Positions 1 through 64,000 of a stretch of 64,000 nt of DNA are shown piece after piece. This DNA comes from a virus (taxonomy: Duplodnaviria > Caudoviricetes): positions 1 through 64,000 of the IMG/VR virus record IMGVR_UViG_3300037418_002791. The stretch is one strand, 5' to 3'. The first letter of the stretch is position 1. Each line of letters begins with the position of its first letter. Below the pieces are notes generated by a model that saw nothing but the letters and a program-made list of their open reading frames with translations, made no database searches and had not been told where the DNA came from. The position numbers were made by a program, and so were the translations under genes.

Positions 1-102
1 ACGAAACGCGCGGCGAAACAGAAAAACGAAAATATGTGGCCCCAGGACCGGCGGATGCCGAAAGCGGCCCTGACCTGCGGCTTACCGAGGAAGTGGTTAC
101 CG

Positions 103-303
103 ATGAGGAATCTGTTCGCCCGCCTGTTCCGGCCCGCTCGGCGTCAGATCGCCGGCGACAACTCCGTACAGATCATGGGCGACAACATCTCGATGACGTT
201 CTTCGACGAACTCAATCCCTGGCGCGACGCCGGTGTGATCGCCCTTCATTCGCACACCGCCGAGGAACCGTGCGATGAGACCTGCTCGGTCTACGAGCGC
301 TAG
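103..303 (+). CDS. hypothetical protein
   Basis: ORF 34..303; ATG at 103 follows a GAGGAAG RBS-like sequence. Confidence 0.4.
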   Translation: MRNLFARLFRPARRQIAGDNSVQIMGDNISMTFFDELNPWRDAGVIALHSHTAEEPCDETCSVYER

Positions 304-313
304 GCGGCGGGGA

Positions 314-469
314 ATGAAAGCCGCCGTCCTGATCGACCTTCTTCTTGCCCATCTGTGCACGGGATTGGGCCTGCATGAGTACGCCGACGAGCTATATCGA
401 TCGGCCGTGGAGGCGGTGAATCAATGGGAGGCAGAGGTTCCGGCCGCATCGGCAAGCCGACGCACCTGA
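314..469 (+). CDS. hypothetical protein
   Basis: ATG at 314 within ORF 275..469, same orientation as the terminase genes. Confidence 0.35.
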   Translation: MKAAVLIDLLLAHLCTGLGLHEYADELYRSAVEAVNQWEAEVPAASASRRT

Positions 470-888
470 AGGTACTCGAAGGCGTTCAGGAGAGCCGCAT
501 CAATCGCGACGAGCCCGTGCCGGCCGAAGCGTCCCTGCAACCGCCGGTGGAATTGGACCCCGCGGCGCGCGAGGTCTGGGATCGCCTGGCGCCGGACATG
601 ATCGAGAAGAACGTACTCACCAACTGGGACCTCGACCAGTTCGCCGTCTTCTGCGATGCGGTCGCGGTCTACCACGAATGCAAGTCCCTGATGGGCAACA
701 ACTACACCGAGCGCGGCGCTGCCGGCGGTGTCATCAAATCGCCGTACTGGCAGATCATGCGCGACTGCCAATCGATCATGACGCAGATCGGCGCCCGGTA
801 CGGACTAACACCCAGCGACCGCGCGGGCCTCGCCGTGGGCGGTAACGAGCCCGAAGAGGGCGCAGGCGCGGAAAGGCTGCTGTCTTGA
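424..888 (+). CDS. terS: terminase small subunit (P27 family)
   Basis: MGGRGSG...KPTHLKVLEG...P; D-x-F-x-x-C; KSPYWQIM...YGLTPSDRA C-terminal signature; upstream of large terminase. Confidence 0.85.
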   Translation: MGGRGSGRIGKPTHLKVLEGVQESRINRDEPVPAEASLQPPVELDPAAREVWDRLAPDMIEKNVLTNWDLDQFAVFCDAVAVYHECKSLMGNNYTERGAAGGVIKSPYWQIMRDCQSIMTQIGARYGLTPSDRAGLAVGGNEPEEGAGAERLLS

Positions 889-1121
889 GTGAACCCGTGG
901 AATCCGAATCGGCCGAGCTGCTGATGGAGCGGATCGAAATCCGGCGCGTGATGCGGGCTGGCGGCGAAGAAGTCGTCTCGATGGAGGCGGTCGATGCGCT
1001 CGGCGAGCCGATGGGCGTCTTCGAGGCCATGAACCTGCTCGAGTTCTCGAAGGTCCAGCTGATGACCGACATGGTTCGCAGCCTCATTTTCGACGAAGAA
1101 GAAGACGAGGACGAGGACTGA
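885..1121 (+). CDS. hypothetical protein
   Basis: Overlaps terS stop by 4 bp; acidic, phage-like codon use. Confidence 0.6.
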   Translation: MSEPVESESAELLMERIEIRRVMRAGGEEVVSMEAVDALGEPMGVFEAMNLLEFSKVQLMTDMVRSLIFDEEEDEDED

Positions 1122-1519
1122 TGAGCGATATTGCAGGCGAATTGCGGCAGGTTGTCGCCGAATTGAAGGTCATCGCACCGGGATTGACGCATATTCACGC
1201 CCAGATTGACGGGATTCTGTCGAAATTGGACGGTCAGGCAGTGGTTCCGGCGTTCGACATCGGTCCGGTTATCGGCGGCACCATCCGTGTTGCGTCCGAA
1301 GATGCGCCGCCCGAGGCGATCCTCAGTCCCTCGACGTGGACCGCGATGGCGTTCAACCCCGAGTTCGAGGCCGGCGTGAAGATTCCGACCAACGCCAAGC
1401 GGGTCCTGGAGATCGAGGACGACGAGCCGGCCGAGGAATGGGACGAAGACGAAGATCTCGCCCACCTCGACGACGAAGACGAAGGCAATGAGCCGGGAGA
1501 CGAACCCGACGCTGCCTGA
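1121..1519 (+). CDS. hypothetical acidic protein
   Basis: TGATG coupling to the previous gene. Confidence 0.6.
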   Translation: MSDIAGELRQVVAELKVIAPGLTHIHAQIDGILSKLDGQAVVPAFDIGPVIGGTIRVASEDAPPEAILSPSTWTAMAFNPEFEAGVKIPTNAKRVLEIEDDEPAEEWDEDEDLAHLDDEDEGNEPGDEPDAA

Positions 1520-3203
1520 GTGCGGCTTCGTACTCGACGGGATCGAGTGTCACGAGGTCGGCGATCACTTCTGTGTTCCGCGCGCGGACCATTGCCAGAA
1601 GTTCATCGAGGAGCTGTGTCTCCATACCAAGGGCCAGTTCTTCCGGAAGCGGTTCATCCTCGCCGATTGGCAGCGCGACGAGATCGTGCGGCCGTTGTTC
1701 GGCGAGGTCGAATGGTCCGAGGAGTTCCAGGCGTACAAGCGCCGCTACGAGATTGCCTGGATCGAAGTCGCCCGCAAGAACGGCAAGACCGAACTCTTGG
1801 CCGCGCTGATGCTGTATCTGCTCGTCGCGGACTCCGAAGAGTCGGCCGAGATCTACGGCGTCGCCAAGAACCGTGAGCAGGCGTCGCTTTGCTTCGACGT
1901 GGCCGCGCAGATGGTCAATTTGCAGCCGGTGCTGTCGAAGCGGCTGAAGATCATCAAGCACAAGAAGCGCATCTACGACGCCAAGACCAACAGTTTCTAT
2001 CAGGTGATCGCGGCCGACGCCGGCGGTGCGCTCGGTTCGAACCCGCACGGCGTCGGCGCCGACGAGATTTGCGCCTGGCACGACGGCGGCATGTGGGACT
2101 CGATGCGCACCGGCATGGGTTCGGGCGCGCGGCGGCAGCCGATGATGATCGCCGCGACCACCGCGGGCACCGACACCGAGTCTTTCGCCGGGAAGATGCA
2201 CCGCGAGATGTTGGCCAACTGGGAGCGGGCCGACGACGATCCGGAGAAGCTGCACCACATCTTCGCGTTCATCCGCAACACCCCGATGGACGCTGATCCG
2301 TGGGATGAGTCGCAGTGGTATCACGCATCGCCCGCGCTGGGTGACTACCTCTCGATCGAGGCGTTCCGCAAGCAGGCGGCCGAAGCCAAGGCTAATCCGC
2401 TGCTGGAGAACGGGTTTCGCGTCCTCAAGCTCAACCAGTGGACGACGCAGGCCGTGCGCTGGATGCCGATGCACCTCTACGACGAGGCGGCCGGCCCGAC
2501 GTATTCGACCGCACGGGAAGCGCGCGAGGTATTCACCGGCTGCGACTGCTGGTTCGGGCTGGACCTTGCTGCGCGCCAGGACCTTACGGCGATGGCGTAT
2601 CTGTTCCCTGCCGACGACGGCAGCGTGGATCTGCTGTATCGGTTCTGGTGCTGTGAAGCGGCGCTGGCGAAGCTGGACAAGCTCAACGGCGGCCGATTCG
2701 TGCGCGAGTTCGTCGAGGGCGGATGGCTGACCGTCACCGACGGCGATGTCCTGGACTTCCAGAAGGTCTACGACGACATCGAGGCGGACTCGATGCGGTT
2801 CAACCTTCTCGGCGGTGACGCGGACAAATGGTCGTCGGACCCGGTGCTGCAGGAGATTCAGAACCGCATCTACGTACCGGACGACATCTTCGCCTACCAA
2901 AACGACTACAACCACATGTCCGATTCGATGCATCGGATTCTGGAGATGGTCATCGAGAAGAAGTTCCGCACACACGGAAATCCGTTGGCGCGGTTCTGCT
3001 TTGAAGGCGCGGAGGCGCGCATCGCGAGTTACAACCCCGACCTGGTGAAGCCGGACAAACCCGATCGCAACACCGCATCCAAACGTATCGACGCTGTTCC
3101 CGCATCAATCATGGCCGTCAATGCGTGGTGGACCCGCGGCGGCATCGGCGAAATGTCGGTCTACGCGACACGAGAGCCCATGGTTGTGGGATTGGAGGGC
3201 TGA
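1488..3203 (+). CDS. terL: terminase large subunit
   Basis: Walker A VARKNGKT, Walker B VGADEIC, TTAG motif, nuclease GLDLA and C-terminal RIDAVPA. Confidence 0.95.
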   Translation: MSRETNPTLPECGFVLDGIECHEVGDHFCVPRADHCQKFIEELCLHTKGQFFRKRFILADWQRDEIVRPLFGEVEWSEEFQAYKRRYEIAWIEVARKNGKTELLAALMLYLLVADSEESAEIYGVAKNREQASLCFDVAAQMVNLQPVLSKRLKIIKHKKRIYDAKTNSFYQVIAADAGGALGSNPHGVGADEICAWHDGGMWDSMRTGMGSGARRQPMMIAATTAGTDTESFAGKMHREMLANWERADDDPEKLHHIFAFIRNTPMDADPWDESQWYHASPALGDYLSIEAFRKQAAEAKANPLLENGFRVLKLNQWTTQAVRWMPMHLYDEAAGPTYSTAREAREVFTGCDCWFGLDLAARQDLTAMAYLFPADDGSVDLLYRFWCCEAALAKLDKLNGGRFVREFVEGGWLTVTDGDVLDFQKVYDDIEADSMRFNLLGGDADKWSSDPVLQEIQNRIYVPDDIFAYQNDYNHMSDSMHRILEMVIEKKFRTHGNPLARFCFEGAEARIASYNPDLVKPDKPDRNTASKRIDAVPASIMAVNAWWTRGGIGEMSVYATREPMVVGLEG

Positions 3204-3443
3204 TTGTTGTTCGGAAAGACCTCCCTGGGCGACGTGGTGAAAGAGTGCCTGTGGGTCACGACCATCGCAGGGCTGCCCAACTTCGCCGGCGTGCTGCTCA
3301 AGGTGCATGTCGGAAAAGACGGGGTGCACTACGAATTCGCCGACGTGAAGCCCGAGGGCTCGACCGTGGGCGCTGACGGCGCCTTCTTCATTCCCAAAGA
3401 GCACGTCGCCTACATGCAGAAGGCAACCCGTGCTGCTGTCTAA
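3204..3443 (+). CDS. hypothetical protein
   Basis: Fills the terL-portal gap with coupled ends. Confidence 0.55.
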   Translation: MLFGKTSLGDVVKECLWVTTIAGLPNFAGVLLKVHVGKDGVHYEFADVKPEGSTVGADGAFFIPKEHVAYMQKATRAAV

Positions 3444-5031
3444 CGGGCAGGCGCTCTCTATTGCGCCGCAAGCACTTTCGGAGTTGGTGCCGCAACTCGA
3501 GCTGTCGTACTACTACCCCGACGGCATCGGGATGGAGCTGGAGCGCAACTTCGCGCTCTACGGCGAGATCTACAAGCGCAATCCGTGGGTGTTCACCGTA
3601 ATCGACAAGCGCGCAAAGGCTTTGGCGCGTCTGCCGCTCGAGGTGTGGAACGAGAACGGCGACACCCGCGAACTCGACGAGACCTCCGACTACGCCAAGC
3701 TCATCGCCGATCCGTGCCGCGGGTTCATGGACCCCTACTCGTTCTGGCACTGGGTGCTGTCGACCTGGGATATCTACGGTGAGGCGTTCCTCGCGATCTA
3801 CCGGCGGCCGAACGGTCAGCCGTTCCTGCTGCTGCCGATGCATCCGACCCGGGTGGCGATCAAGCGCGATCCGGATACCGGTCGCTACACCTACCTGTTC
3901 CAGGGCGGCCCGCTGTCCAACGGCGACGGGCTGATTCAGTTCGACGAAGCCGATGTCGTCCCGTTCAAGTCCTACAACCCCGTGCATATCGAGCGCGGGC
4001 TGTCGAAGCTCGAGCCGCTGCGCTCGACCCTGATGAACGAGGATTCGTCGCGCAATGCCACCTCGGCGATGTGGCGCAACGGCGGCCGGCCGCTGATCTC
4101 GCTGGAGACAGACAAGGTTCTCGGCGACACCGGCCTGAAGAACGTCCAGGCGGCATATCAGGCGCTTCACGCCGGCAGCAACAACTACGGCAAAGCGTTG
4201 GTGCTCGAGCACGGCGTGAAGGCCAACCCGATTCAGCTGACAGCGGTCGAGATGGAGTTCATCAACTCTCTCAAGCTCGACCGCGAAGAGATCTGCGCCG
4301 TCTATGACATCGCCCCGACGATGGTCGGAATCCTCGAGCACGCGACGTTTTCCAACATCAGCGCCCAGATGCGCGCGTTCTACCGCGACACCATGGCGCC
4401 GGTGATCGAGGCGATCGAGTCTGTTGTAGACACCTACGTCGGCGCGCAGTTCGGCACCTACCAAAAGACCAAGCGCGTGGCCCGGTTCGCGGTCGACGAA
4501 GTGATCCGCGGTGACTTCGAGGTCCGCGCCGAGGCCGGTTCGCACATGATCCAGGCCGGCATCGCCACACCGAATGAGGTGCGACACCTGTTGGGGCTCA
4601 GTCGATCTGACGATCCGATGGCCGACAAGCTGTTCGCCAACGGCACGATCCAGCGCCTCGGACAGCCGATGGAGCAGATTCGGCTGCAGGGTGAGCTTGC
4701 CTCCGACCCCGACGGTATTCCGCTGCAGCAACCGGCCGCGCCGCTGCCTCTGCCGAACCCTGCCGCACCGAAACCCGCTGCGCCACGGGCGAATCTGCCG
4801 TCCAAGCCTCCCGCGCTGCCTGCCGCACCGCCGAAGCCGGCGGCCAAGCCGAAGCCGAAGTCGCTGGACTACTCGTTGCCTCCGCTGCGTGAATTCAAGG
4901 GCGGTGTGGGCCGAGGCGAGCGCATCGAGGAATTGGCGCTGCGCCTGGGGGAGAAGTACCCCGATCATCTGCACGAAATTCTTGTCGCTGCCGAGATTGC
5001 CATCTTCGAGCAGAACAAACAGAGGATGTGA
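3430..5031 (+). CDS. portal protein (HK97 family) with Pro/Ala-rich C-terminal extension
   Basis: GEAF, LLPMHP, GLSKLE, LEHGVK, ICAVYDIAP, TPNEVR motifs; position after terL. Confidence 0.95.
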   Translation: MLLSNGQALSIAPQALSELVPQLELSYYYPDGIGMELERNFALYGEIYKRNPWVFTVIDKRAKALARLPLEVWNENGDTRELDETSDYAKLIADPCRGFMDPYSFWHWVLSTWDIYGEAFLAIYRRPNGQPFLLLPMHPTRVAIKRDPDTGRYTYLFQGGPLSNGDGLIQFDEADVVPFKSYNPVHIERGLSKLEPLRSTLMNEDSSRNATSAMWRNGGRPLISLETDKVLGDTGLKNVQAAYQALHAGSNNYGKALVLEHGVKANPIQLTAVEMEFINSLKLDREEICAVYDIAPTMVGILEHATFSNISAQMRAFYRDTMAPVIEAIESVVDTYVGAQFGTYQKTKRVARFAVDEVIRGDFEVRAEAGSHMIQAGIATPNEVRHLLGLSRSDDPMADKLFANGTIQRLGQPMEQIRLQGELASDPDGIPLQQPAAPLPLPNPAAPKPAAPRANLPSKPPALPAAPPKPAAKPKPKSLDYSLPPLREFKGGVGRGERIEELALRLGEKYPDHLHEILVAAEIAIFEQNKQRM

Positions 5032-5037
5032 ATCTAC

Positions 5038-6252
5038 GTGGCCAAGGTCATTCACAAGGCTGTCGCCGATATCGAGAACGCCGATCTGGAATCCGACGCA
5101 TTCCCCAATGGCGGCTTCACTGCTGTTCTCACGACCCCGAGTGTGGATCGTGACGGCGATGAGTTGCAGGCGGAAGACTGGAACGAATTGCCCGACCGCA
5201 TTCCGATCGATATCGACCATGGAATGACCGTGGCCACCACCGTCGGCTCGGGTCATCCGTATTGGGATGAGACCGGCAAGCGCGTGATGATCGACGTCGC
5301 ATTCTCCTCGATTCCCCGGGCGCAGGAAACGCGCACCCTGGTCAAAGAGGGACACATCCGCGGCATCTCGGTGGCATTCCTGACCGACCGGACCAAGAAG
5401 GATGGCACGCCGCGCCGGGAACTGCTGAACGCCGGCATCGTCGCGATTCCCAGCAACAGGGATGCCGTGATTCTCGACGCGAAGAGTGTCACGCCCGAGG
5501 TTGAGCAGTACCGCGAGCGCGATGCCCTGATCGTCGGTAAGGCGGTGTCCGGCAGTCTCGAAGACCTCGGCCGGCGCATCTCCGGCGCGCTGGACAAGCT
5601 GTGTCCGCCGGATTCCTACCCGTGGACTCGGGCGACCTTCCTCAACGACGACGGCTCGAGCGGCACGGTTGTGTACGAACTCGGCGGGGACACGCTGGCG
5701 CGTGACTTCACCGACGACGGCGCAAGCGTGACGTTGGCCAACGATGTACGCGCGGTCGAGCTGACCACCGTGGTCCAGCCCAAGTCGCTGACCTCCAAGG
5801 CCGAGACCAAGGGGTCGCAGGCCGAGACCAGCCTGATCCAGGGCATCCACGATGCCGCCTGCCATCTCGGTGCGACCTGCGCCGGTCAGCAGACCGAACA
5901 GGGCGAGCCCGACCCGGACTCCGGCGCCGACGATGGCGCGAACAGCAAGAGCACCGGCGCGGTGACTCTGACGATCAAGCCGGAACTGGATATGCCGGCG
6001 TTTCAGGAACAGCTGGAAAAGCTGACCGCCCTGACAAAGTCTTCCGGCGACGAGCCGGATTCGCCACACAAAGATGATGAATCGGCACCCGCAGACGCCG
6101 CTTCCGAGGCCGCTTCCGAACAGGAACCCGCCGCAGAGGAATCCGCCGAAGCCGCTGTTGATAATTCCGATGAAGTGGCAGAGAAGCAGGCCGCCGAATT
6201 GATGGCGTCGCTGCTCGATTCAGATCTGCGAATCTCGCAACTGATTTTCTGA
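5038..6252 (+). CDS. prohead (capsid maturation) protease, HK97 type, with acidic scaffold-like tail
   Basis: DRDGD, DIDH, GISVAF, ELLNAGIVAIPSN motifs; between portal and capsid. Confidence 0.85.
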   Translation: MAKVIHKAVADIENADLESDAFPNGGFTAVLTTPSVDRDGDELQAEDWNELPDRIPIDIDHGMTVATTVGSGHPYWDETGKRVMIDVAFSSIPRAQETRTLVKEGHIRGISVAFLTDRTKKDGTPRRELLNAGIVAIPSNRDAVILDAKSVTPEVEQYRERDALIVGKAVSGSLEDLGRRISGALDKLCPPDSYPWTRATFLNDDGSSGTVVYELGGDTLARDFTDDGASVTLANDVRAVELTTVVQPKSLTSKAETKGSQAETSLIQGIHDAACHLGATCAGQQTEQGEPDPDSGADDGANSKSTGAVTLTIKPELDMPAFQEQLEKLTALTKSSGDEPDSPHKDDESAPADAASEAASEQEPAAEESAEAAVDNSDEVAEKQAAELMASLLDSDLRISQLIF

Positions 6253-6332
6253 CAATTCCACTGACCGTTTAACGCAACCCGGAATTCATCGAATTCGCGG
6301 GTGGGCCGGTCATTGTCTTTTGAGAGGGCAAA

Positions 6333-7850
6333 ATGCCTACACGTATTGAACTCGTCGAGGCGGGCGAAAAGATTCGCAAGTCCGTCACCGACATCATGGC
6401 GGACGAGAAGCTGACCGGTGCCGAGCGCATCGAGAAGCTGAAGAAGATCGAAGAGGACAAGAAGTCCTATGACGCCGAGGTCGAGGCGGCCGATCTGGTC
6501 GATTCGATCAAGAAGGGTCTGCCCGCGGAGCCGGGCGTTGCGGCCGAACTGAAGCAGAAGCAGGCGGAGGATTTCGGCGTCGGCGACAACCCGTATGTCA
6601 CCGACTTCACCCCGGGCCGCAAGCGCGCTCAGCTGGCGATGGCTCTGATGCGGTCGCCGCAGATGAAGTCCATGATCGACGCCCTGGGCGGCAAGAAGGG
6701 TACCGACAACGGTCAGCTCCGCAGCGAGTTCGACCACAAGTTCGAGCTGTCGCTCAAGGATGCGACCGCCGCGAACAACGTCATGGGTGAAGGTCTGTAC
6801 GGCAGCACCGGTCCGACGGCCGCGGGTCAGAATCCGTTCCTGCCCGGCGCTTTCGGTCAGGGCATCCAGCCGAACTGGCTGCCCGGAATCGTGGAGCAGC
6901 GTTTCTACAACCTGACCGTCGCGGATCTGATCTCCTCGATTCCGACCACTTCGCCGAACCTGTCGTACCTGGTGGAGGCTACCGCCAACTTCCAGGCCGG
7001 CGCGGTCGCCGAGGGTGGGCTCTACCCCTTCAGCTCGGGGACCTTCTCTCGGGTCTACGAGCAGATCGGCAAGATCGCCAACGCGATGGAGTTCACCGAC
7101 GAGGTTGTCCGTGACGCTCCGATGCTCTACTCGTTCCTGCAGTCTCGCCTGATCGAGGGCATCCAGCGCCAGGAAGAGGTGCAGCTGCTCGCCGGCGGCG
7201 GTGTTCCGGGTGTCAACGGCCTGCTGAGCCGTAGCACCGGCTTCACCACTTCGGCCACCTACGCCGCCGAGACGAACGTGGTCATTCCGGCCGCTTCGAC
7301 TGCTGGTGTCGGTGCTGTGGCCGCGACCATCGCGAGCCTGACTCACGGCCGCGAGATCGTCGGCGATGTGCCGAGCAAGGCGCCGACCGGTCAGCAGATC
7401 GCCGAGGGTGTTCTGAACGCCGCGCTGGACATCCAGCTGGGTCTGTTCCTGAACCCGACCGCGATCATCATGAACCCGATCGACTACAACACCGTGCGGC
7501 TGGCCAAGGACAGCACCGGTCAGTACCTCGGTGGGTCGTTCTTCGGTGCCGATTACGGCAACGCCGCGAACCAGCCCATCGGCGCGCTGGCCGGCGGGCA
7601 GACCCTGTGGGGAATGCGCGTGGTGTGCACTCCGGCCATGCCGAAGGGCTACATCCTGGTCGGCTGCTTCGATCCGGGCGTCATCCAGGCCGCGCGGCGT
7701 GAGGGCATCTCGATGCAGATGACCAACACCAACGGGACCAACTTCGTCAACGGCGAAGTCACCCTGCGGGCCGAGGAGCGGTTGGGCCTGATGGTCTACC
7801 GCCCCAAGGCTTTCCAGCTGGTCAAGCTGGTCAACGGCGCTGCGTCCTGA
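6333..7850 (+). CDS. major capsid protein (HK97 fold, N-terminal delta domain)
   Basis: Coiled-coil N-terminus; AVAEGGLYP, KIANAMEFTDEVVRD, IIMNPIDY, LRAEERLGLMVYRPKAF. Confidence 0.95.
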   Translation: MPTRIELVEAGEKIRKSVTDIMADEKLTGAERIEKLKKIEEDKKSYDAEVEAADLVDSIKKGLPAEPGVAAELKQKQAEDFGVGDNPYVTDFTPGRKRAQLAMALMRSPQMKSMIDALGGKKGTDNGQLRSEFDHKFELSLKDATAANNVMGEGLYGSTGPTAAGQNPFLPGAFGQGIQPNWLPGIVEQRFYNLTVADLISSIPTTSPNLSYLVEATANFQAGAVAEGGLYPFSSGTFSRVYEQIGKIANAMEFTDEVVRDAPMLYSFLQSRLIEGIQRQEEVQLLAGGGVPGVNGLLSRSTGFTTSATYAAETNVVIPAASTAGVGAVAATIASLTHGREIVGDVPSKAPTGQQIAEGVLNAALDIQLGLFLNPTAIIMNPIDYNTVRLAKDSTGQYLGGSFFGADYGNAANQPIGALAGGQTLWGMRVVCTPAMPKGYILVGCFDPGVIQAARREGISMQMTNTNGTNFVNGEVTLRAEERLGLMVYRPKAFQLVKLVNGAAS

Positions 7851-7868
7851 TCCATCTCCGACTCACCT

Positions 7869-7897
7869 GCGGCGGCTCGCTAATTCCGGGCCGCCGC
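7869..7897 (+). terminator. stem-loop after capsid gene
   Basis: GCGGCGGCTCG / CGGGCCGCCGC stem. Confidence 0.55.
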
Positions 7898-7930
7898 GAG
7901 TGGTCGCACTCATATCGATTGGAGGCGTAG

Positions 7931-8140
7931 ATGCCTGAGTCGTACGCCGATGACTACACCATGCGCCTGATCGCGGGTACCCATCCGGACCCTCGCGTCG
8001 CCGCCCGGTGGCTGGTGCCCGACAACGCCGCAGCCAAGCTGGCCGAGGACGAGCCCGAGGCGGAAGAGGTCGAGACGAAAGTTGTTGCCGCACCGCGCAA
8101 ACGAGGCCGTGCACGCACCGCAGAGGCGGAGACGAAGTGA
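7931..8140 (+). CDS. hypothetical protein
   Basis: RBS GGAGG upstream; small gene typical after capsid. Confidence 0.6.
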   Translation: MPESYADDYTMRLIAGTHPDPRVAARWLVPDNAAAKLAEDEPEAEEVETKVVAAPRKRGRARTAEAETK

Positions 8141-8301
8141 CAACCCGCGTCTCCGACGTGATCGGAACCAAGACCGAGGAGCAGGCGCACGCCGACTGGC
8201 TGAAGAAGGCGGAGACGCCGGCCGAGGCCGAGAAGATGGCATCCAAGATCGCTGAGTACGAGAGCCTGCGCCGCCCGATCCGGATGAGCGACATCGCCTG
8301 A
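8137..8301 (+). CDS. hypothetical protein
   Basis: GTGA overlap with previous gene, TGATG with next. Confidence 0.55.
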   Translation: MTTRVSDVIGTKTEEQAHADWLKKAETPAEAEKMASKIAEYESLRRPIRMSDIA

Positions 8302-8885
8302 TGCCGTCGTACCTGGTCAACGACCCGGAGAATCCGCCGGTCTTCGATCCGCTGCAGTACGCCTCGGACTATGTGCGCGCCTATTGCCGGCAGAGCTTCA
8401 CCTACGTCGAAGACGACGTTGTTGTGGTCGATCCGTGGCCGGATTCGTCTGCGTGGCTTCCGGAATGGCCGGTGGAGTCGGTGTCGAATGTCCAAGCGTG
8501 GCTGTTCGATCCGTCGACCGGCGCGTTCTCCTGGACCGCGCTGACCAACTGGGCGTGGACCACTCAAGGCCGGATCTACGACACCACGCCCGTGGTCGTC
8601 GGGGTGATGAGCGCACCGTACCCGTCGTGGCCGAAACTGCCTGAGTCGCTTCGGGTTACCTACACCCACGGCTTTCAGACGATTCCGGACGATCTGCAGA
8701 GCGTTGTCCTGCGGATCGCGGCCGATGTGTCCGACAACCCTGGCTCGGTGCACTCGGAGAAGGTCGGCGACGTCACGACGGTGTGGGCCAACAATCCGGT
8801 GGCCGGCACCGCGGGCGCGCACGTCACTCTGCGCGATCAGGACAAAGCCATTCTCGACAAGTATTCGCGGGTCAGCATCGCGTGA
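8301..8885 (+). CDS. head-to-tail adaptor
   Basis: ASDYVRAYCRQSF...VTYTHGF..IPDDL..VVLRIAA...SEKVGD pattern; synteny. Confidence 0.8.
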   Translation: MPSYLVNDPENPPVFDPLQYASDYVRAYCRQSFTYVEDDVVVVDPWPDSSAWLPEWPVESVSNVQAWLFDPSTGAFSWTALTNWAWTTQGRIYDTTPVVVGVMSAPYPSWPKLPESLRVTYTHGFQTIPDDLQSVVLRIAADVSDNPGSVHSEKVGDVTTVWANNPVAGTAGAHVTLRDQDKAILDKYSRVSIA

Positions 8886-9220
8886 AAAAGCTCGGCAACG
8901 ACACCATCGTGTTGCTGTTGCGCACCGATGGCGCGGTGGATCGCCTCGGCGTGAAGCAGAAGAACGTCAACCATGTTTCGGTGCCGTATTCGTCGTTTCA
9001 GCCGGCGACCGACACCGAATCCGACACCAATACCGATTCCACGATCTCGAAAGATCGCGTCTACTGCCCGCCCACCACGGATGTGCTGAGCGCGAAGACG
9101 ACCGACGGTATCGAATACAACGGCGTCACCTACGAGATTTACGGCGATCCGGAACCGTGGACCGACCGCAAAGGCGTGATTCATCACGTCATGTTCTTTG
9201 TGCGCAAGGCGAGGGGGTGA
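8882..9220 (+). CDS. head-to-tail stopper (head closure)
   Basis: GTG start overlapping the adaptor stop; DGIEYNGVTYEIYGDP..W motif; synteny. Confidence 0.75.
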   Translation: MKKLGNDTIVLLLRTDGAVDRLGVKQKNVNHVSVPYSSFQPATDTESDTNTDSTISKDRVYCPPTTDVLSAKTTDGIEYNGVTYEIYGDPEPWTDRKGVIHHVMFFVRKARG

Positions 9221-9224
9221 CGCC

Positions 9225-9662
9225 GTGGCGAAGGGCGCGGAATACTCGATCAATCACGCGGTGATCGCGCAATTGCTGAAGAACGACCCGGCGGTTTTCG
9301 CTGCGGTATTCGGCATCACCGAGGCGGCGATGGAGCATTGGAAATCCATCGCGCCGGTGAACAGGCATGGCGATATCAACGCCGGCAAGCCGCACACCCT
9401 GAAATCCGGTTACGTCGACAATCCCGGCGACTACAAAAAGTCGATCCGCATGCGCATGATCAAAAACCCGACGCGCATCAAGGGCCGTGTCGAGGCCACC
9501 GACTACAAGTCCTACTGGCTCGAGGGCATCAAGACGGTGAACGCCCACAACGACCCGCCGCCCGAGCCGATGTTCCACACCCTCGCGTGGCTGATGGCCT
9601 CTGGCCTGGCGATTGCCGACAGCAAAGAGAACACCGGCGACGCCGGTGGCGAGGCCGCGTAG
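9225..9662 (+). CDS. neck protein (HK97 gp10-like)
   Basis: PGDYKKSI..GRVEATDYKSYWLE; synteny. Confidence 0.55.
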   Translation: MAKGAEYSINHAVIAQLLKNDPAVFAAVFGITEAAMEHWKSIAPVNRHGDINAGKPHTLKSGYVDNPGDYKKSIRMRMIKNPTRIKGRVEATDYKSYWLEGIKTVNAHNDPPPEPMFHTLAWLMASGLAIADSKENTGDAGGEAA

Positions 9663-9667
9663 TTCTC

Positions 9668-10063
9668 GTGTTCATCGATCACGAAGAAATGCTGGTGGGC
9701 TATCTGCAGCCCATTTCGCCCGGGAATGTGTCGGCGGAAATGCCGAACGACCCTGATCTTCCGTTTGTTCTCGTGACTCGCTTGAGCGGTGGGGACGACC
9801 GGATCACCGAATTCGCCATCATGGAGATTTCGGTATTCCACAACAGCCGATCGAGCGCGTCATCTTCGGCGCGCTCTATGCATTCGATGATGCTCAATCT
9901 GAAACCCTCCACCCTCGGCCTGGCCGCGGGCGGTGTTCCGGTGCGCATTGATCGGGTGTCAACCATTCATGGCCCGTCATGGATGGATTACCGCGACGAA
10001 AACCTACGCCAATACACGGCCCGGTACGTCATCGAGTCGCGGGTTCACTCGCAAAATTCCTAG
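9668..10063 (+). CDS. tail terminator
   Basis: LPFVLVTRLSGGDD...ISVF...IDRV pattern directly before major tail. Confidence 0.75.
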   Translation: MFIDHEEMLVGYLQPISPGNVSAEMPNDPDLPFVLVTRLSGGDDRITEFAIMEISVFHNSRSSASSSARSMHSMMLNLKPSTLGLAAGGVPVRIDRVSTIHGPSWMDYRDENLRQYTARYVIESRVHSQNS

Positions 10064-10075
10064 CAGGAGATTCAC

Positions 10076-11047
10076 ATGGCCTACAATTTGTGGGATTCCA
10101 TCTTCACTGGGAACGACACCCGTATTCGCAAGGCGCTGTACGGGTCGTTCCTCATCCGGGATTGGGACGGTGCGAACACCTCGCTGTCGTCCTATTCGCC
10201 TTTCGATCCGACCACCGGTAATCTGAGCACCACTCTGCTCACCACCGACGGCTGGACCGACCCCGGAATGATTTCGGAGAACGGCGTCCAGTTCAACCCG
10301 AAATATACGACCAACGAGACGATGGTTTGGCAGTCTCGTGTGGCCGCGCGTACCGACGTCACCCAGGACGAGGAAGAGTGCACGGTTTCGTTCATGGAGG
10401 GCACGCCCACCATCGACGAGCTGAACTACCAGCTTCCCCTGGGCTCGCTGCCGGCCATCGGCACCTCCGGCTTCGCGGTGGCCAAGCCGAACGTCCCGCA
10501 GATGCAGTACCGGCAGGTGCTCGCGCTCGGTGTCGACGGCTCGACCGGTGACAACGAGTACTTCGCGATCCTGTTCAGTCGGTGCTTGGTGACCAAGGTC
10601 GACAAGTTCGACTTCTCGGCCAAGGACGCGATTCAGGCGCAGTTGACCTTCTCGGCTTACCCCGACCCCTACAGCGGTTTCGCCGTCAAGCGCTTCCGTG
10701 AGGGTCCGGCGTGGCGGGCCGCGGGCGGCACCACCGCGACTCCGGGCACCGTCACCGCGACCGCTGTCGCCGGCGACAAGGCGCACTTGGTCTTCGCGGT
10801 GCCGGCCTCGACCAATGGGCCGTGGACCTACACCGTCTACGAGCGCACTCCGGCGACCAGCGGTACTCCGACCGCTCTGGGCGTGGGCGATGTGACCGTG
10901 ATCGGTACCTCCGGCGGCAACGTGACCCTCGAGGTCAACGGTCTGACCACCGGCGACACCTACGACTTCGCTGTGACCGCTACCGGTTCCAACGGCTCGG
11001 TGTCGGCGATGACCGCCTACTCCAGCTCGATCACCGCTATCGCCTGA
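10076..11047 (+). CDS. major tail protein with C-terminal fibronectin-III/Ig-like domain
   Basis: GWTDPGMISENGVQF, WQSRVAARTD; C-terminal VNGLTTGDTYDFAVTATGSNG Fn3 signature. Confidence 0.9.
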   Translation: MAYNLWDSIFTGNDTRIRKALYGSFLIRDWDGANTSLSSYSPFDPTTGNLSTTLLTTDGWTDPGMISENGVQFNPKYTTNETMVWQSRVAARTDVTQDEEECTVSFMEGTPTIDELNYQLPLGSLPAIGTSGFAVAKPNVPQMQYRQVLALGVDGSTGDNEYFAILFSRCLVTKVDKFDFSAKDAIQAQLTFSAYPDPYSGFAVKRFREGPAWRAAGGTTATPGTVTATAVAGDKAHLVFAVPASTNGPWTYTVYERTPATSGTPTALGVGDVTVIGTSGGNVTLEVNGLTTGDTYDFAVTATGSNGSVSAMTAYSSSITAIA

Positions 11048-11060
11048 TCGAGCCCTAGAC

Positions 11061-11097
11061 CCCGGTGGCGTGCTTATCGGCTGGGCACGCCACCGGG
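11061..11097 (+). terminator. stem-loop after major tail gene
   Basis: 13-bp perfect stem CCCGGTGGCGTGC / GCACGCCACCGGG. Confidence 0.55.
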
Positions 11098-11151
11098 ACT
11101 CACCTTCCAGCCGAGACAGCCGAAAACCCTTACAGCCGAGGAGCTTTACCA

Positions 11152-11595
11152 ATGGCAGCACGCAGCAAACCGGTCGACACCAACCGCTTCACTCTCGACG
11201 CCTTCGAGGCCGTCTTGGTCGAGGCGCTGGGCGAAAAGCCTGGTGTCACACTCGAACTCAAGGATGGGACCGAGGTCTACATCCCGCACCCGGCGACCGT
11301 CGATGACGAGCAGCTAAAGGCGATCGAGCGCGTCCAGAATCTTCGCGATCTCGACGAAGAGGAATACACCGACGACAACGGCGAGATCAAGACCCGCCGG
11401 ATCGAGAAGATCAACGGTGTGGACGCCGATCCGTTCGCGGTGCGTCTGGCGCGCGCGATCCTCGGGCCGGCCGATCACGCACGGTTCATCGCCGGCGGAG
11501 GCAAGTCCGCCATCGCGCTGCAGGCGTGGGACTGGCTGACCCGCAAGGACGAGGAAGAGGGGACCGGAGCGGAGGACCCAAAACCCTCGAAGTGA
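11152..11595 (+). CDS. tail assembly chaperone (gpG-like)
   Basis: ATG 11152 after GAGGAG; lies between major tail and tape measure. Confidence 0.85.
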   Translation: MAARSKPVDTNRFTLDAFEAVLVEALGEKPGVTLELKDGTEVYIPHPATVDDEQLKAIERVQNLRDLDEEEYTDDNGEIKTRRIEKINGVDADPFAVRLARAILGPADHARFIAGGGKSAIALQAWDWLTRKDEEEGTGAEDPKPSK

Positions 11596-12074
11596 TGGCG
11601 GTGGTGAGGGAATTCCCGACCGAAGTCGAGTCCGACCTCCAATGCCACTGCAACGGCACCGACATACGCGACTGGATCAGGTGGGTCTTCCGAGGCGAAG
11701 GCAACCTGACCAGTCGCCGTATGTGGGCGCTGATGCTTCACCTCCCCGACAAAGGCGCGGTGAAAACCGCTCTCCGCGAAGGTGATTGGGACGAGGAGCG
11801 CTACATCCTCGCTCGGATCGCCAACGAGATGATCTTCTCCCGCGCCGACTTCGCCAACGTGCACGGCGGCAAGTCCGACCCGGCGCCGCTGCTGTCTCCG
11901 AAGCAGGCGGCCGAAGACGAGGCCGAGAAACAGGCCGCGCGCGACGTGCGCTCGCTGATCCGCGCACAGATCCATGGCGAGTTCGTCGCACCCGCACAGC
12001 CGGGCCGCGAGTTCGTCGGCGAGGTCCAGCACAACAAGGCGATCACCAAGAACACCGTGGGGGGTGAAGTGTAG
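11577..12074 (+). CDS. tail assembly chaperone extension (gpGT-like) via -1 frameshift at C CCA AAA
   Basis: Slippery heptamer CCCAAAA at 11577-11583 in correct phase; -1 frame continues PKTLEVMAVVREF to 12074. Confidence 0.85.
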   Translation, partial: PKTLEVMAVVREFPTEVESDLQCHCNGTDIRDWIRWVFRGEGNLTSRRMWALMLHLPDKGAVKTALREGDWDEERYILARIANEMIFSRADFANVHGGKSDPAPLLSPKQAAEDEAEKQAARDVRSLIRAQIHGEFVAPAQPGREFVGEVQHNKAITKNTVGGEV

Positions 12075-15000
12075 TGAGCGGTTCCGGCGCGAAAGTCTTC
12101 CTGGACATTATGCCCAGGATGGGGGCGGGCGAACTCGACAAGGTTCTCAACCGTGTCTCGGGTCGCGTCGGAACCTTCTCGCAGGACATGAACAAGTCGC
12201 TGGGGTCCGGCATCGGAACCGCAGCGTCTTCCGCGATGGACCGCGAGGCCGCGCGCATCGACACCGCGATGAAGACGGCGCAGGCCAACGTCAGTCGCTC
12301 GCTCGAAGGCATCGCCAAGTCGCAGGACTCGCAGATCGTCAACCTCGCGAAATATCGTGCGGCGCAGCAGAACTACGCCGAGACGATCGCGGCCGGCTAC
12401 GAAACGTCATCCTCGCGCGGGATCAGCGCACTGGCCCGCCTCGAGTCGGCCGAGTTCCGTTACCAGGGCTCGCTGAAGGCCACCGAGACGGCCGCACGCG
12501 ATCACGCCGCGGCGATGGCTGCGATGAACGAAGCGCAGCGCGACCAGGCTGCGTTCCACGACGCGCAGGCCGCCTCTATGGGGCGGGTCGCCAAGGCGGC
12601 CACCACCGTGGTTGCCGGCGTAGGCATCGGCATGGCCGTGGCGATGGGCGAGGGCGCGAAGAAGGCGGCCGACCTCGATCAGCAACTCACGCTGCTGGTC
12701 ACCTCTGCGGGTGAGTCGACGAAGAACATCGGCGGCCTGCGTGACGGAATCCTGGACCTGCAGGCCAAATACGGTTACAGCGCAACCGATCTCGCGCAAG
12801 CACTGCGCACGGTCGAGCAGGCCGGCTACCACGGCTCCGACGCGCTGACCGTCCTGACCGGCGCGACCAAAGAGTCGGTGCTCGAGAACGCGAACCTCAA
12901 AGACGTCGCGGACTTGATGACGACCACGATGGCCGACTACGGCGACCAGCTCTCGGCCACCGGCGACGTGCAAGAGATGGTCAACAAGACCATGAGTACG
13001 CAGGTCGCGGCGATCTCTCAGTCGAAAGCCACCCTCGACGAGTACTCCAAGTCACTGGGCTCGGTCGAGGAGATCGCGCACAACACGCACCTGAACCTGT
13101 CGGATCTCAACGCCTCGTTCGCCGAGATGACGCAGCACGGCATCACGCCGCAGCAGACCACCGATTACCTGCGCGCGAACATCCGCTCTCTGAGCGGGCC
13201 CTCGCAGCAGCAGCTCTCGGAGTGGGGTCAGCTCGGCCTCAGCAAGCAGCAGGTGCAGGACAGCCTCAGCAAGCAGGGCATCGCGGCCACCGACGAGATG
13301 ATCTCGCAGTCGATCCTGCAGCGGATGTCATCTCAGGGGCCCGATGGGCGCCTGCTGCTCAACGCCTTCAACACCTCGAAGGATCAGCGCGAATCCGCGG
13401 ACGTGATGTTGTCGGCGATGGCGACGCGCAGTCCCGAATCTGCCGCTATCGCACAGCGATTCATGACGGCCGAGAGTGTGGCCGCCGCCAATCCCGACGT
13501 GGGCGCCAGCGCCGCGGCGACCTCGGGAGCACAAGAGACTTTCGCGAAAGACGTTCGCGGACTGCCCCTCGACGAGCAGGCGATGCTCAAACAGTGGGCG
13601 ACGACCTACATGAAGTCCCAAGGCTTCAACGACATGCTGCGCCAGGGCAAAGGCTCGTCGCAGACCTACATCGAGGCCATGAACCGCGCGATGGGTACGC
13701 AGGAGGCGTCCCAGACCGCACAGAACCTCACCGGCGCCAACTACGGAGGCGTGCTCGATCGCCAAGGCAAGATCGACAAAGGCGTCGACATCGACAAAGA
13801 GGTCACCGAGCAGCAGGACAACCTCAAGGCCAAGACCCGCGATCTCACCGGCGCATTCAACTCGCTGGAGACCAAACTCGGCGAGGCGACACAGGGCCCG
13901 CTGAAGTCGTTCGTCGATGAGCTGACCAAGGCCGTCAAGTGGCTGACTGATCACCAGAACGTGATGCAGGGCCTTATTCTCGCGGCCGGCGGCGCTGCTG
14001 CGGCACTGCTGGCCATCAAGACCATCAATATGGTCGGCGGCCTGTTCGGTCGCTCGACCCTCGCCGGAGACATCATCGCCGGCACCGCGCGCAAGGGCAA
14101 GCAGGGCGTCCAGAAGGCCGCCAGTGCGCTCGGCAAGGGCGGGGCGGTTGCCGCCAACTACGTCGGCTCGTACTCCGAGGAAGTCGCGGCCGTAGCCCAA
14201 GGCGCACGCGAGGGCGTCGCCTCGGGACTGGCCTCGATGAAGGCCGGCGCGCTCTCGGGGCTGTCGACGGCGAAAGACGTTGCCACCAATCCCGGATTCG
14301 CCACGGATGCCGCTCGGGCGAAGGCGAAGCAGACCGGCAACGCGGCCGTGGACAAGGCCGGCCAGATGATCTATGTCCCCGGCGCGCTGGGGTCCAAGGC
14401 CGCCGATTTCAGTGATCGAGTTGGCCTGACTGCAGCGGGTATGGCCGCGAGCGAGAAGGCGTCGAAAGCCGGCGGGAAGCTACGGGGCCTCACCGGCAAA
14501 CTGAAGGGCGCCGGCGGCAGGCTCGGCGGTATCGGCATGGGCATCGCCGCGGCCGGTTTGCCGATCGCGATGATCGCCGGTTCCGGGAAGGCCAACGCTG
14601 ACGACGGCTCCGGGGGCGGAGACAACGGCATCGATTGGCAGTCCTACGCCCTCGATGCGGCGATGATCGCCCCGGCGGTGCCCGGTGTGTTCGGCGCGGC
14701 GAAATCCGTTGGCAAGGGCGCTGTTTCGGTCGCCAAGAAAATCCCCGGGGCGGCCTTGAAGGCTGTGAGCGTCGTGGGGGACGTGGCCTCGACGGTCGGC
14801 GACTTCGGTGCTGGCGCGGCAACCAAGGCCGTCTCCGCGATCGGCGCTGCCGGCAAGGCGGTCAAGGACTTTCAGGTCGGCGCGAAGCTCGCCCAGACCG
14901 CGACAAAGGCGTGGGAGGTCGCGCAGGTCGCGCTCGACGTCGTACTGAATGCCAACCCGATCGGGCTGGTCGTGGCGGCCATCGCGGCATTGGTCGCGGG

Positions 15001-18000
15001 CGTTATCTACGCCTACACGCATTTCCAGTGGTTCCGCGACATCGTGAACGATGTCTGGGGCTGGATCAAGAAATTCGCGGCGTGGATCGCCGACGAATTC
15101 ATGAAGACCTGGAACAACGCGCTGAACGACCTGAAGGCGATCTGGTCGTTTATCTACGACAAGATCTTCAAATTCTATATCGATCAGGTCAAGACGTATC
15201 TGACCGATTTCATCGGCTACTTCAAGAACGTCGGCAAGGGCATCGGCGACGTCCTTTCCGGAATCAAGGATTTGTTCTCCGGCAACACCGAGGGCATCAA
15301 AAAGATCTGGGACGGCCTCAAGGAAATCGCCGCCGCGCCAGTGAAGTTCGTGATCGATACCGTCTACAACGACGGCATCGTGAAGCTGTGGAACGGTGTG
15401 GCGAGCGTATTCCACCTCGATTCCATGAAGCTGACTCCGATTAATTTCGGTGCCTCCGGTGGTGGTATTGCACCAGACTGCAGTGGTGTTGTCAACGCGG
15501 CCGGCGGAACCGTTCTTCCGGGATACACGCCGGGGCGCGACTCGATTCCCGCGATGCTTTCCCCGGGCGAGGGTGTGGCCGTTCCGGAATTGGTTCAGGC
15601 CATCGGTCCGGGCAATTTCATGGCGCTCAATCGCAAATTCTCGCGGGGCCGTCCGTCGGCGAACGAGAAGGCGGGTCTGCCCATTCCGCACGCCGAGGGC
15701 GGCGGCATCTTCGGCGATATCGGCGGCGCGATCGGCAAGATCGGTGGAGCGGTCGGTCACGGACTGTCCGACGCCTGGGACTTCGCCAAGGACGCGGGCA
15801 AGATCCTCTCCGACCCGATCGGGTACATCAAGAAGGCTTTCGAGGCAATCACCAAGAAGGCCACCGACTTTGGCGATTCGTCCGAGTGGGCGCACGCGCT
15901 GATCACGTTCCCGCACTCGGTGATGGACGCGGTGGTCGACTGGGTGAAGGCGCACGTCGGTCTCGGCGGCAGTGGCCGGCCCGGCGACACTCCGGTGACC
16001 GTCGGCGCCAGCGCGGAACAGTGGCGGCCTCTGGCGATGCAGGCACTCGCGGACGAGGGCTACACCCCGCCCGAGGCGTACATCGACGCGATGATCGCCC
16101 AGATCCAGACCGAATCGTCGGGTAACCCCAACGTCTACCAGCAGGTCCAGGACGTCAACTCGGGCGGCAACGAAGCCGCGGGCCTGCTGCAGGTCATTCC
16201 GTCGACCTTCGAGGCGTACCGCGACCCGAAAGACCCGGACAACCGCCTGGACCCCAAGGCCAACATGGATGCCGCCCTGCGGTACATGCGCGGACGCTAC
16301 GACGGCGATATCAACGGCGTCTGGGGTCACGGCCACGGTTACGCCGGCGGTGGTATCGCTCCGGGCGGTGTCCATCAGCCGAAGTCGGGCGCCGACAAAG
16401 ACTCCGGCGACATCTACACCCCGTCGACCCCGAAGGCCAAGAAGCAGAAGAAGCAGGCCGACGACACCGCGATCAAGCGGGCGTGGGCCTGGATTCAGTC
16501 GGTCGCCGGCCGCCCGTACAACTACGGCACGGACCTCGACTGCTCCGGATTCCTGTCCGGCGTCTACGACTCGCTGCTGGATCACCCGATCGGCCGCGCG
16601 TTCACCACGGTCAGCGACTTCGCCTCGCTCGGCTTCAAAAAGGGCATGGGCGGGATCTTCTCGATCGGCGTCAACCCGAAGCCTGATCAGGCCGGCCACA
16701 TGGCAGGTCTGTTCAACGGGCACCGCATCGAGTCCGCCGCCGGCAAGGGTATCGCGGTCGACGGTGCGGCCATCGGGCCCGACGACCCGATGTTCTCCGA
16801 CCACTGGTTCCTGCCCGGGTCGATGTTCGTCCCTGCCTACACAGGCAAGGGCGCGAACTCCAACTCGGCCGAAGGCAAGATGGACAACGCCGCGAGTGCG
16901 GCATCGGAGAAGGCGCAGAAGAAGCGCGATTCAGCCAACCACTACAACGAGCTGGTTCAGAAAGAGCACGACCAGGCCGGCAAGTATCAGCAGAAGATCG
17001 ACGACTATCAGGCGAAGCTGGATAACGCCCAGGCGCATCTGAACCTCGCGATCACCGCGGCCGACAAGGCGAGCTGGACCAAGAAGGTTCAGACGTATCA
17101 GCGGGAGCTGGACAACGCGCGGACCGGTCAGCAGAAGGCCAATCAGCGCGCTGAGCAGTACCAGCAGAAGGCGGACAAGGCCAATTCCGACGCCGCCGAC
17201 ATGGACACCAAGGCGAAGACCTACAGCGACCGCGCCAAGGCCGGTCAGTTCGGCGAGAACGGCGACGGAACAAAGACCGGCAACGGCCAGAACGGCGATC
17301 AGCAGCAGCCCCACCTGATGACCCCGGTCGAGTTCGGGCAGCAGCTCGGCGGGCTGGCGGTGTCCGGCCTGCTCGAGACGTTCGGTCTGAACAACACGGT
17401 GTTCGCCGATCCGAACCAGTCGCCGATCTTCAAGGTCGCCAACGCCGCGATGCAGGCGAAATACGTTGGCCCGCAGAACATGCTGGACCAGCAGGCGCCC
17501 AAGGACGACAACAATTCGGGCAACGAGGATTCCGGCAGCGACACGTTCACCGTCTCGCCGGATTCCTACACCGACAACATGCCCTCGCCGTCGGACTACG
17601 GTACGCAGCCCACGCCCGAGGATGACGACGATTCCTCTCCGTCGATCTCTCCCGACACCTATGCCGGCGACGACATGGGTCAGGCGGAGGCCGACATCAA
17701 CAACGGAGTCGTACCCAACGGCGCCGGGATCGCTGCCGGTCAGCGGGTTGAGAGCCGCGCGCAGGCGCAATCGCTGATGGACGCGCTGAAGAGCAAGCCC
17801 ACCCACGATCAGGGCGGCTTCCTCAAAGAGGGTCTGCAGCTGGTCAACAACCTCACCGGCCGGCCCGAGCCTGTGCTCACGCCCACCGAGGGAGACAACC
17901 TCAAGGCGCTGGCCTCGGGCGGCACCGGCGACGACATGGCGCGGGCCTTGGTGCACATCGGCAGCCAAACGATCCACAACGGCGACTACCAGAAGGCCGC

Positions 18001-18049
18001 CAAGGAGGTCGTGCGCGAAATGAACCGATACCGGAAGAACGGCCGCTGA
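12074..18049 (+). CDS. tape measure protein with lytic transglycosylase and NlpC/P60-like domains
   Basis: 1991 aa Ala-rich; NANPIGLVVAAIAALVAG; QTESSGN..AAGLLQVIPSTF..AALRY; YNYGTDLDCSG..GHMAG. Confidence 0.95.
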   Translation: MSGSGAKVFLDIMPRMGAGELDKVLNRVSGRVGTFSQDMNKSLGSGIGTAASSAMDREAARIDTAMKTAQANVSRSLEGIAKSQDSQIVNLAKYRAAQQNYAETIAAGYETSSSRGISALARLESAEFRYQGSLKATETAARDHAAAMAAMNEAQRDQAAFHDAQAASMGRVAKAATTVVAGVGIGMAVAMGEGAKKAADLDQQLTLLVTSAGESTKNIGGLRDGILDLQAKYGYSATDLAQALRTVEQAGYHGSDALTVLTGATKESVLENANLKDVADLMTTTMADYGDQLSATGDVQEMVNKTMSTQVAAISQSKATLDEYSKSLGSVEEIAHNTHLNLSDLNASFAEMTQHGITPQQTTDYLRANIRSLSGPSQQQLSEWGQLGLSKQQVQDSLSKQGIAATDEMISQSILQRMSSQGPDGRLLLNAFNTSKDQRESADVMLSAMATRSPESAAIAQRFMTAESVAAANPDVGASAAATSGAQETFAKDVRGLPLDEQAMLKQWATTYMKSQGFNDMLRQGKGSSQTYIEAMNRAMGTQEASQTAQNLTGANYGGVLDRQGKIDKGVDIDKEVTEQQDNLKAKTRDLTGAFNSLETKLGEATQGPLKSFVDELTKAVKWLTDHQNVMQGLILAAGGAAAALLAIKTINMVGGLFGRSTLAGDIIAGTARKGKQGVQKAASALGKGGAVAANYVGSYSEEVAAVAQGAREGVASGLASMKAGALSGLSTAKDVATNPGFATDAARAKAKQTGNAAVDKAGQMIYVPGALGSKAADFSDRVGLTAAGMAASEKASKAGGKLRGLTGKLKGAGGRLGGIGMGIAAAGLPIAMIAGSGKANADDGSGGGDNGIDWQSYALDAAMIAPAVPGVFGAAKSVGKGAVSVAKKIPGAALKAVSVVGDVASTVGDFGAGAATKAVSAIGAAGKAVKDFQVGAKLAQTATKAWEVAQVALDVVLNANPIGLVVAAIAALVAGVIYAYTHFQWFRDIVNDVWGWIKKFAAWIADEFMKTWNNALNDLKAIWSFIYDKIFKFYIDQVKTYLTDFIGYFKNVGKGIGDVLSGIKDLFSGNTEGIKKIWDGLKEIAAAPVKFVIDTVYNDGIVKLWNGVASVFHLDSMKLTPINFGASGGGIAPDCSGVVNAAGGTVLPGYTPGRDSIPAMLSPGEGVAVPELVQAIGPGNFMALNRKFSRGRPSANEKAGLPIPHAEGGGIFGDIGGAIGKIGGAVGHGLSDAWDFAKDAGKILSDPIGYIKKAFEAITKKATDFGDSSEWAHALITFPHSVMDAVVDWVKAHVGLGGSGRPGDTPVTVGASAEQWRPLAMQALADEGYTPPEAYIDAMIAQIQTESSGNPNVYQQVQDVNSGGNEAAGLLQVIPSTFEAYRDPKDPDNRLDPKANMDAALRYMRGRYDGDINGVWGHGHGYAGGGIAPGGVHQPKSGADKDSGDIYTPSTPKAKKQKKQADDTAIKRAWAWIQSVAGRPYNYGTDLDCSGFLSGVYDSLLDHPIGRAFTTVSDFASLGFKKGMGGIFSIGVNPKPDQAGHMAGLFNGHRIESAAGKGIAVDGAAIGPDDPMFSDHWFLPGSMFVPAYTGKGANSNSAEGKMDNAASAASEKAQKKRDSANHYNELVQKEHDQAGKYQQKIDDYQAKLDNAQAHLNLAITAADKASWTKKVQTYQRELDNARTGQQKANQRAEQYQQKADKANSDAADMDTKAKTYSDRAKAGQFGENGDGTKTGNGQNGDQQQPHLMTPVEFGQQLGGLAVSGLLETFGLNNTVFADPNQSPIFKVANAAMQAKYVGPQNMLDQQAPKDDNNSGNEDSGSDTFTVSPDSYTDNMPSPSDYGTQPTPEDDDDSSPSISPDTYAGDDMGQAEADINNGVVPNGAGIAAGQRVESRAQAQSLMDALKSKPTHDQGGFLKEGLQLVNNLTGRPEPVLTPTEGDNLKALASGGTGDDMARALVHIGSQTIHNGDYQKAAKEVVREMNRYRKNGR

Positions 18050-18978
18050 TGGGGTGGAACTTCACCCCGGCGGTCACCCCCACGCCGATGGCCGTGAATT
18101 CCCTTCTGGGAGAAGACCTCACGGTCATCACCTGGGTCGGCTGGGATGGCTCACGGTGGCCGCTGTCGGGCGGTGTCGCCCCGGTGCCTGGTGCACAGGA
18201 CGGCGCGTATCTGGTCGACATCAAGGGCTTGATGGCGCCGATCAAGCATCTCGACCAGGCGGGTGCGCGCCAAGACGGCGCTACCTGGGTGGACGCGCTG
18301 TACGACGTCGGCGAACTCGACATGACCGTCGATGTGACCGGGCGTGATCCGGCGTCGTTCCGGCGCTCGATGCGCGGGTTCGTCGATTCCTGGTCGATCC
18401 GCTCTACCGGCCGCCTGGTGTGGTTCACCTCGCAGTCGGGGGAGTGGTGGTTGGACTGCCGGCTGGGCAAAGAGTTCGGCGACGTCCTGAAGAACGCGCC
18501 GGCGATGATGAACCACCAGCAGATCTCGGTGGTCGCCCGCTACGACTTCCCGCTGTGGGCGTCGTTCGACTCCACCTCCGAGCAGATGGCCACCAGCGCA
18601 ACGGTTCTCGTCGATCCGAACGGCCTCACCGCGCCGGGATTCCTGCCGCTGTGGAACCGGGGATCTGAGCCGGGATGGCCGCGGTATCTGGTGCAGGGCC
18701 CGGGCACATTCACGATCGGCAACAACGGTGGTGACGGATATGTCACCTTCGGCCCGCTCACCTTCGGTCAGCAAGCGCTGATCACCACGCTGCCCGGTCA
18801 CCGCACCATCAAAGACCTTGCCACGGGGGTGAACTTGTACGACCTGCTCACCAACCGTTTCTCTGCCTCGGTCGCCCCGGGCGCCCAGGCGCATATCCCG
18901 GTATCTGTCACCGGCGCGCAGGCCGGCGTCACCGCGATCTTCGGTTCGTTGACTCCGTACCGGAAGTGGCCTGAGTGA
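18049..18978 (+). CDS. minor tail protein (distal tail-like)
   Basis: First gene after tape measure; WNRGSEPGWPRYLVQGPG pattern. Confidence 0.8.
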   Translation: MGWNFTPAVTPTPMAVNSLLGEDLTVITWVGWDGSRWPLSGGVAPVPGAQDGAYLVDIKGLMAPIKHLDQAGARQDGATWVDALYDVGELDMTVDVTGRDPASFRRSMRGFVDSWSIRSTGRLVWFTSQSGEWWLDCRLGKEFGDVLKNAPAMMNHQQISVVARYDFPLWASFDSTSEQMATSATVLVDPNGLTAPGFLPLWNRGSEPGWPRYLVQGPGTFTIGNNGGDGYVTFGPLTFGQQALITTLPGHRTIKDLATGVNLYDLLTNRFSASVAPGAQAHIPVSVTGAQAGVTAIFGSLTPYRKWPE

Positions 18979-20609
18979 CTGCAGGATTCGATCTTTCGCA
19001 GATCGATCCGCGCCTGGCGTTTCAGGCGGCCGACATCATCGCCAACGGGAATCTTCCCGAGCGCGTGGGCGATGGCAAACCGCAGTTCCTCATCGAGGTC
19101 TACGACAAGGTGTACAACGTCGTCGGGGAGATCGACGACTATATCTCGGCCACGGTCAACTTCCAGCTGAACGGCCTCGGCACGGCCACGATCGTCATGA
19201 AGGGCGACGATCCGCTGTGGGAAACCGTAATGGCTTGCGGCACAACGGTTGTCCCTATCACGATCTGGGTCAACAACAAGCGGTGGTCGGGGCGGATCGA
19301 TACGGCCGACGATGCGCGGGTCGATGGCGTAGACACCATCACTTTACAGTGTATAAGCGACTACGCCTGGTTCCAGAAAATCTGCGTGTGGCCAAACCCG
19401 TTCCTGCCCTTGGAAATCCAGGTGCCCAAAGAGGCGATCTACATCGGTCCCGCCTGCTCGGTGATCGCCACCATGATCACCGAGAACGCGATTCGATTGC
19501 AGGCCGGTTTCTGGGAGTGGCTGAACAACATCATCGACCCGCAAGCCTGGTTCGCCACCGCGATCGAAGGCCGCGGGCTGCTGACGCCGATTGCCGTTGT
19601 GCCCGTGGACCTTTTGCACGACCAGTCCAAGTGGGTCGCCATCACCTCGCAGATGGCATCGCTCGACACCCTGATCGATCAGATCACCAAGGACCAGGGC
19701 ATCTCGGTCAGCGCGGAGCTGTGGCTGCCCGGCGAACCGCAACCGACCACGGCATTCACCCTGACCATTCCCACGATCGTGGTGAGAGTTGAGGACCGCT
19801 CCGGTATCACCGGGCCGACCGGCACCCTGGTCGACGGCGTGATTCGTGAGGTCGTCGACATCGCCGACGGCGCGTTCGGCGAGACGATCCAGCCGTTCAC
19901 CGATTCCGAATTCGCCCCTCCCGGTGTGGATCTCGCGCCGATCTTCGGATTCCACTGGAAGCGGCCGTGGCTGCTGCTGACCGATCACCCGCGCTCGGGC
20001 GTCAAAGAGTTTCACACGATGGGCCACCACACCCAGGCGCACACCGTCATCTCCGGAGGACGATCGCCAACCTGGGTGAACAAGCTGATCGATCTCATCT
20101 TGGAGTTCGCGCTCTCGGAGATTCTGCTTGCGATCGGCGTGGTCGGAATCGCAAACACGTTGCTGGACGGAGTATTCGACAACATCATCCTCGCCTACCA
20201 GGAGATCGAGAACGCGCCCCGGCGCTTCGCCAACGGGCCCTACTGCTTCCCGGAGATCTTCGTCTCGGCCGGCTCTACCGCCTGGACCCTGAGCGAATTT
20301 TTCAACCTGTTCAACGGCATGTGGGACTCGCGCGGTTTCTACTCGTGGGAACTCATTTTCTACGACGGGGTGCCCTACAGCTTCGGATACGACTTCGATC
20401 TTGGTGATCTGGTCAGCTGGCTTCGCCGATCCAAGCTCTACACCGATTACGTCCTCGCCGTCCAGGCGACCGATGACCGCAACAAGCGCGTCGAAGTGAC
20501 CGTCCAGGTCGGCGACAACAAGAGCCGCGAATCTCCGTGGGCCTCACTGCAGCGCAACCTATCTGGCCTTCAGGCCGCCATGCAAGCCGCCCTCTTGGCG
20601 CAGAACTAG
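18975..20609 (+). CDS. minor tail protein (baseplate hub-like)
   Basis: EVYDK..GEIDDY, WSGRID, ICVWPNPFLPLEIQVPK, GYDFDLGD patterns of actinophage minor tail proteins. Confidence 0.85.
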   Translation: MTAGFDLSQIDPRLAFQAADIIANGNLPERVGDGKPQFLIEVYDKVYNVVGEIDDYISATVNFQLNGLGTATIVMKGDDPLWETVMACGTTVVPITIWVNNKRWSGRIDTADDARVDGVDTITLQCISDYAWFQKICVWPNPFLPLEIQVPKEAIYIGPACSVIATMITENAIRLQAGFWEWLNNIIDPQAWFATAIEGRGLLTPIAVVPVDLLHDQSKWVAITSQMASLDTLIDQITKDQGISVSAELWLPGEPQPTTAFTLTIPTIVVRVEDRSGITGPTGTLVDGVIREVVDIADGAFGETIQPFTDSEFAPPGVDLAPIFGFHWKRPWLLLTDHPRSGVKEFHTMGHHTQAHTVISGGRSPTWVNKLIDLILEFALSEILLAIGVVGIANTLLDGVFDNIILAYQEIENAPRRFANGPYCFPEIFVSAGSTAWTLSEFFNLFNGMWDSRGFYSWELIFYDGVPYSFGYDFDLGDLVSWLRRSKLYTDYVLAVQATDDRNKRVEVTVQVGDNKSRESPWASLQRNLSGLQAAMQAALLAQN

Positions 20610-20618
20610 AGGTGATCA

Positions 20619-21461
20619 ATGACTGACTCCGTGACGTGGACCGGAAGCGTGGTCTTCACCGGCGCGACCGATCCATTGCAAACCGGCGTCGCCACACTGA
20701 CCCTGACCCCGAGTGTCGGCCTGTCGAACCTGCCGGCGCTTGTGCAGGGTGACTCGGGCCTGCCTCCGGTGCTGAACTTCTCCACCACCACCTTGGCCGC
20801 CGGCGCGAGCGCCACCGTCACCGCGACGTTGGTCAGTCCCGGCGGCCCGGGCAGCGCGGCCGTGTACAACGTCGTGCTCGGCATTCCGCAGGGTGCGACC
20901 GGCGCCGCGGGCACCAACGCCACGATCAGCGGTGCGAGCGACCTCGAGGGCGGACCGCCCGGGGCCGGCACCGACGGCTATGTGATCGCCTGGAATCAGA
21001 CCGACGGCAAATGGAAGATCAGCCAGCCGCGCAAGACCTTCGGCCCGTACTCGGTGCAGAACGGCTCTTTCGCGACCGCCTACAACGGCAACCTAGGCTC
21101 GTATCAGGTTGCGTCGGTGGGTATTCCGGCGATGCCATACGCCTGGCGTCCGGTTGTGCACGCGGGCCTGTACGCCACAGGCACGGTCAACACCCACGTC
21201 GATCTGGTCTGCCGCCTCAACAACCCGAGCACCGGCGATATCGTCGGCTACGGACTCGGACAGACAGGCGTCGGGCCGTACCCGATCGTCTGCCAGCCGG
21301 CCTTCGGCTCGTCGATCGCCAGCGGGTCCACCTACGCGCAGGTCGCGGCCGGTAGCTCGGCAACGCTGTATCTGGTTGCGCAACAGATCAATTCGACGAC
21401 AGACAACTGGCAGACCGTGAACACCAACGGGTACTTCACGGTCGAGGTCGTGTCGGCCTGA
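20619..21461 (+). CDS. minor tail protein
   Basis: Synteny; short collagen-like GATGAAG; PYAWRPVV motif. Confidence 0.75.
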   Translation: MTDSVTWTGSVVFTGATDPLQTGVATLTLTPSVGLSNLPALVQGDSGLPPVLNFSTTTLAAGASATVTATLVSPGGPGSAAVYNVVLGIPQGATGAAGTNATISGASDLEGGPPGAGTDGYVIAWNQTDGKWKISQPRKTFGPYSVQNGSFATAYNGNLGSYQVASVGIPAMPYAWRPVVHAGLYATGTVNTHVDLVCRLNNPSTGDIVGYGLGQTGVGPYPIVCQPAFGSSIASGSTYAQVAAGSSATLYLVAQQINSTTDNWQTVNTNGYFTVEVVSA

Positions 21462-22552
21462 TGGCGGTACAGAGGACCGACCCCAGCATCGCCGGGGCCG
21501 GATACACGCCGTCGGTCAATTTCGGCGCATTCGGTACGGCGATTCTCGACGGGATCGGCGCGAACATCGTCGATGGCATCGCAGATATCGATATCCCGTT
21601 TCTCGGCCAACCGTTCGCCGGTTTGCACGCCTGGGCCAATCAGCTGCGTCAGGACGCCACCGATGCCGTGAACAACGCAATCGCCATCTCGCAGGGCGTC
21701 ACCGGAAACATCACCGGCTCAACGCAATCCGGCAATGCGTCCGACGTAGGCACATCGGTCGCGATTCTGAACAACACCGTTCAGTCGTCGAGCCAACCGC
21801 CGCAGACGGTGATCATCACCGCGACTCAGGACGTGACCGTGCCCACGGGGTGCCGCACGGTCGTCATGAACATTTTCGGTGGCTCAGGTGGCGGTGCCCG
21901 CGGGGCCGTCGTCTCCGGATCGGGTCTGGCCGGCGGCGCGGGCGGTGTCGGCGGCTGGCAGAAAGACCTCTCGCTGCCGACCTACTCACTGACAAGCACG
22001 CTGCATTGCGTCGTCGGCACCAAGGGAATCGGTGCCACCACCGACGGAACGGCCGGAACCGACGGAGGCACATCGTATGTGGCCAACGCCGCCGGCACGA
22101 CGATCTACGCGCAGGCGACCGGCGGCAAGGGTGGCAAGCCGATGATGTCGGGCAGTTCGAGCCCCGATTTCTCGACCCTGAACGGGGCGCCCGGATCTGG
22201 CAACGGCATCTCCTCGCTGCCGGGTACAACCGGCGGACATGGCGGCATCTACAACCTGGTGGCCGCTGCCGCCGGCGCGAACGGATTGAACGTCTCCGGC
22301 GGTAATGCCGGAAGCACGGGCGGCGGGAACGGCACGGCCGGCTCCGATGACAACTCCACTCTGATCCCCGGCAACGGCGGCTCGGGCGGAGGTGGAGGCG
22401 CTGCCGGCTCGTCTGGCAACGCCGGCAACGGGGCCCACGGTGGCCACCCAGCAGGCGCCGGCGGTGGTGGCGGGGCCTTTTACACATTCGGACAAAACGG
22501 CTCGGGCGGCGACGGCGCCGACGGCGAAATCTGGCTGACCTTCGTCTTTTAG
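21461..22552 (+). CDS. glycine-rich minor tail protein
   Basis: GGSGGG/GAGGGGG runs ending GADGEIWLTF. Confidence 0.75.
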   Translation: MAVQRTDPSIAGAGYTPSVNFGAFGTAILDGIGANIVDGIADIDIPFLGQPFAGLHAWANQLRQDATDAVNNAIAISQGVTGNITGSTQSGNASDVGTSVAILNNTVQSSSQPPQTVIITATQDVTVPTGCRTVVMNIFGGSGGGARGAVVSGSGLAGGAGGVGGWQKDLSLPTYSLTSTLHCVVGTKGIGATTDGTAGTDGGTSYVANAAGTTIYAQATGGKGGKPMMSGSSSPDFSTLNGAPGSGNGISSLPGTTGGHGGIYNLVAAAAGANGLNVSGGNAGSTGGGNGTAGSDDNSTLIPGNGGSGGGGGAAGSSGNAGNGAHGGHPAGAGGGGGAFYTFGQNGSGGDGADGEIWLTFVF

Positions 22553-22561
22553 GAACCACAC

Positions 22562-22804
22562 ATGCATCTCCCCGATTGGCACTGCGAAATCTGCCGCTGT
22601 TTCTCGATCCTCGGAGGCGAGGTGTCGGAGGCGGCTTACGAGAAGAACCAGCTGCGCATCGCCGAACACAAATCTCATCACGCCGATCAGCTCGAGGAGC
22701 ACGACGGCGATCACGAAGCCCTGAAATTCCGCCTCCGCTTCCCTGGCGCACACGCCGCCGTGCAGAAGGTGATGGCCGCCATGGAGGTGAGCACCGATGA
22801 CTGA
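22562..22804 (+). CDS. hypothetical protein
   Basis: RBS AGGAA; CxxC and His-rich. Confidence 0.55.
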   Translation: MHLPDWHCEICRCFSILGGEVSEAAYEKNQLRIAEHKSHHADQLEEHDGDHEALKFRLRFPGAHAAVQKVMAAMEVSTDD

Positions 22805-23732
22805 CTCGCTATTCGCTGATGTCTCCGAATTCCAAGTGCCGGTGGATGATTCGTATCCGTATCGGATCTTCAGCTTCCGGTCGAACGACGGCACATACGA
22901 AGACCACAACTTCTACCAGAACTACGCCTGGGCGTGCGCGGCGGCTGATGCCGGCCGGATCGACTGCTTCATCGTCTACTTCTACTGGCGCGCGAACTGG
23001 TCCGACACCGTGGCGACCCACATCCGCAAGGTGGAAAGCGCCGGCGGGCCGCATCCCAAGATGATCTCGATGATCGACGTCGAGTCCGGCGGTAATCCGG
23101 CCGGCGATCAGTCCGATGGGATCAACCGCGCCTACTGGGCGCTGACCGACTGGCTCGGCACCACGCAGCACGCCGGCACGCGCCGGGTCATCGGCTACGT
23201 CAATCGCCCCGACGCGGAGAACATGTGGCCCACGCGACCGGACGGCCTGCTGCTGATCGGTGCCGGATACGGCGCGAACCCCAACCTCCCCGGGCAGATC
23301 GCCCACCAATACACCGACGGTCAGGGCTATGGCGGCGGATTGCCCGAGGGCGCATCGCCTTTCGGCAACTGCGACATGAACTCGGCCGACGGACTCTCTT
23401 CCACCGACTTCGCCGCGCGCTGCGGCATTACAGGAGTAGACGACATGGCACTTTCCGACGACGACTTCAACCGGCTGACCAAGTGGTTCGCCGATTTCAT
23501 CATCGGCTACGTCGGGCCGATCGGTAGCGACGTCAAAGACGTCCGCGAGCAGCTGACCGGCTCGCGCAACACCTACTTCAACGCCGACGGCTCGGTGGAC
23601 GTGGCCAAGAGCTACCCGGGGTGGCCGCAGCTCGGCAACCGCACCGTGACCGACGCGATCGGCGCCGAGGGCTCGCGCAACGGCGTGCTCGGCGCGGTGG
23701 ACACCAACCCGCAGGCACAGCCCAAGCAGTAA
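22797..23732 (+). CDS. endolysin (lysin A), GH25 muramidase-like with actinophage C-terminal domain
   Basis: FADVSEFQ, RSNDG, MIDVESGGN, HQYTDG, CDMNSA; C-terminal YPGWPQLGNRTVTDAI. Confidence 0.85.
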   Translation: MTDSLFADVSEFQVPVDDSYPYRIFSFRSNDGTYEDHNFYQNYAWACAAADAGRIDCFIVYFYWRANWSDTVATHIRKVESAGGPHPKMISMIDVESGGNPAGDQSDGINRAYWALTDWLGTTQHAGTRRVIGYVNRPDAENMWPTRPDGLLLIGAGYGANPNLPGQIAHQYTDGQGYGGGLPEGASPFGNCDMNSADGLSSTDFAARCGITGVDDMALSDDDFNRLTKWFADFIIGYVGPIGSDVKDVREQLTGSRNTYFNADGSVDVAKSYPGWPQLGNRTVTDAIGAEGSRNGVLGAVDTNPQAQPKQ

Positions 23733-23759
23733 CGGCCGCAACGACTCTCGGAGAATTCC

Positions 23760-24497
23760 ATGGACATCAGCAAATACACCAAGGCCGTCGTATCCGTCGC
23801 CGGCGGCCTTCTCTCGTTCGTCACCGTACTGATCACCCTCGCCGATCTGCTGCCCTCGGATCTACAGTGGGTCACCGCGCTGGTGACGACCCTTGTCGGG
23901 TTCAGCTCCGCCGTCACCGCCTTCCTGGTGTGGCTGGCGCGCAACGAGCCGGCCATCGAGCAGGACGCCGCCGCGATCGGTGAGGTCGCCAAGGACGTGA
24001 AGACCCTCATCGATCACGCCAAGGACGTCAAGGACTGGCGCTCGGATGTGAACGCGCTGCTGCATTCGCCGCTGAACCTGCTGACCGACGCCAAGCGGAT
24101 CGGCGAGGAACTGGCCGCACTGCCCGAGGCCGTGAAGAAGGTTGTGGCCGAGGCGAAGTCGCAGCCGGTGCAGGCCGCCAGCGACGCCATCGCCGTGGCG
24201 CACGAGATCACCGACGCGGCGGCCGACGCGGTGAGCACCGTGCAGTCCGCCGGGGCACAGCCTTTGGCGGGCGTAGTGGAGACGGCGGCCGATATCGCCG
24301 CCTCGGCCGTCCAGGTTGCCGCATCGGTGGCTCCGGCGCCGGTGGTGCAGGCGGTAGAGACTGCCGTGGCTCCGGTGACGGCCATAGCGCAGAAGGTCGA
24401 AGCGGCTGCCGCGCCGGTTGTTTCGGCGGTGGAGCAGGTCGCCGGCCCGGTTCTCAACTCGGTTGAGGACATCTTGAAGGCGAACCCCATCCGGTGA
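23760..24497 (+). CDS. putative holin (2 N-terminal TM helices, long Ala/Val-rich tail)
   Basis: SKYTKAVVSVAGGLL; two hydrophobic segments; directly after endolysin. Confidence 0.65.
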   Translation: MDISKYTKAVVSVAGGLLSFVTVLITLADLLPSDLQWVTALVTTLVGFSSAVTAFLVWLARNEPAIEQDAAAIGEVAKDVKTLIDHAKDVKDWRSDVNALLHSPLNLLTDAKRIGEELAALPEAVKKVVAEAKSQPVQAASDAIAVAHEITDAAADAVSTVQSAGAQPLAGVVETAADIAASAVQVAASVAPAPVVQAVETAVAPVTAIAQKVEAAAAPVVSAVEQVAGPVLNSVEDILKANPIR

Positions 24498-24853
24498 GCT
24501 GGGCGGAAATCGTCACCTCGGCCGTCGGTCTCCTGTCGGGGGCCGGCGGCTCCGAACTCTTCCGGTTCTGGAGAGCGCGCTCTCGTGACGACGCAGAGAA
24601 CCATCGCGACATCGCCGCTGCCGCCGATTCGATCGCCGATGCCGCCTCGAAGTTGATCGCCCCGTATGTCGAGGAAGTGACTCAGCTTCGCAACGAGGTG
24701 GCGGAGCTGAAGACCGAGATGACCAACAGCCGCAGCCTGCTGCAGCAGGCGCTGACCGTGATCCGCGACTTCCTCGCCGTCGCCCGCGAGCACAGCTGGC
24801 CCACTCCGAGGATGTCTCCCGAGCTGCTGGCGGAGGTGGAAAAGGGCCAATGA
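24494..24853 (+). CDS. membrane-anchored coiled-coil protein of the lysis cassette
   Basis: N-terminal hydrophobic segment then heptad coiled coil; typical post-holin gene. Confidence 0.6.
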   Translation: MSWAEIVTSAVGLLSGAGGSELFRFWRARSRDDAENHRDIAAAADSIADAASKLIAPYVEEVTQLRNEVAELKTEMTNSRSLLQQALTVIRDFLAVAREHSWPTPRMSPELLAEVEKGQ

Positions 24854-26904
24854 GCATCCCCAAAGGTGTTGCCTCCGTCGAGGTTGCCTGCCTGCCCGGC
24901 TCGGTGTCGAGTCCGATCGTACGGGTCAAGGTCCAGGTCACGCCGAACGTCTCGGCGAAGTGGCAGACGACCGGTCAATCGCTCGCCTCGATGTGCAACG
25001 AGAGTCCGTTGCCCGGATTCGTCATGCTGCCCGCAGTCGATCAGTCCGGCTTCGTCAACGACGCCGGCAGCGGTGTGACGAACTGGTCCTACAACGTCAT
25101 CACCGATTACACGCTGTCGGACGGCACGGTGGGGCAGGAGACCGGCACCATCCAGGTCTTCGCCTACCAATCGCCGGAGGTCGTCTGGCTCAACACCGCG
25201 GGCGGGGAATTCGTTACGCCGCAGACCTACCCGATCGGCGGCCTCGCGGTCAACGGCTGGGTAGAGACGTATGCGGATCTGCCGGCCGATCTGGATCTGT
25301 CCGATGCCGGCAAGTCGTACATGGTGCAGGCCGATCAGCGGATGTACATCTGGTCTGGGGCCGCGTGGCCGCCGAACGGTCAGGGGTTCGCCGCGACCGG
25401 GCCGCAGGGCCCGACGGGAGCCACCGGCGCGGTCGGACCAGCGAACACGCTGTCGGTCGGAACGGTGCAGACCGGCTCGCCGATCGCGATCACCATTTCC
25501 GGCACCGCACCGAACCAGACGATCGATTTCACTCTGCCCGAGGGGCACTGGTGGACGGGCGCGGGCAATCCGGGCACGATCTCGGCCGCGCTGAACGGCG
25601 ACCTGTATCTGGACAACACCGGCACCGGCAACGTCTGGCAGCTGCAGTCCGGCACCTGGGTATCGCAAGGCTCGCTGTTGGGACCGACCGGGCCGACGGG
25701 CGCGACCGGGCCGGCGAACTCGCTGTCGATCGGCACCGTCACCTCCGGCGCGTCGCCGAGTGCGACGATCACCGGCACCGCGCCGAACCAAGTGCTCAAC
25801 CTAGTCATGCAGCAGGGTGCCACCGGGGCCACGGGCGCATCGACGACGTGGCGCCAGGGTAGCGGCGCTCCGGCGGCCGGCCTGGGCAACAACGGGGACA
25901 TGTACCTCAACGGTGCCAACGGCGATGTCTATGGCCCCAAGGCTTCCGGCGCGTGGGGATCTCCGGTCGCCAATATCGTCGGGCCGTCGGCGCCGCAGGC
26001 CACCGCGAGCACTCAGGGCACGATCCAACTCGGTGGGGGAGACCTCGGCGGTACCGCCACCGCAGTCACGGTGCCAGGTCTGGCGAACAAGGCCAACACC
26101 ACGACGACGATCACCGCAGGAACCGGACTCACCGGCGGAGGCGATCTGTCGGCCAACCGCACGCTGGCAGTCTCCTACGGCACGACCGCGGGTACGGCCG
26201 CCCAGGGCAACGACACTCGCATCACCGGTGCCGTGCAGTCCACTCGCCAAGTCATCGCCGGCACCGGACTGTCGGGCGGCGGGGATCTGTCGGCGGATCG
26301 CACACTCGCGGTCAGCTACGGCACGACCGCCGGGACAGCGGCACAGGGCAACGACTCTCGCATCACGGGCGCGGTGCAAACCACTCGACAGGTCATCGCG
26401 GGTACCGGACTCACCGGCGGCGGCGATCTGTCCGCGGACCGGACACTGACTGTGGCCTACGGGACCACGAGCACAACCGCCTGCGTCGGCAACGACTCGC
26501 GGCTGTCCAATACCCGTACACCGTCGTCCAACACCGTCCCGTGCGACTTTATGTACGTCGCGGTCGGGCCGTCGACTGCCCGGGCCATCGGCAACGGTGA
26601 CTGGACCGTGGACATGTACGTCGGTCGTGCGTTCACCGCGACCTCGGCGGTCTACCAGTTCGAGACGGCCGACGCCTCGGGCAGTACCAGCGCCACCATT
26701 CGGCGCAACGGAACGGCCGTCACCAACGCGGGAGTCACTGTCACGGCCGCGAATCAGGCCGATGGGTCTAGCACTGACTCGGCGCGGACGGCGACCTTCT
26801 CCCAATCCTTCGCGGTGGGCGACCGATTCGGCGTGAACATCACGGCCGTCGGCACCACGCCGGGCAAGGGCCTGAAGGTCTGGATCTTCGGAACGTGGAA
26901 CTGA
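24850..26904 (+). CDS. tail fibre-like protein (collagen-like GXY segments, three 47-aa repeats)
   Basis: GPQGPTGATG; STQGTIQLGGGDLGGTA; repeats AGTGLTGGGDLSANRTLAV. Confidence 0.7.
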   Translation: MSIPKGVASVEVACLPGSVSSPIVRVKVQVTPNVSAKWQTTGQSLASMCNESPLPGFVMLPAVDQSGFVNDAGSGVTNWSYNVITDYTLSDGTVGQETGTIQVFAYQSPEVVWLNTAGGEFVTPQTYPIGGLAVNGWVETYADLPADLDLSDAGKSYMVQADQRMYIWSGAAWPPNGQGFAATGPQGPTGATGAVGPANTLSVGTVQTGSPIAITISGTAPNQTIDFTLPEGHWWTGAGNPGTISAALNGDLYLDNTGTGNVWQLQSGTWVSQGSLLGPTGPTGATGPANSLSIGTVTSGASPSATITGTAPNQVLNLVMQQGATGATGASTTWRQGSGAPAAGLGNNGDMYLNGANGDVYGPKASGAWGSPVANIVGPSAPQATASTQGTIQLGGGDLGGTATAVTVPGLANKANTTTTITAGTGLTGGGDLSANRTLAVSYGTTAGTAAQGNDTRITGAVQSTRQVIAGTGLSGGGDLSADRTLAVSYGTTAGTAAQGNDSRITGAVQTTRQVIAGTGLTGGGDLSADRTLTVAYGTTSTTACVGNDSRLSNTRTPSSNTVPCDFMYVAVGPSTARAIGNGDWTVDMYVGRAFTATSAVYQFETADASGSTSATIRRNGTAVTNAGVTVTAANQADGSSTDSARTATFSQSFAVGDRFGVNITAVGTTPGKGLKVWIFGTWN
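26116..26505 (+). repeat. three 141-bp intragenic tandem repeats
   Basis: Units start at 26116, 26257, 26398; the third is truncated. Confidence 0.85.
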
Positions 26905-26905
26905 C

Positions 26906-27328
26906 GTGTTCGTAGTCCGTTCCAACTCGCCGGCCTTCCGCGCGTCGGGCATGACCGAGGGAAGTTCGTTCACCCTTCCCTCGGCCTACACCACGGTTAC
27001 CGGCTGGGTCGCCGACACCTCCCACTATCCGGGCAGCACCGTCAGCTCCAACGGCTTGGTGGTGCAGAACACCAAGACCGGCGCGGTCATCACCTGCAAC
27101 GTGGGCTACACCAGCTCGTTCGCGATGACGGTGACACTGAGGCTGTTTCAGAACGGGACGCAGATCGCGCAGGGATCAGCCACCGCTTCGGCGACCAGCG
27201 GTACGGCGACGGTCTCGGCGACCGTGAATGTCACCGCCGGAGATGTGATCACCGTGCAGGCCAGTGCCTCGCAGAACAATTTTGGTTCCACGACGACCGG
27301 AGCCGCAACGTTCATGACCATCGTCTAG
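26906..27328 (+). CDS. beta-rich virion-associated protein
   Basis: Thr/Ser-rich; follows the fibre gene; ends at terminator. Confidence 0.6.
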   Translation: MFVVRSNSPAFRASGMTEGSSFTLPSAYTTVTGWVADTSHYPGSTVSSNGLVVQNTKTGAVITCNVGYTSSFAMTVTLRLFQNGTQIAQGSATASATSGTATVSATVNVTAGDVITVQASASQNNFGSTTTGAATFMTIV

Positions 27329-27357
27329 CCCGCGCGCTACCTGCGGGCGGTTATAGG

Positions 27358-27401
27358 AAGACCCCCACTCTCGCCGATCGCGGTGAGAGTGGGGGTCTTT
27401 T
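27358..27401. terminator. bidirectional intrinsic terminator
   Basis: AAGACCCCCACTCTC / GAGAGTGGGGGTCTT stem plus T-run, between convergent genes. Confidence 0.85.
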
Positions 27402-27408
27402 CGCGTGT

Positions 27409-27861
27409 CTAGGCGGTTTCCGGCAGTGTCACGCCGGGCGGCAGCCACTCCGGCGGGCCGTCGGCGATCACGACCTTGTGCGGGGTGTCCGGCTTGTAGA
27501 TGTGCTCGAACGGCTGCTTGTCGTCGGAGATCCACGGATCTTTCATGATCATCCGCCCGCACTCGCCGCAATGCTTGTCCGCGATGAGGTATCGCTCCGG
27601 ATGCTTGCGCGCCTGGCTGATCTTGGTGACGGCCTTGCCGAGCCACAGTCCCATGCCCAGCAGCGCGAGGTTGATGGCGTAGGCCACGACGGTGCCCACG
27701 GTCCCGCCGATGCCCATCAGCACGGCCATCACGATGAACATCATGAACCACAGCGCGGTGAAGATCAGTCCGACCTTGATGAAGGTCCACAGGCTGTCCG
27801 CGACGTAGAACGTCAGCAAGATCAGCACGGCGGCTGTGATGAGAGTGGTGGCGGCGAACAT
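27409..27861 (-). CDS. multi-TM membrane protein
   Basis: ATG at 27861; three hydrophobic helices then CGECG. Confidence 0.65.
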   Translation of the reverse strand: MFAATTLITAAVLILLTFYVADSLWTFIKVGLIFTALWFMMFIVMAVLMGIGGTVGTVVAYAINLALLGMGLWLGKAVTKISQARKHPERYLIADKHCGECGRMIMKDPWISDDKQPFEHIYKPDTPHKVVIADGPPEWLPPGVTLPETA

Positions 27862-27978
27862 GGTTGGGCTACCGGCCTTTCGGTGGAGTGAGCGGAATGC
27901 CCGCCCCGCCGGCCCCGCTGTTGTTCTAATTTTGACCTGGGCCGATCTCGGAAGCAACCATCCGAAAACGGACAAAAT

Positions 27979-28196
27979 GGGTGGAGGTTCAGGGTGGAGG
28001 TGGAGGTGGAGGTTTTCCCCGAAACAGCCCGAATCCCAAGAGTTAGTAAAATCTGCTCTATGTGACTCGGGGCACAGAGCTGTAAACCTGCTGGTAGAAA
28101 AGATACTTATACTAACTAAGTATCTATTATTTTACGCGCGCGCGGACGAATTTCGGGTTTGCCCAAAAACCTCCACCTCCACCTCCACCCCTCCAC
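27979..28196. other. replication-origin-like element (copy 1)
   Basis: 25-bp perfect inverted repeat of GGAGGT iterons (27992-28016 / 28166-28190) around an AT-rich core. Confidence 0.6.
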
Positions 28197-28232
28197 GTAA
28201 AGCTCTACTTGAGGGTTGGGGTTGCCCGGCGG

Positions 28233-28418
28233 TCAGCACAGGGTGAGAACCTGTTGCACTTCGACGGCGAGGGTTACCAGCTTGGAATGCGGCATCGTAA
28301 TCAGCCATTGGAGGTCGGTCTCCGGGTCGAGTCCGAATTGCGCGGCATGCTTTACAAGATCGCGCAGGAACTTCATCCCTGGATAGCTGCAGTCTTCACA
28401 CCCCATCATCGAACCCAC
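28233..28418 (-). CDS. hypothetical protein
   Basis: ORF with CxxC in leftward operon. Confidence 0.35.
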   Translation of the reverse strand: MGSMMGCEDCSYPGMKFLRDLVKHAAQFGLDPETDLQWLITMPHSKLVTLAVEVQQVLTLC

Positions 28419-28743
28419 ACCCGTTCTTGCGGTCTGCCCAACCGCTTCGTTGGGCTAGCGAAATAATTACGCCAGCTAAATCTTCGATTGAGCGGACAAC
28501 GTTACCCAAAAAACCGGTCGGTAGCATTTCGATCACATAACACAGTTTGCGCCGGTCAGATGGGGTACCTGACGCATCACCTTCTCGTGCAATTGCATTG
28601 CAAATCGCATCCGCAATCGCATCTGCAAGTACATCTGCAAGTGCAGTGAACGGTGTTAGGCATGACAAAACCCCCGCAGCGAGTGTCGGTTCCCGAACAA
28701 CATTCAATCCGTTGAGCGCGAAGCCCTGCTCGGGTTCGGCCAC
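28396..28743 (-). CDS. hypothetical protein (doubtful)
   Basis: Atypical composition; contains 4-aa repeats ADVL-ADAI-ADAI. Confidence 0.3.
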   Translation of the reverse strand: MAEPEQGFALNGLNVVREPTLAAGVLSCLTPFTALADVLADAIADAICNAIAREGDASGTPSDRRKLCYVIEMLPTGFLGNVVRSIEDLAGVIISLAQRSGWADRKNGCGFDDGV

Positions 28744-28786
28744 CTGATTTGTTGGTTGGGTGCTGTGGGGGTTCTGCCGTTGTGCC

Positions 28787-28972
28787 AGCGGATGAGGTCT
28801 TGCAAGGCAACGCCAGTGAGACTGGAATTGACTACCTCATCCGCTCGCCCGCCGGGGGAGGGGTACGGGTATCACCCGGCGGGACGTTGGGAAGGAAGAC
28901 CCTCGGCCGGACTCCGGCGAAGGGCTGACCGAGGGTCTTCCGCACCAGACATCCTTCTGGGGACATCTGGTG
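28787..28972. ncRNA. candidate structured RNA: four adjacent stem-loops
   Basis: Perfect stems of 12, 9, 13 and 7 bp separated by only 1-10 nt; no credible ORF. Confidence 0.45.
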
Positions 28973-28984
28973 AGTCTTTTGTGG

Positions 28985-29311
28985 TTACGCTCCGGTCAGC
29001 GCGAAACTAATTGCGCACTTCGGGCATTCGGCCTTCGGATGGTCGTGGCCGAGTGCGTTGAGCGCGTTGCGATACATGCGCATCTTGTCGCAGGTGAAGA
29101 CGGTGCAATCGTCATGCACGTGATCGGCGAGTTCGTCATGCAGAGCGTATGGCGAACGCCAGATGGGGTTGTACCACCAGTCGCCCTTGAGTTTCCATTG
29201 CTGGCCGTCCCAGCGGTAACACTTCAACTGCGCCGACAGCGCTTCCTCGAAAGAGGGGCGATCGAAGCGCGGCTCGGACGAATCGTCCTGCGGCTCTTGG
29301 AAGTCGTACAT
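28985..29311 (-). CDS. small His/Cys (putative Zn-binding) protein
   Basis: H..HxxCxxxxC..R..R..L plus GHDHPKAECPKC. Confidence 0.7.
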   Translation of the reverse strand: MYDFQEPQDDSSEPRFDRPSFEEALSAQLKCYRWDGQQWKLKGDWWYNPIWRSPYALHDELADHVHDDCTVFTCDKMRMYRNALNALGHDHPKAECPKCAISFALTGA

Positions 29312-29338
29312 GTGGCCCTCCCTGAATCGACGGGCAGT

Positions 29339-29578
29339 CTAAGCCGAGAACCCGCGGGGCTGAGGCTCCGCATAGGCCGGTGAACATCTGGGGCAGTCGG
29401 ACTTCGGGTGATCGTGCCCGAGTGACCTGAGGGCCTTGCGGTATTCGCGCAGCACCTCGCAGTTGTCTTCGGTGCACCCGCTGTGCAGTTCCTTGTCCAA
29501 CTCTTCGTGCAGCCGGCTGGGTTCGGTATAGACGAGAAAGACTTGGTGCTGAATAGGATTGCCCAACTGCTCACTCAC
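29339..29578 (-). CDS. small His/Cys protein, paralogue of 28985..29311
   Basis: LHSGCTEDNCEVLREYRKALRSLGHDHPKSDCPRC. Confidence 0.7.
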   Translation of the reverse strand: MSEQLGNPIQHQVFLVYTEPSRLHEELDKELHSGCTEDNCEVLREYRKALRSLGHDHPKSDCPRCSPAYAEPQPRGFSA

Positions 29579-29762
29579 GGGCCCTCCCGGAATCCAGGAC
29601 CATCCTCTTCTCGTCGACGAGGGTGTCTCTGGCCTGTCTCTTGAGTCCGCAGATGGTGATGGGGCATTCGAGGTGCAGCTGCATCACTCGATGCGCGAAG
29701 CCGACTTCCATGCGCCCCGGCAGGGCGGTGTGTTCGGTGATCGAGATGCCGAGGTCCAACAT
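29571..29762 (-). CDS. small His/Cys protein
   Basis: AHRVMQLHLECPITICGLKRQAR; RBS GGGAGAGG upstream on minus strand. Confidence 0.7.
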   Translation of the reverse strand: MLDLGISITEHTALPGRMEVGFAHRVMQLHLECPITICGLKRQARDTLVDEKRMVLDSGRARE

Positions 29763-29776
29763 CGTGAACGCCTCTC

Positions 29777-29811
29777 CCGTTTGGTCGTGTGAGGCGACCG
29801 TTTGGTCGTGT
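29777..29811. promoter_or_regulatory. 14-bp direct repeat, candidate operator
   Basis: CCGTTTGGTCGTGT at 29777 and 29798 (21-bp period) in the divergent intergenic region. Confidence 0.5.
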
Positions 29812-29889
29812 CATATGACCATGCGCGTCGGAGGTTGAGTTGTCAAGCGGTACACGGCAATCGATATAAAGCCGACTACGATCGAGGTC

Positions 29890-30525
29890 ATGCCCGATTA
29901 CGGTGAGATCCTGCGTGTGCGACGGCTGGCGCGCGGGCTGGACCAAAAGGACATCGCCGAGGCCGCCGGTGTAGGTCTGCGGACCGTCCAGCGATGGGAG
30001 GACTGCGAGCGCCAGATCGACTTCCCCGACATCGCAATGAAAATCGCGCGCAAGCTCGGACTGACGCTCGACGAGCTTGCCGGCGTTACGCCTATCGGCA
30101 TCGAGCTGTCAGGCGAGTGGCATGCACGTTGGCAGACATGGCGATACGGGCAGCCTGTTATCGACCGCCACCCGACCGCGATCACACAGTCCGGCCCGCG
30201 GCTGGTCATGGATTCCACCGGTGACTACATGTGGCGCGCCGAGACCAGCTTGGTCGGTGACCATCTCGAAGGCATCTACCACTCGATCGAGGTCGGCCGC
30301 GAGTTTCACGGCACGCTGCACCTGTGGCTGGGCGTTCGCACCGATGAGTTTCTGAATGCCGAGGCCGACATGATGATCGGGCACTGGTCGGGAAGTTTCT
30401 TCGACGCGCCGGTGGGAAGTGGCTGGGGAGTCATCGCTCGTGACGGTGACCAGGCGGAACGCATGATCCGACACCTCATCGATCACGGATCTGCGCCACT
30501 TCTGGCGTGGCCTGAGCTACACTGA
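29890..30525 (+). CDS. XRE-family HTH regulator with C-terminal beta-barrel domain
   Basis: LRVRRLARGLDQKDIAEAAGVGLRTVQRWE...LGLTLDEL; beta-strand-rich C-terminus. Confidence 0.85.
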   Translation: MPDYGEILRVRRLARGLDQKDIAEAAGVGLRTVQRWEDCERQIDFPDIAMKIARKLGLTLDELAGVTPIGIELSGEWHARWQTWRYGQPVIDRHPTAITQSGPRLVMDSTGDYMWRAETSLVGDHLEGIYHSIEVGREFHGTLHLWLGVRTDEFLNAEADMMIGHWSGSFFDAPVGSGWGVIARDGDQAERMIRHLIDHGSAPLLAWPELH

Positions 30526-30565
30526 CGGTCGTACCGCACGCCCAAACGGTCGGGAGTGATCGCTG

Positions 30566-30880
30566 ATGGCAGTGACCGAGAATTCAGGCCAACGCGCCTT
30601 CTGGCGCCACGACGGTCAGCACGTCGAGGTGATGGGAGTGTGCGACCCGAGTCGCAGCGAGGCGCCGGGGCTGGACGGGATGCCGGCCCACTTCGACACC
30701 GATTCAGGAATTCTCTCGTTTCACCGCTATCCGAGCCTGCAGCGGGCCAGGGAGCTGTTGCCCGAGTATGGGCCGCTGTGGGACTCGATCGGCTCTGAGG
30801 TGAGCGCAGAGGCCACCAAGCGCGCCGCTGACGGTCCCGTGGCCGTGCAGCACTCGGCGTTCTTCTCGATGCCGTATTGA
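30566..30880 (+). CDS. hypothetical protein
   Basis: RBS GGGAG; ends before terminator. Confidence 0.55.
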   Translation: MAVTENSGQRAFWRHDGQHVEVMGVCDPSRSEAPGLDGMPAHFDTDSGILSFHRYPSLQRARELLPEYGPLWDSIGSEVSAEATKRAADGPVAVQHSAFFSMPY

Positions 30881-30893
30881 CCCCGCAAACAGC

Positions 30894-30933
30894 AAACGCC
30901 CCGTCTCCCATGTGCGTGGGAGGCGGGGCGTTT
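30894..30933. terminator. bidirectional intrinsic terminator
   Basis: AAACGCCCCGTCTCCCA / TGGGAGGCGGGGCGTTT between convergent genes. Confidence 0.85.
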
Positions 30934-30942
30934 CGTGCCCTC

Positions 30943-31302
30943 TCAGGCGTTCTTCTCCGCGAGGATCTGTAATCGTCGGTTGATTTCGCGGCCGATCTCG
31001 GCCTCGGTGTACTCCGATAGCGGTGTGCGCCGCGCCGAAACCCGTTGTCCCGCTTCCTCGGGAGTGATCAGGTTGGCGGCGACCATTCCATCCAGGAGGG
31101 TGGTGCCCTCCAAAGCCTGAACCTCCGGCGCAGAGACCAACTTGCGGATCTGGTCGATGCCTGGTGCCGAGGTAAGCCCCTGTCGCCACTTCGAGATCGT
31201 GGAAGTTGAAACGCCGGTCTTGCGCGAGAGGGTACCTGCATCCATCCCGGTGCGGTCCAGGATGCTTTCTATCCAGTCACCCCAGGTCGATCCAGTGGTC
31301 AT
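30943..31302 (-). CDS. XRE-family HTH protein, putative immunity repressor
   Basis: LSRKTGVSTSTISKWRQG..PGIDQIRKL; leftward, divergent from the right-arm operon. Confidence 0.75.
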   Translation of the reverse strand: MTTGSTWGDWIESILDRTGMDAGTLSRKTGVSTSTISKWRQGLTSAPGIDQIRKLVSAPEVQALEGTTLLDGMVAANLITPEEAGQRVSARRTPLSEYTEAEIGREINRRLQILAEKNA

Positions 31303-31510
31303 CAGTGTTGTTCCCTCCATACCCAGTCACGGTAGACGGTCGTCCACGGTGGTGCAATAGCTTCGCCGACGACATCGCGCCGGACGACTTGGTGTCCTCG
31401 ATCGTCCTCGATCACAGCGAGATCGGCACTCTCTCCCTGTTGGGAACCGGCGTGTCGGATCTTCAGCAACCTCTCTGCATCTTCCTACCTGCACGTTTGC
31501 GACAATTTAA

Positions 31511-31567
31511 CTGTTACTGGCGTTAACAGGACCAAAGTCCTTGTAATCCACGCGCGTGGACTGTTAC
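31511..31567. promoter_or_regulatory. palindromes in the divergent control region (candidate operators)
   Basis: CTGTTA-N7-TAACAG and TCCACGCGCGTGGA in an AT-richer intergenic segment. Confidence 0.4.
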
Positions 31568-31568
31568 C

Positions 31569-31802
31569 GTGTGGTGGATCGCACAACACATCAACCGAAG
31601 GGCAGGGGCGATGCCAGGAGGTTCCCCAGCAGGTCGACCATCGGATCTGCAGGCAGCCCAAGATGAAGCGGACGTACGCGAAGGCCGGCTCATCGAAATC
31701 AACAACCTGATCGCCGTGGCCGAAGGGCTGCGGGAGATCGCCGAGATCAAGTACAAACGGGCGCGCGCCAAGGTCGACGTCCTTGGAGACGGCAAGGCTT
31801 GA
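31569..31802 (+). CDS. hypothetical protein
   Basis: First rightward ORF after the divergence; start uncertain. Confidence 0.5.
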   Translation: MWWIAQHINRRAGAMPGGSPAGRPSDLQAAQDEADVREGRLIEINNLIAVAEGLREIAEIKYKRARAKVDVLGDGKA

Positions 31803-32020
31803 GCGCCAGCGGGTTTCCGGACTGTTCATAGGTCCGCCCCGAGTCCATCGACATCGCGAGGGATGGACGCGCACTTCTCTACCGGTGGCGAATGTCGGAT
31901 GACCGCCGGCTTCAACGAAATCCGTTGAGATTTCGATACCCACACCCATGGTCGTTCAATGGTGACGACAACTCTGTATTCGTCGACTCTTAAAAGTCGC
32001 ATTCGAAAGAGGGGACAACT

Positions 32021-32431
32021 ATGTCCGAAACACCCAAGGGTTATCCGTCGATCGACGCATTGATTGCGCAGACTCGGGAAATCGCCGCAGCCCAGCCGAA
32101 AAAGGTTTATCAGCGGCTTGATGTATTCGGTGACCACAATGACGCGCAACCGAATTGCGTCTACATCGAGAAAATGCCTGGCGGCCAATTGATTCCGTCA
32201 TGCATTTTCGGCCACGCCTTCGTCAACCTCGGTGTCGACCCGGAAATCCTGGAAGATGGAAACTTCGAGGACGACACCTCGATCAGCACCGTGCTCGAGG
32301 CGCTGGGGTACGAGGTCGATGTCTACACCGACAAGCGTGTCTCCTGGATGCGCCTCGTGCAGAACCGTCAGGATGCTGGAGTCCCTTGGGGTACAGCAGT
32401 TTCCAAGGCGGACGCTGATGTCGACGACTGA
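32021..32431 (+). CDS. hypothetical protein, paralogue family A
   Basis: RBS GAGGGG; CVY..SCIFGHAFVNLGVDP..QD.G.PWG. Confidence 0.75.
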   Translation: MSETPKGYPSIDALIAQTREIAAAQPKKVYQRLDVFGDHNDAQPNCVYIEKMPGGQLIPSCIFGHAFVNLGVDPEILEDGNFEDDTSISTVLEALGYEVDVYTDKRVSWMRLVQNRQDAGVPWGTAVSKADADVDD

Positions 32432-33200
32432 GCTGGCCACACTGACGGCCGAGGACGCGAGGGCGCTCACCGACCGCATCAAGGTCGGCATGGACGGCAT
32501 CTGGGAGCTGATCAAAGACGCATACCAGTATCGCGCGTGGGCGGCCCTCGGATACACCGGCTGGGACGACTACTGCAACCGGGAATTCGGCACGCAGCGC
32601 ATCAAGCTGCCCCGCGAAGAACGCCGAGAAGTCGTTTCTTCGATGCGTGAAATCGGAATGTCGGCCCGTGCTATATCTATTGCCACGGGCGCTGACAGAA
32701 AGACGATCGCGACCGACCTGAAATCAGGTGGAGGAAATTCCACCACCTCCGGAAAGGTCATCGGAGCGGACGGCAAGGAATATCCGGCGGCGCGCCCGCA
32801 GGAAAAGCCGGAGCCGGTGCCCGAGCACGACGACCACGGCATCGTCGAGGTCGCGTGCAACATCTGCGATCGGTTCTTCCCGATCCAGGAGACCTACGAG
32901 GCCATCGGCGGCGGGTTCGAGTGCGAGGACTGCGTGAGCGGCCCCGCGGAACTGGAGCAGACGCAGCCCGCCCCGCCGGCTGACGACCGTCGCCAACCTC
33001 TCGCGCCGGCCTTTCTGCGCAAGGCGTTCGAGCTGAAGAAGGCCGCCGAGTCGCTGCGCAAGAAGGTCGACGACGACCGCTTCGACTACAACTCGGCGTC
33101 GGTCTCGCGAGACAACCTGCCCGAGCTGATCCGCGCGCGGCAAGACCTGGAGTACGTCATCGCCGCGCTGCAGGTCACTTGGAAGGGGAGCGAGGCGTGA
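32418..33200 (+). CDS. hypothetical DNA-binding protein
   Basis: RAWAALGYTGWDDYC..EF; HTH-like GMSARAISIATGADRKTI; two CxxC. Confidence 0.75.
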   Translation: MSTTELATLTAEDARALTDRIKVGMDGIWELIKDAYQYRAWAALGYTGWDDYCNREFGTQRIKLPREERREVVSSMREIGMSARAISIATGADRKTIATDLKSGGGNSTTSGKVIGADGKEYPAARPQEKPEPVPEHDDHGIVEVACNICDRFFPIQETYEAIGGGFECEDCVSGPAELEQTQPAPPADDRRQPLAPAFLRKAFELKKAAESLRKKVDDDRFDYNSASVSRDNLPELIRARQDLEYVIAALQVTWKGSEA

Positions 33201-33433
33201 GCGGCGACGATGGCGTGGACTTCGCGCTGGGAATCGCCCTGGCGCTGCACGAGCGCTCGTTGGTGACCACCGATGAACTGCTGCGCCAAGGCGATGAGTA
33301 CGGACGCCTGCTTCACGAACTGCGTGAGCGGATCACGGACTACGCCGCCGAATGCGACAGCCGCGCAGTGGCTTTGGACCTTCTTCACATCCTCAACACC
33401 CTCGGTCGGACCGACTCTCCGACCGCCTACTGA
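33197..33433 (+). CDS. hypothetical protein
   Basis: GTGA coupling. Confidence 0.5.
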   Translation: MSGDDGVDFALGIALALHERSLVTTDELLRQGDEYGRLLHELRERITDYAAECDSRAVALDLLHILNTLGRTDSPTAY

Positions 33434-33447
33434 AAAGGAACGATCCG

Positions 33448-34302
33448 ATGACTACCAAACTGTTCGACGCCAACCATGTCCCTGCCTCTTTCGAGCCCGA
33501 GGTGGTGATGGTCGACGCCCCGAAGGCTCGCGAGTGGCTGGTGAAAAACATTCGTAACAGGCCGATTTCGAACGCCGCCGTCTCTCGCTACAAGGCCGAC
33601 ATGGAGTCCGGCCTCTGGCGGTTTGCCGCCGACCCGATCCGCTTCGACTATCAGGGCAATCTGATCGACGGACAGCACCGTCTGTCTGCTATCGCCACGG
33701 CCAAGCAGGGCACGGTGTTGCCGATGCTGGTTGTGTACGGACTCGAGTCCGAAGCCCAGCTGGTGATGGACCAGGGTCGCAAACGCGATGCGGGACAACA
33801 GTTGGCAATGTTGGGCTACAAGCACGCGCCGGCCATCGCCGCCGGTGCACGCCTTCTGATCCTGTGGCAGTCCAGCAACCTGTTCGGTGACGGTGCCAAG
33901 ACCAGCCGGATCACCGCGCCGATGATCCAGGAGTGGGTCATCGTCCACCCCGAACTGGTTCGGGTCGTCAACGATCACCCGCACTTCATCAAGACCCTCG
34001 GCGCTCGCCCGTCGGTCACGCTGGCCTTCCTGTTCAAGGTTGCCGCTCAGCGCAAGAGCCTGGCGATCGAGTTCTTCGATCTGCTGCACGACCGCAGCGA
34101 GTTGCCGAAGGGCTCGCCGATCCTGGCGCTGGACAACAAGTTCCGCGACTACGACAGCTCGGCCGCCACGATCGAGTACCAGCGCGATCAGCTGGGCTAC
34201 TACCTGCTGGCCTGGAACGCCTGGATCGATCGCCGGTCGCTGTCCAAGTTGCAGAAGCCCAAGGGCGGCTGGACCTCTCGCAACTTCCCGGAGCCGAAGT
34301 GA
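33448..34302 (+). CDS. ParB-like / DGQHR-motif protein
   Basis: NRPIS..VSRY..DM..G.W..IRFD..GNLIDGQHRLSAI. Confidence 0.75.
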   Translation: MTTKLFDANHVPASFEPEVVMVDAPKAREWLVKNIRNRPISNAAVSRYKADMESGLWRFAADPIRFDYQGNLIDGQHRLSAIATAKQGTVLPMLVVYGLESEAQLVMDQGRKRDAGQQLAMLGYKHAPAIAAGARLLILWQSSNLFGDGAKTSRITAPMIQEWVIVHPELVRVVNDHPHFIKTLGARPSVTLAFLFKVAAQRKSLAIEFFDLLHDRSELPKGSPILALDNKFRDYDSSAATIEYQRDQLGYYLLAWNAWIDRRSLSKLQKPKGGWTSRNFPEPK

Positions 34303-34466
34303 GCATCTTCGGCAACCCAGAGCTTCGTCAGCTCAAGCGCACAGCGCGCGCCATCCATCGCGACATCCGATGGAACATCCGCCGCGGGTTCGGCGAGCTT
34401 GTGCCCGAAGACCTCCACTTTCTCGACGAGATCACCGCTCGAATCAAGGAGCTGGAACAGAAATGA
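34299..34466 (+). CDS. hypothetical protein
   Basis: Coupled start and stop. Confidence 0.5.
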   Translation: MSIFGNPELRQLKRTARAIHRDIRWNIRRGFGELVPEDLHFLDEITARIKELEQK

Positions 34467-34648
34467 AACTCCGCGATATGAACCGCCAGCAGTTGCAGGC
34501 GGCATACGACTTCGCCGAAGCGATCGGCGACGAGAAGCGCCGGCGGAAGGTCGGCGGCCGACTGGATAAACTCGACGGCTTCGAGTGCGAATACACCTTC
34601 AGCCACACGATGCACTGGTGCGGTCACCGGGGGTGCAGGGCGTCATGA
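34463..34648 (+). CDS. hypothetical protein
   Basis: Coupled; C-terminal C/H cluster. Confidence 0.55.
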   Translation: MKLRDMNRQQLQAAYDFAEAIGDEKRRRKVGGRLDKLDGFECEYTFSHTMHWCGHRGCRAS

Positions 34649-34977
34649 GCGATTCAGCGGCAGAACTGTTCGCCGAACTCGAGAACGAGCGCGGCTTTGC
34701 GAAACTGGCCAACAGCCTGCGCTGGCTGTCGACGGCCGTGACGTCCCTGTGTTGGGCCGCATTCTTCAGTGGTCTTTTCATGGCCATCTGGTCGAACATG
34801 CATCACGTCGACTGGGGCGCCGCCTGCGCCGCCCTGATCATTCCGGGACTTCTCTTGGGATTCCCCACCCTGGCGGCTGCCGTCTTCCTGAGCTGGGGCG
34901 TCAACGAGTCTCGCGCCGATGTGCGCAAGGCGGAGGTTCGCTACAACGCCGCCCTCATTCGCGAGAACAATCTCTGA
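34645..34977 (+). CDS. 2-TM membrane protein
   Basis: Two hydrophobic segments; ATGA coupling. Confidence 0.6.
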   Translation: MSDSAAELFAELENERGFAKLANSLRWLSTAVTSLCWAAFFSGLFMAIWSNMHHVDWGAACAALIIPGLLLGFPTLAAAVFLSWGVNESRADVRKAEVRYNAALIRENNL

Positions 34978-34992
34978 GGGGATGAGCGCGCC

Positions 34993-35178
34993 ATGTCCGA
35001 ACTCGGTGAAGAATTCGACCGCATCGCCGCACTGATCGACGAGCGCCTTACGCTGCGGGATTACGTTCAGTATTATTGGAATCGCGCAAAGTGCGCGGTG
35101 GGCCTCCACCATTTCCATACCGGTTGGCTCGGCGGGCGAGTATGCCTGTTCTGCGAGCGCATCCATGTCGAATCATAG
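34993..35178 (+). CDS. hypothetical protein
   Basis: RBS GAGGG; CAVGLH..CLFC. Confidence 0.55.
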   Translation: MSELGEEFDRIAALIDERLTLRDYVQYYWNRAKCAVGLHHFHTGWLGGRVCLFCERIHVES

Positions 35179-35266
35179 GGCCCGCATCGATCTCGACGCA
35201 TATCTGATTTGCGTCGTCACCGGAATTATCTACGCCGCGATTCTCTTCGTTCCGGCATTCCGGTAA
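35165..35266 (+). CDS. 33-aa single-TM peptide
   Basis: MSNHRARIDLDAYLICVVTGIIYAAILFVPAFR read from sequence (below the ORF-track cutoff). Confidence 0.45.
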   Translation: MSNHRARIDLDAYLICVVTGIIYAAILFVPAFR

Positions 35267-35294
35267 TCCTTCTCACCAACGAGAAAGTCACATA

Positions 35295-36449
35295 ATGAGA
35301 ATCCCCAAGCGGGCTGCAATGCCCGTGGCGATGCTTGCTGCCGCCGCAGGGCCCGCAGTATTCGCCGCCGTCAACGCGCCGGCCGCCTCCGCCGACGGAC
35401 CCGACTGTCAGCCTCTGGTCATCGGCATCGGTGGCTCGCAGGAGCGCTACATGGAATCCCAAGGCGCGCACACCATCATCGAACAGCAGCTCGATTACTA
35501 CGCCGGTCAGGGCTACCAGACCGAGAACGTCGACTACGACAGCTCGATCTGGCCCGAGGGCCCTTACTCGCACGACGAGTCGGTGGCCGACGGCACCGCC
35601 AAGGCGTCGCAGATGATCGCCGACTACCGGGCATACTGCCCGACCGGCGAAGTGACCGTGGTGGGTCACAGCCTCGGAACCGAGGTGGCCGACAACGTGG
35701 CGCCGCAGGCGGATCACGTTGTGGTGTACGGAGATCCGGACCACGGCAACGGTGTCTTCTCGCAGCTGCCCGGCATCTATCCCGGCGCGTCCAACCGTGG
35801 CGTGACTCCGGTACCGGCGAACGAGAAGGACGTCTGCCACCAATACGACTGGGTGTGCGACGCGCCGCAGCCGTGGACCGATCCGGTCGGCTTCGGCCTC
35901 GCGGTGCAGGGCTACCTGAGCGGGTGGCACTACTACGGCCCGGGTGAGGACGCTGGAACGGCCGAGGGCACCGAAACCGTTGTCCCGGAACCGAGTCCGA
36001 ACCCGGGCATCCCGCAGTCGACTCCGACCGGTCTTCCGGCCGTGCCGCCTCCGCTGGCCGCCGTGCCGCCGTTGTACTACGGCCCGCTGCCGTCGGTGCA
36101 GGACATCCAGCCCGAACTGAACGGTCAGCTGCCGCCGGCACCGGCTCTGCCGAACCTGGTCCAGCTGGCCGGCGAGGCTCAGCAGGCGATCAGCTCGGTC
36201 GTGGCGCAGGTGCAGGAGGTCACGACTCCGGCTCCCGCTCCGGCGATCACCGTGGCGCCCGAGGTTCAGGCCATCCCCGACCCGACTCCGGTGATCGACA
36301 CCCCGGCTCCGGCCTCGGTGCAGGACTTCGCTCCCGCTCCGATGCCCGACGTCGCGGCGCAGGTCCAGCAGGCCGTCAACGACGGTGTGCAGAACGCCGT
36401 GGTGCAGGTCCAGCAGGCCGCGGGCGCGCTCGGGATTCGCTTGCCGTGA
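35295..36449 (+). CDS. secreted cutinase/PE-PPE-like serine hydrolase with Pro-rich tail
   Basis: Signal peptide ending AASA-D; GHSLG nucleophile elbow; YGDP; CHQYDWVCD; HYY. Confidence 0.8.
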   Translation: MRIPKRAAMPVAMLAAAAGPAVFAAVNAPAASADGPDCQPLVIGIGGSQERYMESQGAHTIIEQQLDYYAGQGYQTENVDYDSSIWPEGPYSHDESVADGTAKASQMIADYRAYCPTGEVTVVGHSLGTEVADNVAPQADHVVVYGDPDHGNGVFSQLPGIYPGASNRGVTPVPANEKDVCHQYDWVCDAPQPWTDPVGFGLAVQGYLSGWHYYGPGEDAGTAEGTETVVPEPSPNPGIPQSTPTGLPAVPPPLAAVPPLYYGPLPSVQDIQPELNGQLPPAPALPNLVQLAGEAQQAISSVVAQVQEVTTPAPAPAITVAPEVQAIPDPTPVIDTPAPASVQDFAPAPMPDVAAQVQQAVNDGVQNAVVQVQQAAGALGIRLP

Positions 36450-36649
36450 GCGACATCTACGACCTCGAGAATCGGCTCAAGGAAGCGCTCGACGCGCTGA
36501 TGTCGATGTGGAATCAGTACTGCCCACCGCCGATGGGTCATGCGTGCATGTCCGCCGGTGAAGACGCTGAGGAAGTACTCGAGAAGTACGGGCTGCTGAA
36601 GCCTGACGGTAATCCGGATTGGAATGCGTTGGAGCGCTTGGAGTTCTGA
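36446..36649 (+). CDS. hypothetical protein
   Basis: GTGA coupling. Confidence 0.6.
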   Translation: MSDIYDLENRLKEALDALMSMWNQYCPPPMGHACMSAGEDAEEVLEKYGLLKPDGNPDWNALERLEF

Positions 36650-36725
36650 CGCTTCACCGATGGGTGGCCGTGGATTGATTCGCCGATCCACGGCCACCTT
36701 TCTCTCTACTCGAAAGGACGCCGCC

Positions 36726-36989
36726 TTGACTCAGGCCGTCTTCAAGAAGGAGTTCAAGCTCCACTTCCCGGGCGACGCGACCGCCTACGACCCGGACGAC
36801 GTGTACGGGCCCAACACCATGGGCGAGCTGTTCCGGCCGGCATGGGCGTTCTACGACGCAGCGGCCGACCGCACGACGATCCACTTCGATGTCGCCCGGA
36901 CGACCGATCTTCCCGCGCTGGCAGAGAAGAAGATCGCCAAGATCGAGGAAGCGGGCCGCATCCAGCAACTCTTCGGCGGTGGTCGATGA
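36726..36989 (+). CDS. hypothetical protein
   Basis: TTG start after GAAAGGA. Confidence 0.6.
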   Translation: MTQAVFKKEFKLHFPGDATAYDPDDVYGPNTMGELFRPAWAFYDAAADRTTIHFDVARTTDLPALAEKKIAKIEEAGRIQQLFGGGR

Positions 36990-37465
36990 CGGCCGGATTC
37001 TTCGGCGTGGCCGTCTATCACCCGAAGACAGCGGACAACGTTGGCACGCTGTGGCGTTCGGCGATGTCGTATCACGCCAGCATGATCGCCACCGTCGGCC
37101 CGCGGCGCTACGAGTACCAGAGCAGCGACACCTGCAAGACGCACAACGCGATGCCGCTGATCAAGTTCCACGACATCGACGATCTGATCGAGCATTTGCC
37201 CTACAGCTGCGAGCTGATCGGCGTGGAGCTGACCGACTGGTCTAAGCCGCTGTCGACCTTCGAGCATCCGGACCGAGCTATCTATCTGCTCGGCGCCGAG
37301 GACAAAGGCATTCCCGAAGACGTCCTCGGCAAATGCCATCAGGTCGTTCAGATCTCGGCACCGGTGCCGTGGTCGCTGAACGTGGCCGTCGCCGGCTCGC
37401 TGGTCATCTACGACCGCTACGTCAAGACGAACGAGACAGGAGAGGGGTGGATCTCGCTTGAGTGA
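36986..37465 (+). CDS. SPOUT (SpoU/TrmH/TrmL-like) RNA methyltransferase
   Basis: HPKTADNVGTLWRSA, LLGAEDKGIP, SLNVAVAGSLVIY: the three SpoU motifs. Confidence 0.9.
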   Translation: MTAGFFGVAVYHPKTADNVGTLWRSAMSYHASMIATVGPRRYEYQSSDTCKTHNAMPLIKFHDIDDLIEHLPYSCELIGVELTDWSKPLSTFEHPDRAIYLLGAEDKGIPEDVLGKCHQVVQISAPVPWSLNVAVAGSLVIYDRYVKTNETGEGWISLE

Positions 37466-37667
37466 CACCGCACCTCGCTGGAAAGACGGAACGGTCGCCA
37501 GCATCCAGGACCTCGAATGCGTGATGCACGCCTTCGGATTCACGTCCGAGACCTCTTACGAGAACTACTGCAAGATCCACGACCGCAAGCGTGACGAGCG
37601 GCACCGCGCCGAGGCTCTGAAGCTGCTGGCCGAACTCGACGAGGAAGCAAAGAACCATCATGAGTGA
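37458..37667 (+). CDS. hypothetical protein
   Basis: Coupled ORF. Confidence 0.55.
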   Translation: MSDTAPRWKDGTVASIQDLECVMHAFGFTSETSYENYCKIHDRKRDERHRAEALKLLAELDEEAKNHHE

Positions 37668-38187
37668 CATCGACTTCAGCCGGCTGCAACCGCTGCGCGT
37701 GGCCACCGGGACGCACCGCGCCGGGTCCGGCTACGGGTGTGCGATGAACGTGGTGAGCTACATCACCGGCGACGTAGCGATCACCGACTATCCGGCATGC
37801 GCGGACGCGCATCTCTCGCGGATGGTTCAGCTGGTGAACGACACCCTCGGAGTCAGGCGCGGCACCCGGGAGGGGCTGGCGGGCTCGCGGGTGGTCTTGA
37901 CCCCCGAGGATGCCCTCACCGCGATCCGACTGGGATGCATGACGATCGGCACAGCGGGTGTCGACTTCTACGTTGTGTATGCCATCGGCAACGAGGTTGC
38001 CGCAGAGTTCGGGTTTACCGTGCACAAGTCCGCCCCGCAACACCACGTCCAGCGCCTACGCAGGGCCGGCTACCCGCCGGAGACGATCATCGGCTACGTC
38101 GAGCGCGTCCTGACCAAGGTGCGTGAGGCCGCCGGCCTGGACGCCGCCGAGGAAGTGACGACTCTTCCGGAGGGCGTGCTGCTGTGA
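37660..38187 (+). CDS. hypothetical protein (conserved actinophage type)
   Basis: GTH..GSGYGCAMNVVSYITG..ITDYPAC. Confidence 0.65.
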   Translation: MSDIDFSRLQPLRVATGTHRAGSGYGCAMNVVSYITGDVAITDYPACADAHLSRMVQLVNDTLGVRRGTREGLAGSRVVLTPEDALTAIRLGCMTIGTAGVDFYVVYAIGNEVAAEFGFTVHKSAPQHHVQRLRRAGYPPETIIGYVERVLTKVREAAGLDAAEEVTTLPEGVLL

Positions 38188-38642
38188 TCGACAACGACTG
38201 GCGGTTCAGGGGCAAGTGCGCCGGGCGCATCGATGAGTTCGAAATCGACGCGCTCGGCCACGGTCGTAACCGAGATGCCAACGCGCGCAAGCTGTGCGCC
38301 GGCTGCCCGGTGTATATGCAGTGCGCACAGGACGCCTACGACCACCCCGATCACAACGGCGTGGTCGCCGCCGGCCGAGTGATCCGCGGGACCAAGGGCG
38401 GACTCACAGCCGACGAGGTTCGCCGCGATCTGGCCGAACTGCTGGACGTGGAGTTTGTGCCCGCGAAGGACGCGCAGGCCGAGATCACCCGGCAGCAAAC
38501 CATCCCGTGCGCGCAGTGCGGTCATCCAACCATGGGCGCCGTCGCGTACTCCCAGCGCCGGCCCGAGGGGGTGCGCCCTCGCCATTCGAAGGACACCTGC
38601 CAACGGTGCTGGAACAGAATGCAGAGAAAGGCAGCAGCATGA
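38184..38642 (+). CDS. WhiB-like protein with C-terminal Zn finger
   Basis: WRFRGKC..ARKLCAGCPVYMQC..GVVAAG; CAQC..CQRC. Confidence 0.7.
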   Translation: MIDNDWRFRGKCAGRIDEFEIDALGHGRNRDANARKLCAGCPVYMQCAQDAYDHPDHNGVVAAGRVIRGTKGGLTADEVRRDLAELLDVEFVPAKDAQAEITRQQTIPCAQCGHPTMGAVAYSQRRPEGVRPRHSKDTCQRCWNRMQRKAAA

Positions 38643-38899
38643 CCGGTGTTGTGTACGCGGTGGAGTACTGCGAAGACCACGAGTGCCACGGTGTGAGCGG
38701 TCTGTTCACGACGGTGGACAAGGCGAAAGCCTTTGTGCCGCATGTCGAGTGGGAGCGCCCGAAGCGGGGCGAGTTCGACGACTGGGATTGGTCGGCTTTC
38801 GATCGCCCGTCGGACACCTTCTACATGATCACCCGCATGGAGCTGGACCCCGAGCCGGTGGCCGAGGAGTTCTACCCGGACGGTGACGACGATGCTTAG
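38639..38899 (+). CDS. hypothetical protein
   Basis: ATGA coupling. Confidence 0.6.
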   Translation: MTGVVYAVEYCEDHECHGVSGLFTTVDKAKAFVPHVEWERPKRGEFDDWDWSAFDRPSDTFYMITRMELDPEPVAEEFYPDGDDDA

Positions 38900-39344
38900 G
38901 CGTCACACCCACGAGGGCGGTTACAAGATGACCGCGTGGGACGAGTTCAACGCCGACTGCGAGAATCCGGACTTCTTCGCCGAGGCTGCGTGCAAGGGCC
39001 TCGACTCGGATCTGTTCTACCCGCACCCGACCGACAGCCACGACGAGGCGCTGGCGATCTGCAAAGGCTGCCCGGTGCGCGAGAAGTGCCTCCGCTACGC
39101 CTTCGACAACGACGAGATCCACGGCATCTGGGGCGGCATGACCGAGCAGCAGCGCAAGGCCATCACCGGCTCCAAGAACGAAAGCCTGCTCGCCGCAGAG
39201 AAGCGCCGGCGACTGAAGAAACTGGCCGCCATGCCACGACTGTGCAGCCGCGGGCCGCTCGCCGTCGCCGAGGCGTTCGGAATCACCGATCGCACGGCCA
39301 ACCGCGATCTGAGCGAATTACGCGAGAAGGGATTGATTGCGTGA
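38883..39344 (+). CDS. whiB: WhiB-family transcription factor
   Basis: AACKGLDSDLFYP..ALAICKGCPVREKCL..HGIWGGMTEQQR; C-terminal HTH. Confidence 0.9.
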   Translation: MTTMLRRHTHEGGYKMTAWDEFNADCENPDFFAEAACKGLDSDLFYPHPTDSHDEALAICKGCPVREKCLRYAFDNDEIHGIWGGMTEQQRKAITGSKNESLLAAEKRRRLKKLAAMPRLCSRGPLAVAEAFGITDRTANRDLSELREKGLIA

Positions 39345-40120
39345 GTGAAATCGTCTGGGAAGACGCGATTCCCGGCGAGACGGTGTTCAAGGAATTGAAC
39401 GACATTATTCGCTGGGGTGCGGCGAATGATCCTCGCAGCCTGCAGAAAGCGGTGGGCCCCAGCGGTATCGGTCATCCTTGTGATCGCCATTTGACGATGG
39501 CTATCATGGAGGAACCGAAGCTCAATATCCAGCAAGATCCGCTGCCGAGCCTCACCGGCAAAGCCCTTCACCTTCTCTTTCTCGGCGCCGACGAATTCAA
39601 GGGCATCGTCGAGAAGTGGAACGAGCACATCGGCTACGAACGATTCATCACCGAGCGCCGGGTGAACCCCCGCCTCGGATTCGGCGGTAGCTGCGATATC
39701 TACGACACCAAAACCAAGGGCGTCATCGACCTGAAGAATCCCGGGTGGCCGGCGCTGCGCAAATACAAAGAGGCCGACCATCCCGGCGTCCAGTACGAAG
39801 TGCAGCTGCAGGAGTACGCACTCGGCTACGAAGAAGCAGGCTACGAGGTCCGCTACGTCGCCATCTGGGCGCTTCCCCGCGGCGGTCTTCTGAAAGATGC
39901 CTGGTGGTGGGGGGCGCCGTATTCGCCGGAGATCGCCCACGCGGCCAATCTTCGGTACGACGAATTGGCGTTGGTCGCCGACGAACTCGATCTCGAACAC
40001 CATCCCGAACGCTATCGACTGATACCCGCAACGCCGTATTTCTGCGACCACTGCGATTATCGCGTCGATGAGCCTGTCGCCGGGGCGCACTGCCTCGGAG
40101 AAGAGAAGACCGATGACTGA
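39341..40120 (+). CDS. Cas4-like / PD-(D/E)XK exonuclease
   Basis: GPSGIGHPCDR, GKALH, GSCD..IDLK, QLQEY, FCDHCDY. Confidence 0.85.
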   Translation: MSEIVWEDAIPGETVFKELNDIIRWGAANDPRSLQKAVGPSGIGHPCDRHLTMAIMEEPKLNIQQDPLPSLTGKALHLLFLGADEFKGIVEKWNEHIGYERFITERRVNPRLGFGGSCDIYDTKTKGVIDLKNPGWPALRKYKEADHPGVQYEVQLQEYALGYEEAGYEVRYVAIWALPRGGLLKDAWWWGAPYSPEIAHAANLRYDELALVADELDLEHHPERYRLIPATPYFCDHCDYRVDEPVAGAHCLGEEKTDD

Positions 40121-40496
40121 ACAATACTTCGTCCACATCAATCCCGACGGGACGACTCAGATGGCGAAGGTGTTGCGCCGCAAGGATTACGCCGACACCA
40201 TGGACCACATCGTCGGCGATGGCGGGTTCAGCACTCTTCTTCCTCGCGGCGATCAGACTGCCGTGACGGCTGTGGTGAACGAGATCGCCTTCCTGTCCGC
40301 CGCTGTCGACCTCTTCAACGCCGAGAAGCGCGAGGATCGCGAGCGGGATGAGGCGTTGGCGCTGAAGCTGTTCAACGTTTTCGCCGATGCTGGCAACCAC
40401 TGCGCGAGCTTCGATGCGATCCCTTACCGAAACTCGTGGCTCGACGTGGCCAAGGCCGCTCGGGAGGCCATCGCCGCCGAGGCCGCCGATGCGTGA
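40113..40496 (+). CDS. hypothetical protein
   Basis: Coupled ORF. Confidence 0.6.
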   Translation: MTEQYFVHINPDGTTQMAKVLRRKDYADTMDHIVGDGGFSTLLPRGDQTAVTAVVNEIAFLSAAVDLFNAEKREDRERDEALALKLFNVFADAGNHCASFDAIPYRNSWLDVAKAAREAIAAEAADA

Positions 40497-40650
40497 CAAC
40501 ACCACACCATCGGCCTCCTGGGTGATGACCCTTCTCGCGCTGCAGCGCAAGCCGAACATCTACGCCGGCACGGTTCCCGACAACGAGATCCGTCGCCGCC
40601 GTCGGCGCAACAAACAGGCGCGACTCTCGCGCCGGCGCAACCGAAAGTAA
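40489..40650 (+). CDS. small Arg-rich protein
   Basis: KPNIYAGTVP..RRRRRNKQARLSRRRNRK. Confidence 0.6.
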   Translation: MRDNTTPSASWVMTLLALQRKPNIYAGTVPDNEIRRRRRRNKQARLSRRRNRK

Positions 40651-40661
40651 TTCACCAAGAC

Positions 40662-40847
40662 ACTGAGAATCTGCGATGTCGATTTTGTAGATCGTTTCCG
40701 CGTTCTCAGTCGGATTCAGGGCGTCAAACTGGGTGGGCATAAGCGCGCGGTCCAAACGGTGCGCGGTCACGGGGCCCGGCAAGCGTAGTCCACGATGAGC
40801 CCGTTTACCTCCTTTCCGGGACGAGATTACTGCTGCGCCCTGAATCC
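40662..40847 (+). ncRNA. candidate structured RNA (hairpin plus 12-bp-closed multiloop domain)
   Basis: ACTGAGAA/TTCTCAGT; GGATTCAGGGCG/CGCCCTGAATCC enclosing nested stems; 235-bp intergenic gap. Confidence 0.5.
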
Positions 40848-40885
40848 ATTCCTCTTCACATTCTTCTATTCGAGGAGATCTCTCC

Positions 40886-41410
40886 ATGAGCAAATACGCT
40901 CGTGAATATTGGTATCGATCCGTGCAGTCATATGCGGACCGGTACGCCAGGGCCGACATCGAAGGCAACTACATCGTGTCTTCCGAGGAGAGGGACGGCC
41001 GTGTCGACGGCTGGGATGGCTATCGCCTCGACCTGGACCGCAATTCGCTCGACGAGCTTCAGAAGAAGTTGGACCGCGCCAAGGATGAGTCTCGCAAGTT
41101 CGACAACCGCGTCGGCTTCCTGACGGCGGCGATCCGGGTCCGCGAGGCGTGGGACGCCGACGAGGCCGAACGCCAGCGCGAGGCCGACGAGAAGGCCAAG
41201 CAGGAGGCTCGCGCAACGCGCATCCGCAAACTGGCCGGCGAGCTGCAGAACGTCTTCACCCATGGAACCCCCGAGGCGTCCGGCCTCTACTACCAGGCCG
41301 GCAATTTCACGCTCGGGCCCATGGCGGCTGGAGGTGGGGGCGGCAGCAGCTTGTCCGGCTCGTGGGAGCGATTGGCGCGCTGGATCGACCAGCAGTACGG
41401 CGACGAGTAG
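40886..41410 (+). CDS. hypothetical coiled-coil protein
   Basis: RBS GAGGAG. Confidence 0.7.
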   Translation: MSKYAREYWYRSVQSYADRYARADIEGNYIVSSEERDGRVDGWDGYRLDLDRNSLDELQKKLDRAKDESRKFDNRVGFLTAAIRVREAWDADEAERQREADEKAKQEARATRIRKLAGELQNVFTHGTPEASGLYYQAGNFTLGPMAAGGGGGSSLSGSWERLARWIDQQYGDE

Positions 41411-41412
41411 CC

Positions 41413-41520
41413 GTGGCCTCCTACTTCTGCGTTCTGTGCGGAAAGTTCTTCACCTCGCTCGAATATCTCGAGCACGAATGCAAGGGCGGCGAGGATGTGC
41501 CTCTGCATCAACTGCCGTGA
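41413..41520 (+). CDS. micro Zn-finger protein
   Basis: FCVLCGKFF..LEHEC. Confidence 0.4.
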   Translation: MASYFCVLCGKFFTSLEYLEHECKGGEDVPLHQLP

Positions 41521-41609
41521 ATTCGACCCGGAATACGACGACCCGACCGGGGCGGGCTGGGTCATCAGCGATGAATTCTGGGACGACGTGTGCCGGAAAG
41601 AAGGCAGCG

Positions 41610-41861
41610 ATGGCTGACCTCAACGTCTACGACGCGGTGCGCGAGGCAATCGCCAATTCCAACCGCGAGTGGAAGCGCTGCAACGTCGACATTCAGATGT
41701 TCTTCGACGAACTCGGCGCCCGCGGATACCACGTCGAAGAAACGGCGGAAGTTCGGCGAGAACAACTTGAAGGGGTCAACCGACGCGGTAACGACTCGAA
41801 TTGGGCCTACGTATGCGGCGTGGAATTGCCGTGGGCAAGCAATGTGCATCCATTCGAGTGA
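41610..41861 (+). CDS. hypothetical protein
   Basis: RBS GAAGG; ends just before the tRNA-like element. Confidence 0.55.
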   Translation: MADLNVYDAVREAIANSNREWKRCNVDIQMFFDELGARGYHVEETAEVRREQLEGVNRRGNDSNWAYVCGVELPWASNVHPFE

Positions 41862-41869
41862 CCCCAGGG

Positions 41870-41994
41870 GAGTCGGTAGCTCAAGTGATAAGCGTGGCCG
41901 GTCGCGGAAGATATGCCGCCATACCGCATTGCACGTAATCCCAGGCAGAGCGCTGGACGCAGAGGTTTCGGTTCGAGCCCGAACCTACTCCCCA
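41870..41994 (+). ncRNA. tRNA-like RNA 1 (no anticodon loop; 57-nt hairpin inserted in the D-loop)
   Basis: Acceptor GAGTCGG/CCTACTC+C+CCA; TA-GCTC..GAGC D-stem; T-arm TTCGG-TTCGAGC-CCGAA; anticodon arm reduced to CTG-GACG-CAG. Confidence 0.75.
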
Positions 41995-42064
41995 TAAACC
42001 ACCCGGGCCCCGCAGCCGGTTTCTGCGGGAATCACTCAGTGAGTTAGTCAGGAGAGTCAGTTAG

Positions 42065-42550
42065 ATGGCTGATTGGGAAGAAGTCGAAGTTCCTAAGGGT
42101 GCCTACATCGGGTGGGGCAAGGTCGGGCAGACCGTCACCGGACGCGTCCTCAACTACGAGGTTTCCGGCGGCGAGGATTTCCACGGCAACACCTGCCCGC
42201 AGGTCGAGCTGGAATTGCTCGAGCCCGCCGATTCCTACAACAAGGACGGCGATCGGATGAGCTATCCGGCCGGCGACCTGGTGGTGGTCACCGCCGGCCT
42301 GGTGTCGCTCAAGCGGGCCGTCCGCAAGGCGGACCCGGAGGTCGGCGACCTGCTCAAGATGGTCTACGCGCGCGACGTGAAGGTCAGCAAGGGCACGGTC
42401 AAGGAATTCGAGGTCAAGGTTGCTCGTGGAGGCGGTGCGTCGGCCAAGGCCGAGACCGCCGCGCCGGCTGACGACATCCCCGAGGGTTTCACCCGCGAGG
42501 AGTGGGACGCCATGTCGGAGACGGCGAAGGCGCGTCTGCGGAAGCTCTGA
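42065..42550 (+). CDS. single-stranded DNA-binding protein (actinophage type)
   Basis: GAYIGWGKVGQTVTGRV OB-like; acidic tail; near clamp and exonuclease. Confidence 0.55.
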   Translation: MADWEEVEVPKGAYIGWGKVGQTVTGRVLNYEVSGGEDFHGNTCPQVELELLEPADSYNKDGDRMSYPAGDLVVVTAGLVSLKRAVRKADPEVGDLLKMVYARDVKVSKGTVKEFEVKVARGGGASAKAETAAPADDIPEGFTREEWDAMSETAKARLRKL

Positions 42551-42560
42551 CCCCCAAACT

Positions 42561-42606
42561 CCCCACGTCCCCGGAGCAGGTTCACATCAGGCTCCGGGGC
42601 GTGGGG
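42561..42606 (+). terminator. long stem-loop
   Basis: CCCCACG(T)CCCCGGAGC / GCTCCGGGGCGTGGGG. Confidence 0.5.
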
Positions 42607-42632
42607 GTCCCTCGCCCGCAAAGGAATTCACG

Positions 42633-43736
42633 ATGCATGCCACCGTGCTGCACACAGATTTGATCGCGGCCGTCTCGGCGGCTGCGACCGCGCTGCCCTC
42701 GCGCCCACCGCATCCGGTGCTGGGCGGCATGCTGCTCGAACAGTCGCACGTCGAACTGAAGATCAGCGCCTACGACTACGAGACCTCGGCGTCGGCCCGC
42801 ATCAATGCCGAGGGCGGCGACAGCACAGGCGTGGTCGTCTCCGGTCGCCTGCTCGCCCAGGTCGCCAAGCTGCTGCCCAAGAAGCCGGTCGAATTGACCG
42901 CGCGAGACGGCGAACTGCTCGTCGAGGCCGGCCGATCGAGGTTCACGCTTCCGCTGATGGAGGCGGGCGACTTCCCGAAGATGCCGGAGATCGAGGGGTT
43001 CGACGGCATCGCCACCGGCCCGGACTTCGCCGCCGCGGTGGCCTACGCCGATGCCGCCGCGCTGAAAGATCTCGCTCTCGCGGCCAAGCAGAACCTCACC
43101 GGGATTCTGCTGGAGAACGATTCGGATAGCGCGATGCTCAACGTCGTCGCCACCGATAGCCACCGAATCCATTGGGCCAAAGCTGGATTCAAGGCCATCG
43201 ACACCCCCTCGGCGGTTGGCGTGCTGGTTCCGTCCAAGGTGCTCGCCTCGGTTGCCGGTGCGATGGCCTCGGACTCCGACGGAGTGTTTCTGTCGCTGCG
43301 TCAGCTGTTCGGCATCTCGGGCAACGGCATGCAGCGCACCTCGGCGACGATCGACCAGAAGTTCCCGCCGTACCGCAAGGTGTTCGACAAGACGGCCGTC
43401 GGCACGCTCGACGTCAACAGCATCGAACTGATCGATGCCCTGCGCCGGACTTCGGCACTGCACGCGACCAAGCATGTGGTGATCGAGCCGACCGACGACG
43501 ACACGGTGCGGATCTCGACCAACGACGCCTCCGACGGCGGCGCGATCGAAGAGATCGACGTGGAGATGGCCGGCGACCCGCCGACTCTCGTCATAAACGG
43601 AGCGTTCCTGGCCGACGCCATCGCCGGCGTGAAGCAGGAAACGATCACCCTCACTCTGACCGGTGAAGTCTCACCGGTCTTCGGAAACCTCGACGGCACA
43701 ACGAAATTCGCCGTCATGCCGGTAAGGACACAGTGA
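42633..43736 (+). CDS. dnaN: DNA polymerase III beta sliding clamp
   Basis: RPPHPVLGGMLL, SAYDYETS, VSGRLL, FTLPLM..DFP, VATDSHR, FPPYRKV, INGAFLADAI, VMPVR. Confidence 0.9.
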   Translation: MHATVLHTDLIAAVSAAATALPSRPPHPVLGGMLLEQSHVELKISAYDYETSASARINAEGGDSTGVVVSGRLLAQVAKLLPKKPVELTARDGELLVEAGRSRFTLPLMEAGDFPKMPEIEGFDGIATGPDFAAAVAYADAAALKDLALAAKQNLTGILLENDSDSAMLNVVATDSHRIHWAKAGFKAIDTPSAVGVLVPSKVLASVAGAMASDSDGVFLSLRQLFGISGNGMQRTSATIDQKFPPYRKVFDKTAVGTLDVNSIELIDALRRTSALHATKHVVIEPTDDDTVRISTNDASDGGAIEEIDVEMAGDPPTLVINGAFLADAIAGVKQETITLTLTGEVSPVFGNLDGTTKFAVMPVRTQ

Positions 43737-44128
43737 ACATGACCATGATCAAAGACATTCCGATGACCGATCTCGTCGCCGAGATCCGGCGCATCGCGGC
43801 CGAGAGCCCGAACTATGTGTACCAGCAGGTTCAGCGTGACGGTCGGTCGGCATGCGAATACGTGGAGTATGCGGGCGATCAGCTGATCGGTTCATGCATC
43901 GTCGGCCGCGCGTTGGTGAACCTGGGCGTAGACCCTGCGTCGCTGACCTTCTCGAACGACTTCACCCCGACGGCCTGGGGACTGCTGCGCGACGCGGGTC
44001 ACAACTCGTTGGCCGGCGAGATCGACTGGATTCAGTCGGTCCAGGCCGGTCAGGACCAGGGCTGGGCGTGGGGCGAGGCCGTCCAGCATGCCGACGTCCG
44101 TCACCCCGAAGTGCGACAGGAGGCGTGA
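43733..44128 (+). CDS. hypothetical protein, paralogue family A
   Basis: EIRRIAAESPNYVY..CEYV..GSCIVGRALVNLGVDP. Confidence 0.75.
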   Translation: MNMTMIKDIPMTDLVAEIRRIAAESPNYVYQQVQRDGRSACEYVEYAGDQLIGSCIVGRALVNLGVDPASLTFSNDFTPTAWGLLRDAGHNSLAGEIDWIQSVQAGQDQGWAWGEAVQHADVRHPEVRQEA

Positions 44129-44132
44129 AGCC

Positions 44133-44498
44133 ATGACCGCCATCAAAGACGTTCCGCTGAACGATATCGTCACCGAGATTCGCCGACTCGCGGCCGAGAG
44201 TCCGGACTATGTGTACGAGCGACCGGGCCAATCCTGCGTGTATGTCGAGTACATCGGCGACGAACTGATCGGCTCGTGCATCGTCGGCAAGGCGCTGGTC
44301 AATCTGGGCGTGAATCCGGCGGATCTGCTGTTCGAGGAAATCCCGGGCGCGTATAACTTGCTCCGAAATCCGGTCAAGATGGCCCCGGAGCAGGTGTGGT
44401 GGATCGACACGGTTCAGGGTGCGCAGGACGACGGCACCCCGTGGGCCGAATCGGTCGCTGCTGCCGACGAAACACACCCCCTCGAGGCGCGGTCATGA
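44133..44498 (+). CDS. hypothetical protein, paralogue family A
   Basis: EIRRLAAESPDYVY..CVYV..GSCIVGKALVNLGVNP. Confidence 0.75.
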   Translation: MTAIKDVPLNDIVTEIRRLAAESPDYVYERPGQSCVYVEYIGDELIGSCIVGKALVNLGVNPADLLFEEIPGAYNLLRNPVKMAPEQVWWIDTVQGAQDDGTPWAESVAAADETHPLEARS

Positions 44499-44887
44499 CC
44501 TACGGACCTGCCGCGGGCAACGACGAACTCGCCCGCCTGCTGGATCGCGCTGCGATCATCGTCGACCGGATGCCGCTGTTGGCGCAGGGCGCCTACGAAC
44601 TTGAGGCGCGCACGATCGGCGGCGCTCCCGAGGACGGCCGCACCTGCTACTGCACCGTCGGCGCTATTCAGGCCGCCATCCCGACCTGGGGGCAGCGGCG
44701 CAAACAGGCGTACGCAGCGGTGTGCCGTCACCTCGCCGACCATCCGGATCTTCCTGCCCGCTACGGCGACGCGGATAGCGATGTCGCCCTGATGAACTGG
44801 AACGACGAGACGCGCCGCACGAAAGATGAAGTGGCGCAAGCGTTCCGGGGTGCAGCTGAGATGCTGCGGGCGGAGGTCGAGGCATGA
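44495..44887 (+). CDS. hypothetical protein, paralogue family B (DUF6197-like)
   Basis: CYCTVGAI..WNDETRRTKDEVAQAFRGAA. Confidence 0.7.
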   Translation: MTYGPAAGNDELARLLDRAAIIVDRMPLLAQGAYELEARTIGGAPEDGRTCYCTVGAIQAAIPTWGQRRKQAYAAVCRHLADHPDLPARYGDADSDVALMNWNDETRRTKDEVAQAFRGAAEMLRAEVEA

Positions 44888-45288
44888 CGGAAATCAAGGC
44901 CGAGATCACCGCCGACATCCTGGAACGCGCCGCTGACCTGATCGAACGGGCACCGAAGCTGCTCAAAGGGCTGTTCTTCTCTTACGACGGCTGGATCGAC
45001 GAGAACGGGCACGAAGACATCCAGTTCGAGATGACCGACGAGCAGCGCGGCGCACAGTGCTACTGCACGATGGGCGCGGTCAAGAAGCTGACCGTGCTCG
45101 ACCGGGAGCCGGCGGTGGCGCTGGCCACCTACCTCGGCCTGCCGTACGTCAGCTACAGCGGCACCTACAGCAATGCGGCGAGCGCGGTCTACGCCTGGAA
45201 CGATCGCCCGGAGCGCACGAAAGAAGAAGTCGTGCAGGCGCTTCGGGGCGCGGCTCAGCAGGTTCGAGACGGGCTGATCGAAGTATGA
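44884..45288 (+). CDS. hypothetical protein, paralogue family B (DUF6197-like)
   Basis: CYCTMGAV..WNDRPERTKEEVVQALRGAA. Confidence 0.7.
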   Translation: MTEIKAEITADILERAADLIERAPKLLKGLFFSYDGWIDENGHEDIQFEMTDEQRGAQCYCTMGAVKKLTVLDREPAVALATYLGLPYVSYSGTYSNAASAVYAWNDRPERTKEEVVQALRGAAQQVRDGLIEV

Positions 45289-45461
45289 GCAGGCGATCGA
45301 CCCGAGAGATTCTGCTCGAAATCCTCAGCGAGCATCGACTCATCGGCCGGCGGTGTCTGTCGTGCGAGTGTGATCACTCGCTGGAGTTTATGACCGAGTA
45401 CGACCACGCCGAGCACGTTGCCGACGAGATCGAACGCGAACTCGTGGTCGATCTCTGGTGA
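45285..45461 (+). CDS. small Cys/His protein
   Basis: EH..CLSCEC..HAEHVAD. Confidence 0.55.
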   Translation: MSRRSTREILLEILSEHRLIGRRCLSCECDHSLEFMTEYDHAEHVADEIERELVVDLW

Positions 45462-45619
45462 CCGCGCCATTCCTCGGCGACGACTTCTGGGATGCCATTT
45501 TCGATCTGATCGAGAAGTACGACATCCCGGTCACCAACAACATGCTGCGAGATGGCATGCGCCACGTCGCCGACTTCGGCGAAGACGTGGCCGCGATTCT
45601 GTCCACTCTCCAGCGCTGA
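45458..45619 (+). CDS. hypothetical protein
   Basis: GTG coupled; 53 aa read from sequence; stop 3 bp before tRNA-like RNA 2. Confidence 0.5.
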   Translation: MTAPFLGDDFWDAIFDLIEKYDIPVTNNMLRDGMRHVADFGEDVAAILSTLQR

Positions 45620-45622
45620 CAT

Positions 45623-45741
45623 GGCGTGGTAGCTCAACGACAGAGCGCTGTGAAATCTCAGACGACACACGCACGTCCAGTGCCGCTGTGGTTCGTGAGG
45701 CGAATCCAGTAGACCCCGGTTCGACTCCGGGCCACGCCCCA
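45623..45741 (+). ncRNA. tRNA-like RNA 2 (aberrant anticodon arm; ~50-nt hairpin insert in the anticodon/variable region)
   Basis: Acceptor GGCGTGG/CCACGCC then CCA; TA-GCTC-AACGACA-GAGC; T-arm CCCGG-TTCGACT-CCGGG. Confidence 0.75.
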
Positions 45742-45753
45742 TCTCTTCTCAAA

Positions 45754-45795
45754 CCCACGCCGAGGCGGATTCGTTTGCGACGACCTCGGCGTGGG
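45754..45795 (+). terminator. stem-loop after tRNA-like RNA 2
   Basis: 12-bp stem CCCACGCCGAGG / CCTCGGCGTGGG. Confidence 0.5.
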
Positions 45796-45811
45796 CGAAA
45801 GGACTATAGCA

Positions 45812-46060
45812 ATGCCCATCCCTGGCGACCTGCGCATCTGGTACATCCCGCAGATTCCGATGAAGGCGTATCACCGCGACATCACCAGCGTGGAAGAGGG
45901 GCGCAACCTGCTCGACGCCATCTATGAGCTGGCCCTGTTCGAGCTGGAGCACCGAGTCAAGCCCGACTACTCCAACGCCGGCGGGATCGAGCGCTGGGAG
46001 GAAGACGGCGAGGGCGGCTACGCCTGGTCCGAGGTCGATGAAGACGAAATGGACTGGTGA
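45812..46060 (+). CDS. P22 gp17-like (anti-exclusion) protein
   Basis: LRIWYIPQIPMK..SVEEG..KPDYSNAGGIE resembles P22 gp17 LRVWHIPQVPMK..SVEEG..KPDYCNANGLE (from memory). Confidence 0.7.
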   Translation: MPIPGDLRIWYIPQIPMKAYHRDITSVEEGRNLLDAIYELALFELEHRVKPDYSNAGGIERWEEDGEGGYAWSEVDEDEMDW

Positions 46061-46066
46061 AGCGCT

Positions 46067-47248
46067 GTGAAGATCGGCGCATTGTTCTCCGGCTCCGGAC
46101 AACTCGAAATCGCTGTGTCGCAGATGTTCCCGGACTCCGAGATCGTCTGGCACAGCGAGATCGAGCCCGCGGCCTGCACCGTGCTGCAGCACCGTTTCCC
46201 TGGCGTGCCCAACCTCGGCGACATCTCCGAAGTCGACTGGGCCGCAGTCGAACCCATCGACATTCTGTGTGGCGGATTCCCGTGCACCGACGTGTCCACG
46301 GCCGGTCAGCGCGCCGGCCTGACCCACGACACCCGCTCGGGTCTGTGGTTCCAGATGGCCAAGGCCGTCGAAGTTCTACGGCCGCGATTCGTATTCATCG
46401 AGAACGTGAAAGGTCTATTGAGTGCGAAAGCCATTCGCAACCTGGAATCCGGAGACGATGCTCTGGGAGTCACCGGAGATGAACCTCTTCTCCGAGCAAT
46501 CGGAGCCGTATGCGGAGACCTGGCCGACCGCGGGTATGACACGCAGTGGACGAGCCTACGAGCTTCCGACGTGGGCGCCGCACATCGACGTGAGCGGGTC
46601 TTCATCCTCGCCCACCGTGCTGCCGACACCCCGGGCGGCCGACTCGAAGGGGTCGATGACGGCACCGGCGGCGCGACGGCACGTGATGGATGGCAACGGG
46701 TCATTGCCGGAAGTCCTGGGAGTGCGGCTGTAGATCTGCTGCCGACACCGTGCGTGGCCGACGATGAAGGTGGCCGCGCGACTCGCTCGGGTGAACGCTC
46801 GAACGAACTGCTGCTCAACGGGATTGCCCGCGCGACGGCCAGCGGCACGCTGCACACCGAGGTGGAACTGCTGCCGACGCCCTCGGCATCCGAAGGCACT
46901 GGCGGCGGGCAACATCCGGACAAGCGGGTCGGGCACACGCATCAGCTGATCGATTACGCGCTGATGCACGGCACGCCGCGGTGGGGCATCTACGAGGCCG
47001 CCATCCGTCGGCAGGAGTCGGTCACGCATCCGGCGCCATCACCGACTGAGCCGACCGTCAAAGGCAATCTGCGGCTGTCGGCGAAGTTCAGCGAATGGTT
47101 GATGATGTGGCCGCCCGGCTGGGTCACCGATCCCGAGTTGAAACTCTCGCGCAACGCCCAACTCAAGCTTGTCGGCAACGGCGTTGTGCCGCACCAGGCG
47201 ATTGCCGCATTCACCTATCTGTTCACCCTCATCGACAAGGGGCCGTAG
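46067..47248 (+). CDS. DNA cytosine-5 methyltransferase
   Basis: LFSGSG (I), GGFPC (IV), ENV (VI), HRRERVF (VIII), KLVGNGV (X). Confidence 0.95.
   Translation: MKIGALFSGSGQLEIAVSQMFPDSEIVWHSEIEPAACTVLQHRFPGVPNLGDISEVDWAAVEPIDILCGGFPCTDVSTAGQRAGLTHDTRSGLWFQMAKAVEVLRPRFVFIENVKGLLSAKAIRNLESGDDALGVTGDEPLLRAIGAVCGDLADRGYDTQWTSLRASDVGAAHRRERVFILAHRAADTPGGRLEGVDDGTGGATARDGWQRVIAGSPGSAAVDLLPTPCVADDEGGRATRSGERSNELLLNGIARATASGTLHTEVELLPTPSASEGTGGGQHPDKRVGHTHQLIDYALMHGTPRWGIYEAAIRRQESVTHPAPSPTEPTVKGNLRLSAKFSEWLMMWPPGWVTDPELKLSRNAQLKLVGNGVVPHQAIAAFTYLFTLIDKGP
46422..46733 (+). CDS. overprinted alternative-frame ORF inside the methyltransferase (M.EcoHK31I beta-like)
   Basis: GTG after AAAGG; YAETWPTAGMTRSGRAYELPT; LPTPRA shared with the main-frame LPTP repeats. 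Confidence 0.6.
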   Translation: MRKPFATWNPETMLWESPEMNLFSEQSEPYAETWPTAGMTRSGRAYELPTWAPHIDVSGSSSSPTVLPTPRAADSKGSMTAPAARRHVMDGNGSLPEVLGVRL

Positions 47249-47250
47249 GA

Positions 47251-47811
47251 ATGGAACGAGCGGAGCATTGGCGTCCCGTGGTCGGCTACGAGAATACCTA
47301 TGAAGTGTCAGACCGAGGGCGAGTTCGGTCGCTTGATCGGTTGTCGTTCGGGGGAACTAATCGGCGCATCCAGGGTCGGATACTTACGCCGTGGGTTGCG
47401 AAAGGGTATGGTTATTACAGCGTTTCGCTATTCGGCGAGGATGGCCGAAAGAATCGAACGATCCACTCCCTAGTCGCCGAAGCTTTCATCGGCCCGAGAC
47501 CCGAGGGAATGGAAGTCTGCCATGGCCCTGCGGGTGCTGGCGATAATAGTCCGGCGAACCTGAGGTACGGCACTAGATCGTCCAATTTGCTGGATCGAAC
47601 CAGAGATGGCACGAACAAATTCGCCAATAGGACTCACTGTCCTCGGGAACATCTTCTGGTTGAGCCGAATCTGATGCCCTCGCAACTGAAGAGGGGGCGT
47701 CGATCATGCCTGGCCTGCAGCCGTGCCCGCGCGCTTGTCGCGTGGAAGCGTGATGTCGATTTTCGCGAAGAGGCTGACCGGTATTACCGATCAATAATGG
47801 AGCAGCAATGA
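47251..47811 (+). CDS. NUMOD4-HNH homing endonuclease
   Basis: WRPVVGYENTYEVSDRGRVRS; HSLVAEAFIGPRP..VCH..DN..NLRY. Confidence 0.9.
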   Translation: MERAEHWRPVVGYENTYEVSDRGRVRSLDRLSFGGTNRRIQGRILTPWVAKGYGYYSVSLFGEDGRKNRTIHSLVAEAFIGPRPEGMEVCHGPAGAGDNSPANLRYGTRSSNLLDRTRDGTNKFANRTHCPREHLLVEPNLMPSQLKRGRRSCLACSRARALVAWKRDVDFREEADRYYRSIMEQQ

Positions 47812-47923
47812 CATCCATGTGGTTCACATTCATCCAATTTCTCGACGCGCTGAACGGCCGGCTGTTCACGTCGCTGCGCCTGCGCGTCTACTACGAGGAT
47901 CTGTGCGCACAGCGGGCGGCGCG

Positions 47924-48187
47924 ATGAGCGTCCACCCCGCGGCGATTTCAGCGGCGATCGAGCATCTGGACTTCGAGCCGGCGTGCGACATCTGCGAGGA
48001 CGCACCCGCGATGTACATCGTCGATTATCACGGATGCGCCGAGATCGCGTTCTGCGCCGAGTGTTGGGACCGGGAACTGAAGGCGGTCATCGAGAAATTC
48101 TCGAAGCCGATACGGACCCGCTGTGCGGTGTGCCTGGTGTCGATGCCGAATGTCGCGGCCTATCTGAAAGTCGTGGGCCTGCTGTGA
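47924..48187 (+). CDS. Zn-finger protein
   Basis: CDIC..HGC..CAEC..CAVC. Confidence 0.55.
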   Translation: MSVHPAAISAAIEHLDFEPACDICEDAPAMYIVDYHGCAEIAFCAECWDRELKAVIEKFSKPIRTRCAVCLVSMPNVAAYLKVVGLL

Positions 48188-48438
48188 CGATGAAGATGTT
48201 CAACGGCGACGTCTACGAACTGACCGGTAGATCCTGGTCGAACATCCGGAGCGTCCCGGTTGGAGCGCTGTTCGCCCCGTACTTCGACGACCTGGTGCAT
48301 CCGATGAAGCGCACGGCCTACCGGATGCTCGAGCACGGCGTCTGCGTCGACCAGGAAGACGACGAGCACCTGTCCTCTCTCACCTTGCACGACTGGTGGT
48401 GCTGGGTCGGGGAGTACGTCGAGGTGACGCCGGTATGA
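48184..48438 (+). CDS. hypothetical protein
   Basis: GTGA coupling. Confidence 0.5.
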   Translation: MTMKMFNGDVYELTGRSWSNIRSVPVGALFAPYFDDLVHPMKRTAYRMLEHGVCVDQEDDEHLSSLTLHDWWCWVGEYVEVTPV

Positions 48439-48767
48439 CCGTGCGGATCGTCAAGGCCACCCAGACGCAGTGGGCGCTCCCGTCGCGCTGGGAGGCGGTC
48501 ACCGACGACGGCCGAGAGCTGTTGCTGCGCTTCCGATATGGCCGCGGGACCGCCCGGGTGATTGGTGAAGAACCGATCGCCACCTTCTACACCGGCGACC
48601 GCTACGACGGCTGTATCGATCTGCAGACCTTCTGCGACCTGGCGGGCCTCGAACTGGCCGTCGGCGACGACTACGTGCCGATGACCGACCCGAACGAAGG
48701 CTACGACTTCGAGGAAGAGATCGCCTTCCTCGACTACCTCATCGAAAAGACGAAAAGGACTGACTGA
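48435..48767 (+). CDS. hypothetical protein
   Basis: PSRWEA.TDDGRELLLRFRYG; ATGA coupling. Confidence 0.6.
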   Translation: MTVRIVKATQTQWALPSRWEAVTDDGRELLLRFRYGRGTARVIGEEPIATFYTGDRYDGCIDLQTFCDLAGLELAVGDDYVPMTDPNEGYDFEEEIAFLDYLIEKTKRTD

Positions 48768-48916
48768 TGGGACTTTTCAGTTCCCCGGTTTTGATTCGGA
48801 TCAAGACCGAATCCGGAGAAATCATCTCGGAGCGGCTGATACCCGGCGGAGAGACGTTCACCATCACGCTTCCGGACCAGTTCGCCGAGGACTACTACGT
48901 GGCGAGGTCGCGATGA
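48767..48916 (+). CDS. 49-aa hypothetical protein flanked by an 18-bp direct repeat
   Basis: MGLFSSPVLIRIKTESGEIISERLIPGG read from sequence; TGATG coupling. Confidence 0.45.
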   Translation: MGLFSSPVLIRIKTESGEIISERLIPGGETFTITLPDQFAEDYYVARSR

Positions 48917-48950
48917 CCGGCCTCATCGAAAAGACGAAGGGAAAACAACA

Positions 48951-49442
48951 GTGACTCAGCGCAATTGGCCTCTGCTGATCGAGACCATGCAATTCATCCT
49001 CGATCACCCCGAGCAGTGGGACCAGTCGGTGTGGTCGAACACCTGCGGGACGGCGTACTGCTTCGCCGGCCACGCATCCATCCTCGCCGGCAGCAGGCAG
49101 CTGCAGGGCAAGGACTATTACGAGGATTCCAATAGCACGGAATGGCTCGAACTCGTGGTCCCGCCGCCGGAACTCTGGGCGAAGCTCGGCAATCGGGGGT
49201 GGGCGACCGGAACCGTGACGGGTGAAGACGCATGGGCGATGTCCGATGTGGCTCAGGCGGCGCTGGGCATCGATCGCTGCGAAGACGACGACTTGTTCGA
49301 CTCGGAAAACAGCCTCGGCGACCTGCTGCACATCCTCCGAGAGTGGGCCACCGCAGACGGCGTGGAATTGCCGGAATCCTGGCCGACCAATGAGCCTCTG
49401 CGGAATCTCCACGAATGGGGAAGTTCGGTCGATGAGTACTGA
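48951..49442 (+). CDS. hypothetical protein (HPEQWDQ..CGTAYCFAGH type)
   Basis: Conserved-looking actinophage motif. Confidence 0.7.
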   Translation: MTQRNWPLLIETMQFILDHPEQWDQSVWSNTCGTAYCFAGHASILAGSRQLQGKDYYEDSNSTEWLELVVPPPELWAKLGNRGWATGTVTGEDAWAMSDVAQAALGIDRCEDDDLFDSENSLGDLLHILREWATADGVELPESWPTNEPLRNLHEWGSSVDEY

Positions 49443-49842
49443 GCACGACCCGGTGAAGGCGCCGGCCTACTACCTGTTCCCGAACGGCGTGCAGCTGCGC
49501 GCGATCACCAGCCACCTCACCGGCAACGGCGCGCAGGGCGTCCAATACATCACTCGTGCAACGCGATTGGACGGCAACAACAAGGGCCTGACGACCGAGG
49601 ATCTGGTTCAGGATCTCGAAAAGGCCGTGGAATTCGTGGTGGAGGAAATTCGCCGCCTGCGCGAGAACAAAGCGGCGCGTGACGCAGCCATGGCGGAAGT
49701 CGAGGCGGCATACGAAGAAATGGCCGTCGAGCACGCCGCCGTTCACAACCACGGTCCGGGCGAACAACTCGGCCTGGAGTGCCCGGAGAGGCGCATGCCC
49801 GATGGCAGTCTGCGCGGGTTCTGTGTCGGATGGGGGACGTAG
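49432..49842 (+). CDS. DUF3310-like protein
   Basis: DPVKAPAYY..GNGAQ.VQYITRA..DLEKAVEFV..EI. Confidence 0.6.
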   Translation: MSTEHDPVKAPAYYLFPNGVQLRAITSHLTGNGAQGVQYITRATRLDGNNKGLTTEDLVQDLEKAVEFVVEEIRRLRENKAARDAAMAEVEAAYEEMAVEHAAVHNHGPGEQLGLECPERRMPDGSLRGFCVGWGT

Positions 49843-49844
49843 CC

Positions 49845-50198
49845 GTGGCGCTGCATTTCGATCTGTGTATCAACGATGTCGCGATCGGCTACTTCGAGGC
49901 GGTGCGCATCGCCGGCGGGACCGACCCCGACGATCTGAACACCTACCGGATACGCCTGCGCGGCGACTTCGGCGCGTGGGACGGCGAAGTCCAGCACCGC
50001 TACGGCGACCGTGCCTGGGAACTGGTGCGAAAGGTGTTGCAGGCCAAGCGGTCCGACGACGACGGCACCGGCTTGGACGATCTCGAAGACCTCGCGGATG
50101 TCATGGCTCGGTCCACCGATCGACAGGCGCGCGACGAGGGCGGCGCGGACTGGCTGCAGACGGCTGCCGATGTCATGAAGGCGGGGTGGCACCGATGA
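49845..50198 (+). CDS. hypothetical protein
   Basis: HRYGDRAWELVRKVL. Confidence 0.55.
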   Translation: MALHFDLCINDVAIGYFEAVRIAGGTDPDDLNTYRIRLRGDFGAWDGEVQHRYGDRAWELVRKVLQAKRSDDDGTGLDDLEDLADVMARSTDRQARDEGGADWLQTAADVMKAGWHR

Positions 50199-50473
50199 CG
50201 CCGGAGCAATTCGCGTACGCGCAGTCTGAGCGCGTCGCATGGATTCGGGAGGCCGGCGAACGGCTGAGCCCGCACTACAGCGCCATGATCGGGCGCCTAC
50301 ACGAGGTCAAGATGGCGCTGTATTTCCCCGACAGCCGCCTGTCTTGGATTCTCCCCGCGGCGGAGTGGGCGGACGCACCTGCGGGCGCGATGCCCGTGAC
50401 GTTCGCTGACCTGCCGGTGACCTTCGCCGACGTTCCCGCACCCATGCTCGCGATCGACTGCAGGAGGGACTGA
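50195..50473 (+). CDS. hypothetical protein
   Basis: ATGA coupling. Confidence 0.5.
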   Translation: MTPEQFAYAQSERVAWIREAGERLSPHYSAMIGRLHEVKMALYFPDSRLSWILPAAEWADAPAGAMPVTFADLPVTFADVPAPMLAIDCRRD

Positions 50474-50645
50474 TGAGCATCAAGAACTATTGGGCGGCTG
50501 ATCTCGATTGCGGGTGTCGCGTACACCTCGACTACGGCGAGTACTGCGGCGATGTCGTAGTCGAGGGTGGCCGGATCGTCTCGGCGTGTGCCATGCACGG
50601 TATCGGTCAGAGCATCGCCGAGCTGAAGTGCACGGAGGATGCGCT

Positions 50646-50993
50646 GTGACACTCAAAACCTGCCCCGTCCTGCTGGCTTGGGAGCGCGATTTCAGCGAAC
50701 TCGTCGCCGAAACCTACGGCCGGCCATATCGACTGCAGCAACAGGGCGACATGCTCGGGCAAGACAGCATGATTGAGTTCAGTGCGCCGACTGAGCAGAT
50801 CTGGGACGAGGACGAATATCTCGGCGTGACATTCGCCGAGTGGCTGGCGGCCGAGCCTCCAGCGCCGGGTGATTGGCGCGAAGAAATGCGGTGGCACCGC
50901 GAGTTCTATCCGCCGATCGAGCGCGTGGTGAACGACCTGCACGCCCGCGGTCTGCTCGCGGCCGGTGACTACGTGCTGCATGTGTGGTGGTGA
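50646..50993 (+). CDS. hypothetical protein
   Basis: LVAETYGRPYRLQQQ..FYP..VNDLHARGLL..GDY. Confidence 0.6.
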   Translation: MTLKTCPVLLAWERDFSELVAETYGRPYRLQQQGDMLGQDSMIEFSAPTEQIWDEDEYLGVTFAEWLAAEPPAPGDWREEMRWHREFYPPIERVVNDLHARGLLAAGDYVLHVWW

Positions 50994-50996
50994 CCG

Positions 50997-51770
50997 ATGA
51001 GGCGACTGATCATCGGCTCCACCGCGCTCGCGAACCTCGGATTGTGCACGCGCACACCGAAAGACGTGGACACCTTCTCCGACGCGGATGTCGCCGGCGA
51101 CGATTCGTTCTGGGACGACTCGTTCGCGCAGTGGTGGCCGGACGGTACGCACCGCTACGCCCGCCTCGAGGAGCTGTACACGATCAAGCTGTCGCATTCC
51201 TACTGGGAACTGCGCAACGGCTCGTGGAACAAGCATATGCACGACCTCACCGTCCTACAGGAGGCCGGCGGGAGGGTGATTCAGCCGCTACACGATCTGC
51301 TGTACCGGGCGTGGGAGCGCCGCCACGGCAAGAAGAAGGTCAACCTGACCGAGGAGTCGACCGAGTTCTTCTCCGACGCCGTGGTGCGCAAATACGACCA
51401 CGATTCGCTGCACGAGTCGGTGGCCTACGGCGAGCGGCCGATCTACGAGGAGTGCCTGAAAGACGGGCGCTCGGTGCTGATGGACATGCGCAAGGTGTGG
51501 GCCATGCCGGTCGAGCGGCAGGTGCAGCTGTTCCGCGAGGAGATCTACGTGACCGCGCTGGAGCGCAAGGTCATTCCGTCGGACTACACCTGCAGCCCGC
51601 GGGGCGCCTATGCGTGGGCGCTGCGCCGGACGATCACCAGCCTCACCAAAGGCAAGTCGGCGCAGTTCATCGCCGAGAACTACTCGACATTTCGTGATCC
51701 GGACATGGATTACGTCGCACACCACCGATCGAAGTCCGATCGGTTGATCCCATTGGAGATAAACGCATGA
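50997..51770 (+). CDS. Pol-beta-superfamily nucleotidyltransferase with C-terminal HD-like domain
   Basis: IIGSTAL..PKDVD; LYTIKLSHSYW..W.KH..D; YDHDSLH; EE.YVTALER. Confidence 0.75.
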   Translation: MRRLIIGSTALANLGLCTRTPKDVDTFSDADVAGDDSFWDDSFAQWWPDGTHRYARLEELYTIKLSHSYWELRNGSWNKHMHDLTVLQEAGGRVIQPLHDLLYRAWERRHGKKKVNLTEESTEFFSDAVVRKYDHDSLHESVAYGERPIYEECLKDGRSVLMDMRKVWAMPVERQVQLFREEIYVTALERKVIPSDYTCSPRGAYAWALRRTITSLTKGKSAQFIAENYSTFRDPDMDYVAHHRSKSDRLIPLEINA

Positions 51771-52117
51771 CACTCAGCGTCAAGGACGTCGAGACCGCGA
51801 TCGAGTCCTACGAGGACGAGAGCGGCGAATCCGGTTGGTACTTCTGGAAATACGAGGTCGACCACGAGGCCGGCGTGGACGTTCCGGGCCTGGGCAAGGT
51901 GCGGATCGTCGAGGAAGTCGGCGGCGGCGAAGGCTCCGGCGAGGAGATGTATCTCATCTTCAGCGTGCTGCCCGAGGGCGGCTATGCGTGGCAGCGCCGG
52001 TACTTCCAGAAGAACGGCTACTACGCATCGTTCGACGGGGCCAACTGGGACGGCGCGTTCGTCGAGGTCAAGCCGGTCAAGCGGACCGTCACGGTTTTCG
52101 AGGAGGTCCGCAAGTGA
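51767..52117 (+). CDS. hypothetical protein, paralogue family C (GGEG.G)
   Basis: VEEVGGGEGSGE..YFQKNGYYASFDG..W. Confidence 0.75.
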   Translation: MTLSVKDVETAIESYEDESGESGWYFWKYEVDHEAGVDVPGLGKVRIVEEVGGGEGSGEEMYLIFSVLPEGGYAWQRRYFQKNGYYASFDGANWDGAFVEVKPVKRTVTVFEEVRK

Positions 52118-52503
52118 GCTACACGGCCAAGCAGCTCGAATACCTGCTCGAGGGCTACTCCGCCGAGGAGCCATGGGAGTACACCCGCGGCGACGGCACG
52201 GTCAGGTCCGGCATCTACCACTACGAGTCGTGGGACGGCCTCGAGGAGCAGTTGGATCGCGTCGGCAGTTTCGCCCGGATCGACGGCATCGGTGAGATCC
52301 AGATGATCGAGAACATCGGCGGCGAAGGCCAAGGTGATTACGCCGCAATGGTTTTCAAGGTCACCGCGCCGGATGGCACCGACCGCCTGTTCCGCAAAGA
52401 GGGCTACTACGCCTCTTACGACGGCACCACCTGGGACGGAGACTTCGCCGAAGTCGAAGCCTACGAGAAGACCGTTACCGACTACCGGGAGATCAGCAAG
52501 TGA
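52114..52503 (+). CDS. hypothetical protein, paralogue family C
   Basis: IENIGGEGQGD..LFRKEGYYASYDG..W. Confidence 0.75.
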   Translation: MSYTAKQLEYLLEGYSAEEPWEYTRGDGTVRSGIYHYESWDGLEEQLDRVGSFARIDGIGEIQMIENIGGEGQGDYAAMVFKVTAPDGTDRLFRKEGYYASYDGTTWDGDFAEVEAYEKTVTDYREISK

Positions 52504-52859
52504 TGGACAACGAGACTCGTACCTACAAGGCCGCCTACTACCTGCTCAACGCCGGCAACTGGTCCAGCTGGTCCGAGGGCGACACTCGGAACATCACCGA
52601 CCTGGGCGCCGTGAAGGTGCTGTCCACCATCGCGGACAGCCGGACGTCGTACTACGGCGAATACGACCAGGGCTCGACCGCTCCGGCCGGCATCGTCTTC
52701 CAGGTCACCTTCACCGACGGCGAGATGCGGTTCTACCAGAAGGACGGCACCTACGACTCGTATGGCGAGGTTGACTACTCGGGCGGCTCGTTCTTCGAGG
52801 TCCGGCGCGTTCAGCAGGAGATCTACACCTACGAGCGCGTCGCACGAAAGCTCGCCTGA
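52500..52859 (+). CDS. hypothetical protein, paralogue family C
   Basis: IVFQV..FYQKDGTYDSYG..EV. Confidence 0.7.
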   Translation: MMDNETRTYKAAYYLLNAGNWSSWSEGDTRNITDLGAVKVLSTIADSRTSYYGEYDQGSTAPAGIVFQVTFTDGEMRFYQKDGTYDSYGEVDYSGGSFFEVRRVQQEIYTYERVARKLA

Positions 52860-53010
52860 TGATCCTGCGCAGAGCGACCAGAGATGAGCTGAAGTTCGCC
52901 TACGACCTCGGTCGGGCGAACCAGCTGATCAAAGAGCGCACCGGCGAGGACAACGAAACCACGTCGTTCGATCAGGTGCTCAAGAGCGTTCAGGAAGTCC
53001 GCCGAGGTTC

Positions 53011-53625
53011 GTGGTGACCCAAGTCTGGTTCACGAGCGACCTGCACATCGGTCACAAGAACATCGCCGCCACCCGCGGGTTCGACGCTGCGGATACGCAC
53101 GACGCATTCCTCGCGCTGAAGTGGGATGCCGTCGTGCGACCCGAAGATCAGGTGTGGGTGCTCGGCGATGTGTCGATGTCGGGCAAGCACAACGTAGGGC
53201 CTGCACTGCAGTGGATCGCCGAGCGACCGGGTACCAAGTACCTGGTCGCCGGCAACCACGATTCCTGCCACCCGATGCACTCGCAGGCGCACAAATGGCA
53301 GCGGGTCTACCTCGAGGTGTTCGAGACGGTGCAGCAGTCGGCCGTGCGCAAGGTCCACGGGCATCGGGTCAAGTTGTCGCACTTCCCGTTTGCCGGGACT
53401 GGTGGCGATCACACCGCAGTACTCCGCTACCCCGAGTGGCGGTTCCCCGACGACGGTGGGTACCTGCTCCACGGGCACACGCACAGCCGGGAAGTCATGA
53501 ACGGCAATCAGATTCACGTCGGCGTGGACGCGCACGACTTCAAGCCGGTGTCGCTGAATGACATCGAAGACATCATCCGCGGCGACGACAAGCTTGCGGA
53601 CTGGGACGGGGAGGACTGGGGCTGA
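53011..53625 (+). CDS. calcineurin-like metallophosphoesterase
   Basis: WFTSDLHIGH, LGDV, GNHD, HFP, HGHTH, VGVD. Confidence 0.9.
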   Translation: MVTQVWFTSDLHIGHKNIAATRGFDAADTHDAFLALKWDAVVRPEDQVWVLGDVSMSGKHNVGPALQWIAERPGTKYLVAGNHDSCHPMHSQAHKWQRVYLEVFETVQQSAVRKVHGHRVKLSHFPFAGTGGDHTAVLRYPEWRFPDDGGYLLHGHTHSREVMNGNQIHVGVDAHDFKPVSLNDIEDIIRGDDKLADWDGEDWG

Positions 53626-53936
53626 TGGCCGGTCGGATGCTGAACTTCCTACAGCGCTGGTTCTGGGGGAATTCCCTGTGGCTGATCAAAGAGAGGGGCA
53701 TCCGCTACTGGATCGCCTTGAAGCTCGTGTATCTGTCGCGGCGGTTCTGTGACACCACCTACTACGAGGCGATCGTTCACGGTGGCCTCGGGATGGTTGT
53801 GGAGTCGAACATGTGGGGCGGCGGCATCTCATTCATCGACGCCTACAGCGATGAAACACAATGGCAGTCCGGCGAATTCGACGACTGGAACAAGGCCGTC
53901 GACTGGGCCGAGCACACGGCGAGGAGTGGCCGGTGA
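53625..53936 (+). CDS. hypothetical protein
   Basis: TGATG coupling. Confidence 0.55.
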   Translation: MAGRMLNFLQRWFWGNSLWLIKERGIRYWIALKLVYLSRRFCDTTYYEAIVHGGLGMVVESNMWGGGISFIDAYSDETQWQSGEFDDWNKAVDWAEHTARSGR

Positions 53937-54184
53937 CCTGGCTGCGGCACACCGATCCGCCACCGCCGGCCGAGCCTCACGTCTGCGAGTACCCGGTTCG
54001 ACCGCCGGCAGACCGCGAAGGCTGGGAGCCCGACGGCGAGCGCGGCGATCTGTGGATGTGTGACGACTGCGGAGTCATCTGGATCGTCCATGTCGACGAC
54101 TTTTTCGGCGCCCGGTTCAGCGATTGGCGCCGAGTGTTCTGGCGTGCGCGGTGGTATCGGCGCAAATACCTGGAGAAGAACTGA
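53933..54184 (+). CDS. Zn-finger protein
   Basis: HVC..CDDCG. Confidence 0.55.
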   Translation: MTWLRHTDPPPPAEPHVCEYPVRPPADREGWEPDGERGDLWMCDDCGVIWIVHVDDFFGARFSDWRRVFWRARWYRRKYLEKN

Positions 54185-54474
54185 TGGGAATGTTCGATTA
54201 CGTGAAATGCCGGGCGATGTCGTGCCCCGGCTGCGGCGGCGACCTGGAATGGCAGACCAAGAGTGGCCCGTTGGTGATGTCCAACGTCTACGTCACGGAA
54301 ATCATGCGCGCCACCGACGAGATGGCCATGATCGGCGGCTGCGCGGACTGCGGGTGGGTTGTGGAGGCCACGATTCGCCGAGATAAGTCGCTGACGGTCG
54401 GTCAGCACCTTCTCCTGATGGACGAGCGGCGCGGCAGCTACACGCCGGTGTTCGAAGAAGGCGAGATCCAGTGA
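54184..54474 (+). CDS. Zn-finger protein
   Basis: MGMFDYVKC..CPGCG..WQTKSGP..CADC. Confidence 0.6.
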   Translation: MGMFDYVKCRAMSCPGCGGDLEWQTKSGPLVMSNVYVTEIMRATDEMAMIGGCADCGWVVEATIRRDKSLTVGQHLLLMDERRGSYTPVFEEGEIQ

Positions 54475-55253
54475 ACAAGCACAGCACCGAAGAGTGCCGA
54501 CAGATCGCCCTCGACGGCGAGATCCTGCGTACCCAGGTCGGTTCCGGCCTGCACGGCGTGACCACCGGCGACGACGACCGCGACGAGATGGGCGTGACGA
54601 TCGAGCCGCCGGCCTACGTCATCGGCAACGCGGCATTCGAGCAGTACATCTTCCGGACGCAGCCTGAGGGCGTGCGCTCCGGCAAGGGCGACCTGGATCT
54701 GACGATCTACAGCCTGCGCAAGTGGGCCCGGCTCGCGGCGCAGGGCAATCCCACGGTCCTGCTGCTGCTGTACGTGCCGTACGAAGAGATCGTCTATCGC
54801 GACGACACCGGCTACGACCTTCAGCAACGCTCCGATATGTTCCTGTCGCGGCAGGTGGCCCGGCGGTTCGCGGGATACCTTGTGTCGCAGCGTGACCAGA
54901 TGCTTGGATTGAAGTCGAAGAAGCACACCAACCGACCCGAGCTGGTCGGCGTGCACGGCTTCGACACCAAGTTCGCCTATCACATGGTCCGCCTCGGCCT
55001 TCAGGGTTTGGAGCTGCTGACCACAGGCAAGATCACGCTGCCGATGCCGGCACCTGACCGGGCGTGGCTTACCGATCTGCGCAACGGCAAGCACTCCAAG
55101 GAAGAAGCGCTGGATGTGGCCGGCGAACTGCTCGACGAACTCAACCGCCTCGCCGATCACGCCGATCTCCCGGAGTACCCGAATCAGCGGCGCATCGATC
55201 GGTGGCTCACCGGTGCGTACACCGAGAACTGGGTGAATCGAGCGCTGATCTGA
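54471..55253 (+). CDS. nucleotidyltransferase, RlaP/YcgL-like family
   Basis: VGSGLHG..DDRDEMGV; YSLRKWARLA.QGNP; DTKFAYHMVRL. Confidence 0.85.
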   Translation: MNKHSTEECRQIALDGEILRTQVGSGLHGVTTGDDDRDEMGVTIEPPAYVIGNAAFEQYIFRTQPEGVRSGKGDLDLTIYSLRKWARLAAQGNPTVLLLLYVPYEEIVYRDDTGYDLQQRSDMFLSRQVARRFAGYLVSQRDQMLGLKSKKHTNRPELVGVHGFDTKFAYHMVRLGLQGLELLTTGKITLPMPAPDRAWLTDLRNGKHSKEEALDVAGELLDELNRLADHADLPEYPNQRRIDRWLTGAYTENWVNRALI

Positions 55254-55411
55254 TGAGCGATCCAGTTTGGAAAGACATCCTCTACACCGTCGGGTTCGAC
55301 GACGAGGAGATCGACGAGATCGAGAAGGTCGGCCGCGGATACGAGGGCGGCGTTCAGACGCTCATCTGGGCGGCCATCGATCGTCAGGTCTGGGGTAGTG
55401 AAGATGGCTGA
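55253..55411 (+). CDS. hypothetical protein
   Basis: TGATG coupling. Confidence 0.45.
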   Translation: MSDPVWKDILYTVGFDDEEIDEIEKVGRGYEGGVQTLIWAAIDRQVWGSEDG

Positions 55412-55643
55412 CATCAATCTCATCCTGATGGACAACCGCCATGACGGCTTCGACTGTGACGCCCACCTGGGCCCGTTCTTGACCAGCCTCAAGCGCTGGC
55501 ACGACGCCACAGCCCGCCGCGAGATCGAGATGCGCGGTCGCCGGCCCGATGGCTACCTCGACGACATCCCCGAGGATGAGGAGCCCGAGGGCAATTCGTG
55601 GTGGATGTTCAACCCGTTCGCCAATCTTCGGTGGCCGCTGTAG
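55398..55643 (+). CDS. hypothetical protein
   Basis: Overlapping operon ORF. Confidence 0.5.
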   Translation: MKMADINLILMDNRHDGFDCDAHLGPFLTSLKRWHDATARREIEMRGRRPDGYLDDIPEDEEPEGNSWWMFNPFANLRWPL

Positions 55644-55828
55644 TCCGGTGCATCGCCACCGGTCTTCCTGTTCATTGGTGCTCACATTGCCGCGGTGAGG
55701 CTTTCGCGATAGCCGCTGCCGATGGCACCTGCCCGCGCTGCCTCGATTCTTGGCACGCCGGCGATATCACCGGATTCACAACCGATGGCGATGAAGTCTG
55801 CGAAATCTGCTTTCTCTCAATCGATTAA
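55598..55828 (+). CDS. Zn-finger protein
   Basis: CSHC..CPRC..CEIC; start uncertain. Confidence 0.45.
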   Translation: MVDVQPVRQSSVAAVVRCIATGLPVHWCSHCRGEAFAIAAADGTCPRCLDSWHAGDITGFTTDGDEVCEICFLSID

Positions 55829-55838
55829 GGAATTTGTC

Positions 55839-56069
55839 ATGCCCGAATACACCGTCCATCTCCAGCAGAACGCCAGCACCGCGGTGAAGGTCGAAGCCGA
55901 CGACCCGGAAGACGCTCTCGAATTGGCGTGGCAGGACACCCCGGGCGGGCTGTGCGCCCAGTGCTCGGGCTGGGGCAACCCGCCCGGCATCGACCTCGCC
56001 GGCGAATGGGAGCCCTACGAGGTGGTCGACGCCGAGGGCAACACCGTCTGGTCGGAGCGAATCGAATGA
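55839..56069 (+). CDS. hypothetical protein
   Basis: RBS AAGGA; GLCAQCSGWG. Confidence 0.65.
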   Translation: MPEYTVHLQQNASTAVKVEADDPEDALELAWQDTPGGLCAQCSGWGNPPGIDLAGEWEPYEVVDAEGNTVWSERIE

Positions 56070-56311
56070 CCGTGATCATCTGGGCGGCAGCGATTCTCGT
56101 CTACGCCGTGTTCTACGTGCTGACAGCGCGACTGTTCTTCCGGAAGGTCGGCCTTGGCTCGACGCTCCAGGAAGATGCCGTTACGGCGATGTTCGCAGCC
56201 GTCATATGGCCCATCGTCCTGCCGGTTCTCGTGATCGTCTACGGGACCGACGGTGCGGGCCCGATCGCCTGGTTCGCGCGACTGCTGCAGCGCGGCAATG
56301 GCATCGACTGA
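56066..56311 (+). CDS. 2-TM membrane protein
   Basis: Two hydrophobic helices; WPIVL. Confidence 0.6.
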   Translation: MTVIIWAAAILVYAVFYVLTARLFFRKVGLGSTLQEDAVTAMFAAVIWPIVLPVLVIVYGTDGAGPIAWFARLLQRGNGID

Positions 56312-56570
56312 ACGCCGATTCGAGGCGAACACCGATTGCCCGAAGTGCGGACACCTTGCGGTGCACTGGCTTCGGGCACCTCGGCCGATGTCGGCGGAGG
56401 AATACGAACACGCCTACGCAATGTGGCAAATCGAGAACACCATCGACGTGATGGCCTGGGGCACCGGCGTTGTGCGAGAGATCCGCGCGACACCGATGCC
56501 GCCATATGAGCCTGCATTCGAAGTAATCCGCACGTGCGTCCGATGCGCGCAAACCTGGGGTGAAATATGA
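56298..56570 (+). CDS. Zn-finger protein
   Basis: CPKCGH..CVRC.QTW. Confidence 0.6.
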   Translation: MASTERRFEANTDCPKCGHLAVHWLRAPRPMSAEEYEHAYAMWQIENTIDVMAWGTGVVREIRATPMPPYEPAFEVIRTCVRCAQTWGEI

Positions 56571-56773
56571 CCGTCCAAGATCTGATCGTCTATCTGACCG
56601 GTTTCTCCGGCAATACGCCCGTGATCCTCTCGAAAGACGCCGAGGGTAACGGATTCTCGCCTCTGGACGTCGCGGAGACGAGCTACTACGTGGCCGACAC
56701 TTCGTACGCCGGAGAACTCGATGAGTACGGCCGTCACGGCGAATTCGCCATCGTCCTGTGGCCGGTGAACTGA
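56567..56773 (+). CDS. hypothetical protein
   Basis: MTVQDLI..VILSKDAEGNGFSPL..IVLWP. Confidence 0.65.
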   Translation: MTVQDLIVYLTGFSGNTPVILSKDAEGNGFSPLDVAETSYYVADTSYAGELDEYGRHGEFAIVLWPVN

Positions 56774-57105
56774 TGAACTTCGGCGACATCGACTACGACG
56801 AGTTCACATCGCCCATCCGGACCACCGAGGGCTGGGACGGACGCATCGAATCCAAGCTCGAGACCATCAAGCACATCCGCGATGGCTACCCGCTCATTCC
56901 GAACCCGCCGGCGCACTGGCTCGAGGAGAAGGTGATCGGCCGGCGCGACCTGCTGTACATCACCGATCCATCCGGCCGCGAGCACTTCATCGGCGAGGTC
57001 AAGAAGATCACGCGGACCGACATCATGCCCGAGGGCCCGGAAACCATCTACACGGTGAATCAGCGCAAGCCGATCGGCTACGAAATCAGCTGGGAGACAC
57101 GGTGA
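56773..57105 (+). CDS. hypothetical protein
   Basis: TGATG coupling. Confidence 0.55.
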   Translation: MNFGDIDYDEFTSPIRTTEGWDGRIESKLETIKHIRDGYPLIPNPPAHWLEEKVIGRRDLLYITDPSGREHFIGEVKKITRTDIMPEGPETIYTVNQRKPIGYEISWETR

Positions 57106-57214
57106 GCCTGAAGTTTCGAGTCATCGACAAGATCGACGCCTTCATGCATCGACTCGGATGGTGTCCGCGGTGGCTGTGCGACTACTTCGACTATCTGATC
57201 ACCGGGGAGAAGCT

Positions 57215-57544
57215 ATGAACCGTAGTGAAGCCATCGACGAGGTAATCGGCTACCTCGACCGCATCGAGGGCGAATGGGGCAGCAGCGGATCTACCGACGA
57301 CGAGGTGGCCGAGGTGCTATCAGCGCTGGGTGTCACCGAGGACGAGTTGGTGGCGCACAACGTCATTCGCAGGGGCTACTGGTACGAGCGATATTTGGAA
57401 GTCGCCGGCCTGGTCGCCCACGGAATGTCTCTTCCGACGGTCGCTCAGAACATTGCCACGAGTCTCGCGCACAACCGTCCGGAGGAGTCGAAGTTGCGCA
57501 ACCGCATCTTCGACAACATCCGCAGCGGGGTGTACGGCAAGTGA
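57215..57544 (+). CDS. hypothetical protein
   Basis: RBS GGGGAG. Confidence 0.55.
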   Translation: MNRSEAIDEVIGYLDRIEGEWGSSGSTDDEVAEVLSALGVTEDELVAHNVIRRGYWYERYLEVAGLVAHGMSLPTVAQNIATSLAHNRPEESKLRNRIFDNIRSGVYGK

Positions 57545-57669
57545 GCCTCCGTTGTGATCGCTGCGGCAAATTCACCCGCTACCTCAACGCGATCTGGTGC
57601 AACCCGCCGGAACGCGGCATCGCCGACGAGGTGTGCGACAAGTGCTATTGGAAAGATCCGCAATGCTGA
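57541..57669 (+). CDS. micro Zn-finger protein
   Basis: CDRCGK..CDKC. Confidence 0.45.
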   Translation: MSLRCDRCGKFTRYLNAIWCNPPERGIADEVCDKCYWKDPQC

Positions 57670-57833
57670 AAAAGTACGTCATTCGCAAGCAAGGCAGCGC
57701 CTTCTTCCCGTGGGTCGTGATGACTCCCGGCGGGACCTTTCACTTCCAACCCACTTTCGAGCACGCCATCGATGTCGTCGATCACCTGCTCGGACACCAT
57801 CACGCGCGTCGCCGCGCAGAACAGAAGGGCTGA
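57663..57833 (+). CDS. hypothetical protein
   Basis: Coupled ORF. Confidence 0.5.
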   Translation: MLKKYVIRKQGSAFFPWVVMTPGGTFHFQPTFEHAIDVVDHLLGHHHARRRAEQKG

Positions 57834-57836
57834 CAC

Positions 57837-58178
57837 ATGAACAAGACGCAGCGCGTGCTCACCGGCGCACTCAACCTGCTCAACGGCGGCGAGAACTGGC
57901 TCAAGGGTCGGTATCACGATGGCGAGGATCTGGCCGACCCGTTGGGCGGCACCTGCTACTGCACGATCGGCGCCGTGGATCACGTCAACACCGTGGCGCA
58001 TCTGCACGACCCTGAGGCGCGCGAGACCGTATTCGCCGAGGCATTCGAGCGGCTGGACCGAGCGGCCATGGAGATGGGCTTTCGCTCCGCGGTGCGGCTG
58101 AACGATCACGAGAGCACCGAATTCCCGTTGGTGCGCGAGATGTTCACCAAGGCAATCGAATTGGCGGCCCTCAAGTGA
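57837..58178 (+). CDS. hypothetical protein, paralogue family B
   Basis: NWLKG..CYCTIGAV..LND..TEFPLVREMFTKAIELAA. Confidence 0.7.
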   Translation: MNKTQRVLTGALNLLNGGENWLKGRYHDGEDLADPLGGTCYCTIGAVDHVNTVAHLHDPEARETVFAEAFERLDRAAMEMGFRSAVRLNDHESTEFPLVREMFTKAIELAALK

Positions 58179-58477
58179 ACGAGACGCAGCGCATCCTGGC
58201 CGACGCCCTCGACCTGCTCAACGGTGGCCAGAACTGGATCAAGGGTGCCTACTCCGACTGGTCCGATGGCAAGCGGAGCTACTGCTCGCTCGGCGCGGTC
58301 GATGCGGCGCTCTACCGCTTGCGCGACTACTCCAGCAATCCATGGCTACCCCTGACCGAAGCGGCAATCGCTGTCGCTAACCGGTCGGTTGTCGGACTGA
58401 ACGACGATGACGACACCGAGTTCCCGTTGATCGAGCAGATGTTCACCAAGGCAATCGAACTAGCGGCCGGTGAGTGA
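58175..58477 (+). CDS. hypothetical protein, paralogue family B
   Basis: NWIKG..YCSLGAV..LND..TEFPLIEQMFTKAIELAA. Confidence 0.7.
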   Translation: MNETQRILADALDLLNGGQNWIKGAYSDWSDGKRSYCSLGAVDAALYRLRDYSSNPWLPLTEAAIAVANRSVVGLNDDDDTEFPLIEQMFTKAIELAAGE

Positions 58478-58581
58478 TCCGGCCGTCATCGGCATCGTGT
58501 TCGCCGGCGCGGTGATCGCTATCGGAGCGTCGCTCGGGGCGGTGAGTTTGTTGCGGCTGCTGGATTGGTTCATGGCGAGGA

Positions 58582-61023
58582 ATGACGAGGAGTGAAGTGT
58601 CCGGCTACGCAGAATGGGCACCGCGGTATTGGGATCTGGGATGGAAAGCGCCGCTGCCGATCGCTCCCAACAGCAAAGGGCCCTGCCCGGAGGGGTGGAC
58701 CGGATACGGCGGCAAATGGCCGAGCTACGCCGATGTCATGGCGTGGGCCGAGGATTCGCCGAACGCCTCCGTAGCGCTGCGGGTTCCGCCGGGTGTGGTG
58801 GGCATCGACGTCGACAACTACGTCAAGAACGGCAAGATGAAGCTGGGGGCGCGCACCCTCGCCCACGCCATCGACCTGTGGGGCGAACTGCCGCCGACCT
58901 GGGCGAGCACGTCACGCACCGACGGCATCAGCGGCATCCGGCTGTTCCGGGTGCCGGACAAGACCCGGCTGGTCACCAAGCTGGGGTTCGACCTGGGCGA
59001 CGGCACGCGAATCAGCGACATCGAGGTCATCCAGTGGTACCACCGCTACATGGTGGTCGGCCCGTCGGTGAACCCCGACACCGGCCGGCAGTACCAGTGG
59101 ATGACCACCGGCGATCTGATGTGGGCGGCCGAACCGCGCATCGAGGATCTGGCGTGGCTGCCACAGTCGTGGCTCGACGGGATGGCCGCACCCGAGGCCG
59201 AGGACGTCTCCGGAGTCGAGGTCGACGTGCCGGAGCTGCTGAAGTCGATGCCCGCGGGGCCGATGGACGCCTCGGTGCACGAACGCCTCGACGAGGCGAT
59301 CCGCGATCTCGACGACAGCGGCTCACGTCATGACACCACGCTGCAGCATGTGATGGCGCTGCTGCGCTTCGCCGAGCGCGGAGACATGGGTGTGCCGCGC
59401 GCGCTGAACATCTTGGCGAAGGCGTTCGCCGGCACGGTGAGCACCGATCGGCCCGGCGCCGAGGCCGAGTTCTGGCGGATGGTCACCAACCAGCGTGGGT
59501 GGCAGCTGCTTGCGCAGGACCCGAGCGAATCCAACGTCGAAGAGGTCGACCTCGAGGCGTTCAGTCGCGAGATCCAGGCGCGGCGCGAGAAGGGCGACGA
59601 GGAATGTTCGGGTAATTCGGATGTTCGGTTGACCGCCGAACATGGCAATAACCCGAACATCGCCGACGACTTCAGCACGTCGCACGCCTTGGCCGAAGCG
59701 GGGCCCGGGTGGCGTGACATCGCCTCGGCCAACGGATTCGACTCTGACGACGAACCGGAGGCCGGCGAGGTCGATCCGTTCGAAGAGTTCTGGTTCACCC
59801 GCCCGGTACTCGAGCAGATCCGGCAATGGGCGTTCGCGCGGATGTGCTCGCCGTGGGCGGTGCTGGGCGTGGTGCTCGCTCGCACACTCGCCACGGTCCC
59901 GCCGTGGGTGACGCTGCCTCCGCTGATCGGCGGCAAGGGCTCGCTCAACTTCTTCGTCGCGCTTGTCGGGCGAAGTGGCGGAGGCAAAGGCGCGGCCGAA
60001 TCGTGTGCGGCCGAGGTGCTGCCGGTGGAGGTCTACACCGTGCCGGCGGGATCGGGCGAGGGACTGGCGCACCAGTACGCGCACATGGAGAAGGGCTCGC
60101 AGGTCATCGACCGGACGAGTGTGTTGTTCTCGGTGCCCGAGGTCGACACACTCAACGCCCTCGGCGGGCGGACCGGCTCGACGATCATGAGCAAGTTGCG
60201 CGAGGCGTTCTCCGGCGAAGAACTCGGGTTCGGGTACGCCGATGCGGCCAAGCGCATTCGGTTGGGCAAGCACGGCTACCGGCTGTGCATGGTGGTGGGC
60301 GTGCAGCCGACGCGGGCCGGCTCGCTGCTCTCGGATGCCGCAGGCGGTACTCCGCAGCGGTTCGTCTGGCTGCCGGCGACCGACCCCGCGATCACGCTGC
60401 ACGGCCGTCCCGACGTCCCGGCGCCGGTGCACATCTACGAGGAGCGGCACTGGGCCGGCGGCCCGACGACGATCCGGATACCGGCCGAGGCGCGTGAGGA
60501 GATTCTGCAAGCGCACGTCGATCGGCAGCAGGGAAAAGGCGACGCACTCGACGGGCACGCATTGTTTGTGCGCGAGAAAGTGGCCTTCGCGCTGGCGGTC
60601 CTCGACAACAGGGAATATGTCGACGAGGACGACTGGTATTTGTCGGGAATCGTTATGGAAATGTCGAATTCTACCCGCGAACAAATCGAATTCGAATTGC
60701 GCAAAGTCGCAATGAAGGAAGACGAGGATCGCGGGCAGTCCATCGGCCGGCAGCGGGCGGTGGCGGACGAGGTTGTCAATTCCAAGAAAATCCAAACCGT
60801 GTCCGACGGAATTGTCCGTGCGCTGCTGCGCGGAGTCGACAATCTCTACGAGGTTCGCAAGTCGATCTGGTCCAAGAACCGCGACTGGTTCGAGGACGCG
60901 ATGCGCGACCTGATCGCCTCGGGGATGGTCGTTGTCGAGGAGGGTCGAGTCACCCTGACTCAACTTGGACAGTTGTCCACAACGCAGTCGGGCGTGTCGC
61001 CCAAACCGAAGGCCGGTGCGTAG
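58582..61023 (+). CDS. bifunctional primase/polymerase fused to an NTPase/helicase domain
   Basis: K.PC..GW, VVGIDVD, T..GG-like SRTDG..LFR, YMVVGPS; Walker A GRSGGGKG; LREAFSGE. Confidence 0.9.
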   Translation: MTRSEVSGYAEWAPRYWDLGWKAPLPIAPNSKGPCPEGWTGYGGKWPSYADVMAWAEDSPNASVALRVPPGVVGIDVDNYVKNGKMKLGARTLAHAIDLWGELPPTWASTSRTDGISGIRLFRVPDKTRLVTKLGFDLGDGTRISDIEVIQWYHRYMVVGPSVNPDTGRQYQWMTTGDLMWAAEPRIEDLAWLPQSWLDGMAAPEAEDVSGVEVDVPELLKSMPAGPMDASVHERLDEAIRDLDDSGSRHDTTLQHVMALLRFAERGDMGVPRALNILAKAFAGTVSTDRPGAEAEFWRMVTNQRGWQLLAQDPSESNVEEVDLEAFSREIQARREKGDEECSGNSDVRLTAEHGNNPNIADDFSTSHALAEAGPGWRDIASANGFDSDDEPEAGEVDPFEEFWFTRPVLEQIRQWAFARMCSPWAVLGVVLARTLATVPPWVTLPPLIGGKGSLNFFVALVGRSGGGKGAAESCAAEVLPVEVYTVPAGSGEGLAHQYAHMEKGSQVIDRTSVLFSVPEVDTLNALGGRTGSTIMSKLREAFSGEELGFGYADAAKRIRLGKHGYRLCMVVGVQPTRAGSLLSDAAGGTPQRFVWLPATDPAITLHGRPDVPAPVHIYEERHWAGGPTTIRIPAEAREEILQAHVDRQQGKGDALDGHALFVREKVAFALAVLDNREYVDEDDWYLSGIVMEMSNSTREQIEFELRKVAMKEDEDRGQSIGRQRAVADEVVNSKKIQTVSDGIVRALLRGVDNLYEVRKSIWSKNRDWFEDAMRDLIASGMVVVEEGRVTLTQLGQLSTTQSGVSPKPKAGA

Positions 61024-61088
61024 GCGCGCTCAGACGGCCGGAAAGCGCGATAGCTGATCGATAACCGGCGTCGCCGCGACATCGCCGG

Positions 61089-61405
61089 AAAAACCTCCAC
61101 CTCCACCCCGAACCTCCCCCAATGGTAGCGCTGTTCAGAGGCGATTTTTGGTGGGTGGAGGTGGAGGGTGGAGGTTTTCGGCGAAACACAAAATTTCGGG
61201 GAGACTAGTTAACGAAAAGCTAAGTAAGGTAAGGATATACTAACTAAAAATCTCTCTATATATACACGCGCGAAGCGGCTCGAAATTTTTTTGTCACGGG
61301 GAAAACCTCCACCCTCCACCTCCACCCCCCTAAAACCGCCTCTGACCTGCGGATCTATTGGGGGAGGTTGCACCTCCACCCCCCGATAAAACCTCCACCC
61401 TCCCC
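61089..61405. other. replication-origin-like element (copy 2)
   Basis: 26-bp perfect inverted repeat (61153-61178 / 61302-61327) plus extra ACCTCCACC iterons around an AT-rich core, directly after the primase gene. Confidence 0.7.
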
Positions 61406-61419
61406 AGGAGTGGGAAAAC

Positions 61420-61716
61420 ATGGCTGTCGTATGCCGCTGCGGGGTGCCGGTGATCCGTCTGTTGAGAGACGCGATGCCGCTCACCCTCGACGCGGACCCT
61501 ATCAATGAATTGGGCGAACTCGACGCATTGTTGCAGGGCGAAATCACCTATGCGATGTACGGGTCCAATGTCATCAAAAGAACGGTCCGCGAAATAGAAA
61601 CATATCCGAATCCGCTCGGCGGAAGTCTGTACCGCGCGCACGTCTGCCATCGGCCCGTGCCCGAGCCGCTGCGCAAGCGGTTCGATGGACAGTATGAAGG
61701 CGACCCCGGATTTTGA
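61420..61716 (+). CDS. hypothetical protein
   Basis: CRCG..LTLDADP..HVC. Confidence 0.55.
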   Translation: MAVVCRCGVPVIRLLRDAMPLTLDADPINELGELDALLQGEITYAMYGSNVIKRTVREIETYPNPLGGSLYRAHVCHRPVPEPLRKRFDGQYEGDPGF

Positions 61717-61755
61717 TCTTCCTTGTGTAAAAGAATCGGGAATTGAGAGAATTCG

Positions 61756-62019
61756 ATGAGTAAGAAAATAGGTCGCGGCGACTATGTGTGGATCGTCGAA
61801 TGTCGCAACGCGGATGACGACGAGTGGCTGATCGATCGGGCGTTCTCGTCGGCGAAGAAGGCCAAGCGCCACGTACTCGACTGTGAGGGCGGCGATGTGA
61901 CAATCACCGCTCACTTCTACGAGTACGACGGTCGCCGCGAAACCTACATGTTCCTCGGGCAGGTGGATGGGGAGGACTTCGATTCCTACCGAGTCCGGCG
62001 CTACCTGTTCGACGTCTGA
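61756..62019 (+). CDS. hypothetical protein
   Basis: Clean ORF with phage-like composition. Confidence 0.6.
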   Translation: MSKKIGRGDYVWIVECRNADDDEWLIDRAFSSAKKAKRHVLDCEGGDVTITAHFYEYDGRRETYMFLGQVDGEDFDSYRVRRYLFDV

Positions 62020-62031
62020 GAGAGCGCACAA

Positions 62032-62226
62032 GTGGATGAGTTGGAAATCCCCAAAGTCGGGGACGAGATGTATCACCTCGAGGCCGGCTGGGTTCGTATC
62101 GCGGCCGTGCGCTACTGGCCGGTGGTCTATTGCGAGTGCGTGACCGAGCGTGGAGGGCGGTTTTCCGCCGTGCTGTCGGCCCTGTGGGCGAACGAAACCG
62201 GTTTCTGGGACCTGGAGGCCGCCTGA
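62032..62226 (+). CDS. hypothetical protein
   Basis: RBS GAGAG. Confidence 0.5.
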   Translation: MDELEIPKVGDEMYHLEAGWVRIAAVRYWPVVYCECVTERGGRFSAVLSALWANETGFWDLEAA

Positions 62227-62227
62227 G

Positions 62228-62560
62228 ATGGTCGACACCCTGAATCGCGCGATACGCAAGGCGCGCAAGGCGCATGAATGCTCGATGTGCGGGCGCACCA
62301 TCGAGCCGGGCGAATCCTACGACTGGTCGAGCAACGTCTACGACGGCGACTTCTACGTCTGGAAGCAGTGCGCACACTGCGACGCCATGGTGCGCATCCT
62401 GAACCTGCACTACTGGGCCGCCTTCCCCGACGAGGGATTGGGCCCGGATGACGTCGGCGAGTTCGAGCCGGAGACGATCGCGCAGGCGCGGATCTTCATC
62501 GGCTGGAAAACCGGGTGGCGTCGCAAGGACGGCACTCTTCGCGAGGTGCCCGTTGCCTAA
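62228..62560 (+). CDS. Zn-finger protein
   Basis: RKARKAHECSMCGRTIEPGESY..CAHC. Confidence 0.7.
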   Translation: MVDTLNRAIRKARKAHECSMCGRTIEPGESYDWSSNVYDGDFYVWKQCAHCDAMVRILNLHYWAAFPDEGLGPDDVGEFEPETIAQARIFIGWKTGWRRKDGTLREVPVA

Positions 62561-62933
62561 CGCGAACAAGCGCAAGGGCGACACCTTCGAGCGGGTCATG
62601 CGCGACTTCTTTCGAATCGCCGGATTCCCCGGCGCGGAGCGCACAAAGGCCGGCTACGAACGCGACGCCGGAGACATCCACATGGACCCGGTGATCGGAG
62701 TCGGCCCGGGCGTCATCTGCCAATGCAAGAACGTCGTGACGCCGAAGTGGACCGAATGGCTCGCCGGCCTCGAGGAGCAGATCGCAGAGGCGCGGGCCGA
62801 TTTCGGATTCATCGCCTGGAAGCGCCGCGGGATCGGTCGACCCGAAGACCAGCTCGCAGTCATGTCCATGACCGAACTCGTCCGACTGCTCCGCGCGGCC
62901 GGATATGGAACACCACTCGAGGATGAACAGTGA
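62553..62933 (+). CDS. Holliday junction resolvase (Hjc/PD-(D/E)XK type)
   Basis: NKRKGDTFER..GD..ICQCKN..W. Confidence 0.75.
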   Translation: MPNANKRKGDTFERVMRDFFRIAGFPGAERTKAGYERDAGDIHMDPVIGVGPGVICQCKNVVTPKWTEWLAGLEEQIAEARADFGFIAWKRRGIGRPEDQLAVMSMTELVRLLRAAGYGTPLEDEQ

Positions 62934-63295
62934 ACGACGGAATCAGCCCGTACGCCTGGGAATGGGTGGCGCTCAAGGGTCTGAAAGATCGCATCTTCAT
63001 GAACGCCCTCAGCAAGGGGTGGCACGACGATCCGCGCTCCTTCGGCGACGACATCGCGTTGGCGCATTCCGAGCTGTCGGAAGCGCTCGAGGCATTCCGG
63101 GTGACCGGCGACGTGCGCAAAACCTGGTACGGCGACGACGGCAAACCCGAGGGCGTGGCCAGCGAATTGGCCGACGTGATCATTCGGGTTCTCGACACCG
63201 CCGAGAGTTTCAGCATCGACATCCTCGACGTGCTGTTCAAAAAGATCGAATACAACGAGACCAGGAGCTTCCGGCATGGCGGAAAGCACCTCTGA
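62930..63295 (+). CDS. MazG-like nucleotide pyrophosphohydrolase
   Basis: HSELSEALEA..ELADVIIRVLD..KIEYN. Confidence 0.85.
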   Translation: MNDGISPYAWEWVALKGLKDRIFMNALSKGWHDDPRSFGDDIALAHSELSEALEAFRVTGDVRKTWYGDDGKPEGVASELADVIIRVLDTAESFSIDILDVLFKKIEYNETRSFRHGGKHL

Positions 63296-63302
63296 GGCCG
63301 GC

Positions 63303-63485
63303 ATGAAGCTGATCGACGAGGACGGAATTCCCTACTACGCGCATTGGTCCGAAGAAGACGGAGAATGGGTCGGAACATGCCCGTTCTACCCGTCGCTGTC
63401 ATGGCTAGACCCGAAGCCGTCGGAAGCGCTCGAGGGGATCAAGCGTCTTGTCGCCGATGTGCGAGAGGATATCGGCGATGAGTGA
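63303..63485 (+). CDS. HicB-like antitoxin N-terminal domain (orphan)
   Basis: WSEEDGEWVGTCP.YPSLSWL...SEALEGI.RLV. Confidence 0.65.
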   Translation: MKLIDEDGIPYYAHWSEEDGEWVGTCPFYPSLSWLDPKPSEALEGIKRLVADVREDIGDE

Positions 63486-63726
63486 CATCTCCGACGCGAT
63501 CAAACGTGCGAAAGGCCGCCGGCGATCGGTCGCGTGCCTCACGAATGAATGGCTCGTCTCGCTGAGCGACGAGGACCGGACCGAACTGAGCGAGTTCGCC
63601 ATTGCCCACGTGGCATCGGCATTCAACATCGCCGTCGACCACGGGTTCGAATACGGCCGGTCGACGTGGACGCAGCATTTCAAGAACCAGTGCCCGTGCG
63701 GCAGGGAACGCCATGCAGCTGAGTGA
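63478..63726 (+). CDS. hypothetical protein
   Basis: AC..NEWL..L..EDR..HFKNQCPC. Confidence 0.6.
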   Translation: MSDISDAIKRAKGRRRSVACLTNEWLVSLSDEDRTELSEFAIAHVASAFNIAVDHGFEYGRSTWTQHFKNQCPCGRERHAAE

Positions 63727-63859
63727 ATACCTCGACAAGCTTTACGACATCTACGACCGCGAAGGCGATATCGATGTCTACGAGTACGACGATGCCGGCA
63801 ATCGCGAGCCGGAGATCGAGCTTATCCGCAGCGGACTGAAGAAGTGGCTACTGGTGTGA
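63713..63859 (+). CDS. hypothetical protein
   Basis: MQLSEYLDKL..GDIDV. Confidence 0.5.
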   Translation: MQLSEYLDKLYDIYDREGDIDVYEYDDAGNREPEIELIRSGLKKWLLV

Positions 63860-64000
63860 ACGACAAACTCGATTTCGTGGTGCGGGCCGCATTCCTGCCG
63901 TTCGACATCGGCGCCATGTTGGCGCTGACCATCACGGCGAAGATCATCAACAAGACAGTCTGGGGTAGGTAGAAGTGGGCGACATCGCCGATCAAGTCCG

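Follow-up and report, generated by a model that had tools for sequence, protein, structure and literature searches.

Why would a phage genome carry, at a site without a replication gene, a second copy of the origin-type element that adjoins its primase-polymerase gene, and could this orphan copy itself act as an origin? The question was raised by two palindromic iteron elements, termed here E1 and E2, in a virus record of 75,740 bp that is rated complete by CheckV; the stretch analysed, referred to as the window, comprises bases 1–64000 of that record. The whole genome has a GC content of 63%, its large terminase is 66% identical to those of Cluster E mycobacteriophages, and the gene at 58582–61023 has its best matches among Gordonia phages (45%) and Cluster O mycobacteriophages (38%), in their "DNA primase/polymerase". 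To our knowledge, the replication origins of actinobacteriophages are almost unmapped.

E1 was delimited by inverted-repeat and iteron scans, and its parts are as follows.

27979–28196, no strand: whole of E1, a palindromic element of origin type
27933–27939, + strand: TGACCTG flank motif beside E1 (motif scan)
27992–28016, + strand: left arm of E1, three overlapping GGTGGA(GG) iterons with TTTT at the end, 25 nt, 100% complementary
28017–28165, no strand: core of E1, 46% GC, a candidate DNA-unwinding element (AT-window scan)
28108–28119, + strand: core motif TATACTAACTAA, common to E2 (motif scan)
28166–28190, − strand: right arm of E1, exact reverse complement of the left arm (inverted-repeat scan)

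The arms form a perfect 25-nt inverted repeat with 149 nt between them and are bordered by U/T runs. One extra GTGGAGG unit lies outside each arm (27980–27988 on the + strand, 28190–28196 on the − strand), giving four + units on the left and four − units on the right, in opposite orientation. After TATACTAACTAA the core continues with a CG tract at 28135–28145 and then GAATTT at 28148–28153, and the 40-nt window starting at 28095, with 33 of its 40 positions A or T, is the most AT-rich of the genome. Folded as single-stranded DNA, E1 reached −54.8 kcal/mol (z = −8.9 against shuffles), and no shuffled sequence was as stable.

The corresponding parts of E2, together with the gene that precedes it, were identified as listed below.

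58582–61023, + strand: initiator gene, with an AEP prim-pol domain (residues 14–177), a predicted MCM-type AAA+ ATPase (405–705) and a predicted C-terminal winged helix (about 730–794) (Pfam, AlphaFold (AF2) and fold comparison)
61089–61405, no strand: whole of E2, a palindromic element of origin type that starts 66 bp past the initiator stop (61023); position conserved in relatives
61090–61120, − strand: outer left iteron block (repeat scans)
61153–61178, + strand: central left arm, 26 nt, 25/26 identical to the left arm of E1 (direct reading and alignment)
61179–61301, no strand: core of E2, 41% GC, with TATACTAACTAA at 61236–61247 (AT-window and motif scans)
61302–61327, − strand: central right arm, 26 nt, exactly complementary to the left one (direct reading and alignment)
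61361–61405, no strand: outer right iteron block with a single unit on the + strand and three on the − strand (iteron scan)

Around the E2 core there are three + and three − iterons in addition to the outer blocks, and the central arms are nested in an 86-nt palindrome (61111–61196 and 61284–61369) that is 83% complementary. TGACCTG occurs at 61343–61349, just ahead of the outer right block. The single-stranded DNA fold of E2 reached −79.9 kcal/mol (z = −8.4 against shuffles), again with no shuffle as stable.

An initial annotation of this DNA had proposed that the two elements share one architecture, with perfect inverted arms of iterons around an AT-rich core, and this was confirmed for both, the arms measuring 25 and 26 nt. 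Its further claim, that the cores share a motif and, after it, a CGCGCG tract and GAA(A)TTT, also held, the shared motif being the 12-mer TATACTAACTAA, which occurs genome-wide at 28108 and 61236 only. The series has an identical absolute orientation in both cores, yet the directions of transcription around E1 and E2 are opposite. Across the whole 75,740-bp genome, E1 and E2 are the sole two clusters of the GGTGGAGG repeat: 17 of the 24 GGTGGAGG sites and all six GGAGGTTTT sites fall inside them, as do seven of the eight occurrences of the 14-mer GGTGGAGGTGGAGG with at most one mismatch, for which 0.01 would be expected. The genome's two most AT-rich windows of 40, 60 and 100 nt likewise lie in the two cores. 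The presence of a second copy of the E2-type element at E1 is confirmed.

The two copies are alike in some parts and not in others. Their arms are identical at 25 of 26 positions, whereas outside one conserved block the cores are 59% identical, against a shuffled null of 52 ± 2%, which suggests, as far as an alignment can, that the arms and the core block were maintained while the remainder drifted. Since nearly identical arms accompany near-random cores, E1 appears to be neither a fresh copy nor a decaying relic. The elements are 33.2 kb apart, and the other arc of the circularised genome is 42.5 kb, placing them almost opposite each other.

Searches outside this genome returned little. The E1 and E2 regions had no blastn match among GenBank phages. 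Scans of IMG/VR with exact patterns found a sibling contig, G001, all other matches being Gly-rich coding repeats of low GC content or ribosome-binding sites that face each other, and a scan of IMG/VR with the core motif found G001 alone. The sole match to the E1/E2 pattern in GTDB genomes (L250:4076–4235) comes from the end of a 4.3-kb MAG contig, where a long fold-back is most likely an unrelated assembly artefact. Within the genome, the 10-mer CTGACCTGCG at 61342 is also present at the left genome end (70) and at the end of the integrase gene (66903). Cumulative GC skew has its minimum at 27375 and its maximum at 64215, 0.6 and 3 kb from E1 and E2, respectively, and nearly opposite on the circle. 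GC skew was rejected as evidence for origins: the cumulative minimum at 27,375 is a shallow plateau, and in Gordonia phage Jojo24 the skew is monotonic and unrelated to its origin.

The protein encoded beside E2 was examined by profile and fold comparison. Pfam recognised the N-terminal Prim-Pol domain only (PF09250), and a profile search against PDB sequences returned nothing. The AlphaFold model has a pLDDT of 85; in this predicted fold, residues 405–705 align with MCM structures (Z about 16, rmsd 4.2 Å over 258 residues), and an earlier assignment to the SF3 helicases was dropped when the fold search pointed to an MCM-type ATPase. When the last 120 residues were modelled by themselves (pLDDT 90), they matched winged-helix domains only: the Rpa2 winged helix came first (Z 9.4, rmsd 1.8 Å, 62 residues), the best 50 matches are all winged helices, including the MCM6 WHD, and the weak Foldseek matches are winged helices also. 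As modelled, the architecture of the initiator is that of the SaPI/PICI Rep-ori and pRN1 ORF904 systems, whose origins have been defined by experiment. Directly upstream of the initiator gene, 57837–58477 encodes two tandem DUF6197 paralogues.

The initial annotation had likened E2, abutting the prim-pol gene, to a normal phage origin. Relatives of the helicase half of the protein were collected from 80 metagenome loci and 80 IMG/VR loci, of which 69 and 73, respectively, had enough downstream DNA to be counted, and at least four copies, on both strands, of one 7-mer were sought within 300–320 bp past the stop codon. Such repeats were present at 53/69 metagenome and 45/73 IMG/VR loci, as against 6% of control windows from the same loci, so that the comparison with a phage origin is supported. 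In the usual layout, two or three iterons starting no more than about 30 bp past the stop are followed by a core and a mirror-image cluster; the clusters are spaced about 100–130 nt apart, and the core has a median length of 101 nt and 52% GC. The same iteron-core-iteron arrangement was found in Gordonia phages Jojo24 (inside annotated gene 54) and BetterKatz (in the gap of 268 bp that follows gene 70) and in the Mycobacterium abscessus prophage prophiGD12-2 (inside annotated gene 33); at the position after the helicase gene, Cluster O phages have no such element. Judging from the sequences, the two annotated genes that overlie origin elements, Jojo24 gene 54 (L103:6768–6998) and prophiGD12-2 gene 33 (L248:3760–4011), are probably false gene calls. 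Because E2 agrees both with sequence-level criteria for origins and with this family-wide layout, it can be regarded as a standard origin of a known type, and the designation of E2, and by extension E1, as origin-type is well supported at the level of sequence. A literature search, limited and therefore not proof, found no description of this origin type in actinobacteriophages.

The iterons themselves vary by lineage (GGGGTGGAC, GGTGGCCA, GGGTGTAC, CATGTACA, GTCCAACA and others), and this change of iteron sequence with helicase lineage provides indirect support for specific binding between initiator and iteron. Some distant lineages, for example L186, L243 and the L304–L313 proviruses, use GGGGTGGAG or GGTGGAGG; since helicases that are 38% identical occur with the same GGTGGAGG iteron, iteron identity does not simply track protein identity. 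At the IMG/VR proviruses with these 38%-identical helicases (L304, L305, L307, L309, L312, L313 and L329), the repeats take the form of GGTGGAGG-CG-CCTCCACC palindromes. The geometry differs too: the iterons of E1 and E2 face the core, while most relatives have clusters that are themselves small palindromes. CTAACTA motifs, related to the core motif of E1 and E2, recur in the nearest relatives, within the cores of Jojo24 and L265. TGACCWG or its complement CWGGTCA stands centrally (at about position 43) in 19 of 50 relatives' cores, 6.4 times background (L181, L185, L198, L201, L207, L215, L217, L224, L231, L244, L103 and others), and TGACCTG flanks both elements in the present phage; a role as a host-factor or priming site is possible.

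How often does a second copy occur? Exactly one iteron cluster was found in each of 18 whole or near-whole relatives (Jojo24, BetterKatz, prophiGD12-2, G002–G004, G005, G006, G007–G009, G010, G011, G012 and G013–G016), 15 of which are at least 90% complete; the count leaves out P0001 and P0002, whose initiators are 98% and 74% identical. Within the flanks of the 53 metagenome and 45 IMG/VR loci with at least four iterons there was no second cluster; the one extra cluster recorded belongs to L280, a locus with only three copies of a weak 7-mer. A second cluster is thus exceptional in this family, and E1 unusual. The initial annotation had suggested looking for two copies in homologous phages, and the outcome is divided: E1 is absent from the 18 whole relatives and present in the near-identical sibling G001 (95% over 8.4 kb), which alone shares it and whose contig stops before E2. 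G001 is nearly identical to this phage across the whole 2.5 kb around E1, and since the flanks are as identical as E1 itself, the pair gives no evidence of selection on E1. As none of the 18 relatives has a second copy, this replication system can clearly do without a second site.

E1 is intergenic, between two minus-strand genes, at a mosaic junction where the late operon meets leftward genes: rightward late genes extend to 27328 and are followed by a leftward block (27409–29946), HTH regulators and a long rightward early arm. The relevant neighbours, identified by gene and family scans, are the following.

27409–27862, − strand: predicted membrane protein of 151 aa, no family match, downstream of E1
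28233–28418, − strand: 61-aa ORF upstream of E1, without a family match or similarity to the initiator
29890–30525, + strand: XRE-type HTH regulator gene
30943–31320, − strand: repressor-like HTH gene (PF01381; phrog_3949 and phrog_5301, transcriptional repressor)
65509–66906 of the genome, beyond the window (L249:1509–2906): tyrosine integrase gene (PF00589, score 33.3 bits, cut-off 27.1)

Neither gene and family scans nor tblastn of 121 initiator homologues against 26–36 kb found a replication gene, or what is left of one, within several kilobases of E1, and the description of E1 as an orphan was therefore upheld. The suggestion that it occupies the otherwise empty place of an integrase and attP was not, since the genome does encode a tyrosine integrase, with candidate arm-type repeats. 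These are three or four (S)TTTCAC(S) repeats just after the integrase gene (L249:2980–3120) that resemble arm-type attP sites. E1 was accordingly rejected as attP, with the integrase 37 kb away and the candidate repeats beside the integrase instead. It was also rejected as a parABS site, because a ParA-type Walker A motif is absent from all long ORFs of the genome. The lysogeny control region, with the repressor-like gene, is about 3 kb to the right of E1, and farther on the product of 33352–34302 has an uncharacterised PHROG as its sole match. Relative to G001, the interval 29756–30505, which covers the HTH regulator gene, is about 23% divergent while 26–28.5 kb is nearly identical, and from the sequences this looks like an immunity-type module swap.

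On balance we lean towards a model in which the winged helix of the initiator binds the iterons at both sites and the protein loads itself there; E2 would be the ancestral origin, and E1 would provide a second loading site, probably a second origin. [quoted passage not shown] What the analysis establishes is the anatomy of the two sites, their uniqueness in the genome, the association of this helicase with such elements across the family, the predicted protein folds and the copy count of one against two; we infer binding, core melting and firing from analogy with related systems. Apart from its position, E1 follows the rules for origins, with four opposed iterons per side, an AT-rich core and a stable fold, which supports its interpretation as an origin module. 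A bolder version, to which we assign a small probability, is that E1 and E2 are a coupled pair serving one self-loading MCM-like initiator, either firing together or being bridged by hexamers so that one controls the other; no two-site arrangement for this class of initiator was found in the literature consulted or among the 18 relatives.

The main alternative, which we regard as rather unlikely, is that E1 binds the initiator and does not fire, acting as an enhancer like crr of P4, as a handcuffing partner of E2 or as a titration sink. The iterons of E1 are the same as those of E2, all relatives work with one site, and phage P4 needs a second iteron region, crr; in SPP1, G38P binds two sites similarly and theta replication starts at oriL (PMC5737612). 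What such a reading leaves over is the core, for E1 has kept a full AT-rich core and the shared motif, neither of which a mere binding sink would need. It is more doubtful that E1 is a functionless or selfish duplicate, either a recombination relic or a MITE-like copy of the origin. Its long terminal inverted repeats, its restriction to this lineage and its place at the mosaic junction would all suit a duplicate, and inverted repeats are one property of MITEs; the others were not seen, as no target-site duplication is visible beside E1 and the genome holds just two copies, with no further ones in IMG/VR or GTDB genomes except in the sibling. Perfect arms around a near-random core are moreover unexpected for a decaying relic.

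Action through RNA or transcription, as a terminating, insulating or RNase III-type processed hairpin or as a pair of operators bound by a repressor, is in our estimation a slim prospect. Its position between two minus-strand genes, the very stable fold and the U/T runs at the arms could all be read in this way, but the promoter and terminator scan found no terminator-like or sigma-70-like site in E1, Rfam and tRNA scans gave no Rfam match at gathering score and no tRNA, the core has the same orientation at E1 and E2 despite opposite transcription, and the family-wide repeats after the initiator gene would be left unexplained. Least probable of all, and scarcely credible to us, is a separate origin used solely by an extrachromosomal, plasmid-like prophage, which the initial annotation had offered as one role for E1. 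The location does correspond to that in Cluster A mycobacteriophages lacking an integrase, whose prophage origins map to a region beside the virion tail genes (PMC7157519); however, the tyrosine integrase and the repeat motifs that follow it, together with the missing ParA-type Walker A, remove the main premise of that proposal, and the iterons of E1 are the same as those of the initiator-linked E2.

The layout can be expressed as a search rule: directly 3′ of a prim-pol/MCM-like gene, look for two iteron clusters in inverted orientation with a core of about 100 nt between them. This rule could be checked on a large collection of phages and prophages from the genera Mycobacterium, Gordonia, Rhodococcus and Nocardia, and it flags probable false gene calls over origins in GenBank records. 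A duplicated origin is in addition a natural experiment on the ability of a self-loading helicase to work from two sites of the same replicon, and E1 poses the question of whether the gain is faster replication, control of copy number or titration of the initiator only. A minimal origin with its initiator could serve as a replicon for actinobacterial vectors.

The closest parallels in organisation are the origins of phage satellites. In SaPIs, rep is followed directly by an origin with six to twelve penta- or hexanucleotide iterons, which are read by the Rep winged helix; a central AT-rich region has at least two of them on either side, in opposite directions. Rep2 is an MCM-type (SF6) ATPase, and SaPI5 has a fusion of primase and helicase (PMC9371898). 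Origins of Gram-negative PICIs are described as "always" having an AT-rich region with one set of iterons on either side (PMC6092414). The likeness to SaPI1, SaPI2/SaPIbov1, SaPI5 and the Escherichia coli PICIs lies in the inverted iteron sets with an AT-rich centre, 3′ of rep (PMC9371898, PMC6092414), and in a helicase that is itself the initiator and has a C-terminal winged helix, here a predicted one. E2 is directly 3′ of the initiator gene, both elements have at least two opposed iterons per side, and the protein has a predicted hexameric-helicase ATPase and winged helix; E1 departs from the SaPI/PICI-type rule that iterons are directly downstream of the initiator ORF. The satellites belong to Firmicutes and enterobacteria whereas the present virus is an actinophage, sequence similarity is not detectable, and SaPIs are described with one origin, while here a second, orphan copy lies 33 kb off.

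A parallel with a large hairpin is pRN1, whose origin is a stem-loop (21-nt stem, 58-nt loop) 3′ of the ORF904 gene that is sufficient for replication and works when relocated; ORF904 is an AEP-helicase-winged-helix protein, and a similar stem-loop follows the gene for its homologue in Bordetella phage BIP-1 (PMC4234260). The present phage shares with pRN1 a protein combining AEP, helicase and, by prediction, winged helix, as well as a large stem-loop downstream of its own gene, and both E1 and E2 fold into large, stable structures of this kind. It differs in that pRN1 has an SF3 helicase and no recognised iterons, whereas here the ATPase is MCM-like, the stems are built of iterons and the loop measures 123–149 nt.

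For two sites served by one protein, SPP1 and P4 are the systems to compare. [quoted passage not shown] G38P differs in being a replisome organiser without AAA+ that recruits a separate helicase, and its sites consist of AB boxes beside a DUE and form no palindrome. The alpha protein of P4 is a multifunctional primase-helicase, with a Toprim-type primase and an SF3 helicase, that acts on octamer iterons at ori and at a second cis region, crr, which lies 4.5 kb from ori and is required. Its winged helix binds the origin repeats (PMC4234260). P4 resembles the present system in having a primase-helicase with a C-terminal winged helix, a predicted one in this phage, and iterons both at the origin and in a second cis region, but crr is indispensable to P4, whereas a single site is enough for the relatives of this phage. 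Taken together, oriL/oriR of SPP1 and ori/crr of P4 indicate that both outcomes, a second site that fires and one that does not, exist in nature.
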